This document shows positions 1-64,000 of a stretch of 64,000 nucleotides of DNA, in pieces. The position numbers and the translations under genes were made by a program. The notes below the pieces were generated by a model, which was given only the letters and a program-made list of their open reading frames with translations, was not told the DNA's origin and did not search any database. Position 1 is the first letter of the stretch, and every line of letters begins with the position of its first letter. This stretch comes from Dehalococcoidia bacterium (GTDB lineage: Bacteria; Chloroflexota; Dehalococcoidia; Lucifugimonadales; UBA3495). Location of the stretch: NCBI GenBank assembly GCA_965203855.1, contig CBDBDN010000005.1, positions 577,804 to 641,803 of the forward strand, in the 5' to 3' direction.

Positions 1-83
1 GACGCCAGCCGGCGCGCCACATTGACGATTTTGCCGGCGTCGGCTACCGAACTGCCGCCATATTTATGCACATACAGCGCCAT
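1..83 (-). CDS. aspartate kinase, N-terminal fragment running off the window edge
   Basis: Reverse-strand ATG at 81-83. Translation MALYVHKYGGSSVADAGKIVNVARRLA matches the conserved aspartokinase N-terminus (KYGGSS). Starts 7 nt after the thrB stop. Confidence 0.6.
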   Translation of the reverse strand, partial: MALYVHKYGGSSVADAGKIVNVARRLA

Positions 84-90
84 AGCGTAG

Positions 91-1071
91 TTATTCGTCC
101 GCATCCGGCGTGAATGCGGAATCCTGCGGAGCTCGGGATACGGATACGATGTGCGCCCCTTGCGCCGTCGGCTGCGTAACCTCAACCCGCCCGGCTACCC
201 CGCAGAGCCGGGCGGCGTCAAACATTTCGTAGGCTACGGTCATCTCTTTTCCTTGCGTCAACGCCAAAATCGTACTGCCGCTGCCCGACAGAAACACTCC
301 CAGCGCGCCGGCGTCCATTGCCGCCTTGAATATAACCCGCATCGCCGGAAAAATCGCTTGGCGATAGGGCTGATGCAGGCAGTCCTGCGTTGCGATTTGC
401 AGATATTCCGGGCGGCTGCCCTCCAGCGCCGCTACCAGCAGAGCGGCCCGGCTCATATTGTACACCGCATCGGCAACGCTCACCTCGGACGGCAGCACGC
501 GCCGGGCGTCCACGGTAGCGATGCGATGCTCCGGTATCAGCAGGACGGCGCGCAGCTCCGCCGGTATGTTGACGGGCGCAGTATAGATGCGGTTGTCGGC
601 ATCGGATACGACCAGCCGGAGGCCGCCGTGCACCGCCGCCGCCACATTGTCGGGATGCCCCTCAATAGTGGCCGCCATTTCCAGCAGTTCGTTGGCATTG
701 AAAGGATTGTCCAGCAGCGCATTGGCGGCCACCAGCCCGCCGGCGATGGCGGCGGCGCTGCTGCCCATCCCCCGGCTCAGCGGGATGGCATTCTCGCAGT
801 GCAGCGACAGCGGCGGCATTGGCGCATCGGCCTCGCCGTACAGAAACTCCATTGCCCGGTAAGTCAGGTTGTCGGTATCGGCGGACAACTCGCCGGCGCC
901 CTCTCCGCTGATGGCAACCGACGGGCTGCTCCCGTCCGGCAGCGCGGCAACGGTAAGCCGGTTCCAGACCTCCAAGGCCATACCCAGGCAGTCATAGCCG
1001 GGCCCCAGGTTGGCCGTAGTCGCCGGAGCGCGTACCGTTACCGATACTAATTCTGCTGCTGCGGTGTCCAT
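91..1071 (-). CDS. thrB: homoserine kinase (GHMP kinase family)
   Basis: 326-aa ORF with PATTANLGPGYDCLGMAL and the GHMP motif GMGSSAAAIAGG. Confidence 0.9.
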   Translation of the reverse strand: MDTAAAELVSVTVRAPATTANLGPGYDCLGMALEVWNRLTVAALPDGSSPSVAISGEGAGELSADTDNLTYRAMEFLYGEADAPMPPLSLHCENAIPLSRGMGSSAAAIAGGLVAANALLDNPFNANELLEMAATIEGHPDNVAAAVHGGLRLVVSDADNRIYTAPVNIPAELRAVLLIPEHRIATVDARRVLPSEVSVADAVYNMSRAALLVAALEGSRPEYLQIATQDCLHQPYRQAIFPAMRVIFKAAMDAGALGVFLSGSGSTILALTQGKEMTVAYEMFDAARLCGVAGRVEVTQPTAQGAHIVSVSRAPQDSAFTPDADE

Positions 1072-1282
1072 TATTCGGGGGCTGATATGGGGAGGGACTG
1101 CGCCATTGACCGGGCGCGGCTATTGTACCGCAATGTTGGGGTTGATGCCAGGTTCAGGTTAGGGATGAATGCGCCGGGGCTGCGCTTGCGGGTCGGTTTG
1201 CCGGGCTGATGGGGGAGTGGTAGGATTGCGCCGCCAGGGCAATCTATGGAACTGCCCGAATCAAAACACGGTTGCATACCCA

Positions 1283-2164
1283 ATGAATGTTTGTAAGGTA
1301 GCCGCCGGCGCCGGCTTGCTGCTGGTTGCTTTCGCACTGGCGGCGGCGTGTGCGACGCCGGCGCCGGAACCGCTGCCCACTTATACGCCGGCGCCGACGG
1401 CAACGACTTATCCGACGCATACCCCTTTTCCAACTTGGACGCCGGCGCCGACGGTTACGCCCTACCCCACGCCTACCCCGTTTCCGACTTATACGCCATA
1501 TCCAACCTGGACGCCGGCGCCAACGCCGCCGCCAACCCCGGCGGTTGTCCGCCCCTGGACATTGCACACGGATTCGTACCGTTGGGATGATGGAGAGGCG
1601 GCGCCGTTTGCCAGATTGTCCAAAAGCAGTTCAGTCGGCGGAGTTGCGGGCCAGCGCGGGTATATCCCCGCTGTGCTAAACTTGGAGTGCATCATCCCCA
1701 GCCACCAGCCGGCCTACTGGTGGATAGATATCGACTGGCGCGGCGTAATCAGCGCTACTGACACTTCCGCAATGACGGTCCTGGCCCAGTTTGACGGCGG
1801 CGGTTATCGTATTGAGGATTGGGAAAAGCCTGATGCCTATTTAAATTACTTGGTCGCTCCGTACAACAGCGAGGCGGCTTATATCATTGACTTTTTGCAG
1901 TACCGGACTTTCCGTCTGGAGCTGCCAGATGGCGACACGACCACCATCTGGAACGAGTGGGATTTGCGAGGGTTGGACAAATGGATTAGCCATCCTGCGG
2001 ATTTGTGCGCCATCGCCGCGGGCAATCCGCCCCAAACCCGGGACGGAACACCGACGCCTGATGCTACTCTACCTCAGGAGGCGACGCCGACGCTGGACGC
2101 TACTATGGCGCCGGCCACAACCCCATCATCCGACGCAACGCCCACCCCGTCCCCGGTGCCATAA
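1283..2164 (+). CDS. putative lipoprotein with a Pro/Thr-rich repeat linker and a C-terminal globular domain
   Basis: Internal ATG at 1283 gives MNVCKVAAGAGLLLVAFALAAAC (signal peptide plus lipobox LAAAC), followed by TPAPTxTxYPT repeats. No recognisable catalytic motif. Confidence 0.6.
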   Translation: MNVCKVAAGAGLLLVAFALAAACATPAPEPLPTYTPAPTATTYPTHTPFPTWTPAPTVTPYPTPTPFPTYTPYPTWTPAPTPPPTPAVVRPWTLHTDSYRWDDGEAAPFARLSKSSSVGGVAGQRGYIPAVLNLECIIPSHQPAYWWIDIDWRGVISATDTSAMTVLAQFDGGGYRIEDWEKPDAYLNYLVAPYNSEAAYIIDFLQYRTFRLELPDGDTTTIWNEWDLRGLDKWISHPADLCAIAAGNPPQTRDGTPTPDATLPQEATPTLDATMAPATTPSSDATPTPSPVP

Positions 2165-2186
2165 CCGCAGGGAATGACGGATTGAA

Positions 2187-3293
2187 TCAGGATAACACCT
2201 GCTGGCTGACATACCGCCCCAGATCGCGGTTTTCCCGGAACACGAACCCTCCGAAATCGCCGCCGTATCCGATGATGGGCACCGCCTGCTCGTGGGCCGA
2301 CCCATGCGAGCGCAGATTCGGCGGCAGCGTAACTTCCGCCGGGTCGCCGAACACTACATCCGCCGCGCCCGTAACCAGCAGATCGCCGATGCGGTAGTCC
2401 ATCAGACGGTAGCGCGCGGCGGCGTCCTCCCGCGTCAACGCATCCTCAACGCCGTCGGTCGCGCGCAGTATCCCAATGGCGTCATCCTGCGCCGTCGGGT
2501 CGTCCAGATGGACATAAATGCTGCCGCCCAAGTTGGAGTGATGCACTACATAGCGGTCTTTGATGACCGGCACCGCCTGCGCCGCAATGCCGTGCTGCGC
2601 CAGGATGCCCGGCAGATGCAGCATCCGCCGCTTGTCCGACATCCCATGGTCGGCGGTAATCAGCAGCTGCAAATCGGGAATATCGGCGGCCAGGCGTCCC
2701 AGCGCAGCGTCCAGCAAAGCAATGTGCCGCGCCGATTCGGGATGCTGCGGGCCGTAAGTGTGCATCGCATAATCGGTAGTAGCGATAAATGCCAGGTCAT
2801 AATGCTCCGCCATCAGGGCGGCGCGGGCCGCCTCAATCGTCCAGCGGTTGACTTCCAGCGAATAGATGTCCGGCGGTTGGCCGGCCGCCGCCACTGCCGC
2901 CGCCGTCGGCTGCTCCGACGAAAACGCCAGGGCGGTGTCGTCGCCCAGCAGGCGGCGCAGCTTGTCTTTGGACGCCGCCAGCAGCGACCGCCCGCCGTTG
3001 CGCCGGCACTGGGCAAAAATGGTATCCGAGCAGATGAACGCGCCCGATTCCACATATTCCTCAATGCCGGCGGCCTGATCCAGCCAGTAATTGGAAACGA
3101 TGCCGTGCTGCGCCGGGTAATGCCCGGTAGCCATTGAGGTGTTGTTGACATTGGTAACGCTGGGCATCATCCCGCCGCCGGTTACCTGAAAGCCCTCCGC
3201 CGCAAACCGCCGCAGGTTGGGCGCCGGGCAGGCGTCAAGGTACTCGGGATCCAGCCCGTCAATCATTACCAGCACGGTGGTTGCAGCAGACAT
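2187..3293 (-). CDS. alkaline-phosphatase-superfamily phosphodiesterase (nucleotide pyrophosphatase / phosphonoacetate-hydrolase-like)
   Basis: VLVMIDGLDPEYL, SVTNVNNTSMATGHYPAQHGIVSN and ITADHGM motifs typical of type I phosphodiesterase/NPP enzymes. Start moved to the ATG at 3293 (MSAATTVLV). Confidence 0.65.
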   Translation of the reverse strand: MSAATTVLVMIDGLDPEYLDACPAPNLRRFAAEGFQVTGGGMMPSVTNVNNTSMATGHYPAQHGIVSNYWLDQAAGIEEYVESGAFICSDTIFAQCRRNGGRSLLAASKDKLRRLLGDDTALAFSSEQPTAAAVAAAGQPPDIYSLEVNRWTIEAARAALMAEHYDLAFIATTDYAMHTYGPQHPESARHIALLDAALGRLAADIPDLQLLITADHGMSDKRRMLHLPGILAQHGIAAQAVPVIKDRYVVHHSNLGGSIYVHLDDPTAQDDAIGILRATDGVEDALTREDAAARYRLMDYRIGDLLVTGAADVVFGDPAEVTLPPNLRSHGSAHEQAVPIIGYGGDFGGFVFRENRDLGRYVSQQVLS

Positions 3294-3381
3294 TTTATAA
3301 CCGCCGGAATGTAGCGCGCGCGGCCAAACCGCAGTCGTTACGATGCAGCCGCAAGGGCAGCGGCTGCGAAAACTGCGTTGC

Positions 3382-3409
3382 ATTATACCGCATAGCTGGC
3401 GATTGGTCA
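3382..3409 (-). promoter_or_regulatory. candidate sigma70-type promoter for the phosphodiesterase gene
   Basis: Minus strand reads TGACCA, 16 nt, TATAAT (plus-strand attata at 3382-3387, tggtca at 3404-3409). An 8-bp perfect hairpin GCAGCCGC/GCGGCTGC lies in the 5' UTR. Confidence 0.4.
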
Positions 3410-3668
3410 GTCGTGAAAAACTGCGTACCGCCCCAATTGACCGATCGTCTAAAAAGGGCTAGTATATCCGCAAGGTTGAACGCGCTTCGGCCGGCGGCAT
3501 GGTAATAACTGGATTGCCGTTAGAGATGCCAAGTATCTGGCCAGAGCTTGGCCGGCGGGCCGTCCCCGGAGTAGTACGGGGCGGTTCGCTAAGGGCCGTT
3601 GGGCGTGGACAGCCGGCGTCAGCTCGGACTACTCCGGGATGACGTCTACACAATAGCGGGTTGGCTTT

Positions 3669-3698
3669 TCGTCATTCCGGCTTGCGCCGGAATTTATG
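3669..3698. repeat. family-A hairpin repeat (single copy)
   Basis: CGTCATTCCGGCTTGCGCCGGAAT immediately after the DUF3800 stop codon. Confidence 0.8.
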
Positions 3699-3707
3699 GC
3701 ATTCGTT

Positions 3708-4454
3708 TCAGGCTTCGGATAGGTCAATCAACCCCCATCCGTGCGCTTGGCCTTGCGGGTTTTGGTACAGTTTGGCGCTTACGACGTCCCAAGCTCGGTT
3801 TTGACGCTGCGGGTTCGCTAGATGGCGGCCAATAGGAGCGGCGACCAGGTCGGCGATTTGTACCCCCGCAGTGTTATTGCCCTTGTCGTCAAATTGAATT
3901 TTAAAATTGGGCGGCGCCTGCTCGGAATCCAAGTCGTCTTGCCGTAGCGTTTGGTATTCCTGCAACAGCCCGTTGTCATCTTGTTTGCCGCGCGATTCAA
4001 TGACGATGCTTGTAGCAATCTCGTGTTGCCCCCGGCTATGCAACAGGTTGTCCAAACGTATAATGCACTGTCGGAACGCCAAACGGTCAACGGCTCTGGT
4101 ACTGGTATAGCGTTGCTGAAACCGATTCAATTCTACGACCGCAGCGATAACGGTAAAATTCGCATCAGCAATCAGCCGGGTCAAGTCGTCCAGAAAGACC
4201 GCCCTCCTCTGCGGATCGCCTGGAAAATCGAAGGGCGGTTGGCGGCGGCGTATCGAGTGCGCGTGCAAGATTACATCCTGTTCCCCGAAATGATACGCCT
4301 TTAGCGCAGCTACGGCCGGCGCAACCGTCGCATCGTAGTCCTGACGGCGGAACACGCAGCAACAAAACACGAAAACCGGGTAGTTGGGGTCAACGCTTTT
4401 GAGGTTGGGATTGCCGCTTTCATCGGCAAAGATGATGTATTCGCTCTGAGGCAT
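3708..4454 (-). CDS. DUF3800 domain protein
   Basis: Real start is the ATG at 4454 (MPQSEYIIFADESGNP). The FADESG N-terminus and IADLVA near the C-terminus are typical of DUF3800. The upstream 175 codons of the 423-aa ORF overlap uppP and are not credible. Confidence 0.7.
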   Translation of the reverse strand: MPQSEYIIFADESGNPNLKSVDPNYPVFVFCCCVFRRQDYDATVAPAVAALKAYHFGEQDVILHAHSIRRRQPPFDFPGDPQRRAVFLDDLTRLIADANFTVIAAVVELNRFQQRYTSTRAVDRLAFRQCIIRLDNLLHSRGQHEIATSIVIESRGKQDDNGLLQEYQTLRQDDLDSEQAPPNFKIQFDDKGNNTAGVQIADLVAAPIGRHLANPQRQNRAWDVVSAKLYQNPQGQAHGWGLIDLSEA

Positions 4455-4480
4455 TGCGTCGTGCGGTCTTTGATTCGCCG

Positions 4481-5299
4481 CTACCCGATTGCGGCGAACA
4501 CCAGCGCGGCAATCCCCAGCGCAGCGCTCCACGGCGCGAACCACCGTAGCCGCCCCCCCAGCGTCCAGGCTACCGTCCAGCGCAAGGCCGCCAGCGCGAT
4601 AACGAAAGTCGCCGCCAGCATCGCCGCCATAATGAGCGCCGACTGCCACGACCCGAACAGCAGCAGCGGTTCCGGCCAAACTTGCGTCGCTCGGCCAATT
4701 GCGGACGCCAGAATGACCACCGGCGCCAGCAGCATCGCAAAATGTACCGCTGCGCCCCGATCCAGGCCGGCCGTCAAGCCGGCGACAATGGCAAAGCCGG
4801 AGCGCGACAGACCCGGCGCCAAAGCAATGCCCTGCGCCGCGCCAACCATCAGCGCCGCCCGCCAGGACGGGTACGGCATACGCCCATCGTCCGGCGCGCG
4901 GCGTCCGGCAGGGGCAACGGCCAGAACGACGGCGTTGACCAGCATCATCGCCCCCACGAACCAGGCCGATACCCACCATTCGTACAGAGCAGGCTGGTTC
5001 AGCGCCAGGGCGAACAGCGATGCGATGACGCCGGTAATAACCTGCGTCAAGCCGTAGCGCAAAACCTGCCCCGGACGCCGCCGCGGCGTCCCCAAATCCT
5101 TGATGGCCTCCCAGTAGCGGCGGCGATAATAGACGATGGCGGCAATGGCGGTGGCAATATGCAGCACGGTTGCCACAAACACCCGGTCGGCGGGGGCGTT
5201 CACCAGCTGCGACAGCAGCGCCAGATGGCCGCTGCTGGAAACGGGCAGAAACTCGGTAACCGCCTGCGCCAGGGCGAACAGGAGCGCAGTCAGGAGCAT
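4481..5299 (-). CDS. uppP: undecaprenyl-diphosphate phosphatase
   Basis: MLLTALLFALAQAVTEFLPVSSSGHL N-terminus and a polytopic membrane profile typical of BacA/UppP. Confidence 0.9.
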   Translation of the reverse strand: MLLTALLFALAQAVTEFLPVSSSGHLALLSQLVNAPADRVFVATVLHIATAIAAIVYYRRRYWEAIKDLGTPRRRPGQVLRYGLTQVITGVIASLFALALNQPALYEWWVSAWFVGAMMLVNAVVLAVAPAGRRAPDDGRMPYPSWRAALMVGAAQGIALAPGLSRSGFAIVAGLTAGLDRGAAVHFAMLLAPVVILASAIGRATQVWPEPLLLFGSWQSALIMAAMLAATFVIALAALRWTVAWTLGGRLRWFAPWSAALGIAALVFAAIG

Positions 5300-5328
5300 A
5301 ACGCGGCGCGCGGCCTCTCCCGACGTAA

Positions 5329-7185
5329 TTACTCTACGGTTACGGACTTGGCGAGGTTGCGCGGCTGGTCCACATCGCAGCCCCGGCGCACTGCGATATG
5401 GTACGCCAGCAGCTGCAACGGTATCGTCGCCAGGATGGGCGTCAGATTGGCGGCGGCATCGGGAATGTACATTGCGCCGTCCACCTGGCGCGCCAGCTCG
5501 TCATCCCCCTCCGTCAGCACCGCCAGCACGGCGCCGTCCCGCGCCATCACTTCCTGCACGCTGTTAGCCATCTTGCCGTACAGCGCATCCCGGGGCGCAA
5601 TGGCCAACGTCGGCATCTTGCGGTCAATCAGCGCAATAGGGCCGTGCTTCATCTCGCCGGCCGGGTAGGCTTCGGCGTGAATATAGCTTACCTCTTTCAG
5701 CTTCAGCGCGCCCTCGGACGCAATCGGCGCATTGACGCCCCGCGCCAGGTACAGAAAATTGCGCCTTCGGTAGAACCGCCGCGCCAGCTCGTCTATGCCG
5801 TCCGACTGCTCCAGCGCAGCGGCGATTTGTCCCGGCAGCTGCGCCAGTTCCTGCACACGCCGGCTCCGTTCCGCGCCGTCCAAATGCCCCCGCGCCATTC
5901 CAATCCGCAGCGCCATCAAGTTCAGTATGGTCAGCGATGCGGTAAAAGTCTTGCTGCTGGCTACCCCTACCTCCAGGCCGGAGCGCATCAGCAGCGTCGC
6001 ATCGGCCAGCCGGGTGGCCTGGCTGCCGGCCGCGTTGCAGATGGTAACCAGCCGGGCCGGACTCCGCTTGACCTGCTCCATCGCCGCCAGGGTGTCGGCG
6101 GTTTCGCCCGACTGCCCAATGGCGACCACCAGCGTATCCGCATCCAGGTGCGGCTCCCGGTAGCGGTATTCCGACGCCGATTCCGCCTCTGCCGGGATGC
6201 CGGCCAGCCGTTCCATCAGATGCCGGCCCACTTGGGCGGCGTGTCGGCTGGTGCCGCAGCCTACCAGCGCTACCCGCCGCAGCCGCCGCAGCTCCCCGTC
6301 GCTGATTTCCCAGTCGGGCAGCGGGATGCGCCCGTTGGCAAAGTCCACCCGATCCCGCAGCGCCGACATTACCGACTGCGGCTGCTCCATAATCTCTTTC
6401 AGCATAAAGTGCCGGTAGCAGCCCCGGTCAACCAGCGCCTCGTCCAAAGACATCGGACGCAGCGGCTTGTCCACCGTCTGCCCCCGCCGGTTCAGAAAGG
6501 TTACGCCCGATTTGCTGACCAGCGCCGCCTCTCCGTCATCCAGAAAGGCTACCGGCAGGCGTCCGTTCTGCCCCAGCAGCAGCAGCGCCGGCAGGTCGCT
6601 GGACACGATGCTTTGCCCCTGATGATGCGCTACGGCAACGCCGCCGGCGTGTCCCAGCCGCAGCGCGCAGATGCGATGCCCGTCGCCTTCCTGCATCGCC
6701 ACTACCGCCTGCGGCCCCTGTATCTGCTCTCCCATCCGCAGCACGGCTTGATGCAGCGGCAGCCCGTCGTTGATGCCCTCCTCAATCAGATGCGAAATCA
6801 CTTCGGTATCCGTTTCCGACTGGAACCGATGCCCGCGCCGCTGCAAATCCGTTTTCAGCGTCAGATAGTTCTCTACGATGCCGTTATGGGCTACGGCGAT
6901 GGCGCCGGAGCAGTCCGTATGGGGATGGGCGTTAGTTTCGGAGGGGCGGCCATGAGTAGCCCAGCGGGTATGCCCCAGGCCGGTAACGCCGCGCGGCGCC
7001 GGGGCCGCGTCCGGTTCCAGCAGCCCGGCAACCCGCCCCACCGTCTTGCGTAGCGCCAGCCCGCCGCCCGGCTCCAGCACGGCCACCCCGGCGCTGTCGT
7101 AGCCACGATATTCCAGCCGATGCAGCCCGTCCACCAGAATGGGCCAGGCCGGCCGATCCCCGGCGTATCCGATAATGCCGCACAT
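5329..7185 (-). CDS. glmS: glutamine--fructose-6-phosphate aminotransferase
   Basis: 618 aa. MCGIIGY N-terminal nucleophile, two SIS domains, C-terminal KSVTVE. Confidence 0.95.
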   Translation of the reverse strand: MCGIIGYAGDRPAWPILVDGLHRLEYRGYDSAGVAVLEPGGGLALRKTVGRVAGLLEPDAAPAPRGVTGLGHTRWATHGRPSETNAHPHTDCSGAIAVAHNGIVENYLTLKTDLQRRGHRFQSETDTEVISHLIEEGINDGLPLHQAVLRMGEQIQGPQAVVAMQEGDGHRICALRLGHAGGVAVAHHQGQSIVSSDLPALLLLGQNGRLPVAFLDDGEAALVSKSGVTFLNRRGQTVDKPLRPMSLDEALVDRGCYRHFMLKEIMEQPQSVMSALRDRVDFANGRIPLPDWEISDGELRRLRRVALVGCGTSRHAAQVGRHLMERLAGIPAEAESASEYRYREPHLDADTLVVAIGQSGETADTLAAMEQVKRSPARLVTICNAAGSQATRLADATLLMRSGLEVGVASSKTFTASLTILNLMALRIGMARGHLDGAERSRRVQELAQLPGQIAAALEQSDGIDELARRFYRRRNFLYLARGVNAPIASEGALKLKEVSYIHAEAYPAGEMKHGPIALIDRKMPTLAIAPRDALYGKMANSVQEVMARDGAVLAVLTEGDDELARQVDGAMYIPDAAANLTPILATIPLQLLAYHIAVRRGCDVDQPRNLAKSVTVE

Positions 7186-7206
7186 ACCGTATGCCTACCG
7201 CGATGC

Positions 7207-8331
7207 CTACCGCGTTCCCGGCCCGGCGGCGGACGCCGGCTGTTCTGCCGGAGATGCCGTCGGAGATATTGCCGAATGTTCTGCCGGATCTACCGCCGGC
7301 GCGCTGCCGTTGGCGTCGCCGGCCGCGACCGGCAGCTGCCACCCGGCGCCCGCCTCGTTCACGATTTCCATTATCGCCGCCGCCAACGCCGCCGGGTCGT
7401 GCCGCACGAATACCCCCGGCGCCAGCAGCGGACGCTGCACAATGCGGCCCGCCGCCGCGCCGGCGTCATCGTCAATTTCTACCGGATACTGCCCGTCGGC
7501 GGCGTAGCGTTGCAGCAGACGCGGCGGGATCGGCGCATCGTTCACCAGCAGATAATCCAGCGGCTCCCGCGTCCCCAGATACTCCGAAAGCAGTACCAGA
7601 AAATTGGACGCCCGAAAGCCGTCGCTTTCTCCCGGCTTGGTCATCAGATTGCAGATATGAATCTTGACCGCCGGCGATTCGGTAATGGCGCGGGCTACAT
7701 TTTCCACCAGCAGGTTCGGCAGCACGCTCGTATAAATATCGCCCGGCCCCAGCACGATGGCATCAGCGTTGGCGATGGCCGACAGCGCCGGCGGATGCAC
7801 ATAGGCCGGCGGATCCAGATAGATATAGTCAATGCCCACATCCAGCTTGTCGCGACGCAGGTCTATCTCCGATTCGCCGCTCAACAACGTCCCGTCCTCC
7901 AGGCAGGCAAACAGGGTAGATTTGGTCAGCGTAACGGGCAGGATGCTGCCCCGTACATCCAGCATCCGGGCGGCGGCGGCGATAGCGCCGGTAGTGCTGC
8001 CGGTAACCTCGGTCATCGCCGACAGCAGCAGATTACCGAAGCTGTGGCCGTTCAGCCCCTGCCCGGCGGAGAACCGATACTCAAAAAGCCGGCGCATCAT
8101 ATTGGCCGTTTCGGATTCGCCGGCCAGCGCCAGCAGGCACCGCCGCAAGTCGCCGGGCGGCAGATGCCCCAGCTCATCCCGCAAACGCCCGCTGCTGCCG
8201 CCGCTGTCGGTCATCGCCACGATGGCCGTAAGGTTGCAGTCGTGCGCGCGCAGCCCGGTCAGCGTCGTATAATTGCCGGCGCCCCCACCGACCACAACTA
8301 TGTTCTTTTTCCGCATCAGCCAATCGATCAT
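7207..8331 (-). CDS. YvcK/CofD-family gluconeogenesis factor-like protein with an Ala/Pro-rich C-terminal tail
   Basis: VVVGGGAGNYTTLTGL and AIVAMTDSGGSSGRLRDELGHLPPGDLRRCL motifs. Confidence 0.8.
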   Translation of the reverse strand: MIDWLMRKKNIVVVGGGAGNYTTLTGLRAHDCNLTAIVAMTDSGGSSGRLRDELGHLPPGDLRRCLLALAGESETANMMRRLFEYRFSAGQGLNGHSFGNLLLSAMTEVTGSTTGAIAAAARMLDVRGSILPVTLTKSTLFACLEDGTLLSGESEIDLRRDKLDVGIDYIYLDPPAYVHPPALSAIANADAIVLGPGDIYTSVLPNLLVENVARAITESPAVKIHICNLMTKPGESDGFRASNFLVLLSEYLGTREPLDYLLVNDAPIPPRLLQRYAADGQYPVEIDDDAGAAAGRIVQRPLLAPGVFVRHDPAALAAAIMEIVNEAGAGWQLPVAAGDANGSAPAVDPAEHSAISPTASPAEQPASAAGPGTR

Positions 8332-8550
8332 TCAAACGGCCTACGCCGCAATTTTTGGCGCCGGCAGCCGGACCACCCGTCCCGTCTGGCGATAATCCAC
8401 TAGTTCAACGAAGCAGTAGTTCAACGAGACGGCCCGCTAATCCGGTTAGTCCGGCGCAAAGGCTGCGCCAGGATAACGGGTTCCCCTGCGCCGCCGCCAG
8501 TATATTGACCGCCCCCGGCAGTGTCAATCGCCGCCAGCGCACCCGAACCA

Positions 8551-8603
8551 TCCCACAGCCCAATCCAAAATCCCCATCTATCCCCTTCATCCATGCCATA
8601 AAG
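8551..8603. repeat. family-B repeat (AATCCAAAATCCCCAT..CATCCATGCCATAA)
   Basis: About 50-bp motif also present at 9603-9653 and 29637-29685, in the same orientation. Confidence 0.7.
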
Positions 8604-8629
8604 AAACCCCCTCCACTAAATGGAGAGGG
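8600..8629 (-). terminator. intrinsic terminator of the 8668-9354 gene
   Basis: Minus strand reads CCCTCTCC-ATTTAGT-GGAGGGGG followed by TTTCTTT. Confidence 0.55.
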
Positions 8630-8667
8630 TTGGGCAACGAGAACGGGAAATGGGGAACGGCCGGCCC

Positions 8668-9354
8668 CTAGCGGCACCACGCCATATGCGCCCAGCGGAT
8701 GTACTGCGCGCCGTAGCTGGAGGGCGCTCTAACCTCCTGGTATCTCCCCCTTGAGAAGTAATGTAATACGCCGGTGGTAGTTATGTCGCCGGCATCAAGT
8801 TCCCCATTGTTGTTGCGGTCAATTACAACCCGGCGCCCGCTATTGGTTACGAATCCGCTGGTGCCATCGGAGGCGGTGATGCGGCTCCCTACCGGAGCGT
8901 TAGGGTCCGCAACGCCTTGGTGGGGTGGGGTAAGATAGTTGTTGCGCGCGTCAGCCAGAGCATTCGCAAGGCTGCCCCAGCCCCCGGTGTCCAAAATGCT
9001 GTTGAAAGTGTATTCGCCCGGTACGAAGGTCGCTCCGCGTACCAGTACAATCAGCCAGCCGCTGTCGCTGTTGCCGCCGTTGTACGCCGCCTGGCCGTCG
9101 CGGACGCCGTAATAACGGGGCTGCTGGCCGTATTCCTGGCAAACCCGCTGGGTGTAAATGTAGCCGCCAAAAGCGCCTTGCGCGGCGGCGTTGGGCGGGT
9201 TGTTGGGAAAGGCCAGCCCGCCGGCAACGGACAGCATCGCCAGGACGCCGATAACGGCAACCTTGCCCAGCCGCCACGCCCGCGCTTGCTTTACATAACT
9301 ACGGGGGGGGGTAGAACGCAACAGATGATTCATAATTCGTCCAACTCTCCGCAA
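8668..9354 (-). CDS. secreted hypothetical protein, paralog A (C-terminal YIRWAHMAWCR)
   Basis: 228 aa. N-terminal signal/anchor (KVAVIGVLAMLSVAGGLA). Shares the YxYTxRVCQEYGQQPRxYxVRDGQxAYNGGNSDSGWLIVL core and the YIRWAHMAWCR tail with the 55526-56087 gene. Contains an in-frame C9 tract (G9 on the plus strand, 9303-9311). Confidence 0.6.
   Translation of the reverse strand: MRRVGRIMNHLLRSTPPRSYVKQARAWRLGKVAVIGVLAMLSVAGGLAFPNNPPNAAAQGAFGGYIYTQRVCQEYGQQPRYYGVRDGQAAYNGGNSDSGWLIVLVRGATFVPGEYTFNSILDTGGWGSLANALADARNNYLTPPHQGVADPNAPVGSRITASDGTSGFVTNSGRRVVIDRNNNGELDAGDITTTGVLHYFSRGRYQEVRAPSSYGAQYIRWAHMAWCR
9303..9311. repeat. homopolymer G9 (C9 on the coding strand) inside codons 8-11 of paralog A
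   Basis: Read directly: acc ccc ccc cgt = TPPR. Confidence 0.9.
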
Positions 9355-9473
9355 TGCGAATATATCCGGCAGCGACTAGGCAAGCGCCGCCGGCGTCGTC
9401 AAATCAATATACCCTAGATCGCCCCGACAAGCAAGCGCCGCGCGGGCGGCAGCAAGGCAATTAGCTTCAACTT

Positions 9474-9597
9474 ACCGTCATTCCATCCTGCTGCCCGTTA
9501 TCTATACCCTTGCCCGTCTTTCACCCCTCCACCTGTCATTTATATTCTTACCCGTCATTCCCTATATGCCCCGTCATTCCGGCGCAAGCCGGAATCC
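9474..9597. repeat. family-A repeat cluster (degenerate CCGTCATT half-sites ending in a full hairpin)
   Basis: CCGTCATT-like cores at about 9475, 9513, 9532 and 9551, then CCGTCATTCCGGCGCAAGCCGGAATCC at 9571-9597. Confidence 0.75.
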
Positions 9598-9602
9598 CCC
9601 CC

Positions 9603-9653
9603 AGCCCAATCGCAAAATCCCCATTCATCCCCTTTATCCATGCCATAATAAAA
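9603..9653. repeat. family-B repeat
   Basis: CCCAATCGCAAAATCCCCATTCATCCCCTTTATCCATGCCATAA. Confidence 0.7.
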
Positions 9654-9775
9654 GCCCCATCCCGTCCATCCCGTCCAGCGGCGTCAAAAACTCCGGCCTA
9701 CCCGGAACGGGACGCAGTGGTACAATTCGGAAAACGCCCGGCTGGCAAAACCCGGTTGCGGAGGATACCCCTATT

Positions 9776-11437
9776 ATGTCGTCAAGCAAGCAGGAATGGC
9801 GCGATTCTACTCTGGCCCGCGTTACCGGACGCTTTCCGGAACGCCGCGACGCCTTTGCCACCGACTCCGGCCTGCCCCTGGACACCGTGTACGCCCCCGA
9901 GGACCGGGAAGCCCGCGCCGCCCATTTCGCCGACGCCATCGGCTACCCCGGCGAATTCCCCTATACCCGCGGCGTCCAGCCCAATATGTACCGCGGCCGC
10001 ATCTGGACCATGCGCCAGTACGCCGGCTATTCCACTGCCGCCGCTACCAATGAACGCTACCGCTACCTGCTGGACAACGGGCAGACCGGCCTCTCCGTCG
10101 CCTTTGACCTGCCGACCCAGATTGGCTACGACAGCGACCATCCGCTGGCTCAGGGCGAAGTCGGCAAGGTCGGCGTCCCCATCTGCTCGCTGGCCGATAT
10201 GGAAACCCTGTTTGACGGCATCCCCCTGGATCGGGTCAGCACTTCAATGACCATCAACGCTACTGCGCCGGCTCTGCTCTGCCTCTACATCGCCGCCGGC
10301 AAGCGGCAGGGCGTCAATCCCGGCCAATTGAGCGGCACTATCCAGAACGACATTCTGAAAGAGTATATTGCGCGCGGGACTTACGCCTACCCGCCGCGCC
10401 CCTCAATGCGGCTGGTAGTGGATGTTTTCAAGTACTGCGCCGAAAATGTGCCGCGCTGGAACACCATCAGCATCAGCGGCTACCATATGCGGGAGGCCGG
10501 CGCCACTGCGGTGCAGGAGCTGGCTTTCACTTTCGCCAACGCCATCGCCTATGTGCAGGCGGCGGTGGACGCCGGCCTGAAAGTGGACGACTTTGCGCCC
10601 CGCCTCTCCTTTTTCTTTGTGGCGCAGAACAACCTGTTTGAGGAAGTCGCCAAGTTCCGCGCCGCGCGCCGCCTCTGGGCCAACATTATGCGCCGCCGTT
10701 TCGGCGCCGCCGACCCCCGCTCTCTGATGCTGCGTTTCCATACTCAAACCGCCGGCGTTACCCTTACCGCCCAGCAGCCCGACAACAATGTGGTTCGCAG
10801 CACAGTACAAGCCCTGGCCGCCATAATGGGCGGCACTCAATCCCTGCACGTCAATTCCCGCGATGAGGCGTTGAGCCTGCCTACTGAGGAATCGGCGCAG
10901 CTTTCCCTCCGCACCCAGCAAATCCTGGCCCACGAAAGCGGCGCCGCCGACGTCGTGGATCCATTGGGCGGTTCCTGGTACATTGAGGATTTGACCGACC
11001 GCCTGGAGGCCGGCGCGCGGGAATACATTGACCGGATTGACGGGATGGGCGGCGCCGTCGCGGCCATTGAGGACGGCTTTCAGGTGCGGGAAATCGGCGA
11101 CGCCGCCTTTCGCCATCAGCGCGCCGTTGACGCCGGCGGACGCATCGTCGTCGGCGTCAACGAATATGTTACCGAAACTCCCCCCATTGCCGGCTTGCTG
11201 CGCGTTGACGAAACGGCGGCGGCGGAGCAAATCGCCCGTCTGAATCAACTCCGCCAAGCGCGCGACAACGCAGCGGCGCAGGCCAGCCTGGCACGCCTCG
11301 CCGCCGCCGCCCGCACCCCCGACGCCAACACCATCCCGCCCATGATGGAATGCGTCGAGAACTACGCTACCCTGGGCGAAATCTGCGGCGTCCTCCGCCA
11401 GGTATTCGGCGAATACGAACCCGCCGCCAGCTGGTAG
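9776..11437 (+). CDS. methylmalonyl-CoA mutase family, large (substrate-binding) subunit without a B12-binding domain
   Basis: ATG at 9776 (MSSSKQEW). [41 protein letters not shown] and [12 protein letters not shown] motifs. Confidence 0.85.
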
Positions 11438-11440
11438 CCG

Positions 11441-11550
11441 CCAACCGTCGTTCCAACCCCCAACCGTCATTCCTACCCCCCAACCGTCATTCCTACCCCC
11501 CAACCGTCATTCCTACCCCCCAACCGTCATTCCGGCGCCAGCCGGAATCT
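11441..11550. repeat. family-A tandem array, 20-bp period, ending in a hairpin unit
   Basis: Four units of CAACCGTCATTCCTACCCCC (the first is degenerate), then CAACCGTCATTCCGGCGCCAGCCGGAATCT. Confidence 0.9.
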
Positions 11551-11592
11551 ATGGTTGCCGGTTCCGTTGCCGTTATGGGGGATTAAGACGCT

Positions 11593-11625
11593 GGATTCCG
11601 GCCTGCGCCGGAATGACGGTTGGGG
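11593..11625. repeat. family-A hairpin unit in inverted orientation
   Basis: GGATTCCGGCCTGCGCCGGAATGACGGTTGGGG. With 11521-11550 it forms an inverted pair about 42 bp apart. Confidence 0.85.
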
Positions 11626-11627
11626 TA

Positions 11628-13595
11628 CTACTCAAACTCAATGCGCGTTTCCCACAGCCGCCGCCCGACAGCAGGGATGTGCTGCCCGGTCAAAATGCTA
11701 ACGATGTCGTAATCCGGCAGTTCCTGTTCCACCACGCACCGACCAGCCGCGTCGATTAGCCCGTCATTCGGCCTGAAACCGAGGAAGTCATAGTTATCAA
11801 ACCCGTACTCAACGGCAGCCGGGCGCAAATCCCCCGCATCTGCCGGCACAATATGCAGGAAAAAGTCGGCGGCAATATGTACCGGCAAGCAGTTGTCCCG
11901 GGAGTACCGCAGCGCTCCGACGGCAGTGCGTTCCACCGCAAAGCCCCAATCCAGCGTAAGCCGAGCCCGCCACAGCATATCCCCCGTTTCGCCATACTGC
12001 CCGGTCAAAACGGTCGCAATGCCATAATCCGGCAGCTCGTACTCTACTACACACCGGCCGGCGGCGTCTATCGTTCCGCCATCCCGGTCAAAACCGAAGT
12101 CATAGCTGTTATAGCCGGGAGCGGCCCCGCCCGGCAGCAAATCGGCGGCATCCACCGGCGCAATCCGCACGAAAAAAGGCGCTGCGGTATCAGCCGGACG
12201 GCAGTCATCCTTGGCATAACGCAACATACCATCGTCCGTGACCAACACATCAAAATACAGCTTGTTGACCGTGCGGACAGGCGAGAGTTCCTGCGCTACC
12301 ACATCCAGTGCCGTATCAGCAGCCATATCTACCCCCGCCCGCCCCCGACTTTCATAGACGCCAAATCCGGCCCGCTTCCACAAAGCCGGCTCCAGATGCT
12401 GCACCATACTCGCGGCCAGCAGTTCGTTGCCACGCGCGTTGAGATGGCAGCAGTCGTCTTTGTAGAGCGTTTCCCGGTTGTCGGCAAAGATCCGCGTCAG
12501 GTCATAGTAGTTAATACCCCGTTGGCGCAGTTCATCGCCCAGCCGCCGCCGCAGCTGGGAAGTATCGGGGTAGGCCCGCAGCGCCCGTTTTTGGGAATTG
12601 TAACAGCAATCCAGTTCCAGGTCGCTGAGCGGTTTGGAATCCGGCACATATTGATTAGGCTGCTGAAAATGATAATACTCGGCGCCGGCAGTGCGGCTCA
12701 AGTTGTCCAGCAACACGGAACTCCGATACCAGACCCGCAGCGCCATGCTGGACAGCTCATATTCATCGGGCACAATGGGCAGAACCGGGCCGTAGCGATG
12801 CAAGGTGTACTCGCTGGACAAAGCATCGGACAGTTCGTGGTTCAGGTACAATATCTGCGTAGCGGCGCTTTCCCGGAGATAACGATTGACGATGCCGTAG
12901 AGGGCCGACCACCGCCAAGGTTCCGCCGCCGCGCTGGCGGCAAGCCGCTCCTCACGCTGGCGCAGCGTATAGATGCGGCTGAGCGTCAGTTTCTGCGCGT
13001 CGGTGGGACTCTGATGCAACAGATGCCATAAGTGGGGAAAGAATGGGGATACTCCATCATCGTAGTAGTTTCGGAGTGCGAATATCAATTCGTTGTAGCC
13101 GTCCAGGTTGACTATGATGTCATATTCGCCGCCCAGAGACAGAGTATTGGAGATCTGCATTACCTGTTGGGGCTGTTTCATCGCAGGGCCGGCCAGCCCC
13201 AGCACTACCGGCCGCAGCGGAATGCCGTTGTCTCGAAACCAAACCGCCAGCGCATTCGCGAAGGCCGCAGTAACTCTCTGCCCTACCGAACCGCCTACCA
13301 GCCCAATCAGTACGACGCCGTCCTGCCGGCGCGGCGGTGGCACCCGGTTACTCACGTGATCCGCCTCTACTCGCGTATAGCCGTAATACGGATGTTCGGC
13401 CCGCTCAAAACCCGCCGTCGGAAAGAGTTCCACATCCTCCGCCGCATCCCCGACCGTCGGCTGCGGCCGGGACGGCCCGCCCCCATTAAACTCGCCGTAA
13501 GCAATCAGGTAAGCCGCCTGCGCCATCCCCTCAATGACCAGCAGCGTCATCACTGCCATTATGCAATAAAAGCTGATTCGCTTAATTAGGCCCAT
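11628..13595 (-). CDS. membrane-anchored hypothetical protein with a possible SGNH-like core and two C-terminal repeat domains
   Basis: N-terminal TM (ISFYCIMAVMTLLVIEG) from the ATG at 13595. DDCCHLNARGNELLA resembles SGNH/GDSL block V. Two about 95-aa internal repeats each end AAGRCVVExELPDYxI. Confidence 0.5.
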   Translation of the reverse strand: MGLIKRISFYCIMAVMTLLVIEGMAQAAYLIAYGEFNGGGPSRPQPTVGDAAEDVELFPTAGFERAEHPYYGYTRVEADHVSNRVPPPRRQDGVVLIGLVGGSVGQRVTAAFANALAVWFRDNGIPLRPVVLGLAGPAMKQPQQVMQISNTLSLGGEYDIIVNLDGYNELIFALRNYYDDGVSPFFPHLWHLLHQSPTDAQKLTLSRIYTLRQREERLAASAAAEPWRWSALYGIVNRYLRESAATQILYLNHELSDALSSEYTLHRYGPVLPIVPDEYELSSMALRVWYRSSVLLDNLSRTAGAEYYHFQQPNQYVPDSKPLSDLELDCCYNSQKRALRAYPDTSQLRRRLGDELRQRGINYYDLTRIFADNRETLYKDDCCHLNARGNELLAASMVQHLEPALWKRAGFGVYESRGRAGVDMAADTALDVVAQELSPVRTVNKLYFDVLVTDDGMLRYAKDDCRPADTAAPFFVRIAPVDAADLLPGGAAPGYNSYDFGFDRDGGTIDAAGRCVVEYELPDYGIATVLTGQYGETGDMLWRARLTLDWGFAVERTAVGALRYSRDNCLPVHIAADFFLHIVPADAGDLRPAAVEYGFDNYDFLGFRPNDGLIDAAGRCVVEQELPDYDIVSILTGQHIPAVGRRLWETRIEFE

Positions 13596-13610
13596 ATTCA
13601 CACCCCAACG

Positions 13611-13674
13611 CCCCAACCGCCATTCCGAACCTATACGCCGTCATTCCGGCGCAAGCCGGAATCCACTCCCCTGC
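13611..13674. repeat. family-A repeat (half-site plus hairpin)
   Basis: CCGCCATTCCGAACC..CCGTCATTCCGGCGCAAGCCGGAATCC. Confidence 0.8.
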
Positions 13675-13691
13675 CTGCCGCCCGCTACCGT

Positions 13692-15347
13692 TTAGCGACT
13701 GGCCGGAGCGTCCGGGTGCCCCACGCGCACCGCAATAACATCCATACCGTGATACTGCTGATGCCGCACCGACATTGCGTAACTCCGCAGCAGCCGCAGC
13801 GACAGCTCCTCCTCCTCCGGCGCCTCCTCATCGTACTGCTGCAACTGCCGTATCCGATCCTCAATGTTCTCATCGTTGCCGCCGCCGATAAACTCCAGGT
13901 CGGCTACCGCGCCCTCGCTGGATGCCACTACTACCAGCTGGCGTTCCTCTTTGGCGGCGTCATCGGCGTCCGGTTCGTCATCGTCCAGAATGGACTCCAA
14001 GTCCAGCGGCGCCAGCGTCAGCAGCGTTTCCTCGGCTACCGCGCTCAGGCGGTCTTTCATCGCGGCGTCCCAGCCCCGCCGGTCGGCGAACCGCGCCATA
14101 AAAGCGTTCAGCTCCGGCAGCGCGTCAATATGCAGCGGCGACCGGAACCGCATACTGCGCGGGTTCGTCAACTCCAGATACAGGATTAGCGCAATGGCCG
14201 AAAAGCCTCCGGTGGTAACGCCGCTGCTCAGCAGCGCATTCCCCACCGCCCCCAGGTCCGGCAGCGCAAACAGGTCAAACTGAAACGCCGCCCCAATCCA
14301 AAAGCAGATGCCCGCCGCAATCACTTTCTGACGGTTCTGCTCGGTTTGGATTACAGTACGCGCGCCGTCCACAAACAGCGTCCCCGTTACTACCACCAGA
14401 TAGCCCGCCAGCACCGGCCCCGGTATGCCGCTTAACAGCCCGGATACTTTCGGCAGAAAGGCTACCAGTATCAATATGGCGCCAATGCAGTAGCCCATCC
14501 GCCGCGCCGCCACCCCCGTAATTTGCGTAAAGGCCACAATGCCCGGATGGATAATCGTCGGCACCGCCCCGGCGATGCCGGCCAGCAGGTTGCTGACGCC
14601 GGCGCCGGCCAGTCCCCGCTGCACCTGCCGAAAGTCAACGGCGCGCTGCTCCCGATGCGCTACCCGCTGCTGCGCGATGGCTTCCCCGTTGGCCTGGATG
14701 GATATAATCACCCCCAGAAACAGAAAGGCCGGCAGCAGCGTCCAGAACGATACGCCGAAGTCCACTCCCACCCCCGGCCATTCCTGCGGGATGCCCACCC
14801 ACGGCGCGCGCAGCGCCGGCCCGAAATCGTAAATGCCAAAGGCAATGGCGACGACGCAGCCGCCCACTATGCCAATCAGCGGCGCCCACAATCGCAGCGC
14901 CGGCGACGCCCGCAGCGTCAGCACTACCACAATGACCAGCGTAACCAGCGCCGTCAGCGGCGCGGCCACCGGCTCTTTTATCGCTTCCTCGTCCAGCAGG
15001 TCAAACACTACCGACGCCAGCGTAACGGAAAGTATCATCATCACCGTGCCGCCCACCGTGGGCGTTACGATGCGCCGCAGGATAAACAGCCAGCGGGATA
15101 TGACAATCTGCGTTATTGCCGAAACGATAATCAGCGTGGTCAGCGTAGCCGGCGTGCCGTCCACCAGCGCCGTAATGCAGAACGGTATCGTGAAAGCGGC
15201 GGTGAATATCGGCAGGACGGCCCCGGCCCCTACCGGCCCCAGCCGGCGCACCTGGATCAGCGTCGCTACCCCCACCACCAGCAGCGAGGCGAACACCATC
15301 CACACCAGATAAGCGTCGCCCCGGCCCGACGCCTTGGCCACCACCAC
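13692..15347 (-). CDS. NCS2-family nucleobase (xanthine/uracil) permease fused to an acidic cytoplasmic C-terminal domain; N-terminus uncertain
   Basis: Polytopic membrane profile with an FTQITGVAARRMGY segment resembling the NCS2 signature region, plus a C-terminal 150-aa acidic soluble domain. The frame stays open and protein-like upstream to about 15470 without a canonical start. Confidence 0.65.
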   Translation of the reverse strand: MVVAKASGRGDAYLVWMVFASLLVVGVATLIQVRRLGPVGAGAVLPIFTAAFTIPFCITALVDGTPATLTTLIIVSAITQIVISRWLFILRRIVTPTVGGTVMMILSVTLASVVFDLLDEEAIKEPVAAPLTALVTLVIVVVLTLRASPALRLWAPLIGIVGGCVVAIAFGIYDFGPALRAPWVGIPQEWPGVGVDFGVSFWTLLPAFLFLGVIISIQANGEAIAQQRVAHREQRAVDFRQVQRGLAGAGVSNLLAGIAGAVPTIIHPGIVAFTQITGVAARRMGYCIGAILILVAFLPKVSGLLSGIPGPVLAGYLVVVTGTLFVDGARTVIQTEQNRQKVIAAGICFWIGAAFQFDLFALPDLGAVGNALLSSGVTTGGFSAIALILYLELTNPRSMRFRSPLHIDALPELNAFMARFADRRGWDAAMKDRLSAVAEETLLTLAPLDLESILDDDEPDADDAAKEERQLVVVASSEGAVADLEFIGGGNDENIEDRIRQLQQYDEEAPEEEELSLRLLRSYAMSVRHQQYHGMDVIAVRVGHPDAPASR

Positions 15348-15670
15348 CGGCGTTACCAGCAGGGCGGCAGAGGCAATCAGGCTGAACTGCGCGGCAAGGC
15401 CCAGCGATTTCAGCGGCGGCGGCGCCTCGTCCGCTTCATAGCGGGGATTCTGCGATACGGATGCCGTAAGACTGCCTCCCGGTCAGCAAGGTTGAGCGCG
15501 TCGGACTCTCCCGGCCCGGCTGCCGCACTGCAACACAGCCGCCGCCGCAATTACAGCGGCTGCGACTATGGTACAATTGCGGTTGACTGCCGAACCGCAA
15601 ATCACGGCCGGCCGACAACGCCCGCCGCAGTCTATCAATGCCAACCCGGTATAGTCAAACCTACTCCAGC

Positions 15671-15932
15671 CAACCGTCATTCCGAACCCCTAACCGTCAT
15701 TCCGGACCCCCAAACCGTCATTCCGAACCCCTAACCGTCATTCCAACCCCTAACCGTCATTCCAACCCCTAACCGTCATTCCAACCCCTAACCGTCATTC
15801 CAACCCCTAACCGTCATTCCAACCCCTAACCGTCATTCCAACCCCTAACCGTCATTCCAACCCCTAACCGTCATTCCAACCCCTAACCGTCATTCCAACC
15901 CCTAACCGTCATTGCGGCGCAAGCCGGAATCC
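15671..15932. repeat. family-A tandem array, 13 units (last 10 with an exact 19-bp period), ending in a hairpin unit
   Basis: AACCGTCATTCCAACCCCT repeated head to tail, ending CCGTCATTGCGGCGCAAGCCGGAATCC. Confidence 0.95.
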
Positions 15933-16058
15933 AATCCCTGCATCCAAGCACCCCGGCCTGCGCCGCAATATCGGACTTATCCCTATACCGACTAAAACGG
16001 AACCCCGCCATCCGAATGAACTTGCGGCGGTACTCAACCCCATCTCCGGAGGTCTCTC

Positions 16059-17213
16059 GTGATTGACCTGATGCTTACCGAATCGGAAAAGATGCTGCAA
16101 AATATGGTGCGGGATTTCGCCGAGCGCGAAGTAATGCCCCGCAGCGCCGAACTGGACGAAAAGGCCGAATTTTCTTGGGACAACTGGCGCGGCATGGCCC
16201 GGCTCGGACTTGCCGGCGTTGGCGTTGACCCGGCCTATGGCGGCAGCGGCGGCGGATTCCGCCAGTCCTCCATCGCCATCTCCGAAATCGCCCGCGCCGA
16301 CGCCGCCGCCAGCGTTTCCCTCGCCGCCCATCTCGGCCTCGGCCTGGAAACCATCGCCCGCTTCGGCAACGAGGAGCAGAAACAGCAGTACCTGCCCTCC
16401 CTGGCGTCCGGCGACGGCATCGCCGCCTGGGCGCTCACCGAGCCGGGCAGTGGCTCCGACGCCGCCGCTATGGCCACCGTCGCCGCCCGCCGCAACGGCT
16501 CCTGGGTGCTGAACGGCTCCAAGCAGTTCATCACCAACGCCGAAGTTGCCGAAACGCTCGTCGTGTTCGCCAATCAGGACCGTTCCGCCGGCTACCGGGG
16601 CGTCTGCGCCTTTATCGTTCCCGCCGGCACTCCCGGAATGCAGATTAACCCGCAGCACAACAAAATGGGTATCCGGGCCTCCAGCACCTGCGAAATCGTC
16701 TTTGAGGACGCTGAAATCCCCGCCGACAACATCATCGGCGAGCCGGGCATGGGCTTCCGCTACGCAATGGACATCCTGGACTCCAGCCGCATCTCCATTG
16801 CCGCCCAGTGCGTTGGCATCGGCCAGGCCGCTTTGGAGGAAGCCGTGCGCTACGCCCAGCTGCGGGAAAGTTTCGGCAAGCCGCTGGCCCAGCACCAGGC
16901 AATCCAGTTCAAGCTGGCCGACATCGCCGCCGCCGTCCATTCGGCGCGCATTGCTACGATGCACGCCGCTACTCTGCGCGACGATGGCCTGCCGTTCATC
17001 AACGAAGCGTCTATGGCCAAACTGCTGGCGTCCGAAATGTGCAACAACGCCGCCTACGAAGCGATGCAGATACACGGCGGCATCGGCTATTTCAAGGAAT
17101 CCCGCATTGAACGCATTTTCCGCGACGCCCGCGTAACCACCATCTACGAAGGCACTTCCGAAGTGCAGCGCATGATTATCGCCCGCCAGGTACTGGCGCA
17201 GTACCCGGTATAA
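16059..17213 (+). CDS. acyl-CoA dehydrogenase
   Basis: 384 aa. ALTEPGSGSD, QFITNA and IYEGTSEVQR motifs. Confidence 0.9.
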   Translation: MIDLMLTESEKMLQNMVRDFAEREVMPRSAELDEKAEFSWDNWRGMARLGLAGVGVDPAYGGSGGGFRQSSIAISEIARADAAASVSLAAHLGLGLETIARFGNEEQKQQYLPSLASGDGIAAWALTEPGSGSDAAAMATVAARRNGSWVLNGSKQFITNAEVAETLVVFANQDRSAGYRGVCAFIVPAGTPGMQINPQHNKMGIRASSTCEIVFEDAEIPADNIIGEPGMGFRYAMDILDSSRISIAAQCVGIGQAALEEAVRYAQLRESFGKPLAQHQAIQFKLADIAAAVHSARIATMHAATLRDDGLPFINEASMAKLLASEMCNNAAYEAMQIHGGIGYFKESRIERIFRDARVTTIYEGTSEVQRMIIARQVLAQYPV

Positions 17214-17229
17214 ACGCCGCCGCAATCCC

Positions 17230-17447
17230 CCATCCCGTCATTCGTCTTACGCCGGAAACCCAGTGCCATCCCCCCAAATCCGTCATTCCGGCGCCAGCCG
17301 AAATCCAAAGCCGCATCTCTCCCATCCCGTCATTCGTCTTACGCCGGAAACCCAGCGCCATCGCCCCAACTTCGTCATTCCGGCGCAGGCCGGAAACCAA
17401 AGCCGCATCTCCCCCATCCCGTCATTCCGGCGCAAGCCGGAATCCAG
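17230..17447. repeat. tandem 92-bp composite repeat (2 full units plus 1 partial), each built from two family-A-like hairpins
   Basis: Units at 17230-17321 and 17322-17413, partial unit at 17414-17447. Each unit contains CCGTCATTCGTCTTACGCCGGAAAC and CGTCATTCCGGCGCxxGCCGxAAxC. Confidence 0.85.
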
Positions 17448-17474
17448 CCCCCTGCGATAGAAAGGACAACCACA

Positions 17475-17885
17475 ATGCCCGAAGTTTGCGCCGTCAACTA
17501 TGTTGACCACGTCGGCATCGCCGTCAGCGACATCCGCGCCGCCCTGCATTTCTTTGGCGCCAACTTCGGCACGCCGGACGCCGCCATCGTTGACCTGGAC
17601 GACCAGGGCGTCCGCGCCTGCCTCATCGCAGTCGGGGAAACCCGTCTGGAGCTGTTGCAGCCCCTGTCCCCCGAAAGCGCCGTCGGCCGCTTCATAGAAC
17701 GCCGCGGCGAGGGGCTGCATCATCTTGCCCTGAATGTCAACGACATCGCCGGCAAACTGCAAATCCTTTCCGACAGCGGCTTGTCGCTGATTGACGCCGC
17801 GCCCCGGCATGGACTGTCGGGAACCATCGGTTTTGTGCATCCCCGTTCCGTGTTCGGCGTGCTTACCGAACTGGTGGAAAACTAG
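17475..17885 (+). CDS. mce: methylmalonyl-CoA epimerase (VOC superfamily)
   Basis: 136 aa. VDHVGIAVSDI, LELLQP and GEGLHHLAL motifs. Confidence 0.85.
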   Translation: MPEVCAVNYVDHVGIAVSDIRAALHFFGANFGTPDAAIVDLDDQGVRACLIAVGETRLELLQPLSPESAVGRFIERRGEGLHHLALNVNDIAGKLQILSDSGLSLIDAAPRHGLSGTIGFVHPRSVFGVLTELVEN

Positions 17886-17921
17886 CCGCCGCCGGCCCCG
17901 CCGCCAGTCCAGGATACAATC

Positions 17922-18968
17922 GTGCCGGCGCACGTAGTCTATGGCGATACCTTTCTGGTCGCCCGCCAGGCGCAGCGCATCCGCCAGGAAGCCGGCGCCG
18001 CCGACTTGATGGAATCCAACCGGCAGCGCGTGGCGGCGGCCCAGTCCCAACCCGCCGCAACGCTGGCAATGTGCCAGTCGCTCCCCTTTCTGGAACCCAT
18101 CCGACTGGTCGAAATAGAGGGCGCGCTGGCTACCCAGGAAAACGCCGGCGGCGGACGCAGCAGCAGCAGTTCCGCATCCCGCAGCCGGGGCGCCGGAACC
18201 GGATCCGGCGCCGGACGGCAGCGCAACTCCGGCGCCGCTACCGGCTGGACGCAGCTGGCCGAAGCCATCCCCCAACTGCCCGACAGTACTCTGCTGATTT
18301 TCACCGACGGCGACATCGGCGCGCGCAACCCGCTGCTGCGCGCCCTGTCCGCAACGGCAACTATCCATCGCCAAACTGCCCCGTCCGGCGCGGATTTGGA
18401 CCGCTGGATTAAGCAGACGGCATCGGAACACGGCGCCGCCATCACGCCGCCGGCCGTCCGCGCTCTCAACGAAATGGTAGGCGGCGACCTGTGGACGCTG
18501 GATCGGGAACTTGCCAAGCTGTCGCTGTACGCCGCCGGCCGGGAAATCGGCGAGCCGGATGTCCGCGCCCTGGTGCCTTACGCGCCGGACACCAACATAT
18601 TCGCCGCCGTGGACGCCATCATTGACCGGCGCCCCGGCGATGCGCTGCGGCTGCTTACGCAGCTGATGCGCGAGGGCCGCGAACCCCTCTATCTGATTGC
18701 AATGATTGAACGCCAGCTGCGGCTGATGGCGCTGGCCCGCGACCTCGCCGACCGGGGCGTGCCGCAAGGCGAAATGGGCCGGCGTATGGGCACTAATTCC
18801 GATTTCGTCGTCCGCAAAACCCTGGGCCAAGCCCGCCGCGCCAACTTGCCCGCCATCGCCCGAATGTACCGCCGCGCCCTCCGCTGCGACCTGGACATCA
18901 AAACCGGGCGCATGGAGCCCGAAGTATCACTAGAACTGCTGGTTGCCGATTTGACGACGGGCGCATAA
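17922..18968 (+). CDS. holA: DNA polymerase III delta subunit with a Ser/Gly/Arg-rich insertion
   Basis: Overall delta-subunit-like pattern (YGDTFLV, LLIFTDGDIG, GGDLWTLDRELAKLSLY, ALRCDLDIKTG). GTG start. Confidence 0.7.
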   Translation: MPAHVVYGDTFLVARQAQRIRQEAGAADLMESNRQRVAAAQSQPAATLAMCQSLPFLEPIRLVEIEGALATQENAGGGRSSSSSASRSRGAGTGSGAGRQRNSGAATGWTQLAEAIPQLPDSTLLIFTDGDIGARNPLLRALSATATIHRQTAPSGADLDRWIKQTASEHGAAITPPAVRALNEMVGGDLWTLDRELAKLSLYAAGREIGEPDVRALVPYAPDTNIFAAVDAIIDRRPGDALRLLTQLMREGREPLYLIAMIERQLRLMALARDLADRGVPQGEMGRRMGTNSDFVVRKTLGQARRANLPAIARMYRRALRCDLDIKTGRMEPEVSLELLVADLTTGA

Positions 18969-18993
18969 ACTCGGCGGGCGTGTCCGGGGGTAA

Positions 18994-19335
18994 ATGGCAT
19001 GGATGGACAAGATTGGTAGATGGACGGAATTCTCACTGGTAGAGGTGCGTACAATGTTCCAGAACATCAGAAAGCAAAAGGAACACGCCCACAATGTGGG
19101 CTATGCCCAAGGCTACGAGCAAGCCCGCCATGATCTGGGGTTGCCGCCGCTGCCGGAGCCGGACGGGAATGGAGCAGCCGCACCGGCAACGCCGGCAACC
19201 CCGTCGGCCCGCCGTATGCTGGACGCTATTGAGCAGTTTGGCGTTGCCGAGGACGGAATGGTCAAGATTCCGGCGGAAACCCTGGCCGTCATCCGGTTTA
19301 TGATGAACGGAACGGACGCCGCCCCCGCCGATTGA
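18994..19335 (+). CDS. hypothetical protein
   Basis: 113-aa ORF with no recognisable motif. An alternative start is the ATG at 19054. Confidence 0.35.
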   Translation: MAWMDKIGRWTEFSLVEVRTMFQNIRKQKEHAHNVGYAQGYEQARHDLGLPPLPEPDGNGAAAPATPATPSARRMLDAIEQFGVAEDGMVKIPAETLAVIRFMMNGTDAAPAD

Positions 19336-19362
19336 TTGCTGCTTGCCGATTACTGGCTGCAA

Positions 19363-20337
19363 TTACGGATAATCCACCGGGTTATAGCACGCCGCCCACT
19401 GCCCCGGCGCCAGCTCCGACAGCGCCGGCGGCCCGTCCGTCCGGCAGCGCGTTACCGCTTTCGGGCAGCGCGGCACAAAGGGACACTGCCCCGTCGGGTT
19501 TATCAGATCCGGCGGCGTACCCCGCAGCGTTGCCAGCCGCCGGCCCGCCGCATCCAGCCGGGGCAGCGTTTGCAGCAGCGACCAGGTATAAGGATGCCGC
19601 GGCTGCCGGAACAGCGGCAGCAAGTCGGCGTACTCCACCAGATGCCCGGCGTACATCACGCCCACCCGATGCGCCATATTAGCCACCACGCCCATATCGT
19701 GCGTAATCAGCAGGATGGCCGACCTGGAATCCCGGCTCAACCCTTTCAGCCGTTCCAAAATCTCCGCTTGCAGCGTAACATCCACGCTGGAAGTTACCTC
19801 GTCCGCAATCAGCAGACGCGGACGCATCACCATCGCCATCGCCAGCATTACCCGCTGGCACTGCCCCCCGCTCAAAGTGAACGGATAGGCCCCCATAATC
19901 CGGCGCGGATCCGGCACCCCCAGCTCCCGCAGCATCTCCTGGCACACCCCGCCCGCCGCCCGCCGGCTCAACTGCGAGTGCGTAATGATTACTTCGGTCA
20001 GCTGCGCCCCGATGGTCTGCACCGGATTCAGCGCGGCCTGCGCGTCCTGGAATACCAGCGACATCGCCTTGCCGCGCCGCTGCCGCCGCTGCTCCTCCGC
20101 TGCCGCCGCCAGGTCAACCCCGTCAAACACGATGCGCCCGCCGGTGATGGCGCCGTTGTCGGGCAGCAGCCCCATCACCGCCAGCGCCAGCGCGCTCTTG
20201 CCGGCGCCGCTCTCCCCCACCACGCAGAAGATCTCCTCCTCCCGCTGCTCAAACGACACGCCGTTGACCGCCTGCACCGTCCCGTTGGGAGTGCGGTACT
20301 CTACCCGCAGGTTTTCAACTTGCAGCAAAGCGGACAT
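19363..20337 (-). CDS. oligopeptide/dipeptide-type ABC transporter ATP-binding protein (orphan: no permease or binding-protein gene adjacent)
   Basis: Walker A GESGAGKSA, signature LSGGQCQRV, Walker B LLIADEVTS, and an OppD-type C-terminal extension (HPYTWSLL, CPFVPRC). Confidence 0.85.
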   Translation of the reverse strand: MSALLQVENLRVEYRTPNGTVQAVNGVSFEQREEEIFCVVGESGAGKSALALAVMGLLPDNGAITGGRIVFDGVDLAAAAEEQRRQRRGKAMSLVFQDAQAALNPVQTIGAQLTEVIITHSQLSRRAAGGVCQEMLRELGVPDPRRIMGAYPFTLSGGQCQRVMLAMAMVMRPRLLIADEVTSSVDVTLQAEILERLKGLSRDSRSAILLITHDMGVVANMAHRVGVMYAGHLVEYADLLPLFRQPRHPYTWSLLQTLPRLDAAGRRLATLRGTPPDLINPTGQCPFVPRCPKAVTRCRTDGPPALSELAPGQWAACYNPVDYP

Positions 20338-20402
20338 ACCGACCTGATGCCCTGATGGCGTTACAACGGCGGCAATACTACCCGGCCTGAAGCGAACCGG
20401 CG

Positions 20403-21050
20403 TCAGCCGCCGGCCCGCAGGTTGACGGCTTCCATCCGCCCGGCCCGAATTTCGGCAATCAGGTCGTCCAGCGTAGCGATGCGCCGGTGAAACAGCGTCG
20501 CCGCGACGCCAATCTGATGCCGATAATGGGCGTCGCTGCCGCCGGTTCCCGGCAATTGTAGGCCCTGCCGCACATCCTCCGCAAAGCGGTTTTCGTCCGC
20601 GGCGCCGCGCCCGTTGCAGGATTCAATCGCCTCAAACAGCTGCATCCAGGGGTCGGCCAGCGTCCGGCGCAGCATTGCGGCGCGCTGCTCCGGGTCTTGC
20701 CCCGGCTCGGAGAGATAACGGCGGCGGTAGGGATGGGCGGCAATCAGCACGGCGCCCAGGCTGTCGGCCTCGGCCCGCAGAAAAGACGGCTTGTGCATCC
20801 CAAAGCGGTAGCGATGCAGCCCGAAAACCAGCACATGGCCGGCATCGGTATTGATTTCCGCGCCGGGCAGCGTCAGGATGCCGTGCCGCCGGGAAAGTTC
20901 CGCCGCGCATTCCGCCGGCCAGAAGTCGTCGTGCTCCGTAAGGCACACCCCGTCCAGCCCCGCCGCGCGGGCGGCGTCAACCAGCTCATCGGCAGAGATA
21001 AAGCTGTCGTCCGACTTGGGGTAGGTATGGTTATGCAAGTCAATCAGCAA
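20403..21050 (-). CDS. PHP-domain metal-dependent phosphoesterase
   Basis: IDLHNHTYPKSDD, CLTEHD and GGSDAH motifs. Confidence 0.8.
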   Translation of the reverse strand: MLIDLHNHTYPKSDDSFISADELVDAARAAGLDGVCLTEHDDFWPAECAAELSRRHGILTLPGAEINTDAGHVLVFGLHRYRFGMHKPSFLRAEADSLGAVLIAAHPYRRRYLSEPGQDPEQRAAMLRRTLADPWMQLFEAIESCNGRGAADENRFAEDVRQGLQLPGTGGSDAHYRHQIGVAATLFHRRIATLDDLIAEIRAGRMEAVNLRAGG

Positions 21051-21102
21051 AGCGACACCGGGCGGCTATCCTGCTGGCATCATACCATACCGCCAAAATC
21101 CC

Positions 21103-21259
21103 CTCACATCGCCAGTACCGCCATCTCCTCACATCGCCAGTACCGCCATCCCCGCCCCACATCGTCATTCCGGCGAAAGCCGGAATCCAGCGTCGTAATC
21201 ACATACTACGGTAATGGAGCCGGCAAGTCCAGATTCCGGCGCAAGTCGGAATGGCGATG
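21103..21259. repeat. 25-bp direct duplication followed by an inverted pair of family-A hairpins
   Basis: CTCACATCGCCAGTACCGCCATC occurs twice (21103, 21128). ATCGTCATTCCGGCGAAAGCCGGAATCC at 21161-21192 and AGATTCCGGCGCAAGTCGGAATGGCG at 21231-21259. Confidence 0.8.
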
Positions 21260-21293
21260 TATATGACCACACGCCCTAAAATGATACGGCGCC

Positions 21294-22778
21294 TTACAAT
21301 TCTAATATCCCCCGCCGGTGCAGCTGTTCCCGCAGGTATTCCATACTGCGGTTGCCCTTGATGGCGTTGCAGGTATGGCACATCAGCTGCAAGTTGCCCA
21401 AAGTATCTACGCCGCCCAGCGACTGCGGATGAATATGGTCAATGGTAAGCACGTGCAGCGGCAGTTCATAGCGGCAGCCGGCGCAGCGGCGATCCTGGCT
21501 GGCGTACAGCAGTTCCCGGTCGGATTGCGGATTGACGGGGGCGGACAGCGCAAGATCGGTACGCTTGGGCGGTTCCTGCATTATCAGCGGGCTCCAGTCC
21601 GCCCACTCCGGTTCATCGTCCCCGTTCATCGGTATCTGCAACTCGCGTTTGGCGCGGTCGTTGAGCACTGCCGCCGCCTGCGGCAGAATATCAATGCCAA
21701 TCCATTGGCGATGCAGTTTTTCGGCGGCGATGCAAGCGGTAGCGCAGCCGCAAAACGGATCCAGCACCAAATCGCCGGGATTAGACGATGCGCCGATGAT
21801 GCGCTCCAATAAGGCTAGCGGTTTTTGGGTGCGCCATTCCGTCCGTTCCAGAGCATGAGAACCAATCGGCCCGATGTCGGTGACTATATCCTGTATCGGA
21901 ACGCCGGCGCCTTGATCGGCATAACGCTTCTGCTGCGGGATGCGCCCGCGCGGCGGCCAGTACACTAGCCCGGCTTGATCCAGCAGGTCAAGTTTCTCCT
22001 GCGTAGTAAGCCGGTCCAAATCGCTGCGGTTGGGATAGGCTTCGGCAAGAGCCTGGCGCGGCACCGCCCAATGCCGGCCCGAATCAGTGGGATTGACGCC
22101 GCGCCATTCAGCGCCCGAATCGCCTGATGTGGTTCCGGCGCCGGTGAGCGTCACCAGTCGATACCGACCGCGTTTATCCTCGTAACGGTAGTAATTCCTG
22201 AGATAATCGTCAGAGTACGGCTGATAGACCCGATTCCAGAGATGCCGCCCCGACCCGGAATAGAACAGGAGTACATCGTGGATCGGACCCCACCGTCGGG
22301 CGCCGCCATGCGATCCGGTTCGTTTCCAGACGATCTCATTCTGGAAATTATCGGGCGCAAACAAGGCGTCCATAATGCCTTTCAGATAATGCGACGCCGT
22401 AGGGTCGCAATGCAGGTAAATGCTCCCCGCCGGTTTCAGGATGCGATGCAGCTCCAGCAAACGCACACTCATAAAAGTCAAGTAGCCGGCCATGCTTTCG
22501 CTGTGCGCCAGTTTGGCGCCGTTAATCAGGTGATACAGCGACGGACGGCGGTACTCAATTTCGTCAACCCACTCCTCTTTCATATCGCTGAGCGTCCAGA
22601 CGTCGTCGAATTCGGCGCCGCGCGCTTCACTGTCCAAAGGGGCGGCATAGCTGCGGTTGGAATTGAACGGCGGATCCAGATAAATCAGGTCAACGCACTC
22701 CGAATTGACGCCCCGGAGGATGTCCAGATTATCGCCGGTAAAGATAGTTCGGCTCGGTACATTGCAGGCGCTGGGCAT
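21294..22778 (-). CDS. DNA methyltransferase (N4/N6 beta-class, DPPF) fused to a C-terminal HNH endonuclease domain
   Basis: Start at the ATG at 22778 (MPSACNV). Motif IV IYLDPPFNS, motif I LVLDPFCGCATACIAA. C-terminal CAGCRYELPLHVLTIDHIHPQSLGGVDTLGNLQLMCHTCNAIKGNR is an HNH motif. Confidence 0.8.
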   Translation of the reverse strand: MPSACNVPSRTIFTGDNLDILRGVNSECVDLIYLDPPFNSNRSYAAPLDSEARGAEFDDVWTLSDMKEEWVDEIEYRRPSLYHLINGAKLAHSESMAGYLTFMSVRLLELHRILKPAGSIYLHCDPTASHYLKGIMDALFAPDNFQNEIVWKRTGSHGGARRWGPIHDVLLFYSGSGRHLWNRVYQPYSDDYLRNYYRYEDKRGRYRLVTLTGAGTTSGDSGAEWRGVNPTDSGRHWAVPRQALAEAYPNRSDLDRLTTQEKLDLLDQAGLVYWPPRGRIPQQKRYADQGAGVPIQDIVTDIGPIGSHALERTEWRTQKPLALLERIIGASSNPGDLVLDPFCGCATACIAAEKLHRQWIGIDILPQAAAVLNDRAKRELQIPMNGDDEPEWADWSPLIMQEPPKRTDLALSAPVNPQSDRELLYASQDRRCAGCRYELPLHVLTIDHIHPQSLGGVDTLGNLQLMCHTCNAIKGNRSMEYLREQLHRRGILEL

Positions 22779-22957
22779 AATGCTGCTCCCGCCGCCGTCA
22801 GCCCGGCGGCTTGCTTGGCGGATTCTAGCAACCGCGCTCTGCGCCGGGCAAGACGCCGGCGTCACTGATTAGAATGACAGTATAGCGCGCCCTATGACAA
22901 CGCCCCTCTCCGCAACTAACCGGAGAGGGGCGCAATCCTTGGCGTAGGCCGTCGCGG

Positions 22958-24517
22958 TTAATCCGGGGTTGTGCCTACCGCCGGCAGCGCCGCCGCCTCG
23001 TCGGCCGCCAGCATCCGGTTGACGGCGCTGAGGTACGCCTGCGCGCTGGCTACGATAATGTCGGTGTCGGCGCTGCGACCGGAAAAAGCGCGGCCCGCGT
23101 TCTCAATCCGCATCGTTACCGAACCAACGGAGTCAATGCCTTCGCTGACCGCCTGCACCTGGAAATCGGCCAGCGTGCTGCTGCATCCGATAACCCGGTC
23201 AATGGCGCGGCATACGGCGTCCACCGGCCCGTTGCCGGTAGAAGCGTCCGCCTGCACCTGGCCGTCCGGCCCAATCAGGCGCACCGTGGCCGTCGGTATT
23301 TCCTTGTCGCCGCTGCTGAACTGCACGGTATCCAGCGAATAGCTGACTGGTTCCGATGCGCTGCGGTTCTCCTCGTCCATCAGGAATTCCAGGTCGCGGT
23401 CGGTAATCTCGCTCTTTTTGTCGGCCAGCTCCAGGAACCGCTGATAAACGCCGGTTATCTCCTCCCGGGTCAGCGAATAGCCCAGCGTTTCCAGCCGGGC
23501 TTGCAAGCCGGCGCGGCCGCTGAGCTTGCCCAGCACCAGTTGCACATCCGGCGGCAGCCCGACCCGCTCCGGCTGCATCACTTCGTAAGTGGAACGGTCT
23601 TTCAGCACGCCGTCCTGATGGATGCCGGAAGCATGGCGGAAAGCGTTTTCGCCCACAATCGCCTTGTTGGACTGCACATTCATCCCGGTGATACGGCTGA
23701 CCAGGCGGCTGCTGGGGTAAATCTGCGTGGTGTCCACATTGAGCGCAACGCCGAACAGGTCTTTGCGGGTGTCCAGCGCCATAATGATTTCCTCGAGGGA
23801 AGCGTTGCCGGCCCGCTCTCCGATGCCGTTGATGCAGCCCTCAACCTGGCGCGCGCCCACTTCTATGGCGGCCAGGCTGTTGGACACCGCCAGCCCCAGA
23901 TCATTGTGGCAATGCACCGACAGCGTAACGCCGTCAATGCCGGGAACATTGGCCTTGATGTCGTTCAGCATCGTCTGGAAATCCGACGGAATGGCGTAGC
24001 CCACCGTGTCGGCAATGTTGATGGTAGTGGCGCCGACTTTGATGACTTCCTCCAGCATCCGGTACAGGTATTCCGGGTTGGTGCGGGTGGCGTCCATCGG
24101 CGAGAACTCAACATCGTCGCAGTACCCTTTGGCGCGGGACACCATATCCACGGCCATTGTCATCACATCCTCCCGGTCTTTCCGCAGCTGATGCATCTGG
24201 TGGATTTCCGAGGAGGACAGGAACACGTGGATGCGGGGTTTGGCGGCGTCTTTGATGGCGTTCCAGGCGGCGTCCACATCGCCCGGGACAGCGCGGGACA
24301 GCGAGCAGATAATCGGCCCTTCCACTTCGTTGGCGATGCGCTGCACCGCCTGAAAGTCGCCGGGCGAGCTGGCGGCAAAGCCGGCCTCAATGATGTCCAC
24401 TTTGAGCCGGGCCAGCTGGCGGGCGATCTGCATCTTTTCGTCAACGGTCATGCCGATGCCGGCCGACTGCTCCCCGTCGCGCAGGGTAGTGTCCAGAAAT
24501 TTTACTTGTGCAGCCAT
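22958..24517 (-). CDS. leuA: 2-isopropylmalate synthase
   Basis: Start at the ATG at 24517 ([18 protein letters not shown]). [10 protein letters not shown] motif and a C-terminal LeuA dimerisation/regulatory domain. Confidence 0.9.
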
Positions 24518-24775
24518 TTTGTTCGTTTCCTTCCCTTCTGCAAGGTGATAGTTGCCCCATCCGGGGGCCGTGCGTCGCTTCGCTTCGGTTACTTCCGGGA
24601 AAGGCGAAGCAGGCACACGCAGTCCACCGCAGCCAGCCGCGCCAGGACCGGACTGCGATGGTGAACTGCTCTGCACAGTACCTCCATCCTCATTTGTGCC
24701 TCCTGTGATTCGCCGTCATTTCGGTCCGGGCCGAATAAGTTATCCGACCCGGCGCCGGGGAGCCGTTTCGTGAAA

Positions 24776-25786
24776 TCATTCAATCTCGCGCGGGTTCAGC
24801 CAGGGCATCATCTCGCGCAGGCCGCGCCCCACTTCGTGGATGCGGTTGGTGCGCGCCTCTTGCCGCAGCCGCAGGAAATTGTGCCGGCCCTCGTCGCATT
24901 CCGCCATCCATTCCTGCGCGAAAGAGCCGCTCTGAATGTCGTCCAGCACCCGGTGCATATTCGCCCGCACCGATTCGTCAACGACGCGCGTACCCCGCGT
25001 CAAGTCGCCGTATTCGGCGGTGTCGCTGACCGAATAGCGCATATAGTTGAACCCGCCCTGCTGGATTAGGTCAACGATCATCTTGAGCTCGTGCAGGCAC
25101 TCAAAGTAGGCGATTTCGGGCGGATAGCCGCGCTCCACCAGCGTCTCAAAGGCCATGTTGATGAGGGCGGTAACGCCGCCGCACAGCACCGACTGCTCGC
25201 CGAACAGGTCGCTTTCGGTTTCGTCCTTGAAAGTGGTTTCCAGCACGCCGGCCTTGGCGCAGCCGATGCCGGCGGCATAAGCCAGCCCAACTTCTTTGGC
25301 GTGGCCGGTAGCGTCATGGTGGACGGCCAACAGGCACGGCACGCCGATGCCTTCCTGCACGAAATGCTCCCGCATCCGGTGGCCGGGCGCTTTGGGCGCG
25401 ATCATCATCACATCCACCGACGGCGGAGGGACGACAAACTGGTAATGGATGGTAAAGCCGTGCGCGAACATCAGCGCCTTGCCCGGCCCCAGGTTCGGCT
25501 CAATTTCCGCCCGGTACACATCCTTTTGCACATGGTCGGGTATCGCAACCATGATGACGTCGGAAGCGGCGGCCACGGCGGCCACGCTGTCCACGGCCAG
25601 GCCGGCGTCCCGGGCCGCCTGCCGACTGGCGCTGCCTTCGTAGAGGCCCACCATCACCTTGACGCCGCTGTCGTGCAGGTTCAGCGCGTGGGCGTGGCCC
25701 TGGCTGCCGTAGCCGATAATGCCCACGGTCTTGCCGTCCAGCGCCGACAAATTGGCATCCTTTTCGGTGTAGATATTAACTGCCAT
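24776..25786 (-). CDS. ilvC: ketol-acid reductoisomerase
   Basis: Start at the ATG at 25786 ([11 protein letters not shown]). [16 protein letters not shown] Rossmann motif. Confidence 0.95.
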
Positions 25787-25912
25787 TTGGTTCATCCTTT
25801 TTGCATCCCGCTCCCGGCGTTTCCGCACAGCAGGCGCGCGGGGCAGGAAAGTCATCGGTTTTAGACTGACGAATTCAGACTGACGCAACGATGGGCCGCC
25901 GACAGCGCCGGC

Positions 25913-26728
25913 TTAACCGGCGTCTCCGCGGAGCCGCGCGATTTCGCCCCGCAGCCGCTGCGCTTCGGCTTCGGCGGCCAGGCGCGCATCCCGCTCCAGG
26001 TCGGCCTGCACTTCGGCGGCAATGCGCCGGCCTTGCTCGGACAAGCGCTCATCCCGTTCCGCAATGCGGCCATCCTGCTGCTCGTCATAAGTCAACAGGT
26101 AGCTTTGCGTTGTCGGGTCATACCAGCGCAATTGCCCGTATTCCCAGCAGAGGTACAAGCCCAGCGCCGCGCTGTATCCGTAATGCTGCTCCGGCGAGTG
26201 CCGGTGAATTGTAACCGGTTCGTAGCGCCCCTCAACCAGCGTCCAACCGGACAATCCCGTCGCATACCGCTGGCCCCAATCCGGGTCAAACAGCCAGTAT
26301 TCCCCCACTCCGAATGCGGCATAGTCGGCCCACTTCACAGTTTCATCACGCCGCGCCGTAGTGTCCGATGCTATCTCCAGCACAAAGTCCGGCGCTTTGC
26401 CCTGTTCCCTGATGGAGTAGCCCTGTTGGTCCAGGATCCGCGCGTGTCGCACCCCGAAGGCTACCAGCAGATCCGGGACGCGCACGCCGGCCCGCGTTCC
26501 GGCAACATCCCAAGCAATCGGAACTTCGCCCAGGACGATGGTAGTATCCGGGTTGCCCAGATGCCGGCGCAGCGCCGGCTGGTGCCCCGGATCGTGCAGG
26601 TAGCGCGGGTTCATCATATCGTCACGCGGCGGAAAGTCGGGAAACCGGGCCACGCCGGCCGACTCCGATGCCTCTGTATGCGACGGAGATGGAAGCCGCG
26701 GCGACGGGATAACGGTGGCAGTAGTCAT
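25913..26728 (-). CDS. Uma2-family (DUF820) endonuclease-fold protein with a C-terminal coiled coil
   Basis: PDLLVAFG, PDFVLEIASDTT and YAAFGVGEYWLFDP match the PD-(D/E)xK-like Uma2 pattern. Arg/Glu/Ala-rich heptad tail. Confidence 0.8.
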   Translation of the reverse strand: MTTATVIPSPRLPSPSHTEASESAGVARFPDFPPRDDMMNPRYLHDPGHQPALRRHLGNPDTTIVLGEVPIAWDVAGTRAGVRVPDLLVAFGVRHARILDQQGYSIREQGKAPDFVLEIASDTTARRDETVKWADYAAFGVGEYWLFDPDWGQRYATGLSGWTLVEGRYEPVTIHRHSPEQHYGYSAALGLYLCWEYGQLRWYDPTTQSYLLTYDEQQDGRIAERDERLSEQGRRIAAEVQADLERDARLAAEAEAQRLRGEIARLRGDAG

Positions 26729-26760
26729 TATGATGCCTCCCTGCGGATGCGCCGGCGCCG

Positions 26761-27348
26761 CTAAACGCCCTCGTAGTGGCCGGGTTGGAAACGGGCCGCG
26801 CCGGCCGCCGAACCGTTATGCCCCAGATGCGCGAACTCCGCCCCGACATCGTCGCTGATGCGACCGCCGGATTTGCCGCGCACCATTGCCACGCGCCCGG
26901 TACGCATCAGCTCCAGTATCCCAAAGGGGCGCAGCAAGTCATACAGGGCGTCAATCTTGTCCTCCTCTCCCGTAGTCTCAATGACGAGAGAACGCGCGCC
27001 GACATCCACTATTTTAGCGCGGAACAGGTTAGCCATTTCCAGGATTTCGCTGCGGCTGGACGGCGTAGCCCGCACCTTAATCAACGCCAGCTCCCGCGCC
27101 ACCACATCCTCGGACGAAATGTTGGACACTTTCACGACATCAACCAGCTTGTCCAGCTGCCGGGTGGCCTGCTCAACCGTGTATTCGTCGCCGGTAACCA
27201 CGAAAGTGAGGCGGGACAGGCCGGGCTGCTCGCTGGCGCCAACGGCCAGGCTGGCGATATTGAACCCCCGACGCCGGAACAGGCTGGCCAGCCGGGTCAG
27301 TACGCCCGGCCGATCCTGCACCAGGGCGATGATGGTGTGCTGCTGCAT
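26761..27348 (-). CDS. ilvN: acetolactate synthase small (regulatory) subunit
   Basis: Start at the ATG at 27348 (MQQHTIIALVQDRPGVLTRLASLFRRRGFNI, ACT domain). The start is adjacent to or overlaps the ilvB stop. Confidence 0.9.
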   Translation of the reverse strand: MQQHTIIALVQDRPGVLTRLASLFRRRGFNIASLAVGASEQPGLSRLTFVVTGDEYTVEQATRQLDKLVDVVKVSNISSEDVVARELALIKVRATPSSRSEILEMANLFRAKIVDVGARSLVIETTGEEDKIDALYDLLRPFGILELMRTGRVAMVRGKSGGRISDDVGAEFAHLGHNGSAAGAARFQPGHYEGV

Positions 27349-27349
27349 A

Positions 27350-29062
27350 CTAGATGCGTTCAAGGCCCACCTCCTGCGCCGACGGCTCCGATTCCTCCAT
27401 CATTTCGTTCACCGATTCGCCGGCCGGAATCATCGGGAACACGAACTCATCCTCTTTGACCACAAAGTCCACTACTACCGGGCCGGGCGTTTCCATCGCT
27501 TCCTGTATGGCGCCGGATACTTCCTCTTGCCGCGTTACCCGAATGCCCCGAATGCCGTAAGCCTCGGCCAGTTTGACGAAATCCGGGTTCCCGCTGTAAA
27601 TCGTCGCAAAGAAATCTTTTTCATAGAAAAAGTCCTGCCACTGCCGCACCATTCCCAGCGATCCGTTGTTGAGGATGGCGTACTTGACATCAATGTTGTT
27701 CTCGGCGGCGGTAGCCAGGTCGCAGAGGGTCATCTGAAAGCCGCCGTCGCCGGCAATTGACCACACCGTCTTGTCGGGCCGCCCTACTTTGGCGCCCAAT
27801 GCGGCGGGCACCTCAAAGCCCATTGCGCCGCTGCCCCCGGAGGTAATCAGCGAGTTCGGCTCCTTGTAGCCGTAATGCTGCGCCGCCCACATCTGATGCT
27901 GCCCCACGCCGGTAACGACGATGGAATGCCCGTCGGTAGCGTCCGACAGCTCTTTAAGCACCTGCTGGGGCAGCAGCTGGTCGGATTTACGGATGAACAA
28001 GGACGGATGCTCGGCGCGCAGGCTGTCCGTTTCCCTAATCCAGTCCAGGTGAACCGTAGCATTGACCAGCGGCAGCAGCGCGCGCAGCGTCGCTTTCAGG
28101 TCGCCCAGCACCGGCGCATCGGCGATGACATTCTTGTTGAATTCCGAGGGGTCAACATCGCAGTGGACAATTTTGGCGTGGGGCGCAAAATCGGCGATGC
28201 GTCCGGTAACCCGGTCGTCAAACCGCGCGCCCAGCGCAATCACCAGGTCGGAGCGGTCAATCGCCAGGCTGGCGTAGGCCATCCCGTGCATTCCCGGCAT
28301 CCCCATATTCAGCACATGGTCGGTAGGGAGAGCGCCGATGCCCAGCAGCGTAGTGATGACCGGGATCTGCGCCTTTTCGGCCAGCTCTCGCAGTTCATCC
28401 CAGGCCCGCGCAATCAGCACGCCATGCCCGGCCAGTATCACCGGACGTTCGGCCTCGTTAATCAGGCGGGCCGCGGCTTGCGCCTGCTGCGGATCCGGAT
28501 CTCCGGGCGGATGGTAGCCGGGCAGGTTGATGTCATCCGGCCACTCAAACTCAATCATTTCGCCGGCCAGCACATCTTTGGGAATGTCAATCAGCACCGG
28601 GCCGGGCCGGCCGGTGCGGGCGATGTAAAACGCCTCTTTGATGGCCGGCGCAATGTCGCGGACGTCCATCACCAGGTAATTATGCTTGGTGACCGGCAGC
28701 GTGATGCCGGTAATATCGGTTTCCTGAAAAGCGTCGCGGCCAATGGCGGCGCGCGGCACTTGCCCGGTAATGCACACAATCGGCACCGAATCCATCTGCG
28801 CCGACGCCAGCCCGGTTACCAGGTTAGTGGCACCGGGGCCGGATGTAGCCGAGCAGACGCCCACTTTGCCCGTAGCCCGCGCGTAGCCGTCCGCGGCCAT
28901 AGCGGCGGCCTGTTCGTGGCGTACCAGGATATGCCGCAGCTGGGAATAGCCCGACAGCGCGCCGTAGAAAGGCAGCACCGCCCCGCCGGGCAGCCCGAAT
29001 ATGGTGTCCACATCCTCTTTGAGCAGGCTTTCGCAGACGATTTCCGCGCCGGTCATTTTCAT
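27350..29062 (-). CDS. ilvB: acetolactate synthase large subunit
   Basis: Start at the ATG at 29062 (MKMTGAEIVCESL). ThDP-enzyme motifs (GGSGAMGFEVPAALGA, AGDGGFQM). Confidence 0.95.
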   Translation of the reverse strand: MKMTGAEIVCESLLKEDVDTIFGLPGGAVLPFYGALSGYSQLRHILVRHEQAAAMAADGYARATGKVGVCSATSGPGATNLVTGLASAQMDSVPIVCITGQVPRAAIGRDAFQETDITGITLPVTKHNYLVMDVRDIAPAIKEAFYIARTGRPGPVLIDIPKDVLAGEMIEFEWPDDINLPGYHPPGDPDPQQAQAAARLINEAERPVILAGHGVLIARAWDELRELAEKAQIPVITTLLGIGALPTDHVLNMGMPGMHGMAYASLAIDRSDLVIALGARFDDRVTGRIADFAPHAKIVHCDVDPSEFNKNVIADAPVLGDLKATLRALLPLVNATVHLDWIRETDSLRAEHPSLFIRKSDQLLPQQVLKELSDATDGHSIVVTGVGQHQMWAAQHYGYKEPNSLITSGGSGAMGFEVPAALGAKVGRPDKTVWSIAGDGGFQMTLCDLATAAENNIDVKYAILNNGSLGMVRQWQDFFYEKDFFATIYSGNPDFVKLAEAYGIRGIRVTRQEEVSGAIQEAMETPGPVVVDFVVKEDEFVFPMIPAGESVNEMMEESEPSAQEVGLERI

Positions 29063-29109
29063 AATTCGGTTTCTCCTGCTGATTTGCGGCAGCAATCACT
29101 AGGGGCAAT

Positions 29110-29420
29110 GGGGCAAAAATAAACCCCATCCCTGTGAAGGGACGGGTTGCAGGGCCCGCGGTACCACCCTTCTTTTCCGAATGGCGGGTTGTCCGCCATG
29201 CAGAACGCTTGCTGTACACGGCCTATATCGGGGCTGAACCGCCGACCCTACGCGTCCGCCGGCCGGGATTCTGCGCTTGCGCCGCAACAAACCCGCCGGC
29301 AGCCATTTCAGGCCGGTCGCTCCGGGGCGAGTTCAAGGGCTTGCGACCGCCGGCTTGCACCAACCGCCGGCTCTCTGCTGGCCTGCCGCCCTTTACTACT
29401 CCCCATCACAGCGAACAACG
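29110..29420 (-). promoter_or_regulatory. T-box riboswitch leader, Leu (CUC) specifier, controlling the ilvB operon
   Basis: Minus strand contains, in canonical order: a GA/K-turn-like TGATGGGGAGTA; an AGAGAG box plus a GGTTGGTGCAAG distal loop; a specifier context TTGAA-CTC-G (GAG on plus at 29329-29331); the T-box sequence AGGGTGGTACCGCGGG (plus 29155-29170); and a terminator. Confidence 0.8.
29115..29146 (-). terminator. intrinsic terminator of the T-box leader
   Basis: Minus strand reads CCCGTCCCT-TCAC-AGGGATGGG (9-bp stem with one G-U pair) followed by GTTTATTTTT. Confidence 0.75.
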
Positions 29421-29426
29421 GGCAAC

Positions 29427-29455
29427 AGGTTAGCACCGCAACGCGCCGGTGTCAA
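29427..29455 (-). promoter_or_regulatory. candidate promoter of the ilv-leu leader
   Basis: Minus strand reads TTGACA (plus 29450-29455), 17 nt, TAACCT (plus 29427-29432), placed just upstream of the T-box stem I. Confidence 0.45.
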
Positions 29456-29636
29456 TAACGGGCGAGTAGCGGTATTCTTAACACACATGGACAATGGATT
29501 TTGCGCCCATCTGCTGGCAAGCCAGCACCACGGGGAATGGACCCGTGACTGCTTGGCGGCAGCTAACTTCCGTCGTCTAGATTCACAAAATCCCCTCCAT
29601 CCTGCCCATCGGTGGCAGCAACTCCCCTTCTCCGGC

Positions 29637-29685
29637 CAAATCCAAAATCCTCACCCATTCCGTTCATCCATGCCATCATTCTCCC
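29637..29685. repeat. family-B repeat (diverged copy)
   Basis: AAATCCAAAATCCTCACCCATTCCGTTCATCCATGCCATCA. Confidence 0.6.
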
Positions 29686-29697
29686 GCCCTCAAATCG

Positions 29698-30372
29698 TCA
29701 TTCCGGCTGCGTGATGCTGTCCAGCATTGCGGCGGCGAATTCCGGCAAGCCGCCCTGCTGCCCACAGCCGAAGCAACGCCACCGGACGCCGTCCAGGAAT
29801 ACGCTCAATGTCCCCTCCCCAGCGCAGAGCGGGCAGTCGCCGCTAACCCGGCGCCGCTGCAACGGAGATGCGCCGGGCCGGGACAGCGTAGTGAAACTGC
29901 CAATCAGTTGCAGCAGCCGGCCGCGTCGCACGGCGCCGGTCGGGTCGCGGCCCATCGTGCGGCAGTCGCGCCAGCCCAGCTCCCGCCGCACCTCGCCAAT
30001 CAGGTTGGCGTAAGTCAATTCGGCATCAGTCAACCCGGACCCGGCGCGTCCATCCGGCCCGCCGCTGTCGCCATTGCGGGTTACATTATTGCGGACTACA
30101 CTGAAAAGCGCCGCCGCGAGTGCGTACAGGCCGGGTTCACTGGCCGCCGCCAGGCTGATTTCCGGCTGGTCCGAAATCGTCAGCATTGCGTGCCGCAGGT
30201 ATTCCCGCAGCTGCGCCGCCGTGTAAGGCGGATAGGATACAACGGGCAGATTAGCCGGCGCATCCGGTTCATCCGCAGCGTCATAAACGACGCCGTCGTC
30301 CGGAGCCGGCCGCATCATTACGGTTACATCCTTCGGCAATTGGGCGATGGGTTCGACAGCGGCAGATTCCAT
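29698..30372 (-). CDS. hypothetical protein with a C-terminal primase-like zinc finger
   Basis: 224 aa. The C-terminus CPLCAGEGTLSVFLDGVRWRCFGCGQQGGLPEF resembles a CHC2-type finger (CFGCG). The rest is unrecognised. Confidence 0.45.
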   Translation of the reverse strand: MESAAVEPIAQLPKDVTVMMRPAPDDGVVYDAADEPDAPANLPVVSYPPYTAAQLREYLRHAMLTISDQPEISLAAASEPGLYALAAALFSVVRNNVTRNGDSGGPDGRAGSGLTDAELTYANLIGEVRRELGWRDCRTMGRDPTGAVRRGRLLQLIGSFTTLSRPGASPLQRRRVSGDCPLCAGEGTLSVFLDGVRWRCFGCGQQGGLPEFAAAMLDSITQPE

Positions 30373-30537
30373 AACGCACTTTCCCGGCGCCGGGCAATGA
30401 TTTACGCCGCAAGACTAGACAGGGCAAGACAGCGCAGCGCCCCGGCGCACTAGTATCTATCCTGCATCTCAACCCGGCGCCGGCGCAACCGCCAAGTGTC
30501 AGCAGCCGACAGCATTTCCATTCAGGCGATTTGAACT

Positions 30538-30750
30538 GCCGTCATTTCAGCGCCTTCAACCGTCATTCCGGGGCGCCCCCAGCTGTCATTCCGGGGGCGC
30601 CCTCAACCGTCATTCCGGCGCCCTCAACCGTCATTCTGGCGCTCTCAACCGTCATTCCGGCGAAAGCCGGAATCCACCGTCCTAATCTGCCGTTACGGTG
30701 GATGGAACCGGCAGTCATTGATTCCGGCGGAAGTCGGAATGACGGTTTTG
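30538..30750. repeat. family-A array (about 21-24-bp units), a hairpin, and an inverted hairpin
   Basis: Six CCGTCATTCCGG-type units between 30538 and 30676, ending CCGTCATTCCGGCGAAAGCCGGAATCC. An inverted copy GATTCCGGCGGAAGTCGGAATGACGG lies at about 30719-30746. Confidence 0.85.
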
Positions 30751-30775
30751 GGGCGCCAAATTACCGGCCCAGCGG

Positions 30776-31843
30776 TTATGCCCAATGCAGCAAGCGGCGG
30801 TGAATCTCCTCCAGACTGGTTATCTCGCCTAACAGGATAGCGCGGGCCAGGCTGCGGACGCGCGCTTTGTCGGCCTCGGCGGTGATGTACTCCACCGGCG
30901 ATTTGCCGTCCACCCGCGCCAGCAGCAAAGCCCCCATTTGCCGCACTGTATCCGGCTCCATCCTGTCGGCCTGCGTTGATGGCGTATCGGCGGCGGCATA
31001 TTCCGACCGAAATGCGGCGGTGGCGCGGTTGTACTGCGCGGCCAGCTCCGGGCGGTGCAGCGCCTTGAGCGTCAGATGGTTCAGCATAAATGCCAGGTCA
31101 AAAACCGGATTACCCAGATGCGCTACCTCAAAATCCAACAGCAGCACCGCTGCCGCAGACCCGGCGCCGGACACGATTACATTTTTCGGGCTGTAATCGC
31201 CATGCACCAGCGCCAGCGGACGCCCCAGCATCCGGTCGGCGGCGGCGTTTATGGCATCCGCCAAATCGGGATGCGCCGCTGCCGTTGCCCGATGATAAGG
31301 AGCAATGCGGAGCTGTACGAAACTGCGCTGGTCGGCAAACGGCAGCAGCGCCTCGGGAATATCGCCCTTCGCACCGTCTCTATCCTTATCCTTGATGGCC
31401 GTAGCCCGGTGCATCTCGCCCAGCAGACGCCCGACTTTGCCGGCGACTGCCGTATCAATATGGCCGGCCAGCAGCGCCTCTTTCCAGTTGACGCCGCCCG
31501 CTGGAGCCGCGGTCATCACATAGCAGAAATTGCCATCATCCTGGTCAACAACCTGCGGAACGGATCCCGGCGGCAGTATCCCGGACAGATAGCGGATACT
31601 GGCCCATTCCCGGTGGATGCGGCTGCGGTCGGCCCGCCATTCCTGGGCCACCCGCAGCTGCGGCAGCGACTGCTTGACCACCAAAGCGCCGCCGGGAACG
31701 CCGTCCCCGGTTACGCAAATCACGATGTTGGAAACGCCGCCGCCCAGAGTTGACGCCGTGGCCGACGCGGCGGCGGCGGGCGTTATCACCCCGCGCCCGG
31801 CAAGATAGGCGGCGGCATTGGCGGCATCCAGATGGAACGGCAT
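30776..31843 (-). CDS. aminoglycoside-phosphotransferase-fold kinase (methylthioribose-kinase-like)
   Basis: Start at the ATG at 31843 (MPFHLDAANAAAYL). GGGVSN glycine loop, LVHGDYSPKNVIV catalytic loop, LDFEVAHLG. Confidence 0.7.
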   Translation of the reverse strand: MPFHLDAANAAAYLAGRGVITPAAAASATASTLGGGVSNIVICVTGDGVPGGALVVKQSLPQLRVAQEWRADRSRIHREWASIRYLSGILPPGSVPQVVDQDDGNFCYVMTAAPAGGVNWKEALLAGHIDTAVAGKVGRLLGEMHRATAIKDKDRDGAKGDIPEALLPFADQRSFVQLRIAPYHRATAAAHPDLADAINAAADRMLGRPLALVHGDYSPKNVIVSGAGSAAAVLLLDFEVAHLGNPVFDLAFMLNHLTLKALHRPELAAQYNRATAAFRSEYAAADTPSTQADRMEPDTVRQMGALLLARVDGKSPVEYITAEADKARVRSLARAILLGEITSLEEIHRRLLHWA

Positions 31844-31871
31844 CAGGCCGGAATGACGGGGGTGGTGCCGG

Positions 31872-32300
31872 CTATTGGCGGTGTTCGGGCGCCGCGCCGT
31901 TTTCAAGCTGAGCCAGGCGCGCGGTAAGGCGGGCAACCTCGGCTTCGGCTTGCGCGGCGCGTTCCCGCTCATCCATGGCGCGTTTCCGCTCCTGTTCGGC
32001 GAAATCGTAGGCTTCCTGAGCTTTTTTGGCGTAAATGTAGCTGGAAATCACGATGGGGGCTCCTGCGGTTACGGTGATGGTCGGGCTCACGATTTGGAAC
32101 ACTTTCACCCATTCGGCGAAACCGGGCTGTACGCTGGCGTCCAGCACTGGCGCCATTAAATATACAACGGTGGTCAAGCCGATGGCTATCGCTTGCAGCA
32201 GGCTGAACTCGGCCGCCGTCAGCAGCGTAGCGGCAATGTGCGACCAGAGCAGGCCACGGCCGGGCGGCGTCAGGCGGCGGGGTTTTTCGGATGTTGTCAT
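31872..32300 (-). CDS. small membrane protein with a C-terminal coiled coil
   Basis: 142 aa. Hydrophobic segments followed by an ERKRAMDERERAAQAEAEVARLTARLAQLE tail. Confidence 0.4.
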   Translation of the reverse strand: MTTSEKPRRLTPPGRGLLWSHIAATLLTAAEFSLLQAIAIGLTTVVYLMAPVLDASVQPGFAEWVKVFQIVSPTITVTAGAPIVISSYIYAKKAQEAYDFAEQERKRAMDERERAAQAEAEVARLTARLAQLENGAAPEHRQ

Positions 32301-32377
32301 ACTTGTTACCTACGCTTGCGGCGCTATGCAAATTGCGAAATTATCCGGTAGCGCCGTCGCGATAAGGGCTGCATCGG

Positions 32378-32592
32378 CTACCGAAATATCCTGCCCGGCG
32401 GGCCGGACTGCCCATATTCATCATCGCCCCAGCAGTCCACGCTGCCATCGGCGCGGAGCCCGCAAGTATGTTTCCAACCAGTGCTAACCGACTGGAACTT
32501 TCCACCACCGCAAGCACTGACAGACCGGCAACTACTATTGCTGCCAACAGCATCAGCCGGTGCAATGTCAATCCAATCCCTGTGCCGTACAT
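32378..32592 (-). pseudogene. frameshifted mini-gene: signal peptide plus a single RCC1-like repeat
   Basis: An ATG at 32592 with a GGAGG RBS encodes MYGTGIGLTLHRLMLLAAIVVAGLSVLA. The adjacent frame encodes the lipobox VSAC plus GGGKFQSVSTGWKHTCGLRADGSVDCWGDDEYGQSGPP (RCC1 repeat signature). Confidence 0.3.
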
Positions 32593-32930
32593 TCTTTTGT
32601 CCTCCCAGTCTGTACGGAGCGCATTGGCAACGCAAATCCGTACCGCATAGTTCTCCCGACACATGGTGAGGTGGATGAGGACACTGCCAGCGGATGGACG
32701 CCGCACTCTGCCCGCCTTTACCGCAAAAGCGGGCAAGTCGGCGCCATCAGCAAAACAGCATTCCTCCGCCCACATTGTACGCCGTCCCCCGGTAATCAGC
32801 GCTGCATTGCCTAGCAAGGGCATTGGTATCACCTCGTTTTGCTGGCCGCCGGGCATTGTACGGGCGGCGTTGATGGATGGGTTGGTAGATAGATAGATTG
32901 CGGCCAAGGCTGGGTTGCCGCTGTGGCAGG

Positions 32931-33542
32931 CTAGTCGCCGTCGCCCCGCCCGGCCAGCGCAAAGGGTTCCCGCGCGAATATCCGCCGCACCATCGGCTCA
33001 AAGAACTCCAGTGGCAGCGACTGATACTCCGGGTCAAACGACGGCTGATCCCAGCGATGGCAGAAATCTACGGCGTCCTGATACCAGGGATGGTTCCGGT
33101 AGCGGTCGCGCGCATTGCGGTCATTGCCAAAGTGATGCGCGTAATAGTAGCTCTGAAACAGCCCATGCTGCCGGACAATCCAGTAAGTGCGCTTGGTTAC
33201 ATAGGGGCGTAGCACGGCGGCGGCCAGCTCGCTGTGGTTGTGCGGCGACAGCAAATCGCCAATGTCGTGCAGCAGGACGGCGACGATCATTTCATCGTCG
33301 GCATCGTCCCGGTAAGCCCGCGTCGCCGCTTGCAGCGAATGCTCCAGGCGGTCAACCCGATAGCCGGCCAGCGAACCGGACAAGCCGGCCAGCTGCGCCA
33401 GCACCCGGTCGGCGGTGCCGGCGGCGAATTCGGCCTCCAGGCGTTCCAGCAGCTCGTAGTCAGCGCGGGTGCCGGCGGCCATACTGGTAAAGGATACAGT
33501 GGCGGCGTCCCGCGCGCCGGGGATAGCGTTTTCGGTCATCAT
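32931..33542 (-). CDS. HD-domain protein (PhnZ/MIOX-like HD family)
   Basis: DRLEHSLQAATRA and VAVLLHDIGDLLSPHNHSELAAAVLRPYV motifs. Confidence 0.7.
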   Translation of the reverse strand: MMTENAIPGARDAATVSFTSMAAGTRADYELLERLEAEFAAGTADRVLAQLAGLSGSLAGYRVDRLEHSLQAATRAYRDDADDEMIVAVLLHDIGDLLSPHNHSELAAAVLRPYVTKRTYWIVRQHGLFQSYYYAHHFGNDRNARDRYRNHPWYQDAVDFCHRWDQPSFDPEYQSLPLEFFEPMVRRIFAREPFALAGRGDGD

Positions 33543-33695
33543 AAAACTTGCTCCGAGAAAAGGTTAGGGTAAAAGCCGCCGGCAAATTGACCGCCGGGGC
33601 GCTAGATTGTAGGATATTACCCCAATATCGTCATCAGTACCGCGTACTCCAGCGCTCCGGCGCTCCAATCCCCGAACCCCAACGTCGAATGCCTT

Positions 33696-34826
33696 ATGCC
33701 TGAAACTAACGGACAACACCCCGAACTGCGCCCCGAACCCCGTTTTGACTGGTTTGTCCCCATTGACGGGGACGGCAACCGGGCCGGCACACTGCGCCCG
33801 CAACGCCCGCCTACCTTTGACTACCTGCGCCAGGTGGCCGAAACCGCCGAGGACTGCGGTTTCTATTCCATGCTGATTCCGACCCGGTTCGCCAATGGGC
33901 TGTTCGCCGAGGATGCGCCGCTGGCAGAAACCTGGACTACGGCCACGGCATTGGCCGCCGTTACCTCCCGCATCCGCTTTCTGGTGGCCGTGCGTCCCGG
34001 TTTCATCGCTTTGGGCCTGTTTGCCCAGATGGCGGCGGCGCTGCACCAGATTTCCGGCGGACGGCTGGACCTCAACATCGTTCCCGGCGGCATTCAGAAC
34101 GATTTTGAGCGCGTCGGCGAAGTCAGCGACCACGCTACCCGCTACGAGCGCGCCGCGGAGTTTATCGCCGCCTGCCGCGCCCTCTGGCAGCAGCCGCAGC
34201 CGGTAGATTACGACGGCCAGTTTTACCGGTTGGCCGGCGCCTATTGTTCGCCGGCTCCCGGCGTTGATGCGCCCCGGTTTTACCTGGGCGGCGCATCCCC
34301 GCGCGCCGTGGCTCTCTCCGCGCGCCAGGCCGACGTGCATCTGGGCTGGATTGAGCCGCCGGACGACACCGCCCGCCGCATCGCCGACCTGCGCCGTCAA
34401 TATGATGACGCCAAACGCCCGCTAACTCTGGGCTTGCGTTCCCATCTGGTGATCCGAGACGACGAAGCAGCGGCCTGGCGCGCTGCCGGTGAGCTCATCG
34501 CTGATGCCGACCCGGCAGTCAAAGCGCAGCGGCAGGCGGCCATCGTCGGTACGCCAATGGTCGGGCAGCAGGCGCAGGCGCGGGCCGCCGCCGGGCATCG
34601 GCTGGGCGGCCCGCTCTGGAACGGCCTTTCGGAAGTGCGCGTCAATTGCGGCAGCGCGCTGGTTGGCACGCCCGAACAGGTTGCCGACGCCTTGCTGGAC
34701 TACTGGCGGCTCGGCATTGACGAGTTCATCCTCAGCGGCTTTCCGCATATTGAGGAATGCCGGCGCGCCGCCGGCCAGCTGCTGCCGCTGCTGCGGGAAC
34801 GCATCGCTGCGGAACGGGCGCAATGA
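33696..34826 (+). CDS. SsuD-like FMNH2-dependent alkanesulfonate monooxygenase family (luciferase-like) protein
   Basis: FDWFVPIDGDG N-terminus, IRFLVAVRPG, and the C-terminal ALVGTPEQVADALLDYWRLGIDEFILSGFPHIEE align by eye with E. coli SsuD as recalled from memory. Confidence 0.75.
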   Translation: MPETNGQHPELRPEPRFDWFVPIDGDGNRAGTLRPQRPPTFDYLRQVAETAEDCGFYSMLIPTRFANGLFAEDAPLAETWTTATALAAVTSRIRFLVAVRPGFIALGLFAQMAAALHQISGGRLDLNIVPGGIQNDFERVGEVSDHATRYERAAEFIAACRALWQQPQPVDYDGQFYRLAGAYCSPAPGVDAPRFYLGGASPRAVALSARQADVHLGWIEPPDDTARRIADLRRQYDDAKRPLTLGLRSHLVIRDDEAAAWRAAGELIADADPAVKAQRQAAIVGTPMVGQQAQARAAAGHRLGGPLWNGLSEVRVNCGSALVGTPEQVADALLDYWRLGIDEFILSGFPHIEECRRAAGQLLPLLRERIAAERAQ

Positions 34827-34863
34827 TTTTACGCTGTCGGCAAACGGACGGCGGGCGGCGCTG

Positions 34864-37800
34864 ATGGGCAGTTTCAGCCTGCTGCTTTGGCTGCTGCCCC
34901 GCCGGCTGCGTTCCGCCTGGGGTTTGTTGGCCGTTACCGCTTTTGGCGTCCTGGCCGCCGTAACTATTATGGCGCTGGGCGCAATGTATTCCCACGCCCT
35001 GGCCGAGGCCGGCCTGCGCCATTCCCTGGCGGTAGCCTCGCCCAATGTGATTAATGCGCGCATCATTGTCCGCAACCGGCCGTTGAGCCCGCAGGACTAT
35101 GCCGCGCTGCGTGCCGGCATTGAGGGCATTATTGACCGCAGCATCGGCTATCTGCAACGCGACCGGAACCGCTACGCCCGGATGCTGCCAACGCTGCCGT
35201 TCACCCGTGAGGATCTGCCCTACGGCATCCGGGATGTTCCGCTGGGACGCCCCTTTTTCGTTACCCGGTTTCAGGAACACGCGCAGCTGGCCTCCGGGCG
35301 GTGGCCGACGGACGCCGTAGGACAGGACGCCAACGGCCAGCCCTTGATCGAGGGCGTGCTGGGCGTCGATGCCGCCCGCAGCCTGGGCTGGACGGACGGG
35401 CAGCGCGCCTGGCTGGTGCTGTTTCCCGGTTCGGATGACCTGCCACGGCAGTATATCGCCGTGAACATCGTCGGCATTGCCGAGGCCGCCAATCCGCGCG
35501 CCGAGTACTGGATGGGCGCATCCGATTATTTCCACATCGGCGACTGGGAGGGCCGCCCGGTGGCGCCGATCTATGTAACCGAAAACGCCTATTTCAACGG
35601 CATTGGCGCCAACTACCCGTCTCTGGTTGGCGATTTCGGCTGGCTCAGTTACCTCAACCCGGATGCCATCACTTCCCGCACCGTAGCGGCGGCGCGCGAC
35701 AACCTGAAGGCTCTGGAAACCGACGTCAACGCCCAATTCCCCCGCTCTTATGTGCTGACCGGCCTGGAAAACAGCCGCGGCACCGGGCTGCTGGCAACTT
35801 ACCAGCGCGGCCTTACGCTGGCCCGCGCGCCCCTTTATCTGTTCATATCGCTGGTGGTAGTGGTCATCCTGTACTTTCTGGCATTGGCGGTTACGCTGCT
35901 GGCCGGCGCCCGCGCCGCCGAATCCTCGCTGCTGCGGAGCCGGGGGGCCAGCGCTTTACAAGTAGGCGGCCTCCTGGCGCTGGGCGAGGGCGCAATCGTG
36001 CTGGCCGCTACGCTGGTCGGCCCTCTGCTGGCCTGGGGCATCGGCAGCGCATTCCTGCTGGACACCATCAACCCGGTCAGCCGCCCCGGCGCCGGCGAAA
36101 CTCCGCTGGGCGTGGGCCTCTCCTGGCAGATGTATGCCATTGGCGCAGTGGGCGGCCTGCTCTGCCTGGCCGTGCTGACGGCGGCCGGCGGGTCGCTGGC
36201 GCGGCTGGGGATACTGGATTTCTTGCGCGCCCGTTCCCGTCCGCCGGCGGCGCCCTGGCTGCAACGCTATTACATTGACCTCCTGGCGGTAGCGGCGTTG
36301 GGCGTGCTGGTTTGGCAAATCCGGCAGCGGGGCGGCTTTGTAGAGGGAACATTGGCCGGCGGCGGCCCCGCGCTGGATCCGCTGCTGCTGCTGGCGCCGG
36401 CGGCCGCGCTGATTGCCCTTGCTTTTCTGCTGTTGCGCGCCCTGCCCTGGGCGATGGCGGCGGCGGCATGGGCCGCCCGGCATTCCGCGCCGGCCTGGAT
36501 TTCGCTGACGCTGCGGCAGATGGCCCGCCGCCCGCTGCCTTACGCCTCGCTGACGGTCGTCGTAACCCTGGCGGCGGCGTTGGGCGTGTTCGCCGGCTCT
36601 TTCCAGTCGACGCTGTCCCGCAGCGAAGCCGACCAGTCCCGGCACAGCATCGGCGGCGATATGACGCTGAACAATGCGCGTTTCAGCGGGCGCACGGCCG
36701 ACGCGCGGATAGCCGAGCTGAACGCCATTGACGGAGTAACGGCAGTGTCGGCGGTCATCCGCGAGCCGGTAGGGTTCCTGGACGGCCCAATGCAGCGCGG
36801 CACGGCGCTGGGCGTTGACCCGTTGACTTTTGCGTCGGCGTCGTGGTGGCGGGATTCCTTTGCCGGCGGCGAACCGTCCGATTTGGATACGCTGCTGGCG
36901 CCGCTGCGCCGCACTTTGAATTCGCAGTCGGCCGGCGTGGCGCTGCCGGCGGGCGCCAACCGCATTGCCGTACAGGCCCGCCGGGCGGACCGCAGTATCG
37001 GCGGCGCTGTTCCGCTGCCCAGCTACCGACTCTGGGCGCGCCTTGCCAACGCCAGCGGGGCGTACCGCAATCTGGAGCTGGGTACGCTGACGGCGGAGTT
37101 CGGCGCCGGCGAGCAATGGCGGCAGCTGGACGCCGAGCTGCCCGACCCGGCGGCGCAGTGGCGGCTGGTATCGGTGCATATCTCTGGTGAATCCTTTGCC
37201 CGCACGCCGCCCGGCGCGCTGTTGCTGGACGATATTACGGCGCACGGGCCGGGACTGCCGCCGGATGGCGCATTGGTAGAAGGGTTTGAGGAAATCGGGC
37301 CGTGGACGGCGCTGCCTCAAGCGGGCGGCGTCGCCGACCGCGCCGAGCGCACTGCCGACGCCGCCCGCTCCGGCGCCGCCGGGATGCGGATTACCTGGGA
37401 GGAGCCGCTGGGCCGGTCGCCGCGCGGCATTATCGTTCCGCCGGGGCCGCTGCCTCTGCCGGCTATCGCCGGGCCGGGTTTTGCCCCCGGCCAGCCGGTT
37501 CGCATCACCGTGGACGGCTACATTGTGCCGGCGCGCGTTACCGCCACCGTAAGCCATTTCCCGACGCTGGACGAAAGGCGTTCTTTTCTGGTGATGTCCG
37601 TCCACGAACTGCAAGCCTGGCTGGCGCAGGCCCCCGGCGCGCAGCCGATTACGCCCGACGAATGGTGGTTTGCCATTGCCGACGGCGCCGACCGCCAGCA
37701 GACGGCCAACGAAATTCGCGCCGTCGGTTACCGGCTGTCGTTCCTGCGCGACCGGGCGCACACCGTATCCGTAGCCACGCGCAACCCCTTGGCCGGCGGC

Positions 37801-38223
37801 GCCTGGAACGCCCTTACCGGCATCGGATTGGCCGCGCTGTCGCTGGCCGTGGGGTTGGCATTGTGCGCCCACGCCGCCGTTGCCGTGCGCGGCCAGCGCA
37901 TTGACCTGTCGGTAGGGGCCGCCTTGGGAACGCCGCGCTGGCAGCGTTACGCCGGGCTGGCCTTGGAACGCGGCATCATCGCCCTGTTGGGCAGCGTTGC
38001 CGGCGGACTGGCCGGCTGGGGACTGGCCTGGTGGACGCTGGGCGAATTGACCAGCGTCGGCGCCGGCGGTTCGGTTACGCCGCCCGTGATTTTCGTCGCC
38101 GAGGGCGCCTGGCTGGCGGCCACCTACGGCTGCCTGGGTCTGGCCGCCGCCGCCGCCGTTGCGCTGGCCGCCGCCGCCGCATCCCGCCTGTGTCCCGCCG
38201 AGACGCTGCGTGAAGCCGAGTAG
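34864..38223 (+). CDS. large double-FtsX-domain ABC transporter permease (MacB/FtsX type), permease 1
   Basis: Start moved to the ATG at 34864 (MGSFSLLLWLLPRRLRSAWGLLAVTAFGVLAAV). Two FtsX-type TM bundles (about residues 330-480 and the C-terminal 130 aa) are separated by large extracytoplasmic regions. Confidence 0.8.
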   Translation: MGSFSLLLWLLPRRLRSAWGLLAVTAFGVLAAVTIMALGAMYSHALAEAGLRHSLAVASPNVINARIIVRNRPLSPQDYAALRAGIEGIIDRSIGYLQRDRNRYARMLPTLPFTREDLPYGIRDVPLGRPFFVTRFQEHAQLASGRWPTDAVGQDANGQPLIEGVLGVDAARSLGWTDGQRAWLVLFPGSDDLPRQYIAVNIVGIAEAANPRAEYWMGASDYFHIGDWEGRPVAPIYVTENAYFNGIGANYPSLVGDFGWLSYLNPDAITSRTVAAARDNLKALETDVNAQFPRSYVLTGLENSRGTGLLATYQRGLTLARAPLYLFISLVVVVILYFLALAVTLLAGARAAESSLLRSRGASALQVGGLLALGEGAIVLAATLVGPLLAWGIGSAFLLDTINPVSRPGAGETPLGVGLSWQMYAIGAVGGLLCLAVLTAAGGSLARLGILDFLRARSRPPAAPWLQRYYIDLLAVAALGVLVWQIRQRGGFVEGTLAGGGPALDPLLLLAPAAALIALAFLLLRALPWAMAAAAWAARHSAPAWISLTLRQMARRPLPYASLTVVVTLAAALGVFAGSFQSTLSRSEADQSRHSIGGDMTLNNARFSGRTADARIAELNAIDGVTAVSAVIREPVGFLDGPMQRGTALGVDPLTFASASWWRDSFAGGEPSDLDTLLAPLRRTLNSQSAGVALPAGANRIAVQARRADRSIGGAVPLPSYRLWARLANASGAYRNLELGTLTAEFGAGEQWRQLDAELPDPAAQWRLVSVHISGESFARTPPGALLLDDITAHGPGLPPDGALVEGFEEIGPWTALPQAGGVADRAERTADAARSGAAGMRITWEEPLGRSPRGIIVPPGPLPLPAIAGPGFAPGQPVRITVDGYIVPARVTATVSHFPTLDERRSFLVMSVHELQAWLAQAPGAQPITPDEWWFAIADGADRQQTANEIRAVGYRLSFLRDRAHTVSVATRNPLAGGAWNALTGIGLAALSLAVGLALCAHAAVAVRGQRIDLSVGAALGTPRWQRYAGLALERGIIALLGSVAGGLAGWGLAWWTLGELTSVGAGGSVTPPVIFVAEGAWLAATYGCLGLAAAAAVALAAAAASRLCPAETLREAE

Positions 38224-38233
38224 ATAGACCGCT

Positions 38234-41200
38234 ATGACTGCCATCCTGCAACTGGGCTATGTGCTGGCGCGGCGGCGTCTGATGGCGTCGTTCCGCATTG
38301 AGCTAACGGTGCTGCTGGGGGTTACGCTGGCGGTGCTGCTGCTGGCCAGCGCGGCGGTTTTCAACGACCTGCTGGCAGAAACCGCACTGCGCCGCACCCT
38401 GTCCGAAGCAGCGCCGGGGGATGTCAACGCCTGGGTGCGCGTTTTCAACAGCCTGGACGACCCGCGCACGGCCACCGCCAACAGCGACCGCTATCTCACT
38501 TCCCGGCGGTTTGTCCGGGAACGCGTGCTGGATCCGCTGGATTACGCCTTTGCCGAAACCTCTTTCCAGATTGAAACCTCTACTTTCTACTTTGCCGGCC
38601 GCCCCAACTTGGACTTGCCCAACGACCGGCGTCCGCGGGGCCGGCTGCAATATCTTTCCGGCCTGCAAGCCAGCCCGGATGGTACAGAGGGCAAGGCGAC
38701 GCTGGCCGCCGGCCGCTGGCCCGCCCTGCCGGAAAACCCCGGCTACGATGACGCCTCCGGCGACACCGACGGCATCGTTATTGAGGTAGCGGTTGACGCC
38801 GCCGGACTAGAGTTCCTGGGCCTCCCGCTGGGCGAAACCTTTCAGATTTTCCCGGCCACCGGCGGCGCCGGGCAGCACTCTACCCCCGTGCGAGTGGTCG
38901 GCATCGTTGAGCCGGTGAACCCCGATGCTGAATACTGGTTCCGCCGCGACAAACTGCTAACTTACCACGATGAGAACTGGACGCTGGTGCCGCTCTTTAC
39001 AGCAGAATCCGCGCTGCGGCAGCAGGTAGGACGCCGCTACCCCGGCATCTACACCAGTTCAGCCTGGTTCCTGCAAACCGACCGGCTGGGCGTGCGCGCC
39101 GGCCGGGTGGACGACCTGCAAGACGATCTCCGCCGGATGCGCCGCGCCGTCAACAACGACCTGCCCAACGGCAGCGCATCCACCGGCCTGCCCCGCATCC
39201 TGGAGGATTACGAGGAACAGCTGCTGCTGGCCCGCATCCCGCTGTTTCTGATGGTTTTCCTGGTAGCCGGCATACTAGCGTACTATCTGACGATTACCGC
39301 CGGAATGGTCATCCGCGCCCGTTCTGCCGAAATCGCAATGCTGAAAAGCCGGGGCGCCACAACTCTGCAAATCGGCATCCTTACTCTAGTGGAGGGGCTG
39401 CTGCTGGCCGGCCCGGCATTGGCGGCCGGCACGCTGTTATCGCCGCTGCTGGCCCGCGCCCTGGGCGGGCTGGTATTCGACGCCGCTTGGACGGGCGCGC
39501 CGGTGTCGCTGTCCTGGACGGCTGTCGGGTTGGGCGCCGCCGGCGCGCTGCTGGCCGTCGTCGTGCTGTCGCTGGCCACGCTGGCGGCAGCCCGCAAAGG
39601 CATTGTTGAATTCCGCCAGGCCGGCGCGCGCCCGGCGCGGACGCCCTTTGTCCATCGCTACTATCTGGATCTGCTGGCGTTGGCGGTCATCGCCCTGCTG
39701 TGGTGGCAGATTTCCAGCCGCGGCACGGCGTTGACCCGCAGCCTGGGCAGCCGGGAGCTGGAAGTGGATTTCACGCTGCTGCTCGGCCCGGCATTGGGAT
39801 TGATTGCGCTGGGGCTGCTGGTGATGCGGCTGTTCCCGTTGGCCGCCGGCCTGTCTTCGCGGATTGTCGGCCCCGTTGGCCCCGGCTGGCTGGTGCAAGG
39901 GCTGCGCCGCATCGCGCGCGACCCCATCGCGCCCGGCAGCCTGGTTGCCTTGCTGATGCTGGCCACCGCGCTGGGCGTAGTCGGCAGCGCATTCTCCGCA
40001 ACGCTTACCCGCAGCCAGGACGACCGCATCCGCTACGCAGTAGGCGCCGACGTCCGCATAATGCACGACGGCGCCCGCCGCAACCGGGCCAGCGCTGGCG
40101 CATCGCAGCAAATCCCCCAATCCGCCGAAGTGATGCGAACCGAGGGCAGCCTGCTCACCGAAGCATTCGGCTCGCAGCGCATATCGGTGCTGGCGGTAGA
40201 ATCGGATCGTTTCGCTTCCGCAGCGTGGTGGCGTCCCGATTTCAGCGACGGCAGTACGCTGCCGGAGCTGATGACCCGGATTACGCCCGCATCCGGCGCA
40301 GCATCGCCCGGGTTGGCCCTGCCGCCGGGCACTGAGTCGCTGGCGTTGTGGGCGCGGACGGGCGGCTTTCAAGAGCGGCTCATCAGCGTCGCCGCGCGTA
40401 TCCGGGACGGCTCCGGGCGTCATTATGATGTCCCCATTGGCGATGTCAGCGGCTACGGATGGCAGCAGATTGAGGAAAGCATCGCCCTGCGGCCGGGACG
40501 TCCCGGACGGGAAAGCGAAGCCGCCGTCCGCCCCCGGCTGGACGAACCCCCGCATACGCTGATTAACTTACAGGTTATTGGACGCACCGCCAGCGACCGC
40601 CCCGGCGTCCTGTACCTGAACGGTTTGGAAGCCCGTACCGATGCGGATGCCAATGCCGACGCAGTTCCGGTAGCCCCCCTGGAATCGGCGGCCGGCTGGA
40701 ATGCGATTGAGGACTATGTGCGTCCCGGCCTCTATTCGCTGGAAACCAGTTCCGGCGTAGCCCGGCCGGGCGGCGGCGGCTCGGCGGTATTCAGCTGGTC
40801 GCCGGGCGGCATTGGCGCGCCGGGCTTGTATCCCGGCGCGGTTGCGCCGCCGCTGCCCGCCATCGTCAGCCCCGGCATCCTGGAAGCCACCGGCGCATCC
40901 ATTGGCGACCGCATCAGCCTTGGAATGTCCACTTTTGCGCTGCCCATCGAAATTGTCGGCGTCGCCGCATTTTTCCCGACCGTCGACCCCAGAGAGCAGC
41001 CTTTTGTGATTGCCGATCTGGACGGCTTTGTGGATTACGCCAACCGGCACAGCCGGCGCGTTTTCGGCGGCGCCGGCGAATTGTGGGTCAACGCCGGCAT
41101 CGCCCCCGGCGACCGCGCCGCCGCCCAGGACGCGGCGCAGCGCGCGGCGGCGGCAGTGTCCGGCCTCGGACTGAACATCAGCCGCACTATAGTTGCCGAA

Positions 41201-41671
41201 AGCGAGGCCGAACTGCGCGCCCGCCAGCCCCTGGCCAACGCCGGCTGGGGCGGCTTGCTGGTGATTATGTTCCTGGCGCTGGTGCTGGCCAGCGCATCCG
41301 GCATCGCCCTGTTCTGCTGGCTGGACACGCGGGAACGCCAGACCGAGTTCGCCCTGCTGCGGACGCTGGGCAGCAGCCGAGGCCAGCTCAACGCCGTCGT
41401 CTGGTTCAACCTGGCCGTAGTGGTAATCGCCGGCGTCGCCGTCGGCACCTGGGCCGGCGCGCAAATCGGAGCCGCGTTGCTGCCGGTGCTGGAAGTATCC
41501 GAGGGCGGCGTCCGGGCCACGCCGCCGCTGACGCTGGAAACCGACTGGCGGATGCTGGCCCTGGCCTACGCCGTGCTGGGCGGCGTCAGCATCGTAACGG
41601 TAATCTGGCTGGCAGTTGTAACCGGCCGGCTGGAAGTGCAGCGGGTGCTGCGCGCCGGCGAAGGCGGCTAG
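38234..41671 (+). CDS. large double-FtsX-domain ABC transporter permease, permease 2
   Basis: 1145 aa with the same architecture as permease 1 (IAMLKSRGATTLQIGILTLVEGLLLAG; C-terminal EFALLRTLGSSRGQLNAVVWFNLAVV). Confidence 0.8.
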   Translation: MTAILQLGYVLARRRLMASFRIELTVLLGVTLAVLLLASAAVFNDLLAETALRRTLSEAAPGDVNAWVRVFNSLDDPRTATANSDRYLTSRRFVRERVLDPLDYAFAETSFQIETSTFYFAGRPNLDLPNDRRPRGRLQYLSGLQASPDGTEGKATLAAGRWPALPENPGYDDASGDTDGIVIEVAVDAAGLEFLGLPLGETFQIFPATGGAGQHSTPVRVVGIVEPVNPDAEYWFRRDKLLTYHDENWTLVPLFTAESALRQQVGRRYPGIYTSSAWFLQTDRLGVRAGRVDDLQDDLRRMRRAVNNDLPNGSASTGLPRILEDYEEQLLLARIPLFLMVFLVAGILAYYLTITAGMVIRARSAEIAMLKSRGATTLQIGILTLVEGLLLAGPALAAGTLLSPLLARALGGLVFDAAWTGAPVSLSWTAVGLGAAGALLAVVVLSLATLAAARKGIVEFRQAGARPARTPFVHRYYLDLLALAVIALLWWQISSRGTALTRSLGSRELEVDFTLLLGPALGLIALGLLVMRLFPLAAGLSSRIVGPVGPGWLVQGLRRIARDPIAPGSLVALLMLATALGVVGSAFSATLTRSQDDRIRYAVGADVRIMHDGARRNRASAGASQQIPQSAEVMRTEGSLLTEAFGSQRISVLAVESDRFASAAWWRPDFSDGSTLPELMTRITPASGAASPGLALPPGTESLALWARTGGFQERLISVAARIRDGSGRHYDVPIGDVSGYGWQQIEESIALRPGRPGRESEAAVRPRLDEPPHTLINLQVIGRTASDRPGVLYLNGLEARTDADANADAVPVAPLESAAGWNAIEDYVRPGLYSLETSSGVARPGGGGSAVFSWSPGGIGAPGLYPGAVAPPLPAIVSPGILEATGASIGDRISLGMSTFALPIEIVGVAAFFPTVDPREQPFVIADLDGFVDYANRHSRRVFGGAGELWVNAGIAPGDRAAAQDAAQRAAAAVSGLGLNISRTIVAESEAELRARQPLANAGWGGLLVIMFLALVLASASGIALFCWLDTRERQTEFALLRTLGSSRGQLNAVVWFNLAVVVIAGVAVGTWAGAQIGAALLPVLEVSEGGVRATPPLTLETDWRMLALAYAVLGGVSIVTVIWLAVVTGRLEVQRVLRAGEGG

Positions 41672-41838
41672 ACGGCGCAAAAACGCAATACTATAATGTC
41701 CGGCGGTGCGGAGTTCCGATTCAGTCCGGTTCAGCTAGACAGAATATTTCCAGAGGGATTATGCAAATGCCCAATGTTATTGCCAGCCGGCGGCCCATCC
41801 GCGGCTGCTTCCGTATCGCTTCCACAGCCCTGAAAGTC

Positions 41839-41874
41839 GGGGGGGGGGGGGGGGGGGGGGGGGGGAGAGAGAGA
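41839..41874. repeat. G27 homopolymer followed by (GA)5
   Basis: Counted directly: 27 G (41839-41865), then GAGAGAGAGA overlapping the last G. It occupies the position of GTGGGGGTGGGGAGATG in the paralogous copy. Confidence 0.95.
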
Positions 41875-41897
41875 AACGCTTCCCCCTGCTGGCGGCG

Positions 41898-43697
41898 TTG
41901 GCAGTATTAGTCTGCGCTTCATCCCTGTTCTCCGCCGGGTCGGGGCCGGCATTAGCGCAAGACCGTTGGCTGGATTTGCCGGCGCCGACCGGCGTGGCGG
42001 CAGTTAACGGCGCAAATCCGGGCGAAGTGATAATTTCCTGGAACCCGGTTGCCGGCGCCGCTTACTACCGCATCGCCTGGATTGCCGCCGCCGATGCGGA
42101 CGCGATAGCCGAAAGCGGCGGCGACTGGCTGGCAGCAATCGCTTATACCAACATATCCGCCGTTACTGATACCGGTACTGATACGGATTCCGATATACGG
42201 CATACCTTGGCCCGCCTCAACCCGGGCGTGCGCTATACTTTTCTGGTGGGCAGCTTGCGCGTCAAATCGGGAACGCCGTCCTGGTCGTCGCCGGCCGAAC
42301 TTAACCTGACTATGGGCGCTCTAATCCCAGACAAGTTTCGCGAAATTACCGTGCCGGTAGGCTTAACGGTCAATGAACCGGGAGCATTTGGCGGCTATAC
42401 TTTGGTCACTGCCCTTTATAAAGGAATCAGTTTTTTGATTGACGCAGGCGGACAGTTGATACGCCGCTGGGATCATACGATTATCCATACGCGGCTGCTT
42501 GAGAATGGCAATCTGCTGGGAACAAGCAGAGAAGGCGTGATTTATGAAATTGACCCGGCAGGCAATCTGCTGTGGGAATACCAGCATCCTAAGAGGCAAC
42601 ATCACGACTTTCTGAAACTGCCTAATGGCAATGTGCTGCTGATAGTGCGGGAGCTCAAAACGCAAGCGGAAGCCGTCGCTGCCGGTGCCAACCCCGCATT
42701 CGCGAGTCCTGACGGGCTGTATAACGAAAGGATTATTGAAATTCGTCCCATCTATCCGGATCACGCCGAAGTCGTCTGGGAATGGTCGCTATGGGACCAT
42801 CTGGTGCAGGATTACGATCCCTCCAAAGTCAACTTCGGGATCGTCGCCGAACATCCGGAACTAGTTGACATCAACTATAACCTGCGTCAAATGGCGCGTA
42901 CGGGACGAACTAGCCCCACCGACTGGACGCACGCCAACGGCCTGGACTACAACCCGGCACTGGACCAGATTCTGTTTTCGCCGCGCAATATGAGCGAAAT
43001 CTGGATTATTGACCACAGTACTACTACCGAGGAAGCCGCCGGACATACCGGGGGCAACGGCGGCAGAGGCGGCGATTTGCTGTATCGCTGGGGCAATCCG
43101 CAAGCGTATCGGGCCGGCGCATTCGCCGACCAGCAGCTGTTCTGGCAGCATAATCCCTACTGGATACCGGAAGGATTGCCTGGCGCCGGCAACATCCTGA
43201 TTTTCAACAACGGCGACGGGTATGAGGGGCGTTATCTGGATCATTCGTCGGTGGTGGAGATAACGCCGCCGGTATCCGGCTACGGCTACGCCAGAAATGA
43301 GGCCGGCGGCATCCGCTACGGCCCGTCCCTGCCGGCGTGGACTTATACGGCGGAACATCCCCCCGACTTTTTATCGCGGCGGTTTTCCAACGCACAGCGG
43401 CTGCCCAACGGCAACACAATGATCGTCAGCGGGCAGGACGGCGTGATTTTTGAGGTAACGCCGGATGGCGCCATGGTGTGGCGGTATGTGAATCCGGTAG
43501 TCGGCTGGGGGGCGATTTATCAAGGCGACCCGATCCGAGTAGCACTAGCCCCGCAAGGGCGCGCTGGCGGCGCGGGCCCGTTCTGGCGGAATTTCATCTA
43601 CCGCGCTTATCGCTACGCGCCGAACTATCCGGGACTGCAACATTATGACTTGACGCCCAAAGGCACCGTGGAACGCTATCGCAATGACGGGCAATAG
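41898..43697 (+). CDS. secreted FN3 + arylsulfotransferase (ASST)-like beta-propeller protein, copy 1 (start codon uncertain or lost)
   Basis: 599-aa ORF from a TTG. The signal-peptide remnant KRFPLLAALAVLVCASS..ALA-QD continues upstream with no ATG. FN3-like N-terminal domain. Propeller motifs ENGNLL, HHDFLKLPNGNVL, WEWSLWDH, THANGLDYNPALDQILFSPRNMSEIWIIDHS, LPNGNTMI. Confidence 0.6.
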   Translation: MAVLVCASSLFSAGSGPALAQDRWLDLPAPTGVAAVNGANPGEVIISWNPVAGAAYYRIAWIAAADADAIAESGGDWLAAIAYTNISAVTDTGTDTDSDIRHTLARLNPGVRYTFLVGSLRVKSGTPSWSSPAELNLTMGALIPDKFREITVPVGLTVNEPGAFGGYTLVTALYKGISFLIDAGGQLIRRWDHTIIHTRLLENGNLLGTSREGVIYEIDPAGNLLWEYQHPKRQHHDFLKLPNGNVLLIVRELKTQAEAVAAGANPAFASPDGLYNERIIEIRPIYPDHAEVVWEWSLWDHLVQDYDPSKVNFGIVAEHPELVDINYNLRQMARTGRTSPTDWTHANGLDYNPALDQILFSPRNMSEIWIIDHSTTTEEAAGHTGGNGGRGGDLLYRWGNPQAYRAGAFADQQLFWQHNPYWIPEGLPGAGNILIFNNGDGYEGRYLDHSSVVEITPPVSGYGYARNEAGGIRYGPSLPAWTYTAEHPPDFLSRRFSNAQRLPNGNTMIVSGQDGVIFEVTPDGAMVWRYVNPVVGWGAIYQGDPIRVALAPQGRAGGAGPFWRNFIYRAYRYAPNYPGLQHYDLTPKGTVERYRNDGQ

Positions 43698-43736
43698 GCC
43701 GGCGATTTCCGCTTTTGGCTGGCCGCCGGCTTTATG

Positions 43737-43816
43737 GGGCGGATTCCGGCCTGCGCCCAAATGACGGTTAGGGGGCCGGAATAACGGTATTGGTAGGTAG
43801 CCGGAATGATGGCGTT
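43737..43816. repeat. family-A repeats (reverse orientation) inside duplication unit 1
   Basis: GGATTCCGGCCTGCGCCCAAATGACGG, CCGGAATAACGG, CCGGAATGATGG. Confidence 0.7.
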
Positions 43817-44153
43817 GCAAAAAGTATGACGGCGCAGAGCGGCGGAACGATAGCGTGATGCGGTATAATAGCCCCCGCTTTGCGTTGCCCGCGCCCGACT
43901 GCGGCAATCCCCGGCGCAGCGCAAGCCCGTCCGCAATGGCATCAGCAAACTACAACGACGCCAACAACGCCCGTTCCGGCAGCGACGACTACCGTCGGCA
44001 GTTTATGCCCCCGGAACGCCGCAGCCGCGCCGGCCGGCCCGACGCCCCACGACTAGAGATTATGCAAATGCCCGATGTTACCGCTAATCGGCGGCCCGGC
44101 CGCAGCCGTTTCCCGATTAGATCCACTGCCCTGAAAGTCGTGGGGGTGGGGAG

Positions 44154-46094
44154 ATGAAACGCTTCCTCTTGCCGGCGGCATTAGCGGTAGCGGCGTTAGC
44201 GGTATTAGTTTGCGCCCTGCTCCTGCTCGCCGCCGGGCCAAAGCCGGCAGCAGTGCTGGACCGCTGGCTGGATTTGCCGGCGCCGACCGGCATTGCGGTC
44301 GTCAACGGCGAAAATCCGGGCGAAGTGATTATCTCTTGGAACCCGGTTGACGGCGCCGCTTTCTACCGCATCGCCTGGATTGCCGCCGCCGATGCGGATG
44401 CGATAACCGAAAACGGCGGCGACTGGCTGGATGCCATCGCCTATACCAACATATCCGCTGCTGCCGATACGGATACTGCTGCCGATACGGATGCCGATGC
44501 CGATACCGATACGGATGCCGATACCGATACCGATACGAATGCCGATACCGATACGGATGTCTATGCCGATACGGATGCCAATACCGATGACGATACTGGC
44601 ACACAGCATACCTTGACCCGCCTCAACCCGGGCGCCCGCTATACTTTTCTGGTCGGCAGCCTGCGCGTCAAAAACGGAACGCCGTACTGGTCGGCGCCGG
44701 CCGAACTTAACCTGACTACGGGCGTGCTGCCCTATGACCCGTTCCGCCGCAGCACCGTGCCGGTGGGCCTGACTGCCAATGAACCGGGCGCATTTGGCGG
44801 ATATACTCTGTTTGCGGCGCGGAACGAGACACCCTATCTAGTTGACGCGGACGGCCATCTGGTACACCACTGGGATGCTGCGGAGATCATTCATGCTCGT
44901 CTGCTTGAAAACGGCAATCTGTTGGGATCTGATTACGATGGGACGATCTATGAAATTGACCCGGCGGGCAATTTGCTGTGGGAATACCGGTATCCTATCT
45001 GGCAGCATCACGACTTTCTGAAACTGCCTAATGGCAATGTGCTGATGATAGTGCGGGAGCTCAAAACGCAGGCGGAAGCCGTCGCCGCCGGCGCCAACCC
45101 CGCATTCGTGAGTCCTGAGGGGCTGAACAACGAAAGGATTATTGAAGTTCGTCCCATCTACCCGGACCGCGCCGAAGTCGTCTGGGAATGGTCGCTATGG
45201 GACCATCTGGTGCAGGATTACGATCCCTCCAAAGCTAACTACGGAAACGTATCCGAACACCCGGAACTGGTTGACATTAACTATACCCTGCGGCAGCTGT
45301 CTCTGACGCAGCGAGCAACCAAAGATGACCTGCTGCACGCCAACGGATTGGATTACCACCCGGAGCTGGACCAGATTATGTTTTCGGCGCGCAATATGAG
45401 CGAAATCTGGATCATTGACCACAGTACTACTATCGCGGAAGCCGCCGGGCATAGCGGCGGCAACGGCGGCAAGGGCGGCGATTTGCTGTATCGCTGGGGC
45501 AATCCCCAAACTTATCGCGCCGGCTCTTTCGCCGACCAGCAGCTGTTCTGGCAGCATAATCCTTACTGGATACCGGAAGGGTGGCCCGGCGCCGGCAACG
45601 TTCTGATTTTCAACAATGGCGACGAGTACGAAGGGCGTTATCTGGACTACTCGTCGGTGATAGAAATCACACTGCCGGCATCCGGCTACGGCTATGCAAT
45701 GGACGCGGGCGACGGCGTCCGCTACGGCCCAACCCAACCGGTCTGGACTTATACGGCGGAAAATCCCCCCGACTTTTTATCGCGGCGGCTTTCCAGCGCG
45801 CAACGCTTGCCCAACGGCAACACATTGGTCATCGACGGCTTGCAAGGCGTGATTTTTGAGGTTACGCCGGACGGCGCTACGGTGTGGCGGTATGTGAACC
45901 CGGTAGTAGGGAAAGGGCCGATTTACCAGGGCGGTACTATTGCAGTGGCGCAAACCGCGCGGGAGCAGCCGGGGCCGTTCTGGCGCAATGCCCTCTTTCG
46001 CGCCTACCGCTACGCGCCGGACTATCCGGGCCTGCAACACTACGATTTGACGCCCAAAGGCACCGTGGAACTCTATCCCGATGACGGGCAATAG
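44154..46094 (+). CDS. secreted FN3 + ASST-like beta-propeller protein, copy 2
   Basis: ATG with GGGGAG upstream. Signal peptide MKRFLLPAALAVAALAVLVCALLLLAAG. About 85 percent identical by eye to copy 1. Contains a D/T/A acidic repeat insertion. Confidence 0.65.
   Translation: MKRFLLPAALAVAALAVLVCALLLLAAGPKPAAVLDRWLDLPAPTGIAVVNGENPGEVIISWNPVDGAAFYRIAWIAAADADAITENGGDWLDAIAYTNISAAADTDTAADTDADADTDTDADTDTDTNADTDTDVYADTDANTDDDTGTQHTLTRLNPGARYTFLVGSLRVKNGTPYWSAPAELNLTTGVLPYDPFRRSTVPVGLTANEPGAFGGYTLFAARNETPYLVDADGHLVHHWDAAEIIHARLLENGNLLGSDYDGTIYEIDPAGNLLWEYRYPIWQHHDFLKLPNGNVLMIVRELKTQAEAVAAGANPAFVSPEGLNNERIIEVRPIYPDRAEVVWEWSLWDHLVQDYDPSKANYGNVSEHPELVDINYTLRQLSLTQRATKDDLLHANGLDYHPELDQIMFSARNMSEIWIIDHSTTIAEAAGHSGGNGGKGGDLLYRWGNPQTYRAGSFADQQLFWQHNPYWIPEGWPGAGNVLIFNNGDEYEGRYLDYSSVIEITLPASGYGYAMDAGDGVRYGPTQPVWTYTAENPPDFLSRRLSSAQRLPNGNTLVIDGLQGVIFEVTPDGATVWRYVNPVVGKGPIYQGGTIAVAQTAREQPGPFWRNALFRAYRYAPDYPGLQHYDLTPKGTVELYPDDGQ
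44464..44597 (+). repeat. in-frame hexanucleotide-type (GAT ACN / GAT GCC) microsatellite encoding (DT/DA)n
   Basis: Encodes ADTDTAADTDADADTDTDADTDTDTNADTDTDVYADTDANTDDDT, where copy 1 has only a short TDTGTDTDSD. Confidence 0.9.
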
Positions 46095-46137
46095 GCCGAC
46101 GGTTGCCCCTTTTTGCCTGGCCGTTTGCTTCCTTTAT

Positions 46138-46246
46138 GGGGCGGATTCCGGCTTGCGCCGGAATGACGGTATTGGTGGATAGCCGGAATGACGGTTAGGA
46201 TGCCGGAATGACGGTATTGGTGAATAGCCGAAACGATGGCGTTGCA
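46138..46246. repeat. family-A repeats (reverse orientation; 20-25-bp units) inside duplication unit 2
   Basis: GGATTCCGGCTTGCGCCGGAATGACGG, then three CCGGAATGACGGT-type units. Confidence 0.8.
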
Positions 46247-46434
46247 AAAAGTATGGCGGCGCAGCGGAGAGGCGAGATGATGGCGTGATGCGGTATAATA
46301 ATCCCCGCTTTGCGTTGCCCGCGCCCGACTGCGGCAATCTCCGGCGCAGCGCAAGCCCGTCCGCAATGGCATCAGCAAACTACAACGACGCCAACAACGC
46401 CCGTTCCCGCAGTGACGACTACCGCCGGCAGTTT

Positions 46435-47568
46435 ATGCCGCCGGAACGCCGCGGCAGCGCCCCCGCAGCGCCGGCCGACCCGCCCGATACTTCAATATCA
46501 GCGGCGGCGACGCCCGCGCCGTCGCAAATTGAACCGGAATCGGAACCCGCCCTTGCCGAACCTATCCCGCCGTCAGCATCGGAGAACGGCCGGCCGCCGC
46601 CCGACCTGGCGTTGGAAACGTCCCTGGCCGAATCCAACCTTGACGATGCGGCAGCCCCGGCCTATGTCGAGGCCAGCGACCTGTTCAAGATTTACAAGCC
46701 GGCCGACCTGGAAGTGGTGGCATTGCGCGGCGTTGATTTACAGGTTGCCGCCGGCGAACTGGTGGGCATCGTCGGCGCCAGCGGTTCGGGCAAGACGACG
46801 CTGCTGAACATCCTGGCCGGACTGGAACGCCCCTCCGCCGGCGGCATCCGCGTCGGCGCGCGCGACCTGCTGGACATCAGCGACCGCGACCTGGTGGAGT
46901 ACCGCCGGCGCGAAGTGGGTTTCGTCTGGCAGGCTACCGGGCGCAACCTGGTGCCGTATCTGAATGTGCGGGACAACATTGAGCTGCCCCAGGCCATCGC
47001 CGGCGTCGGCAAGCGGCAACGCCGGGAACGGGCCGCCGAACTGCTGGACGCCCTGCAAATGTCCGACAAGGCCCGCCGCTATCCCGCTGAGCTCTCCGGC
47101 GGCGAGCAGCAGCGCGTCGCCATCGCAGTGGCCTTGGCCAATCGCCCGCCGCTGCTGCTCGCCGACGAACCTACCGGAGAACTGGACACCAACATGGCCG
47201 AGGATGTGCTGCAAATGCTGCGGCGCATCAACCGCCGTTTCGGAGTTACCGTCATCATCGTTACGCATTACGCCGGCATCGCCCGTTGGGTAGATCGCGT
47301 AGTACGCATTCGCGACGGCCGCATCGGCTCCGAATCCTATCTGACGGCATCTTACCGGGGCGATGACGGGCAAGAGCAGGAGTATCTGGTAGTGGATCGG
47401 GCGGGCCGGCTGCAACTGCCCCGGGAGTATGTGGAACAGGTGTCAATGGACGGACTGGCCAGCGCCGGCATTGCCGCCGACGGCAGCGCCATCACCATCC
47501 GGCCCGCCGTTGCCCCGCAGCGCAGCCGCAGCCACCGCGAAACCGCCGACCGGGCGCCGGACTCCTAA
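46435..47568 (+). CDS. ABC transporter ATP-binding protein 1 (MacB/LolD-like) with a disordered Pro/Ala/Glu-rich N-terminal extension
   Basis: Walker [10 protein letters not shown], signature LSGGEQQRV, Walker B LLLADEPT. Start is uncertain: the ATG at 46435 is preferred because codons upstream of it lie in the duplicated leader. Confidence 0.8.
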
Positions 47569-47614
47569 GGCGCAGGGCATTCCCCAACCCGGACTTAACT
47601 AACTGCCGGACTTG

Positions 47615-48370
47615 ATGGACTACCGGACTTGTATGGACGATATGACACAAGCGCAAGCGCACGCCATTACTGATACCACCGCCAATGCCGCAGAGCCGGC
47701 CATGGCCGCCGCCGCGGTAGTCCGCGAATTCGGGCAGGGCGACAGCGCCGTGCGCGCCGTGAATGGCGTAACCCTCACCGTCGGGCGCGGCGAATTTGTC
47801 GCGCTGGTAGGCCGTTCCGGCTCCGGCAAAACCACGCTGCTCAACCTGCTTGCCGGCCTGGACCGCCCCACGCACGGCAAGATCTGGTTTGAGGGGCGGG
47901 ATCTGGCGGCGTTTTCCGAGCGCAATCTGGTAGAACTGCGGCGGAATAAAATCGGTTTCGTATTCCAGTCCTTTGGGCTGATACCGCTGCTGTCGGCCTT
48001 TGAGAATGTGGAGCTGCCGCTGCACATCGGCGGCGTGTCCTGGCGGGAACGCCGCCGCCGGGCCAACGACGCCTTGGCGATGGTGGGGCTAACCGGCCGC
48101 GCCGGACATCGCCCCTACGAACTTTCCGGCGGCGAGCAGCAGCGGGTTGCCATCGCCCGGTCCCTGGTCGCCGGCCCTGCGGCGCTGTTCGCCGACGAAC
48201 CCACCGGCGAGCTGGACAGCGTTACCGCCCTCAGCATCGGCGGCATAATGCGCGAAATCGTCGCCGAGCGCGGCGTTACCATCGTTGCCGCCACCCACGA
48301 CCTGATGCTCGCCGCTATGGCCGACCGTCGCCTCCAAATGGCCGATGGCGAAGTCATAGCGGAGGATTAA
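47615..48370 (+). CDS. ABC transporter ATP-binding protein 2 (MacB/LolD-like)
   Basis: Walker A GRSGSGKTT, signature LSGGEQQRV, Walker B ALFADEPT. Confidence 0.85.
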   Translation: MDYRTCMDDMTQAQAHAITDTTANAAEPAMAAAAVVREFGQGDSAVRAVNGVTLTVGRGEFVALVGRSGSGKTTLLNLLAGLDRPTHGKIWFEGRDLAAFSERNLVELRRNKIGFVFQSFGLIPLLSAFENVELPLHIGGVSWRERRRRANDALAMVGLTGRAGHRPYELSGGEQQRVAIARSLVAGPAALFADEPTGELDSVTALSIGGIMREIVAERGVTIVAATHDLMLAAMADRRLQMADGEVIAED

Positions 48371-48397
48371 CGCCATTCCCGGCCCTTACCCCGACTC

Positions 48398-48423
48398 TCT
48401 CCCATAATGATAGGGGGATTTTT
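48398..48423 (+). terminator. candidate intrinsic terminator after the ABC cluster
   Basis: CTCTCCC-ATAATGATA-GGGGGA (6 bp including one G-U pair) followed by TTTTT. Confidence 0.45.
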
Positions 48424-48536
48424 AGCGCTATTGCAATTGCGGCAAGTTGCCCGTACCCGGCCTGGTATGGTATGGTATATTTCGCAGTACGACAATTCAG
48501 CAATTCAACGCAATGTTTTGACATCAGGAGATTTGA

Positions 48537-48722
48537 ATGGCTTATGTAACGCCTCGCGAGGGCGAAACCCCGGAAAGCCTGGTGAACCGATTTCGCGCTT
48601 CAGTACAGCACGCCGGCGTCCTGCGCGAGCTGAAAGACCGGCGCTTTTTCCGCTCCAAGGCGCAGAAAGAACGGCTGGCCGCCCAGCGCGCTGCCCGCCG
48701 CCGCCGCCGCCAGCGCCGTTAG
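48537..48722 (+). CDS. rpsU: 30S ribosomal protein S21
   Basis: 61 aa. ESLVNRFRASVQHAGVLRELKDRRFFRSKAQKER with a basic tail. GGAG RBS. Confidence 0.9.
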   Translation: MAYVTPREGETPESLVNRFRASVQHAGVLRELKDRRFFRSKAQKERLAAQRAARRRRRQRR

Positions 48723-48764
48723 CCTACACGGGCCGCGTATTTTTTGGAGCGATTTGTCCATAAG

Positions 48765-48843
48765 TTCGTCATTCCGGCGAAAGCCGGAATCTAGGCGCGG
48801 TTTCTGGGCTTCGGGTTTCTCTGGAATGACGCCGGAATAATCG
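48765..48843. repeat. inverted pair of family-A units
   Basis: TTCGTCATTCCGGCGAAAGCCGGAATCT at 48765-48795 and CTGGAATGACGCCGGAATAATCG at 48821-48843. Confidence 0.75.
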
Positions 48844-49007
48844 CATCACGGCGTCGGCGCAGCGATAAATTGACCCGCTGTCGGGGCAGTGCTAAACTGC
48901 CTCTGCAATGTTTTGCGGCGCCGCGCAGCTACCCGTCAATGTGTCCGGCTAATGCGCCCGGCGCATCTTGCCGCATCCATCCATTCAGCAAGCCAGGAGG
49001 GACGGTT

Positions 49008-49358
49008 TTGCCTCGCTATGATTATCGGTGCACCGCGTGCGCCAACGAATTTGAGCTGGTGCAGACATTCAGCGAGGCCGGCAGCGGCGACTGCCCATTG
49101 TGCGGCGGAGCGGGACAGCGCGTTTTTCACGCCGTCCCGGTAATTTACAAGGGCAGCGGCTTTTACACTACCGACTACGGACGCCCCAAGCGTCCCGCCG
49201 AAAGCTCCGAAGGCGCCGAGACTGCCGCCCCATCGTCCAACGGCAGCAGCGAATCCGCAGCGGACGGATCCGGTTCCGCACCCGGCGGTTCCTCATCCGA
49301 TGGCGGAAGTTCCGAATCGCCGGCGCCGGCCGTCGCCGCAACGGCCAATTCGGACTAA
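49008..49358 (+). CDS. FmdB-family zinc-ribbon protein with a Ser/Gly-rich tail
   Basis: TTG start. PRYDYRCTACANEFELVQTFSEAGSGDCPLCGG (CxxC..CxxC) and YKGSGFYTTDY. Confidence 0.75.
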   Translation: MPRYDYRCTACANEFELVQTFSEAGSGDCPLCGGAGQRVFHAVPVIYKGSGFYTTDYGRPKRPAESSEGAETAAPSSNGSSESAADGSGSAPGGSSSDGGSSESPAPAVAATANSD

Positions 49359-49407
49359 TCCCCACCGCCCGCGCTAGTCAGCGTCAACGCCCGCGCTAAC
49401 CCGACCA

Positions 49408-49872
49408 ATGCGCGCCCTGCTGCAAAGGGTAACCTCCGCATCGGTCAGCATTGACGGGCAAACAGTCGGCAGCATCGGCCCCGGCTTGGCCGTCCTGCTG
49501 GGCATTGCCGCCGGCGACGATGCCGACGCCGCCCGCTACCTAGTGGACAAGACCGTCAATCTGCGGATCTTCGCCGACGCAGCCGGCCGGTTCAACCATT
49601 CCTTGGCCGACGTCGGCGGCGCGTTGCTGGTCGTATCCCAGTTCACGCTGTACGGGGATACCGGCCGGGGACGCCGCCCCGATTTCACGCAAGCCGCCGC
49701 CCCCGATGACGCCCGCCGCCTCTACGAGCTGGCCGTGTCAATGTTCCGAGAGACCGGGCTGAATGTAGCCACCGGAGAGTTCCAGGCATATATGCAGCTA
49801 CGGCTGGAAAACGACGGCCCGGTTACGCTGCTGCTGGACAGCGCCGACCGCAGCCGACCCCGGCGCAGCTGA
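49408..49872 (+). CDS. dtd: D-aminoacyl-tRNA deacylase
   Basis: MRALLQRV, GPGLAVLLGI and SQFTLYGD motifs. Confidence 0.9.
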   Translation: MRALLQRVTSASVSIDGQTVGSIGPGLAVLLGIAAGDDADAARYLVDKTVNLRIFADAAGRFNHSLADVGGALLVVSQFTLYGDTGRGRRPDFTQAAAPDDARRLYELAVSMFRETGLNVATGEFQAYMQLRLENDGPVTLLLDSADRSRPRRS

Positions 49873-49929
49873 ACCGTCTCCGCCGCTTATGGCGCCGGCG
49901 TCCGGCAGCGTAGCCGGATGCGCCGGAAA

Positions 49930-50865
49930 TTAGAACTCCTCTCCCGTAGCCCACGCCCGTATCAAGTGGTGGGCGATGGCGATAGGGCCGGGCACGGTCA
50001 GCTCCGAGCTGCGACCCTCTAACGCCAGCAGCACTTCCGCGCGGTCAAACCACCGCACATCGGTCATCTCCTCCTTGTCCATAGCGATGTCGGTGCTGTC
50101 GGCCTCAGCGATGCAGCCAATCATCAGCGATGACGGAAACGGCCAGGGCTGCGACGAATGGTAGCGCACATTCTTGACCCGTATGCCGGCTTCCTCCATC
50201 ACTTCACGCGCCACCGCTTCCTCAATGCATTCGCCCTGATCCATAAATCCGGCCAGGGCGGAATAGGCGCGCATCCGCTGCAACCGCCCCCGTGATTGCC
50301 CCAGCAGGCAGCGGTCGGCGGCCGTATCCACTACTACGGTGATGATTACCGGGTCGGTGCGCGGGAAGTGCTGCGCGCCGCAAGCGGGACACTGCCGCGA
50401 CTGCCCGCCGCGCTTTTTATCGGTAGGATGGCCGCACACGGAGCAAAAGCTGTGCCGCAGATTCCAATCCAGCTGCGCGCGCGCTTGCGACAGTATCCCG
50501 GCATTCGGCCCGGACATCCTTTCGCCGGCGGAACGGCAGTCTGTGAACTGCCATCCGGCGCCGTTCTGAACCCGCGCGGCGGCGGCCTCGTCTTTGGACA
50601 GGTCAACCGCAAAGTGGCAGACGCCGTCCAGAATGCCCAGAAAAATCCATTCCGCGCCGTCCGGCAGGGGATGCATTTCCGGGGCGCGGATCCAGCCCGG
50701 CTCCGGCGGGTCGGCGTCGGTCAGCAATACATTCAGATTGTGAAAAGGCAGGAACTTGCTGGCCGGGTCGGCGGCGGCGCGGGCAATCCATTCCGCATCG
50801 CGGCGTTCTACTTCGCCCCGATTCAACGGGTTGTCGGCAAAGATATGTGGCTTTCGCATCGGCAA
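49930..50865 (-). CDS. nudC: NAD+ diphosphatase (NudC-type Nudix hydrolase with a zinc ribbon)
   Basis: CSVCGHPTDKKRGGQSRQCPACG zinc ribbon plus the Nudix box GFMDQGECIEEAVAREVMEEAGI. Confidence 0.85.
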   Translation of the reverse strand: MPMRKPHIFADNPLNRGEVERRDAEWIARAAADPASKFLPFHNLNVLLTDADPPEPGWIRAPEMHPLPDGAEWIFLGILDGVCHFAVDLSKDEAAAARVQNGAGWQFTDCRSAGERMSGPNAGILSQARAQLDWNLRHSFCSVCGHPTDKKRGGQSRQCPACGAQHFPRTDPVIITVVVDTAADRCLLGQSRGRLQRMRAYSALAGFMDQGECIEEAVAREVMEEAGIRVKNVRYHSSQPWPFPSSLMIGCIAEADSTDIAMDKEEMTDVRWFDRAEVLLALEGRSSELTVPGPIAIAHHLIRAWATGEEF

Positions 50866-50870
50866 TTCAC

Positions 50871-51080
50871 CTACTGCGGGTTGGCATCACGGGTTGGCAT
50901 CGTTAAGCGGGCGGCATTCTGCCGTTGGACCAGCTGCGCGACGGTTTCAAGCATCTCCCGCTGAGCAGCCATAAATTGACGATGTTCGTCGTGGCGTTCC
51001 TGTTCCATTCGGAGGCGATCCTGGCCCTTGATGGCGCGTTCCTCCGCAGCATCGGCCTGTTGGCGTTCCCGGCTCAGCAT
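50871..51080 (-). CDS. small coiled-coil protein
   Basis: 69 aa. Strong AGGAGG RBS upstream of the ATG at 51080. The stop lies 5 nt before the nudC start. Confidence 0.45.
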   Translation of the reverse strand: MLSRERQQADAAEERAIKGQDRLRMEQERHDEHRQFMAAQREMLETVAQLVQRQNAARLTMPTRDANPQ

Positions 51081-51327
51081 AACGATGTTGTAACCTCCTA
51101 CTAAAGGTAGCGCAACCGGCGCCGATGCCCAGGCAGCGGGTCAAGACCGACAGGGTAATATAACTGGCGAAAACGCCGAGGTTGCCAGCCCGGTCAGGGC
51201 CGCCGCCATAGTGCAAGGCACACTGGAATAGTACCACACCGTCCAGGAACCGACGCTGTCGGCATTCTTTACATAATCTGCCGCAATGCGGTTATAGTCG
51301 GATTATCCCCATCACAGAGGCTCCGCT

Positions 51328-51720
51328 ATGGCGCGCGCTTACAGCCCCGGCATCCCCTGCCCGGAATGCGGCCCCAACTGGATGCCTAAAAAACGGCGCC
51401 TCCAAAGGCCGCCAAGTCTATCACGGCGGCAAACTGCAAACGCTATTACACCCAAAGGCGCCGCCGGCACCCGCCCCAGCGCCGCCGACCGAGAACAGTC
51501 CCTGGCGTTGCACGGGGAGCAGCGGCAGGATTTGCGGATTTGGACGGCGGTAGTTGAGGAAACCGACGGCTGCCGCGGGGCGGATACCGGAATACTCAGG
51601 CACCAGCTTTGAGGTAGGCGACCGCAGCGAAAATACCCTTCAGCGGCGGTACGCCCGCTTGCCGGAGGCGGAGCTGTACCGCAGCGACGCTTATGACACC
51701 AACCCCCTTGCCAAGCCGCT
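51328..51720 (+). mobile_element. possible decayed IS1-family transposase (InsA-like zinc-finger) remnant
   Basis: CPECG followed, across frameshifts, by KNGASKGRQVYH..CKRYYTPK, resembling the CxxC..NGK..Y.C..C finger of IS1-type InsA. No intact ORF and no terminal repeats identified. Confidence 0.3.
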
Positions 51721-52220
51721 TTAATGTGCTATTATAGCATTGTCAGGCAGCCAATCTCCGAGCCCACCAGTTTCCAGGTCGTTACGGTCATTCAGCATCC
51801 AAGTCGCACCGGCGTTCCCTACTCGCCCACGGTCCAACTAACCGAAGGAGTCGGGTCCTGCCAAGGCGCCAGACGTAGCGCCCCGTCCTCGGACGAAAAT
51901 CCAGCCGCGTGAAAAGCAACGCGCAAAACCTCCGGCCGTAGGGCTGAAACCGACCTGGAAACCACTAAACTCGGAAACCCGAACCCCGCTAGCAAGTTCA
52001 ATCAACCGCCTGACAACCTGCCTGACACCAGCCTGACAACCCCCATCCTGTACCAACGGAGGCACCGCCACCCCAGCAAAATCAACCCAGCGCCGCTGGC
52101 GCAGCCGGACGGACGGGAACCAATCCCGTCCCTCCCTGCCCATCGGCGTCAATACTCCCACGCTTACAACCGGCATCGCCAGGTTCGCCAGCAAGCCGCA
52201 CGATGCGCCCGCGCCGGATA

Positions 52221-52229
52221 TGCTAGAAT
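52221..52229 (+). promoter_or_regulatory. candidate extended -10 element upstream of metG
   Basis: TGCTAGAAT lies 63 nt before the metG TTG start. No convincing -35. Confidence 0.3.
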
Positions 52230-52291
52230 TAGCGGCATCTCGGCGGATTAGTCGATTTTAGCAAGAGCGCACCAGTGCAGAGAGGGCTGCT

Positions 52292-53983
52292 TTGTCGGAA
52301 CGAATTCTAATCGGCGTCGCCTGGCCTTACGCCAACGGCCCGCTCCATATGGGCCACATCGCCGGCTGCTACCTGGCCGCCGATATTTTCGCGCGCTACC
52401 ACCGCATGAAAGGCAACGCCGTCCTGATGGTGTCCGGCTCGGACGCCCACGGCACCCCCATCACCATCCGCGCCGACCAAGAAGGCGTATCCCCCGCCGT
52501 AATCCTGGAACGCTACCATCAGCAGTTCCTGGACACCTGGCAGCGACTGGGCATCACCTTTGACCTGTTCACCACCACGCATACCGCCAACCACCAGCAG
52601 GTTGTGCAGGACTTTTTCCTCCGCCTCCTGGATGCCGGCTACATCTACCCGGATATGATGCTGCTGGCCCACTGCGCCCGCTGCGTCCGTTTCCTGCCCG
52701 ACCGCTATGTTGAGGGAACCTGCCCCCACTGCCGCAGCGCCGGCGCCCGCGGCGACCAGTGCGACGCCTGCGGACGCACCCTTGACCCCATTGAACTGCT
52801 CAATCCCTACTGCAACATCTGCCAGGCCGAACCCGATTTCCGCGAATCGGAGCATTTTTTCCTGCGCCTCTCCGCATTTCAGGAACCATTGCTGGAATGG
52901 ATTGAAAGCAAAGCGCACTGGCGCCCCAATGTCGCCAACCAGACCGCCAGTTTCCTGCGCGGCGGCCTCAAAGACCGCGCCATCACCCGCGACCTTGCTT
53001 GGGGGGTGCCGGTGCCACTGGACGGGTACGACGCCAAGCGCATCTATGTCTGGTTTGAGGCCGTTATCGGCTACCTCTCCGCCGCCGTAGAATGGGCCGC
53101 CAATTCCGGCAGCGCCGACACTGACACCGACGGCAGCGGCTGGCAAGCCTACTGGAAAGATGACGCCGCCCGCTCCTACTATTTCATCGGCAAGGACAAC
53201 ATCCCCTTCCACAGCATCATCTGGCCGGCGATGCTGATGGGCTACGGCGGCCTCAACCTGCCTTACGACGTCCCCGCCAACGAATTCCTCAGCCTGGAAA
53301 GCCGCAAGTTCTCTACCAGCCAGAATTGGGCGCTGTGGGTGCCCGACTACCTGGACAACTACGACCCCGACCCGCTGCGCTATATGCTGTCCATCAATAT
53401 GCCGGAAAGCGGCGATACCGATTTCAGCTGGGCCGAATTCGTCCGCCGCAACAATGACGAACTCGTAGCCACCTGGGGCAATCTGGTCAACCGCGTGCTG
53501 CGGTTCACTTATCGCAATTTCGACGGCCAGGTTCCCGCCGTCGCCGCACCGCCGGGCGATGCCGAGGCCGAACTGCTGGCCGCCGCGCACCGGGCGATGG
53601 CGGCAGTGGACGACTGCATTTATCATACCCGCTTCCGGGCCGGCATCAGCGCCGCTTTCGGATTCGCCCAGGAAGTGAACCGCTACCTGGACGCCCGCGC
53701 GCCCTGGCTTTCCATCAAAACCGACCGCGCGGACGCCGCCGCCGCCCTTACCGCCGCAATCCAGGCTGTCAACTGCCTCAAAGTTATGCTGCAACCCTAC
53801 CTCCCGTTCACCGGCCAGCAAGTGCACGAGTTCTTGGGATTTGACGGCGACGCAATGGCCGAACCCTGGGACTGCGCCGCCCTGGCCGACGCTGTCAAAC
53901 CCGGCGCGCCGCTCCGCAATCCCGCCGCCCTGTACGCCAAGCTGGACCCGCCGGCCGCCGAACCCCCTGGCGACGACGCCTGA
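52292..53983 (+). CDS. metG: methionine--tRNA ligase
   Basis: AWPYANGPLHMGHIAG (HIGH), zinc knuckles CPHC..CDAC, and KFSTS (KMSKS variant). Confidence 0.95.
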   Translation: MSERILIGVAWPYANGPLHMGHIAGCYLAADIFARYHRMKGNAVLMVSGSDAHGTPITIRADQEGVSPAVILERYHQQFLDTWQRLGITFDLFTTTHTANHQQVVQDFFLRLLDAGYIYPDMMLLAHCARCVRFLPDRYVEGTCPHCRSAGARGDQCDACGRTLDPIELLNPYCNICQAEPDFRESEHFFLRLSAFQEPLLEWIESKAHWRPNVANQTASFLRGGLKDRAITRDLAWGVPVPLDGYDAKRIYVWFEAVIGYLSAAVEWAANSGSADTDTDGSGWQAYWKDDAARSYYFIGKDNIPFHSIIWPAMLMGYGGLNLPYDVPANEFLSLESRKFSTSQNWALWVPDYLDNYDPDPLRYMLSINMPESGDTDFSWAEFVRRNNDELVATWGNLVNRVLRFTYRNFDGQVPAVAAPPGDAEAELLAAAHRAMAAVDDCIYHTRFRAGISAAFGFAQEVNRYLDARAPWLSIKTDRADAAAALTAAIQAVNCLKVMLQPYLPFTGQQVHEFLGFDGDAMAEPWDCAALADAVKPGAPLRNPAALYAKLDPPAAEPPGDDA

Positions 53984-54058
53984 CCCGCGCGCCCGGCCCA
54001 TCGCCCCTGTCCATCGCCCCGGCTTTAGCCCCCCGTTTTTAGCAGAGGATATTGCACC

Positions 54059-55057
54059 GTGCCGCCCGGTTCCGACCTGGAAACCGTCTCTATCTACGCC
54101 CCGGTGGTTGACCAGCTGGCCGCGGTTGAGGAGCAGCTGCGGTCGGTTTGCCATACCGACATCGCCGACCTGAACCCGCTGCTGGACTATGCCCTCAGCT
54201 CCGCCGGCAAACGCGTGCGGCCGGCCCTGACGCTGCTCGCCGGCGGTTTTCACCAGCACGACGGCCAGCGCACCCGGATTATGGCCGCGGCGGTAGAACT
54301 CCTGCATCTCGCCACCCTGATCCACGATGACACCGTGGACAACGCCGGTATGCGGCGCGGCAAGCCCACCATCAACAAACTCTACGGCAGCCATGTGGCC
54401 GTCCTGCTCGGCGATTACCTGTTCGCTGCCTCTGCTACCTTTGTCTGCGACACCGGCGTAGTGCGCGTCATTCGCCGCTTTTCCGAAACCATTATGGAAC
54501 TGGCCAGCGGCCAGCTGATTGAGTTTTTCACCACTTTTGACCCCGCCAAAGCCCGGCGGCTCTACGATGAACGCATCTACCGCAAAACCGCCTCTCTGTT
54601 CTGCACCGCAGCCGAATCCGGCGCCGTCCTCAGCGGCGCGCCGGAACGCCAGGTTGCCGCCCTCCGCAACTACGGCTATCGCATCGGGATGGCCTTTCAG
54701 ATTGTGGACGACCTGCTGGACGTGCAGGGCAACGCCTCCGAACTGGGCAAGCCGGTGGGCAATGACCTGATGCAGGGCGTCCTTACGCTGCCGTCCATTA
54801 TGCTGCTGGAACGCTGCCCGGACGAACATCCCATTGACGCCCTGTTCGCCGCCATCAAGTCGGACGATGCCGCCGCCGCCGACCTGCTGAACCGCACCCT
54901 GGATATGATTGACGCTGCCGACATTATCCCGGACTGTTTCGCCGTAATCCGGGAGCATTGCGCCGCCGCCGCCGCCGCCCTGGACGCCCTCCCCGACTGC
55001 CCGCCCCGCCGTTCCCTATCCCAAATGGTGGACTACATCCGGGAACGCACGCGCTAA
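54059..55057 (+). CDS. polyprenyl diphosphate synthase (long-chain trans-IPPS)
   Basis: First DDxxD (LIHDDTVDN) and second (VDDLLD) aspartate-rich motifs. GTG start. Confidence 0.85.
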   Translation: MPPGSDLETVSIYAPVVDQLAAVEEQLRSVCHTDIADLNPLLDYALSSAGKRVRPALTLLAGGFHQHDGQRTRIMAAAVELLHLATLIHDDTVDNAGMRRGKPTINKLYGSHVAVLLGDYLFAASATFVCDTGVVRVIRRFSETIMELASGQLIEFFTTFDPAKARRLYDERIYRKTASLFCTAAESGAVLSGAPERQVAALRNYGYRIGMAFQIVDDLLDVQGNASELGKPVGNDLMQGVLTLPSIMLLERCPDEHPIDALFAAIKSDDAAAADLLNRTLDMIDAADIIPDCFAVIREHCAAAAAALDALPDCPPRRSLSQMVDYIRERTR

Positions 55058-55098
55058 AGCGTGCCGTCAAACGCGCTGCCGTTCCCGCGCCCAACGCC

Positions 55099-55387
55099 GC
55101 CATTCCGAACCCTTACAACCGCCATTCCGAACCCTTACAACCGTCATTCCGAACCCTTACAACCGTCATTCCGAACCCTTACAACCGTCATTCCGAACTC
55201 TTACAACCGTCATTCCGAACTCTTACAACCGCCATTCCGAACTCTTACAACCGCCATTCTGAACTCTTACAACCGCCATTCCGAACTCTTACAACCGTCA
55301 TTCCGAACTCTTACAACCGCCATTCCGAACCCTTACAACCGCCATTCCGAACCCTTACAACCGTCATTCCGGCGCAAGCCGAAATCC
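55099..55387. repeat. family-A tandem array, 12 units of 22 bp plus a terminal hairpin unit
   Basis: G(C/T)CATTCCGAAC(C/T)CTTACAACC repeated head to tail, ending GTCATTCCGGCGCAAGCCGAAATCC. Confidence 0.95.
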
Positions 55388-55525
55388 TGCCTATCCGTAT
55401 ATCCCCCGAAAGCCCAAAATCCCCGTCCACTCTGCCAGCAACGCCCGGCCAGCCTTATGGTACAATAGGAGCCGTCTAAAACTCGCAAGCGTTAGTACAG
55501 ACACTGCGCCAAAGGAGGCAGCATT

Positions 55526-56087
55526 ATGCTGAAAAAGATTGCCCTGGCAACCGCGGCCGCCAGCGGCCTTTTCGCCGTCATCGCCATCGGAATTCTGCCC
55601 CCCCCCCTCCGCTAAAGCTACCAGCTTGGGCGGTTACACTTATACCCTGCGGGTTTGCCAGGAGTACGGCCAGCAGCCCCGTTGGTACAATGTCCGCGAC
55701 GGCCAGTCCGCCTACAACGGCGGCAACAGCGACAGCGGCTGGCTCATTGTCCTGGAACACGGCAGCCATGTCGCAGCCGTAGCCGGCACGCCGGACCGCT
55801 ATGTAAGAAACGACGCCAGCGGCGATTATGTTTGGAACGGTTTCGGTAGCCGCTACATCCGGTTAACCGGCAATCGCTTCACCAGACACGGACCTGATGA
55901 TTACCGCTTGGATCCCGCCGGTAATCGCGTCAGAACCGCTACTACGCCTTGGAGCCCCGGCGACCCCACTCCTGCCGCGGATTTTTCCGCCTTTCTCTAC
56001 CGCTACGACCGCATCCCGGGCACCCCGGACACCCCCGCAAGAGGCGGCCAATACATCCGCTGGGCCCATATGGCCTGGTGCCGATAA
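55526..56087 (+). pseudogene. secreted hypothetical protein, paralog B, split by a C10 tract (frameshifted or phase-variable)
   Basis: The ATG at 55526 encodes the signal peptide MLKKIALATAAASGLFAVIAIGILPPP, then hits a stop. The mature domain (SAKATSLGGYTYTLRVCQEYGQQPRWY..YIRWAHMAWCR) continues in the next frame. A C9 tract would join the two frames. Confidence 0.6.
55598..55607. repeat. C10 homopolymer at the signal-peptide/mature-domain junction of paralog B
   Basis: Counted directly (ctg + 10 C + tcc). Confidence 0.95.
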
Positions 56088-56126
56088 CCCGACAATCGAG
56101 CGGGCCGCGTTTCCTTTCAAGGCGCG

Positions 56127-56223
56127 TCGTCATTCCGAACCCTTATAACCGTTCAAGGCGCGTCGTCAAATGCGCCGTCATTCCGAACCTTTATAACCGT
56201 CATTCCGGCTTGCGCCGGAATCC
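56127..56223. repeat. family-A units (two CGTCATTCCGAACC(C/T)TTATAACC half-sites plus a hairpin)
   Basis: Ends GTCATTCCGGCTTGCGCCGGAATCC. Confidence 0.8.
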
Positions 56224-57746
56224 ATTGCCGCATCCTGCCACGCCAAACGGCCATTTACGATGGTCAACGCCGCCCGCGCTGCCGCCAATTCCTCAACCGC
56301 CGGCAGCGCTGCCACCGCCAGATCCGCCGGCTCCCCTACCCTGATGCGCCGCCCCACAGCGTGAAGCCGCAGCGCATCTACTACGGACGGGATGGCAACG
56401 CCGCCCAAAGCGATGCCGTCCGCCGACTGCCGGGTTACTGCGGCGGCAATGCCGGCCCACGGATTCGGCTCAACCACCGGCGCATCGGAACCGAAAGCCA
56501 TCGGAACGCCCATCGCATACAGCGCCCCTACCGGGTACAAATGCGGCAGCAGCTCCGGCGCAACCGTCCGGGCATAGCGTTCCCCATCATAATGTAAAAA
56601 GGCCGGATTGCCGACGACCTGCGCCCCCGACTGCCACACCAGCTTGGCCACATCCGGCGGGCATTCGGCGCAATGCTCAATCCGATGACGACTCCCCGCC
56701 GGCGGGGGTATGCCGGACAGCGACAGGGCGGCGGCCACTACTGCATCCTGCTCAACGGCGTGAATCGCCGCCGGATAGCCGGCATGACGGGCCTGCCGCA
56801 CCATTTCGGTAAGCCGTTCCGGGTCGGGATGCAGCGCGCCGCCGGATGCCGTAAGCATTATCTTGGCGTGTCCCAAAGTCAGCATACCGCCGGCGGTAGT
56901 GTCGCCGTAGGCCAGGCCGGCGGCTTGCAGTTCCGGCAATTTGCCCCATCCGGCCATCATCGTAATCCGCAGCGGCAAGGCCCCGTCGCGCGCGGCGGCG
57001 GCCAGGGCGCGCCATTTGGCGATGCCGTTGCCCGCGCCGGCGTCGGTAACGGCGGTAATCCCGTAGCGCAGCAGACGCCGGCCCCAGTCAAACAGGCCGT
57101 CCGGGTAATCCGGCCCGGCGCCCGCAGCAGCCGGCCGCGCCGGCCAAGCCCACGCCGCCGGTTCCAGCAGCAGCCCGGTTGGATGGCCGGCGGCATCCCG
57201 GACAATAACCCCGCCCGGCGGATCGGCAGAGCCGGCGCCAATGCCCATTGCGTCCAGGCCGGCCGAGTTCACAACGGCGGCGTGGCCGGAACGATGGTCA
57301 ACCCGCACCGGCAGGGTCAGCGACACGGCGTCCAGATCCCGGCGTTCTAGATGCCGGCCCAATCCCGCCGGTGAATCGTCATACCCGTAGCCGCGCACCC
57401 AGCCGGCGCCGGACATCGGCAGAGCAGCGCGCAAAGCGGCAATCACCCCAGCCACATCCGGCGCAATTGAGTGACGGCAATCCACTTGCGTATCACGCGC
57501 CGCCGCTGCGAAAATATGGACATGGTCATCCACCAGCCCCGGAATGACGATGCGCCCGTCGCAGTCAACTACCGCAGTATCCGGGCCAACGCCGCCGGCG
57601 ATTTCCCGATACCGGCCCACCGCCGCAATGCCGCCGGCGCGCACCGCCACCGCATCGGCATCCGGCAGAACTGCCAAACCGCCATCGGCACCAGGCAAGA
57701 TTGGCGAACCGCCGGCGGCGGCAAAGATCCGGGCGTTACGCAGCAT
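56178..57746 (-). CDS. amidohydrolase-family metallohydrolase (YtcJ-like)
   Basis: Start at the ATG at 57746 (MLRNARIF). VIPGLVDDHVHIF metal-binding HxH motif and AIHAVEQDAV. The upstream 136 codons of the 658-aa ORF are antisense to the R-M genes and are rejected. Confidence 0.8.
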   Translation of the reverse strand: MLRNARIFAAAGGSPILPGADGGLAVLPDADAVAVRAGGIAAVGRYREIAGGVGPDTAVVDCDGRIVIPGLVDDHVHIFAAAARDTQVDCRHSIAPDVAGVIAALRAALPMSGAGWVRGYGYDDSPAGLGRHLERRDLDAVSLTLPVRVDHRSGHAAVVNSAGLDAMGIGAGSADPPGGVIVRDAAGHPTGLLLEPAAWAWPARPAAAGAGPDYPDGLFDWGRRLLRYGITAVTDAGAGNGIAKWRALAAAARDGALPLRITMMAGWGKLPELQAAGLAYGDTTAGGMLTLGHAKIMLTASGGALHPDPERLTEMVRQARHAGYPAAIHAVEQDAVVAAALSLSGIPPPAGSRHRIEHCAECPPDVAKLVWQSGAQVVGNPAFLHYDGERYARTVAPELLPHLYPVGALYAMGVPMAFGSDAPVVEPNPWAGIAAAVTRQSADGIALGGVAIPSVVDALRLHAVGRRIRVGEPADLAVAALPAVEELAAARAALTIVNGRLAWQDAAMDSGASRNDGYKGSE

Positions 57747-57887
57747 CAGGCTAAAAGCGGGCAAGGTGTCAACCTCCGCATAGGCTATGGATGCCGGCTT
57801 TGCGCGGTAACCGGTAAGCGGGAGGAAGGGGCCGGAACCGGCGGCATCCTCCCGCTTAATTATAGCTATGGCAAGTGCGCGGGCGGC

Positions 57888-57916
57888 TTGACAAACCGCC
57901 GCCGGGTTGCTATCGA
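57888..57916 (+). promoter_or_regulatory. candidate promoter of the R-M operon
   Basis: TTGACA (57888-57893), 17 nt, TATCGA (57911-57916). An AGGAGG RBS sits at 57941-57946. Confidence 0.3.
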
Positions 57917-57956
57917 GGATCGAAATCGAAAACTCATCACAGGAGGCAGAGCAGGA

Positions 57957-58626
57957 ATGAACGAGGATCTGATTCGGCTGATTAAGGACTATGCGATGGG
58001 GCGGCACAAAGAAATCCATGACTATCTGCTCTCCAAATCCAAAGATAACCTCATCGCTATGCTGGTCGATTTGCTTACCGTTTATTTCAATGACGTCAAT
58101 TCGTCCGCAATGCGTGAGATGGCGGTAGCACTGCTGGCCGGCTACCAGCCGCAACCGGAGAAACTGGGGTTACAACGGATTTCGTCACGACGCTCTCACC
58201 GGCAACACTGAGTACTGCGAAATCAAGCCGGCCAATATCAGGACGGATTCAAATGCGAAAACTTTACGTAAGCTCAATGGCAGCGGCAATTTCACTGACT
58301 ACACTTGGGCCAGGCTTGAGGACCATCAAACTGACAATCCGACATTGCTGGTAGCTGGCTTCGTTGATGCCCGCTTGGTGTACATTTTCAAGTTTGAGTT
58401 TGACGAACCAGAATTCGTTGAGCATCTGAATCGCCAGCTTGCCCGCAAATTCCCTGATGGCGACGTCAGCGGGATCTTTCTGCGGAGCGCTTCCTTTTCG
58501 TTCCGAAACTTCAAAGACTGCGCTAGTCTGGAAACGTTTTGTTTCGTAAATAAGAACGAGTTGGATAACCTACGCGGCCACATCGTGCGCGACCTTTACG
58601 CCCACTTGCGGAGATTCGCACAATGA
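57957..58626 (+). pseudogene. type II restriction endonuclease (PD-(D/E)xK), interrupted by a +1 frameshift in a G4 run
   Basis: Frame 0 (MNEDLIRLIKDY..QPQPEKL) stops at 58209-58211. The next frame continues GYNGFRHDALTGNTEYCEIKPANI.. (a D..ExK motif) to a TGA overlapping the methyltransferase ATG (ATGA). Removing one G at 58166-58169 fuses the frames. Confidence 0.55.
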
Positions 58627-59516
58627 TGCACATTGACCAACTTATTTGCGGCGATGCGCTCACCGTGTTGCAATCTTTGCCCGATGATGCCGTTGATGTC
58701 GGCATAACTTCGCCGCCCTACAACAAGCAGGAAAAGCATAAGGGATGGCTGGTCAAGAACGTCGTCTATAACGCCGTTACCGACGCCGTTCCTGAGCCGG
58801 AATACCAAGACCGGCAGGCGGAGACGCTCAATGAGATTTACCGGGTTACAAAGCCCGGCGGTTCGTTTTTCTACAACCATAAAATCCGTTGGGAACGGGG
58901 CCGGATGTACCATCCTATGGACTGGCTGCGTCAAACCGGCTGGACGGTAAAGCAGGAAATCGTCTGGGATCGGGTTATCGCCGCCAACATCCGGGGCTGG
59001 CGATTCTGGCAGGTTGAGGAACGCATTTACTGGCTTTACAAGCCGATTGGCAGCAAGCTGATCGGCCGGGAACTGCAATCAGGGGATGCCAAATTAACCT
59101 CAATCTGGCGCGGTGTACCGGAAGGCAAAAATCCGCACCCGGCTCCATTCCCTTTATGGCTGCCGGCGCGAGTGATCATCTCAATTCTAGGCACGGACGA
59201 ACCCGGCGTAGTGCTTGACCCATATATCGGCAGCGGCACTACGGCGGTTGCCGCCAACCTGCTGGGGCATCGCTATATCGGCATTGACATCAGTCAGGCA
59301 TACTTGGACTTTGCCCAAGAGCGGTTAGAAAGCGCTCAAATTGAGATGCCCAAAATTCAGGCCGAGCTGGAATTGCACGGCGTGGAAATGACTTTCAAAG
59401 AGCGCAAGCAACAAGGGCTGAACGTAGGACGGCATCGCAACTCTCCCAAAGAACCGCAAACAGCAGCACGGCTTTTCGAGCGTACGGACGCGGGGTATCA
59501 GACACCCCAGGGCTAA
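58623..59516 (+). CDS. DNA methyltransferase, beta-class N4-cytosine/N6-adenine (SPPY)
   Basis: Motif IV GITSPPYN near the N-terminus and motif I VVLDPYIGSGTTAVAA near the C-terminus. Confidence 0.85.
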   Translation: MMHIDQLICGDALTVLQSLPDDAVDVGITSPPYNKQEKHKGWLVKNVVYNAVTDAVPEPEYQDRQAETLNEIYRVTKPGGSFFYNHKIRWERGRMYHPMDWLRQTGWTVKQEIVWDRVIAANIRGWRFWQVEERIYWLYKPIGSKLIGRELQSGDAKLTSIWRGVPEGKNPHPAPFPLWLPARVIISILGTDEPGVVLDPYIGSGTTAVAANLLGHRYIGIDISQAYLDFAQERLESAQIEMPKIQAELELHGVEMTFKERKQQGLNVGRHRNSPKEPQTAARLFERTDAGYQTPQG

Positions 59517-59527
59517 TTGCGGTAGCC

Positions 59528-60022
59528 TTATTTCCCGATTGCTTTTACTGCATCTACGCCCAAATGCCGCTCAAAGTCGGCAAAAGCCTTGCCGATGGGA
59601 TCGAAAGCCACATCAATAGTATGGATCTGGCAAAATGCGCCATTGCCCTCGCTGTTGCGAGCATAAAAGCGCCAAACTTGCCCGTCCGTAATCACGGCGA
59701 GGCGAGCTGCAGGGTGCGGGCAGTAATCGTTAGGGCTTGGCGCAACAGAACCTTTGAGCACGTGTTTGGCCTCGATCAACGCCAAAACGTCGCTATCATA
59801 CCCGTCCTTGAGCGTGAGATATGGCACCTGATAGCTGTACCCGGGGTAGGGCGTGCGAATCGCAATTTCGGGGAAAACCTGCGAAATGTCGAGTACAGGC
59901 CAGCCCAATGAATGCAGGGTGGGCAGCACCGCGCTATGCATTATCGCCTTTGCGTTATGGTAATAATGTTTCTCGTGAAGTGTCCGGTATTTGATCCTGT
60001 AGAATTCGGTAGGTATGTACAT
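59528..60022 (-). CDS. HsdR_N-like (PD-(D/E)xK fold) hypothetical protein
   Basis: VLPTLHSLGWPVLD, LIEAKHV and LAVITDGQVWRFY follow the pattern of type I restriction enzyme R N-terminal-like domains. Confidence 0.5.
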   Translation of the reverse strand: MYIPTEFYRIKYRTLHEKHYYHNAKAIMHSAVLPTLHSLGWPVLDISQVFPEIAIRTPYPGYSYQVPYLTLKDGYDSDVLALIEAKHVLKGSVAPSPNDYCPHPAARLAVITDGQVWRFYARNSEGNGAFCQIHTIDVAFDPIGKAFADFERHLGVDAVKAIGK

Positions 60023-60055
60023 TTGGCACCTCGATTGCCGCTGATTTCATTTCGT

Positions 60056-60083
60056 ATTATACTCGACAGACTTGGATTGTCAA
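60056..60083 (-). promoter_or_regulatory. consensus sigma70 promoter for the 59528-60022 gene
   Basis: Minus strand reads TTGACA (plus 60078-60083), 16 nt, TATAAT (plus 60056-60061). GAGGTG RBS before the ATG. Confidence 0.6.
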
Positions 60084-60143
60084 TATATTCCAGCGGCTCA
60101 AAATCGCGTACCGCTGCACGGCTTTGGCGGCCGGCCGCTGCGA

Positions 60144-60172
60144 TTGACGCCTTGCCAGGCCGATAGTACAAT
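60144..60172 (+). promoter_or_regulatory. candidate promoter for the protease-DUF2442 gene
   Basis: TTGACG (60144-60149), 17 nt, TACAAT (60167-60172). Confidence 0.5.
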
Positions 60173-60202
60173 CACTCAACCGCACCGCGCGGAGCGTTGA
60201 CC

Positions 60203-60862
60203 ATGCCAACTTTCAGCGTACCCATCAAAGTCGGCAACCCGGCCGGCGGCGCTTTGGCGCCGGCAACAGCCGTGGTGGATACCGGCGCCGACCATTCTAT
60301 GTTGCCGGCGTCTCTCCTGGAACGGCTGGATATAGCCCCGCTGGAACGGATGCAGTTTATGCGGGATGATGGCAGCCGGGACGAATACGGCATCGGCATC
60401 GCCAGCATTGCGATTGACGGGCGGGAACGCCCCTGCCCGGTAATATTCGGCCCCGATGACGCCTATATGCTGGGCGCGTCAACGCTGGAGATTTTCAATT
60501 TGAGGGCCAATTGGACTAATGGCCGTCTGGAGCCGGAGGCATGGCTGTCGCTGGGGCGCGGCGGCGACAGCGCCGTTGCGAGTTGGGCCGGCGGAGCATC
60601 GCCAGCGCCGCTGTCGGTAAGCGCAGGCGATGGATACAGCGTCCTGTTGAGCTATGACGACGGCGCATCCGGCGCGGTTGACTTGTCCTACCTGGCCGGC
60701 CAGGGCGTATTCACGGCTTGGAACGACCGGGCCTTTTTTGAGTCAGTGCGACTATCCGAAGGCGGCGGCATCACTTGGGGAAACGAGATTGACCTTTGCC
60801 CGGACGATCTCTATATGCGGCTTACGGGCCAGGTAGCCGACGCAACGGGTATGCAACGGTGA
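60203..60862 (+). CDS. retropepsin-like aspartyl protease domain fused to a DUF2442 domain
   Basis: The N-terminal AVVDTGADHSMLP is the D(T/S)G aspartic-protease signature. The C-terminal YSVLLSYDDGASGAVDLSYL..GGITWGNEIDLCPDDLY follows the DUF2442 pattern. Confidence 0.6.
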   Translation: MPTFSVPIKVGNPAGGALAPATAVVDTGADHSMLPASLLERLDIAPLERMQFMRDDGSRDEYGIGIASIAIDGRERPCPVIFGPDDAYMLGASTLEIFNLRANWTNGRLEPEAWLSLGRGGDSAVASWAGGASPAPLSVSAGDGYSVLLSYDDGASGAVDLSYLAGQGVFTAWNDRAFFESVRLSEGGGITWGNEIDLCPDDLYMRLTGQVADATGMQR

Positions 60863-60868
60863 TTGAAA

Positions 60869-61132
60869 ATGCCAGCAATCTGCCGTTTTGCACCCAACAG
60901 AATCAGCATACATATTTACTACAATGACCATATGCCGCCGCATTTTCATGTGCACTACGCTAATGGCAACGCCGCGATCGATATTGAAACATTGCTGATA
61001 ATGCGCGGCGAATTGTCCGGCCGAGTACGCAAGCAGGTCGTTTCCTGGGCCCAATACCACCAATCCGAACTGCGGGAAGCTTGGAATCGGGCTCAGCAAG
61101 GCCGGCCTCCCGGCAGCATTGCTCCACCCTAG
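60869..61132 (+). CDS. DUF4160 domain protein
   Basis: MPAICRFAPNRISIHIYYNDHMPPHFHVHY is the characteristic DUF4160 N-terminus. Confidence 0.7.
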   Translation: MPAICRFAPNRISIHIYYNDHMPPHFHVHYANGNAAIDIETLLIMRGELSGRVRKQVVSWAQYHQSELREAWNRAQQGRPPGSIAPP

Positions 61133-61170
61133 CTTCCGCACAGGGTCATTAACGGAGGCCAAGCCTAAAT

Positions 61171-61647
61171 ATGACTACCGCACGCACCTATCCCCTGGAT
61201 CACGAGCCGCCCGCGCAGGTAGTTCCCCAGAGCCTGAACGACTATTTGGAAGTGATGACCAAGGCCGTTTTTCAGAGCGGCTTGTCCTGGAAAGTCGTAG
61301 CCAACAAATGGCCCGGCTTTCAGGCCGGGTTTCACGGCTTTGACGCCGCCGCCGTCGCCGCAATGGACGATTCCGCCATTGATACGCTGGCCGCCGACCC
61401 GGCTATCGTCCGCAACCGCCGCAAAATCGCCGCCACCGTCCGTAACGCCCAAAGACTGATCGAGCTGGAGGAGGAATACGGCGGGGACATACGCAACTAT
61501 CTGCGCGCCCACGCCGATTTCTACGCCCTGCTCAAAGATGTCCGCAAGCAGTTCAAGTATATGGGCGACACCGGAACCTACTACTGGCTCTATGTGCTGG
61601 GCGAAGCCGTCCCCGACTACGCCGAGTTCTGCAACCGTGGCCAATGA
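61171..61647 (+). CDS. tag: DNA-3-methyladenine glycosylase I-like protein
   Basis: AVFQSGLSWKVVANKW, FDAAAVAAM and IVRNRRKIAATVRNA motifs. Lacks the N-terminal zinc motif. Confidence 0.7.
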   Translation: MTTARTYPLDHEPPAQVVPQSLNDYLEVMTKAVFQSGLSWKVVANKWPGFQAGFHGFDAAAVAAMDDSAIDTLAADPAIVRNRRKIAATVRNAQRLIELEEEYGGDIRNYLRAHADFYALLKDVRKQFKYMGDTGTYYWLYVLGEAVPDYAEFCNRGQ

Positions 61648-61789
61648 CAACCGATTTGTGGTAACATTCAGCGCAGCAAAATATCCGCCGCAATCCATCT
61701 CCTACAAGAGAGTTAATATCAGGGTAAATCTATGACTAATCATGATACCAGCCGGCCGGCACTCAAAGAGTGGGCTGTCATTATCCATT

Positions 61790-63370
61790 ATGATTGACCT
61801 GCTGATTACCAACGGAACCGTAGTTGACGGCTCCGGCAGCCCCGGTTTCCGCGCTGCCGTTGCCGTATCCGGCGATGTTATCGCCATTCATCGGGGCGAT
61901 GACGCCGACCGGCGCGCCAACGCCGTCCGCATCATTGACGCCGCCGGACTGGTGGTCTGTCCCGGCTTTATTGACCTGCATTCCCACGCCGGATTGACTA
62001 TCCTGGGCGCGCCGCATCACGACCCCAAAGTGCGGCAGGGCGTAACTACCGAGCTGGTAGGCATTGACGGCATTTCCCACGCCCCATTCCGGTCGCAGGA
62101 CGAGCTGCATCGCTATATCTGGCTGGACGCCGGGCTGAACGGCTACCCGCCAATGCCCGCCGACTGGCTCTCCGTAGCCGACCTGCTGGGCAAGTATGAC
62201 GATGCGGTGGCCGTCAACATCGCCTACATCCTGGGCAATTCGCCCGTCCGCATTTGGAGTATGGGCTGGCAGCAGCGTCCGGCCACGCCCGCCGCAATCG
62301 CCGATATGCAGGCGGTAGTGCGCGAGGCGATGGAGGAAGGCGCCTGGGGCTTGTCCACCGGGCTGGACTATCCGCCCGGCGCCTACGCCGACACCGACGA
62401 GCTGGTTGCCCTGTCGGAAACGGCGGCGTCTCTGGGCGGCATCTACCACACGCATACCCGCGCCAGCCTGCTCAGCCAGGGATATCTGGCGCCTTGGCAA
62501 GAGGCGGTGGAGATTGGACGGCGCAGCGGCATCCCGGTGCATCTTACGCATTACCGGCAGAGCGTTTCCGGCGTCGGCAGCCATATCGGGCATCTGGAGC
62601 TGGTAGAGGACGCCCGCGCGGCGGGCATTGACTGCACTTTTGACTGCTACACCTATCCTTATTCCGGCACGACGCCTACCATCGGGCTGCCGCACTGGGC
62701 GAAAGACGGCGGCCCGGAACGGCTGATTGCCGCCTTGCAGGATGCCGATGACCGCGCGCGGATGAAACGCGAAATGTCCCCATCACGGCTGGAAAACAAC
62801 TGGCTGACCAATTTCACACGCCCCGAAAACCGCATCTACGACGGCCGGCTGATTACCGACATTGCCGAAATGCGCGGGCAGGAGCCGGCCGACGCCCTCT
62901 TTGACCTGCTGCTCTCCGAGAACCTGGGCATCAGCACGGTGGGGTTAGGCACCAACGCGCAGACGCTGTATGCCTTTGTATCGCATCCCTACGGGATGAT
63001 CGCCTCCGATGCCATCCTGTTCGGAGAGTATCCCAACCCGCGCACTTACGGCTGTTTCCCCATCGTGCTGGCGGAATTCGTGCGCGCCGAGAAGCATTTG
63101 CGCCTGCCGGAAGCCATTCGCAAGATGACCTCTTTTCCGGCGCAGCGGCTGGGCCTCCCCGACCGGGGCCTGCTGCGGGACGGGTTCAAGGCCGACATCG
63201 TAGCGTTCAACCCTGACACTGTAAAAACCTATGCCACGCGCGAAAACCCCAAGCAGTACCCCATCGGCATTGAGTATGTAATCGTCAACGGCCAAGTAGT
63301 GATTGAGCAGGGCGAAAACACCGGCGCGCTGCCAGGCCGTGCGCTGCGGCGGGGGCGGGCGGCTGGATGA
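61790..63370 (+). CDS. N-acyl-D-amino-acid deacylase (D-aminoacylase) family amidohydrolase
   Basis: Start at the ATG at 61790 (MIDLLITNGTVVDGSG). PGFIDLHSHA metal motif. Confidence 0.8.
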   Translation: MIDLLITNGTVVDGSGSPGFRAAVAVSGDVIAIHRGDDADRRANAVRIIDAAGLVVCPGFIDLHSHAGLTILGAPHHDPKVRQGVTTELVGIDGISHAPFRSQDELHRYIWLDAGLNGYPPMPADWLSVADLLGKYDDAVAVNIAYILGNSPVRIWSMGWQQRPATPAAIADMQAVVREAMEEGAWGLSTGLDYPPGAYADTDELVALSETAASLGGIYHTHTRASLLSQGYLAPWQEAVEIGRRSGIPVHLTHYRQSVSGVGSHIGHLELVEDARAAGIDCTFDCYTYPYSGTTPTIGLPHWAKDGGPERLIAALQDADDRARMKREMSPSRLENNWLTNFTRPENRIYDGRLITDIAEMRGQEPADALFDLLLSENLGISTVGLGTNAQTLYAFVSHPYGMIASDAILFGEYPNPRTYGCFPIVLAEFVRAEKHLRLPEAIRKMTSFPAQRLGLPDRGLLRDGFKADIVAFNPDTVKTYATRENPKQYPIGIEYVIVNGQVVIEQGENTGALPGRALRRGRAAG

Positions 63371-63547
63371 TTGACGAAAAACCGGAACGCTGCGTTGCGG
63401 CAGTTCCGGTTCCGGAGCGTCAGGTGTCATACCTACAAGGTATTCCGTCCAACGCTGGCCTCATCATAGCCCGTCCATAGGTTGCTGTCAATAGGGTTGA
63501 CAGCGATAAATTTTTGGCGCAGTATCTGTCTAAAACGGAGGATCCAA

Positions 63548-64000
63548 ATGCTGGCATTCATTGACGAGAGCGGACATCCGCACCCCAAAGACCCCAGCAA
63601 ACGGCCTGTTGTAGTGGCAGTATGCTTCGACGAGCGTGATGCTCGTATGACTAGCCGGCGAGTCTATGCTATAAAGCAAGCAACTTTGGGTGCGGAACGC
63701 GCTCAAAGTGAACTCAAAGGCCGGACTTTGCTCAATCGGCCAACCCACCGGCGCAAACCCGAGGTGCGGGCTTTGGCTGACGAATTTTTCACCGCCTTTC
63801 GAACCTTGCCCGTAACGGTGTTCGCAACGGTCATGGAAGGCCCGTTTGATCACCGGCAGCAAGATGACGGTCGGCTGGAAAATCGTTTTCGGTTCCTGTT
63901 GCAGAGGATTGAACTTTTAGCGGCGGAAAGCAACGTTATGGCCAATGTAATGTTTGACGGGCATAGCGGGCAGCTCAGCGGATTGAGCGATCGATTCGCA
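63548..64000 (+). CDS. DUF3800 domain protein, 5' part (runs off the window; absent from the ORF track)
   Basis: The ATG at 63548 gives MLAFIDESGHPHPKDPSKRPVVVAVCF.., a DUF3800-type N-terminus (FIDESG). The frame is open to the window end. Confidence 0.6.
   Translation, partial: MLAFIDESGHPHPKDPSKRPVVVAVCFDERDARMTSRRVYAIKQATLGAERAQSELKGRTLLNRPTHRRKPEVRALADEFFTAFRTLPVTVFATVMEGPFDHRQQDDGRLENRFRFLLQRIELLAAESNVMANVMFDGHSGQLSGLSDRFA

What the first reader, a model, noticed from the sequence alone, without database searches (positions are those of the whole stretch)
55526..56087. C10 tract separates the signal peptide from the mature domain of a secreted protein: candidate slipped-strand switch
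Seen: the ATG at 55526 encodes MLKKIALATAAASGLFAVIAIGILPPPLR, then a stop. The conserved mature domain (SAKATSLGGYTYTLRVCQEYGQQPRWYNVRDGQSAYNGGNSDSGWLIVL..GGQYIRWAHMAWCR) continues in the adjacent frame, directly after the 10-C run at 55598-55607. With 9 C the two parts join, giving a canonical signal peptide ending PPPSAKA. Established knowledge: homopolymer-length changes at the 5' end of surface-protein genes are the classic contingency-locus mechanism. The same signature also arises from homopolymer sequencing error.
Basis: partly seen in the sequence, partly recalled or inferred. Interest (0 to 1): 0.6.

Follow-up and report, generated by a model that had tools for sequence, protein, structure and literature searches.

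The report
Poly-C on/off switch, secreted-protein family
A run of ten C's knocks a secreted-protein gene of an uncultured Dehalococcoidia bacterium out of frame, and the same gene is in frame with twelve C's in a closely related population; it is one of about 36 copies of an orphan gene family that each carry such a slippery run, the design of the random on/off gene switches known from pathogens such as Neisseria.

Summary
ATG 55526 opens a canonical signal peptide, C10 lies at 55598-55607, the frame stops at 55613-55615, and the mature domain continues in the +1 frame to 56087. The tract is really C10-T-CC (13 nt).

This is not an isolated broken gene.
- The 3.38-Mb genome has about 40 paralogs of this orphan domain. 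Thirty-six carry a C9-C26 run at the 5' end, always C on the coding strand.
- Their phases are uniform (11/11/14), yet the reading frames on both sides of the tract stay intact.
- Four syntenic ortholog pairs give pN/pS 0.39.

The decisive comparison is a same-locus allele from another metagenome (L051). Its signal-peptide code is nearly identical, it has an uninterrupted C12, and it reads through in frame. A third allele has an unresolved run of about 42 C. Four other syntenic loci also differ in tract length between populations.

Best reading: a slipped-strand ON/OFF locus caught in the OFF state.

The protein's function is unknown (no Pfam, NCBIfam, PDB or fold match). The mechanism is classical; the phylum, the protein family and the scale are new.

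The parts
55058..56174 (+). Whole self-contained cassette (repeat array, promoter, gene, downstream repeats). It is present in this genome and in alleles L050 and L051. It is absent from the related populations L049 and L052-L054.
   Evidence: blastn and alignment of the syntenic contigs. In L049 the polyprenyl synthase stop is followed by about 90 nt of degenerate repeats and then the amidohydrolase.
55097..55371 (+). 22-bp tandem array, 12.5 copies of CCGCCATTCCGAACCCTTACAA, ending in a REP-like hairpin unit (ATTCCGGCGCAAGCCGAAAT, 55366-55385). Copy number differs between alleles (about 8 in L051, about 6 in L050).
   Evidence: Tandem Repeats Finder; allele alignment.
55456..55466 (+). Promoter-like extended -10 element, TATGGTACAAT (TG-n-TACAAT). 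It is conserved 55-70 nt upstream of the start codon in most type-A paralogs and in the metagenome alleles.
   Evidence: Upstream comparison of the paralogs and alleles. The consensus scan did not call it because there is no good -35. Its function is inferred.
55512..55518 (+). Shine-Dalgarno sequence AAGGAGG, 7 nt before the ATG.
   Evidence: Sequence; conserved in paralogs.
55526..55597 (+). Signal-peptide code: n-region MLKK and h-region IALATAAASGLFAVIAIGIL.
   Evidence: It is identical in protein to the in-frame allele P0237, with 1 synonymous DNA difference.
55598..55610 (+). The switch: C10 (55598-55607), then T (55608) and CC (55609-55610). At 13 nt it is one base more than the in-frame C12 allele. 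In frame it would encode the poly-Pro c-region of the signal peptide.
   Evidence: alignment with L051 (C12) and L050 (about C42 at a contig end).
55613..55615 (+). TAA that ends the start-codon frame in the present (OFF) phase.
55611..56087 (+). AKA cleavage motif (55611-55619) and mature domain in the +1 frame. It has a conserved N-module (GGYTYT..CQEYGQQPRWYNVRDGQ.AYNGGNSDSGWLIVLE), a variable beta-rich middle and a conserved C-module (GGQYIRWAHMAWCR), with one Cys in each conserved module.
   Evidence: AlphaFold2 models are confident only for the middle.
56120..56215 (+). Downstream GTCATTCCG-type repeat units and a hairpin (ATTCCGGCTTGCGCCGGAAT). They form the right border of the cassette and overlap the 3' end of the convergent amidohydrolase gene region.
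8668..9333 (-). Second family member in this window (type-B leader MNHLLRST, then C9 at 9303-9311, then the signal peptide). It is in frame in the assembly.

Best explanation
The gene at 55526-56087 is an intact member of a lineage-specific family of small secreted proteins with about 40 copies. Its expression is gated by a hypermutable poly-C tract. The tract lies in the signal-peptide code, between the hydrophobic core and the AKA cleavage motif.

Slipped-strand mispairing during replication changes the run length. When the length is in phase (as in the C12 allele), the tract is read as a short poly-proline c-region that is cut off with the signal peptide, and the protein is exported. In the other two phases translation stops 2-5 codons after the tract and no exported protein is made.

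The window's allele (C10-T-CC, 13 nt) is one base too long and therefore OFF. Loss of one C, or gain of two, would restore it.

Each of about 36 paralogs carries its own tract, so a population can express many different subsets of a family that has conserved ends and a highly variable middle.

Shown: the anatomy, the family, the tract-length and ON/OFF polymorphism at the same locus and at four other syntenic loci, and purifying selection on copies that are out of frame.

Inferred: the DNA-slippage mechanism, reversibility and rate, export and cleavage, and any benefit to the bacterium.
For: 1. Anatomy. The order is promoter-like element, SD, ATG, n- and h-regions, tract, AKA, mature domain. 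The tract lies in a part of the protein that is removed, so it tolerates length changes of 3 nt.

2. Same-locus alleles.
- L051 has the same gene order (MetRS, polyprenyl synthase, this gene, amidohydrolase) at 93-97% nucleotide identity. It has C12 and a 186-aa in-frame product, MLKKIALATAAASGLFAVIAIGILPPPPAKATSLGG....
- L050 has the same promoter and signal peptide, and its contig ends in about 42 C.

3. Four other syntenic paralog pairs all differ in tract length (9 vs 8, 17 vs 15, 15 vs 13, 14 vs 11) inside flanks that are 94-100% identical. ON/OFF state differs at 2 of the 5 loci.

4. Genome census. Of 78 G/C runs of 9 or more, 36 lie 10-170 nt before the family domain, all as C on the coding strand. 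Run lengths are bimodal.

5. Phases are 11/11/14 (chi-square p = 0.78). With every copy truly in frame, even a 30% per-tract consensus error rate gives P of about 1e-6 for 25 of 36 being out of frame.

6. Out-of-frame copies are not decaying.
- Start codon, signal ORF and mature ORF are intact in all but about 4 copies.
- Pooled pN/pS is 0.39 for four ortholog pairs, three of them OFF here (p = 2e-5).
- Lineage-specific changes are 2 synonymous and 3 non-synonymous on the OFF window allele, against 4 and 5 on the ON allele.

7. Some distant family members have the same signal peptide without a tract (P0219). The tract is therefore an add-on to an ordinary secreted protein.
Against: - Length heterogeneity within a population, reversibility and rate are all unmeasured.
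- All tract lengths come from assembly consensus sequences, short-read or unknown technology, which are least reliable at long homopolymers.
- The alleles compared differ by 3-7% overall, so the tract differences could have accumulated slowly.
- The T interruption shortens the mutable run to C10 and may slow or lock this copy.
- Since its recent duplication from the C7:164395-type copy, the target lineage carries about 6 non-synonymous and 2 synonymous changes. One is Ala to Ser at a nearly invariant position. This fits neutrality, although the numbers are small.
- Canonical MutS and MutL are present, so slippage rates may be lower than in Campylobacter or Helicobacter.
- No evidence of expression, and the function is unknown.
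Confidence: 0.72

Rival explanations
1. Consensus (assembly) error. The organism really has an in-frame tract here, and the extra base is a homopolymer miscall.
For: Homopolymers are the classic indel-error site. The in-frame allele differs by a single base in length. The sequencing technology of this MAG is unknown to me, and reads could not be inspected.
Against: - The difference from C12 is not a pure length change. The window has a T inside the run (C10-T-CC), which is not the usual homopolymer miscall.
- 25 of 36 paralogs are out of frame, spread evenly over both wrong phases. That cannot be produced by plausible error rates (P of about 1e-6 even at 30% error per tract).
- Independent assemblies of the sister population also show out-of-frame copies (P0001, P0011, P0025, P0236).
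Confidence: 0.08
2. Young pseudogene. This copy slipped out of frame, acquired a C-to-T interruption that stabilises the OFF state, and is now drifting towards loss. The tract is a historical cause of death, not a working switch.
For: - The interruption reduces the run from 13 to 10.
- The non-synonymous to synonymous ratio since the recent duplication is about 6:2, and an invariant Ala is changed to Ser.
- The cassette is dispensable, being absent in L049 and L052-L054.
- A sibling copy (C7:164395) is clearly dead: truncated at the 5' end and carrying a 3' frameshift.
- Two other paralogs carry second frameshifts (C8:468748, C8:492635).
Against: - No stop or further indel in 72 + 477 nt of coding sequence.
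- Promoter-like element, SD, start codon and signal peptide are identical or nearly identical to the in-frame allele.
- No excess of lineage-specific non-synonymous changes relative to the ON allele (3 vs 5).
- C10 is still within the range of tracts that switch in known systems (G/C 9-21 in Neisseria, PMC5953494).
Confidence: 0.12
3. Expression without DNA change. RNA-polymerase slippage or ribosomal frameshifting on the C run restores the frame in a fraction of transcripts or translations, so the gene is constitutively leaky rather than switched.
For: Runs of 10-26 identical bases can in principle let the RNA:DNA hybrid realign. Purifying selection on copies that are OFF in the assembly would also be explained this way. 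This rival does not exclude the main reading.
Against: - Programmed frameshifting predicts one conserved phase and a defined slippery motif, but the paralogs occupy all three phases equally (11/11/14).
- In genome-wide transcript-error data, all insertions in homopolymers fell in A or T runs. The authors conclude that G and C runs are not prone to slippage, though only runs of up to 9-11 nt were sampled (PMC5574713).
- In-frame alleles exist at the DNA level.
Confidence: 0.08

Closest known systems
Neisseria opa (opacity protein) multigene family
   Same: A multi-copy family of exported proteins. Each copy has its own promoter and its own simple-sequence repeat inside the signal-peptide code, so copies switch ON and OFF independently by frameshift. 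The ends are conserved, the internal regions are hypervariable, and copies are mosaic (PMC5953494; here).
   Different: - The repeat is a C homopolymer, not CTTCT pentamers.
- It lies in the c-region and is read as poly-Pro, not in the hydrophobic core.
- There are 36 tract-bearing copies against 4-12.
- There is no sequence or fold relation: the protein here is an orphan soluble protein, not an outer-membrane beta-barrel.
- The host is an uncultured Chloroflexota bacterium, not a human pathogen.
Neisseria pilC1/pilC2 (G/C homopolymer in the 5' coding region)
   Same: A homopolymeric G/C run of 9-20 within the reading frame near the 5' end sets ON or OFF by frameshift (PMC5953494). That the run lies in the signal-peptide code is from my own knowledge (Jonsson et al. 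1991).
   Different: pilC has two copies of a large pilus-associated protein. Here a large family of about 150-aa secreted proteins of unknown function is involved, with tracts up to 26-27 nt.
Campylobacter jejuni poly-G phasome
   Same: Genome-wide use of G/C homopolymers as switches in surface-related genes, and a bimodal excess of long G/C runs (PMC8437040; PMC6097035).
   Different: - C. jejuni lacks MutS/MutL-type mismatch repair (my own knowledge), whereas this genome has both.
- C. jejuni tracts are mostly G8-G13 in glycan-modifying enzymes. Here the mode is C15-C17, and half of the tracts serve one orphan secreted family.
Poly(A)-tract frameshifts rescued by transcriptional slippage in insect endosymbionts (Buchnera, Blochmannia)
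   Same: Homopolymer-associated frameshifts in genes of a host-associated bacterium that nevertheless stay under selection (PMC3017870; PMC5574713).
   Different: Those are A/T tracts in AT-rich reduced genomes and are rescued at the RNA level. Here the tracts are C runs in a 62% GC genome, placed at one conserved position of a secreted family, with in-frame DNA alleles in related populations.

Membership tests
Simple-sequence contingency locus (phase-variable gene) | A simple-sequence repeat of mutable length (for G/C homopolymers about 8-9 or more) within the ORF or promoter | tested here: met
   C10 at 55598-55607 inside the signal-peptide code. The genome-wide excess of long G/C runs is bimodal.
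Simple-sequence contingency locus (phase-variable gene) | Tract length determines whether the product is made (frame or promoter spacing) | tested here: met
   13 nt gives a stop at 55613. The C12 allele L051 gives a 186-aa in-frame precursor.
Simple-sequence contingency locus (phase-variable gene) | Tract length differs among closely related strains while the flanks are conserved | tested here: met
   Target locus: C10-T-CC, C12 and about C42. Four other syntenic loci all differ.
Simple-sequence contingency locus (phase-variable gene) | High-frequency, reversible length change within a clonal population | not testable with these tools
Simple-sequence contingency locus (phase-variable gene) | The gene stays functional whatever its phase (no decay of OFF copies) | tested here: met
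   ORFs are intact on both sides of the tract in about 34 of 38 copies. Pooled pN/pS is 0.39, p = 2e-5. The OFF allele is no more damaged than the ON allele.
Simple-sequence contingency locus (phase-variable gene) | The product is surface-exposed or secreted, or modifies the surface | tested here: inconclusive
   By inspection there is an n-h-c signal peptide with an AKA motif and two conserved Cys. No signal-peptide predictor and no experiment were available.
Opa protein family (homology) | Sequence or fold relation to the Opa outer-membrane beta-barrel family | tested here: not met
   No Pfam, NCBIfam or PDB sequence hit and no Foldseek hit. It works like opa but is not a member.
Programmed ribosomal frameshift gene | A conserved shift direction at a defined slippery site in all members | tested here: not met
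   Paralogs occupy phases 0, +1 and +2 as 11/11/14, and in-frame alleles exist.
Pseudogene | Further inactivating mutations and relaxed selection | tested here: inconclusive
   No stops or extra indels, and no excess damage against the ON allele. However, the tract has a T interruption and the non-synonymous to synonymous ratio since duplication is about 6:2.

The most novel reading that the evidence does not exclude
An uncultured, probably sponge-associated Dehalococcoidia bacterium runs a pathogen-style combinatorial variation system. About 36 independently switchable copies of an orphan secreted protein (conserved disulfide-linked N and C modules framing nine classes of variable beta-rich middle domain) belong to a set of 78 G/C homopolymer tracts that also mark other secreted, membrane and DNA-methylase genes. 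This would be the first contingency-locus repertoire described in Chloroflexota. It would imply strong, fluctuating selection on a symbiont's exposed proteins, from host recognition or from phage.
Probability: 0.5. Interest if true: 0.75.

Novelty: new member of a known kind. Interest (0 to 1): 0.6.

Why it matters
Phase-variable multigene families are textbook biology of host-adapted pathogens. I found no report of them in Chloroflexota or in sponge symbionts in the held literature.

If the switch is real, this environmental symbiont devotes about 78 hypermutable tracts, half of them in one orphan secreted family, to stochastic variation of what it exposes. That points to recognition pressure from the host or from phages, and it gives a concrete handle on it.

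There is also a practical point. Automated annotation mis-calls these genes: NCBI's product for this locus is a 153-aa protein starting inside the mature domain, without its signal peptide (P0235). MAG pipelines that 'polish' homopolymers would erase the signal.

Tried and rejected
- **Function of the domain:** nothing found.
  - Pfam: no hit.
  - NCBIfam: no hit.
  - PDB by profile: only E = 0.1 noise.
  - AlphaFold2: two models, mean pLDDT 67-70. The variable middle is confident and the conserved N and C modules are poor.
  - Foldseek against PDB, two searches: no match below E = 1.
- **Distribution:**
  - Absent from 40 relatives and from 400 genomes of the class.
  - Absent from GTDB genome contigs by pattern scan.
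  - Absent from JGI metagenome contigs, both by junction DNA pattern and by profile.
  - Only 47 clusters among 1.84 billion representatives.
- **Loss of mismatch repair as the cause of long tracts:** rejected, because MutS_I and MutL_C are both present.
- **The exact 22-bp repeat as a general companion of the family:** rejected at up to 4 mismatches, with only 12 arrays in the genome. A looser GTCATTCC core is common genome-wide (1860 hits) and lies near 30 of 38 copies. That enrichment is not corrected for intergenic location, so I make no claim of a mobility mechanism.
- **P0001 (87% identical) as the ortholog of the target:** rejected. Its flanks match the truncated C7:164395 copy.
- **Sample origin:** the accession numbers were not found in the paper library. 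'Sponge-associated' rests on earlier notes and on the record prefix, and is not verified here.

Full report
**1. Observation**

The sequence is as described.
- AAGGAGG lies at 55512-55518 and the ATG at 55526.
- The ATG opens MLKKIALATAAASGLFAVIAIGIL (55526-55597), followed by ten C (55598-55607).
- The start-codon frame then reads CTC CGC TAA and stops at 55613-55615.
- The +1 frame is open from 55608 (SAKATSLGGYTYT...) to the stop at 56085-56087.
- One C fewer joins the two frames.

The tract is far from chance. G/C homopolymers in the 3.38-Mb, 62% GC genome fall 5099, 985, 255, 36, 11, 3 for lengths 5 to 10. They then rise to a second mode at 14-17 and reach 27. A/T runs never exceed 8.

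**2. A large family, not a lone gene**

The mature domain has about 40 copies in the window's own genome, including a second copy in this window at 8668-9333 on the minus strand. The family has three parts:
- a conserved N-module, 87% mean pairwise identity, containing one Cys;
- a highly variable middle, 26% identity, falling into nine classes;
- a conserved C-module, 73% identity (GGxYxRWAHMAWCR), containing the second Cys.

There are two kinds of 5' end.
- Type A, which includes the target, runs start codon, signal peptide, poly-C, AKA.
- Type B runs MTAIL, poly-C, RHWLTKNLTTAWLRLGK..., a signal peptide ending AEAQA.
- Two middle classes occur behind both leader types, so the family is mosaic.

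Of the 78 G/C runs of 9 or more in the genome, 36 lie 10-170 nt before the family domain, and every one is C on the coding strand. The other 42 mostly lie immediately ahead of long open frames, several of which recur as secreted or membrane gene families, plus one DNA methylase. This agrees with earlier notes on this genome.

**3. Phase and integrity**

Scoring the start-codon frame against the domain frame gives 11 in-frame copies and 11 and 14 in the two wrong phases, which is uniform (chi-square p = 0.78). If all copies were truly in frame, even a 30% consensus error per tract would give 25 or more of 36 out of frame with P of about 1e-6.

The out-of-frame copies nevertheless keep their start codon, their signal-peptide ORF and a full-length mature ORF. 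Only about four copies show a second lesion: C8:468748, C8:492635, the 5'-truncated C7:164395, and C9:71870.

Four paralogs have syntenic orthologs at 94-97% nucleotide identity in metagenome contigs. Pooled, these give 39.5 synonymous and 49.5 non-synonymous differences, a pN/pS of 0.39 (p = 2e-5 against neutrality). Three of the four are out of frame in this assembly. The frame state is therefore young compared with the genes.

**4. The same locus in other populations**

I used the neighbouring polyprenyl synthase to find syntenic contigs.

- **L051** (ERZ23495693, a 45-kb scaffold) has the same gene order: MetRS, polyprenyl synthase, this gene, amidohydrolase. Its signal-peptide code differs from the window's by one synonymous base. 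The tract is an uninterrupted C12. The called product P0237 (186 aa) reads MLKKIALATAAASGLFAVIAIGILPPPPAKATSLGGYTYT..., that is, in frame.
- **L050** (another sample, 96% identity) has the same promoter and signal peptide, but its contig ends inside about 42 C.
- **L049 and the more distant L052-L054** lack the gene. They have only GTCATTCCGG-type repeats between the two neighbours.

The cassette 55058-56174 is therefore a strain-variable insertion, and where present its tract is C12 (ON), C10-T-CC (OFF) or very long.

At the four other syntenic loci the tract also differs every time (9/8, 17/15, 15/13, 14/11). At C2:7240 it is almost the only difference in about 400 nt.

Between the window allele and L051 there are 7 synonymous and 14 non-synonymous codon differences, nearly all in the variable middle. 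Polarised with L013, 2 synonymous and 3 non-synonymous fall on the window lineage, against 4 and 5 on L051. The OFF allele is not decaying faster.

**5. Mechanism**

The best-supported reading is a slipped-strand contingency locus. The tract lies in the one part of the precursor that tolerates variable length, the c-region, which is cleaved off with the signal peptide. In-phase lengths give a Pro(n)-AKA junction. Other lengths end translation within a few codons.

Several steps are inferred, not shown:
- that slippage occurs at a high, reversible rate within a population;
- that the precursor is exported and cut after AKA;
- that variation is selected.

Mismatch repair (MutS_I and MutL_C) is present, so the tracts are not a by-product of lost repair.

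The T interruption leaves C10 as the mutable part. This may lower the rate at this copy.

**6. Rivals**

- **Consensus error at this locus** cannot be excluded without reads. It is made unlikely by the internal T and by the family-wide phase pattern.
- **A young pseudogene** is the most serious rival for this particular copy.
  - In its favour: the interrupted tract, the dispensable cassette, a dead sibling copy, and about 6 non-synonymous against 2 synonymous changes since the recent duplication, including Ala to Ser at a nearly invariant position.
  - Against it: there are no further lesions, and no excess damage over the ON allele.
- **RNA-polymerase or ribosomal slippage** would predict a conserved phase, which is not seen. 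Published transcript-error data found no insertions in G or C runs (PMC5574713). For very long runs it remains possible as an addition to DNA switching.

**7. What the protein is**

This is unknown.
- No Pfam, NCBIfam or PDB sequence match.
- Only 47 clusters among 1.84 billion representatives.
- Absent from 440 related genomes and from the JGI metagenomes.
- AlphaFold2 models are confident only for the beta-rich middle, and they find no structural neighbour.
- Some middle classes contain D-x-N-x-D-G-x-I/D loops that look like calcium-binding loops (by eye).
- Distant members include proteins with the same signal peptide and no tract (P0219).

**8. Comparison with known systems**

Functionally this is closest to the Neisseria opa family and to pilC. 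Those have a repeat or homopolymer in the leader code, independent switching of each copy, conserved ends and variable cores. In scale it resembles whole phasomes: 36-82 loci in Neisseria lactamica and maxima of 54 and 47 in the pathogenic species (PMC5953494). There is no homology to any of them.

Three full-text searches found no description of such loci in Dehalococcoidia, Chloroflexi or sponge symbionts.

Earlier notes of this scan report similar poly-G/C-gated families in related genomes. I treated these as leads and checked only the genome-wide tract census myself.

**9. Verdict**

- The mechanism is classical.
- The lineage, the protein family and the scale are new.

Noticed in passing
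window 55097-55371 and 56120-56215; genome-wide: The cassette sits inside arrays of a GTCATTCCG-type repeat with REP-like hairpins (ATTCCGG-N4-CCGGAAT). The 22-bp unit has 12.5 copies here, about 8 in L051 and about 6 in L050. The same intergenic site in gene-less relatives holds other variants of the repeat. A loose core motif occurs 1860 times in the genome, in 223 arrays, and near 30 of 38 family genes.
   Followed up: partly
G000 C7:164395-164796 (outside the window): A nearly identical sibling of the target (1 synonymous difference over 133 codons) is truncated at the 5' end by a rearrangement and has a +1 frameshift near its 3' end. Its intact ortholog is P0001 on L013, whose left flank maps 56 kb away on C7. 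That ortholog itself has a C7 tract and is out of frame.
   Followed up: partly
window 55620-56087 (public annotation): The public (NCBI) product for this locus appears to be P0235, 153 aa. It starts at the TTG inside SLGGYTYT, so it is annotated without its signal peptide. Metagenome gene callers likewise start at out-of-frame TTG codons or at internal ATG codons (P0001, P0007, P0008).
   Followed up: yes
G000, 42 G/C runs of 9 or more outside this family (for example window 41839-41865, C8:141394, C4:28869, C5:1272593): Other long G/C runs mark the 5' ends of further multi-copy genes. These include a secreted family REKRFLL...DRWLDLP (5 copies), ETAEAH..YLTGY (4), ITAGTALDAA..YFDV (3), membrane proteins ALCNLKRY... 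(3-4), large membrane proteins, and a DNA methylase with a C9 run, which is a possible phase-variable methylase.
   Followed up: partly
type-B paralogs, for example G000 C2:7240 and C5:728180: In type-B genes one wrong phase stops at a TGA directly after the tract. A few copies have an internal ATG (MAWLRLGK...) that would still give a complete signal peptide. The tract there may act on a short leader ORF rather than as a plain ON/OFF frame switch.
   Followed up: no
paralog middle domains (for example window 8668-9333, C8:607961, C5:27646): Several middle-domain classes contain a D-R-N-N-D-G-x-I/L-D motif resembling EF-hand or dockerin-type calcium-binding loops. The target's class lacks it.
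   Followed up: no
window 52307-54958 minus strand: An 883-aa open frame lies antisense to metG and the polyprenyl synthase gene. It is a typical spurious long ORF of GC-rich DNA, not a gene.
   Followed up: no
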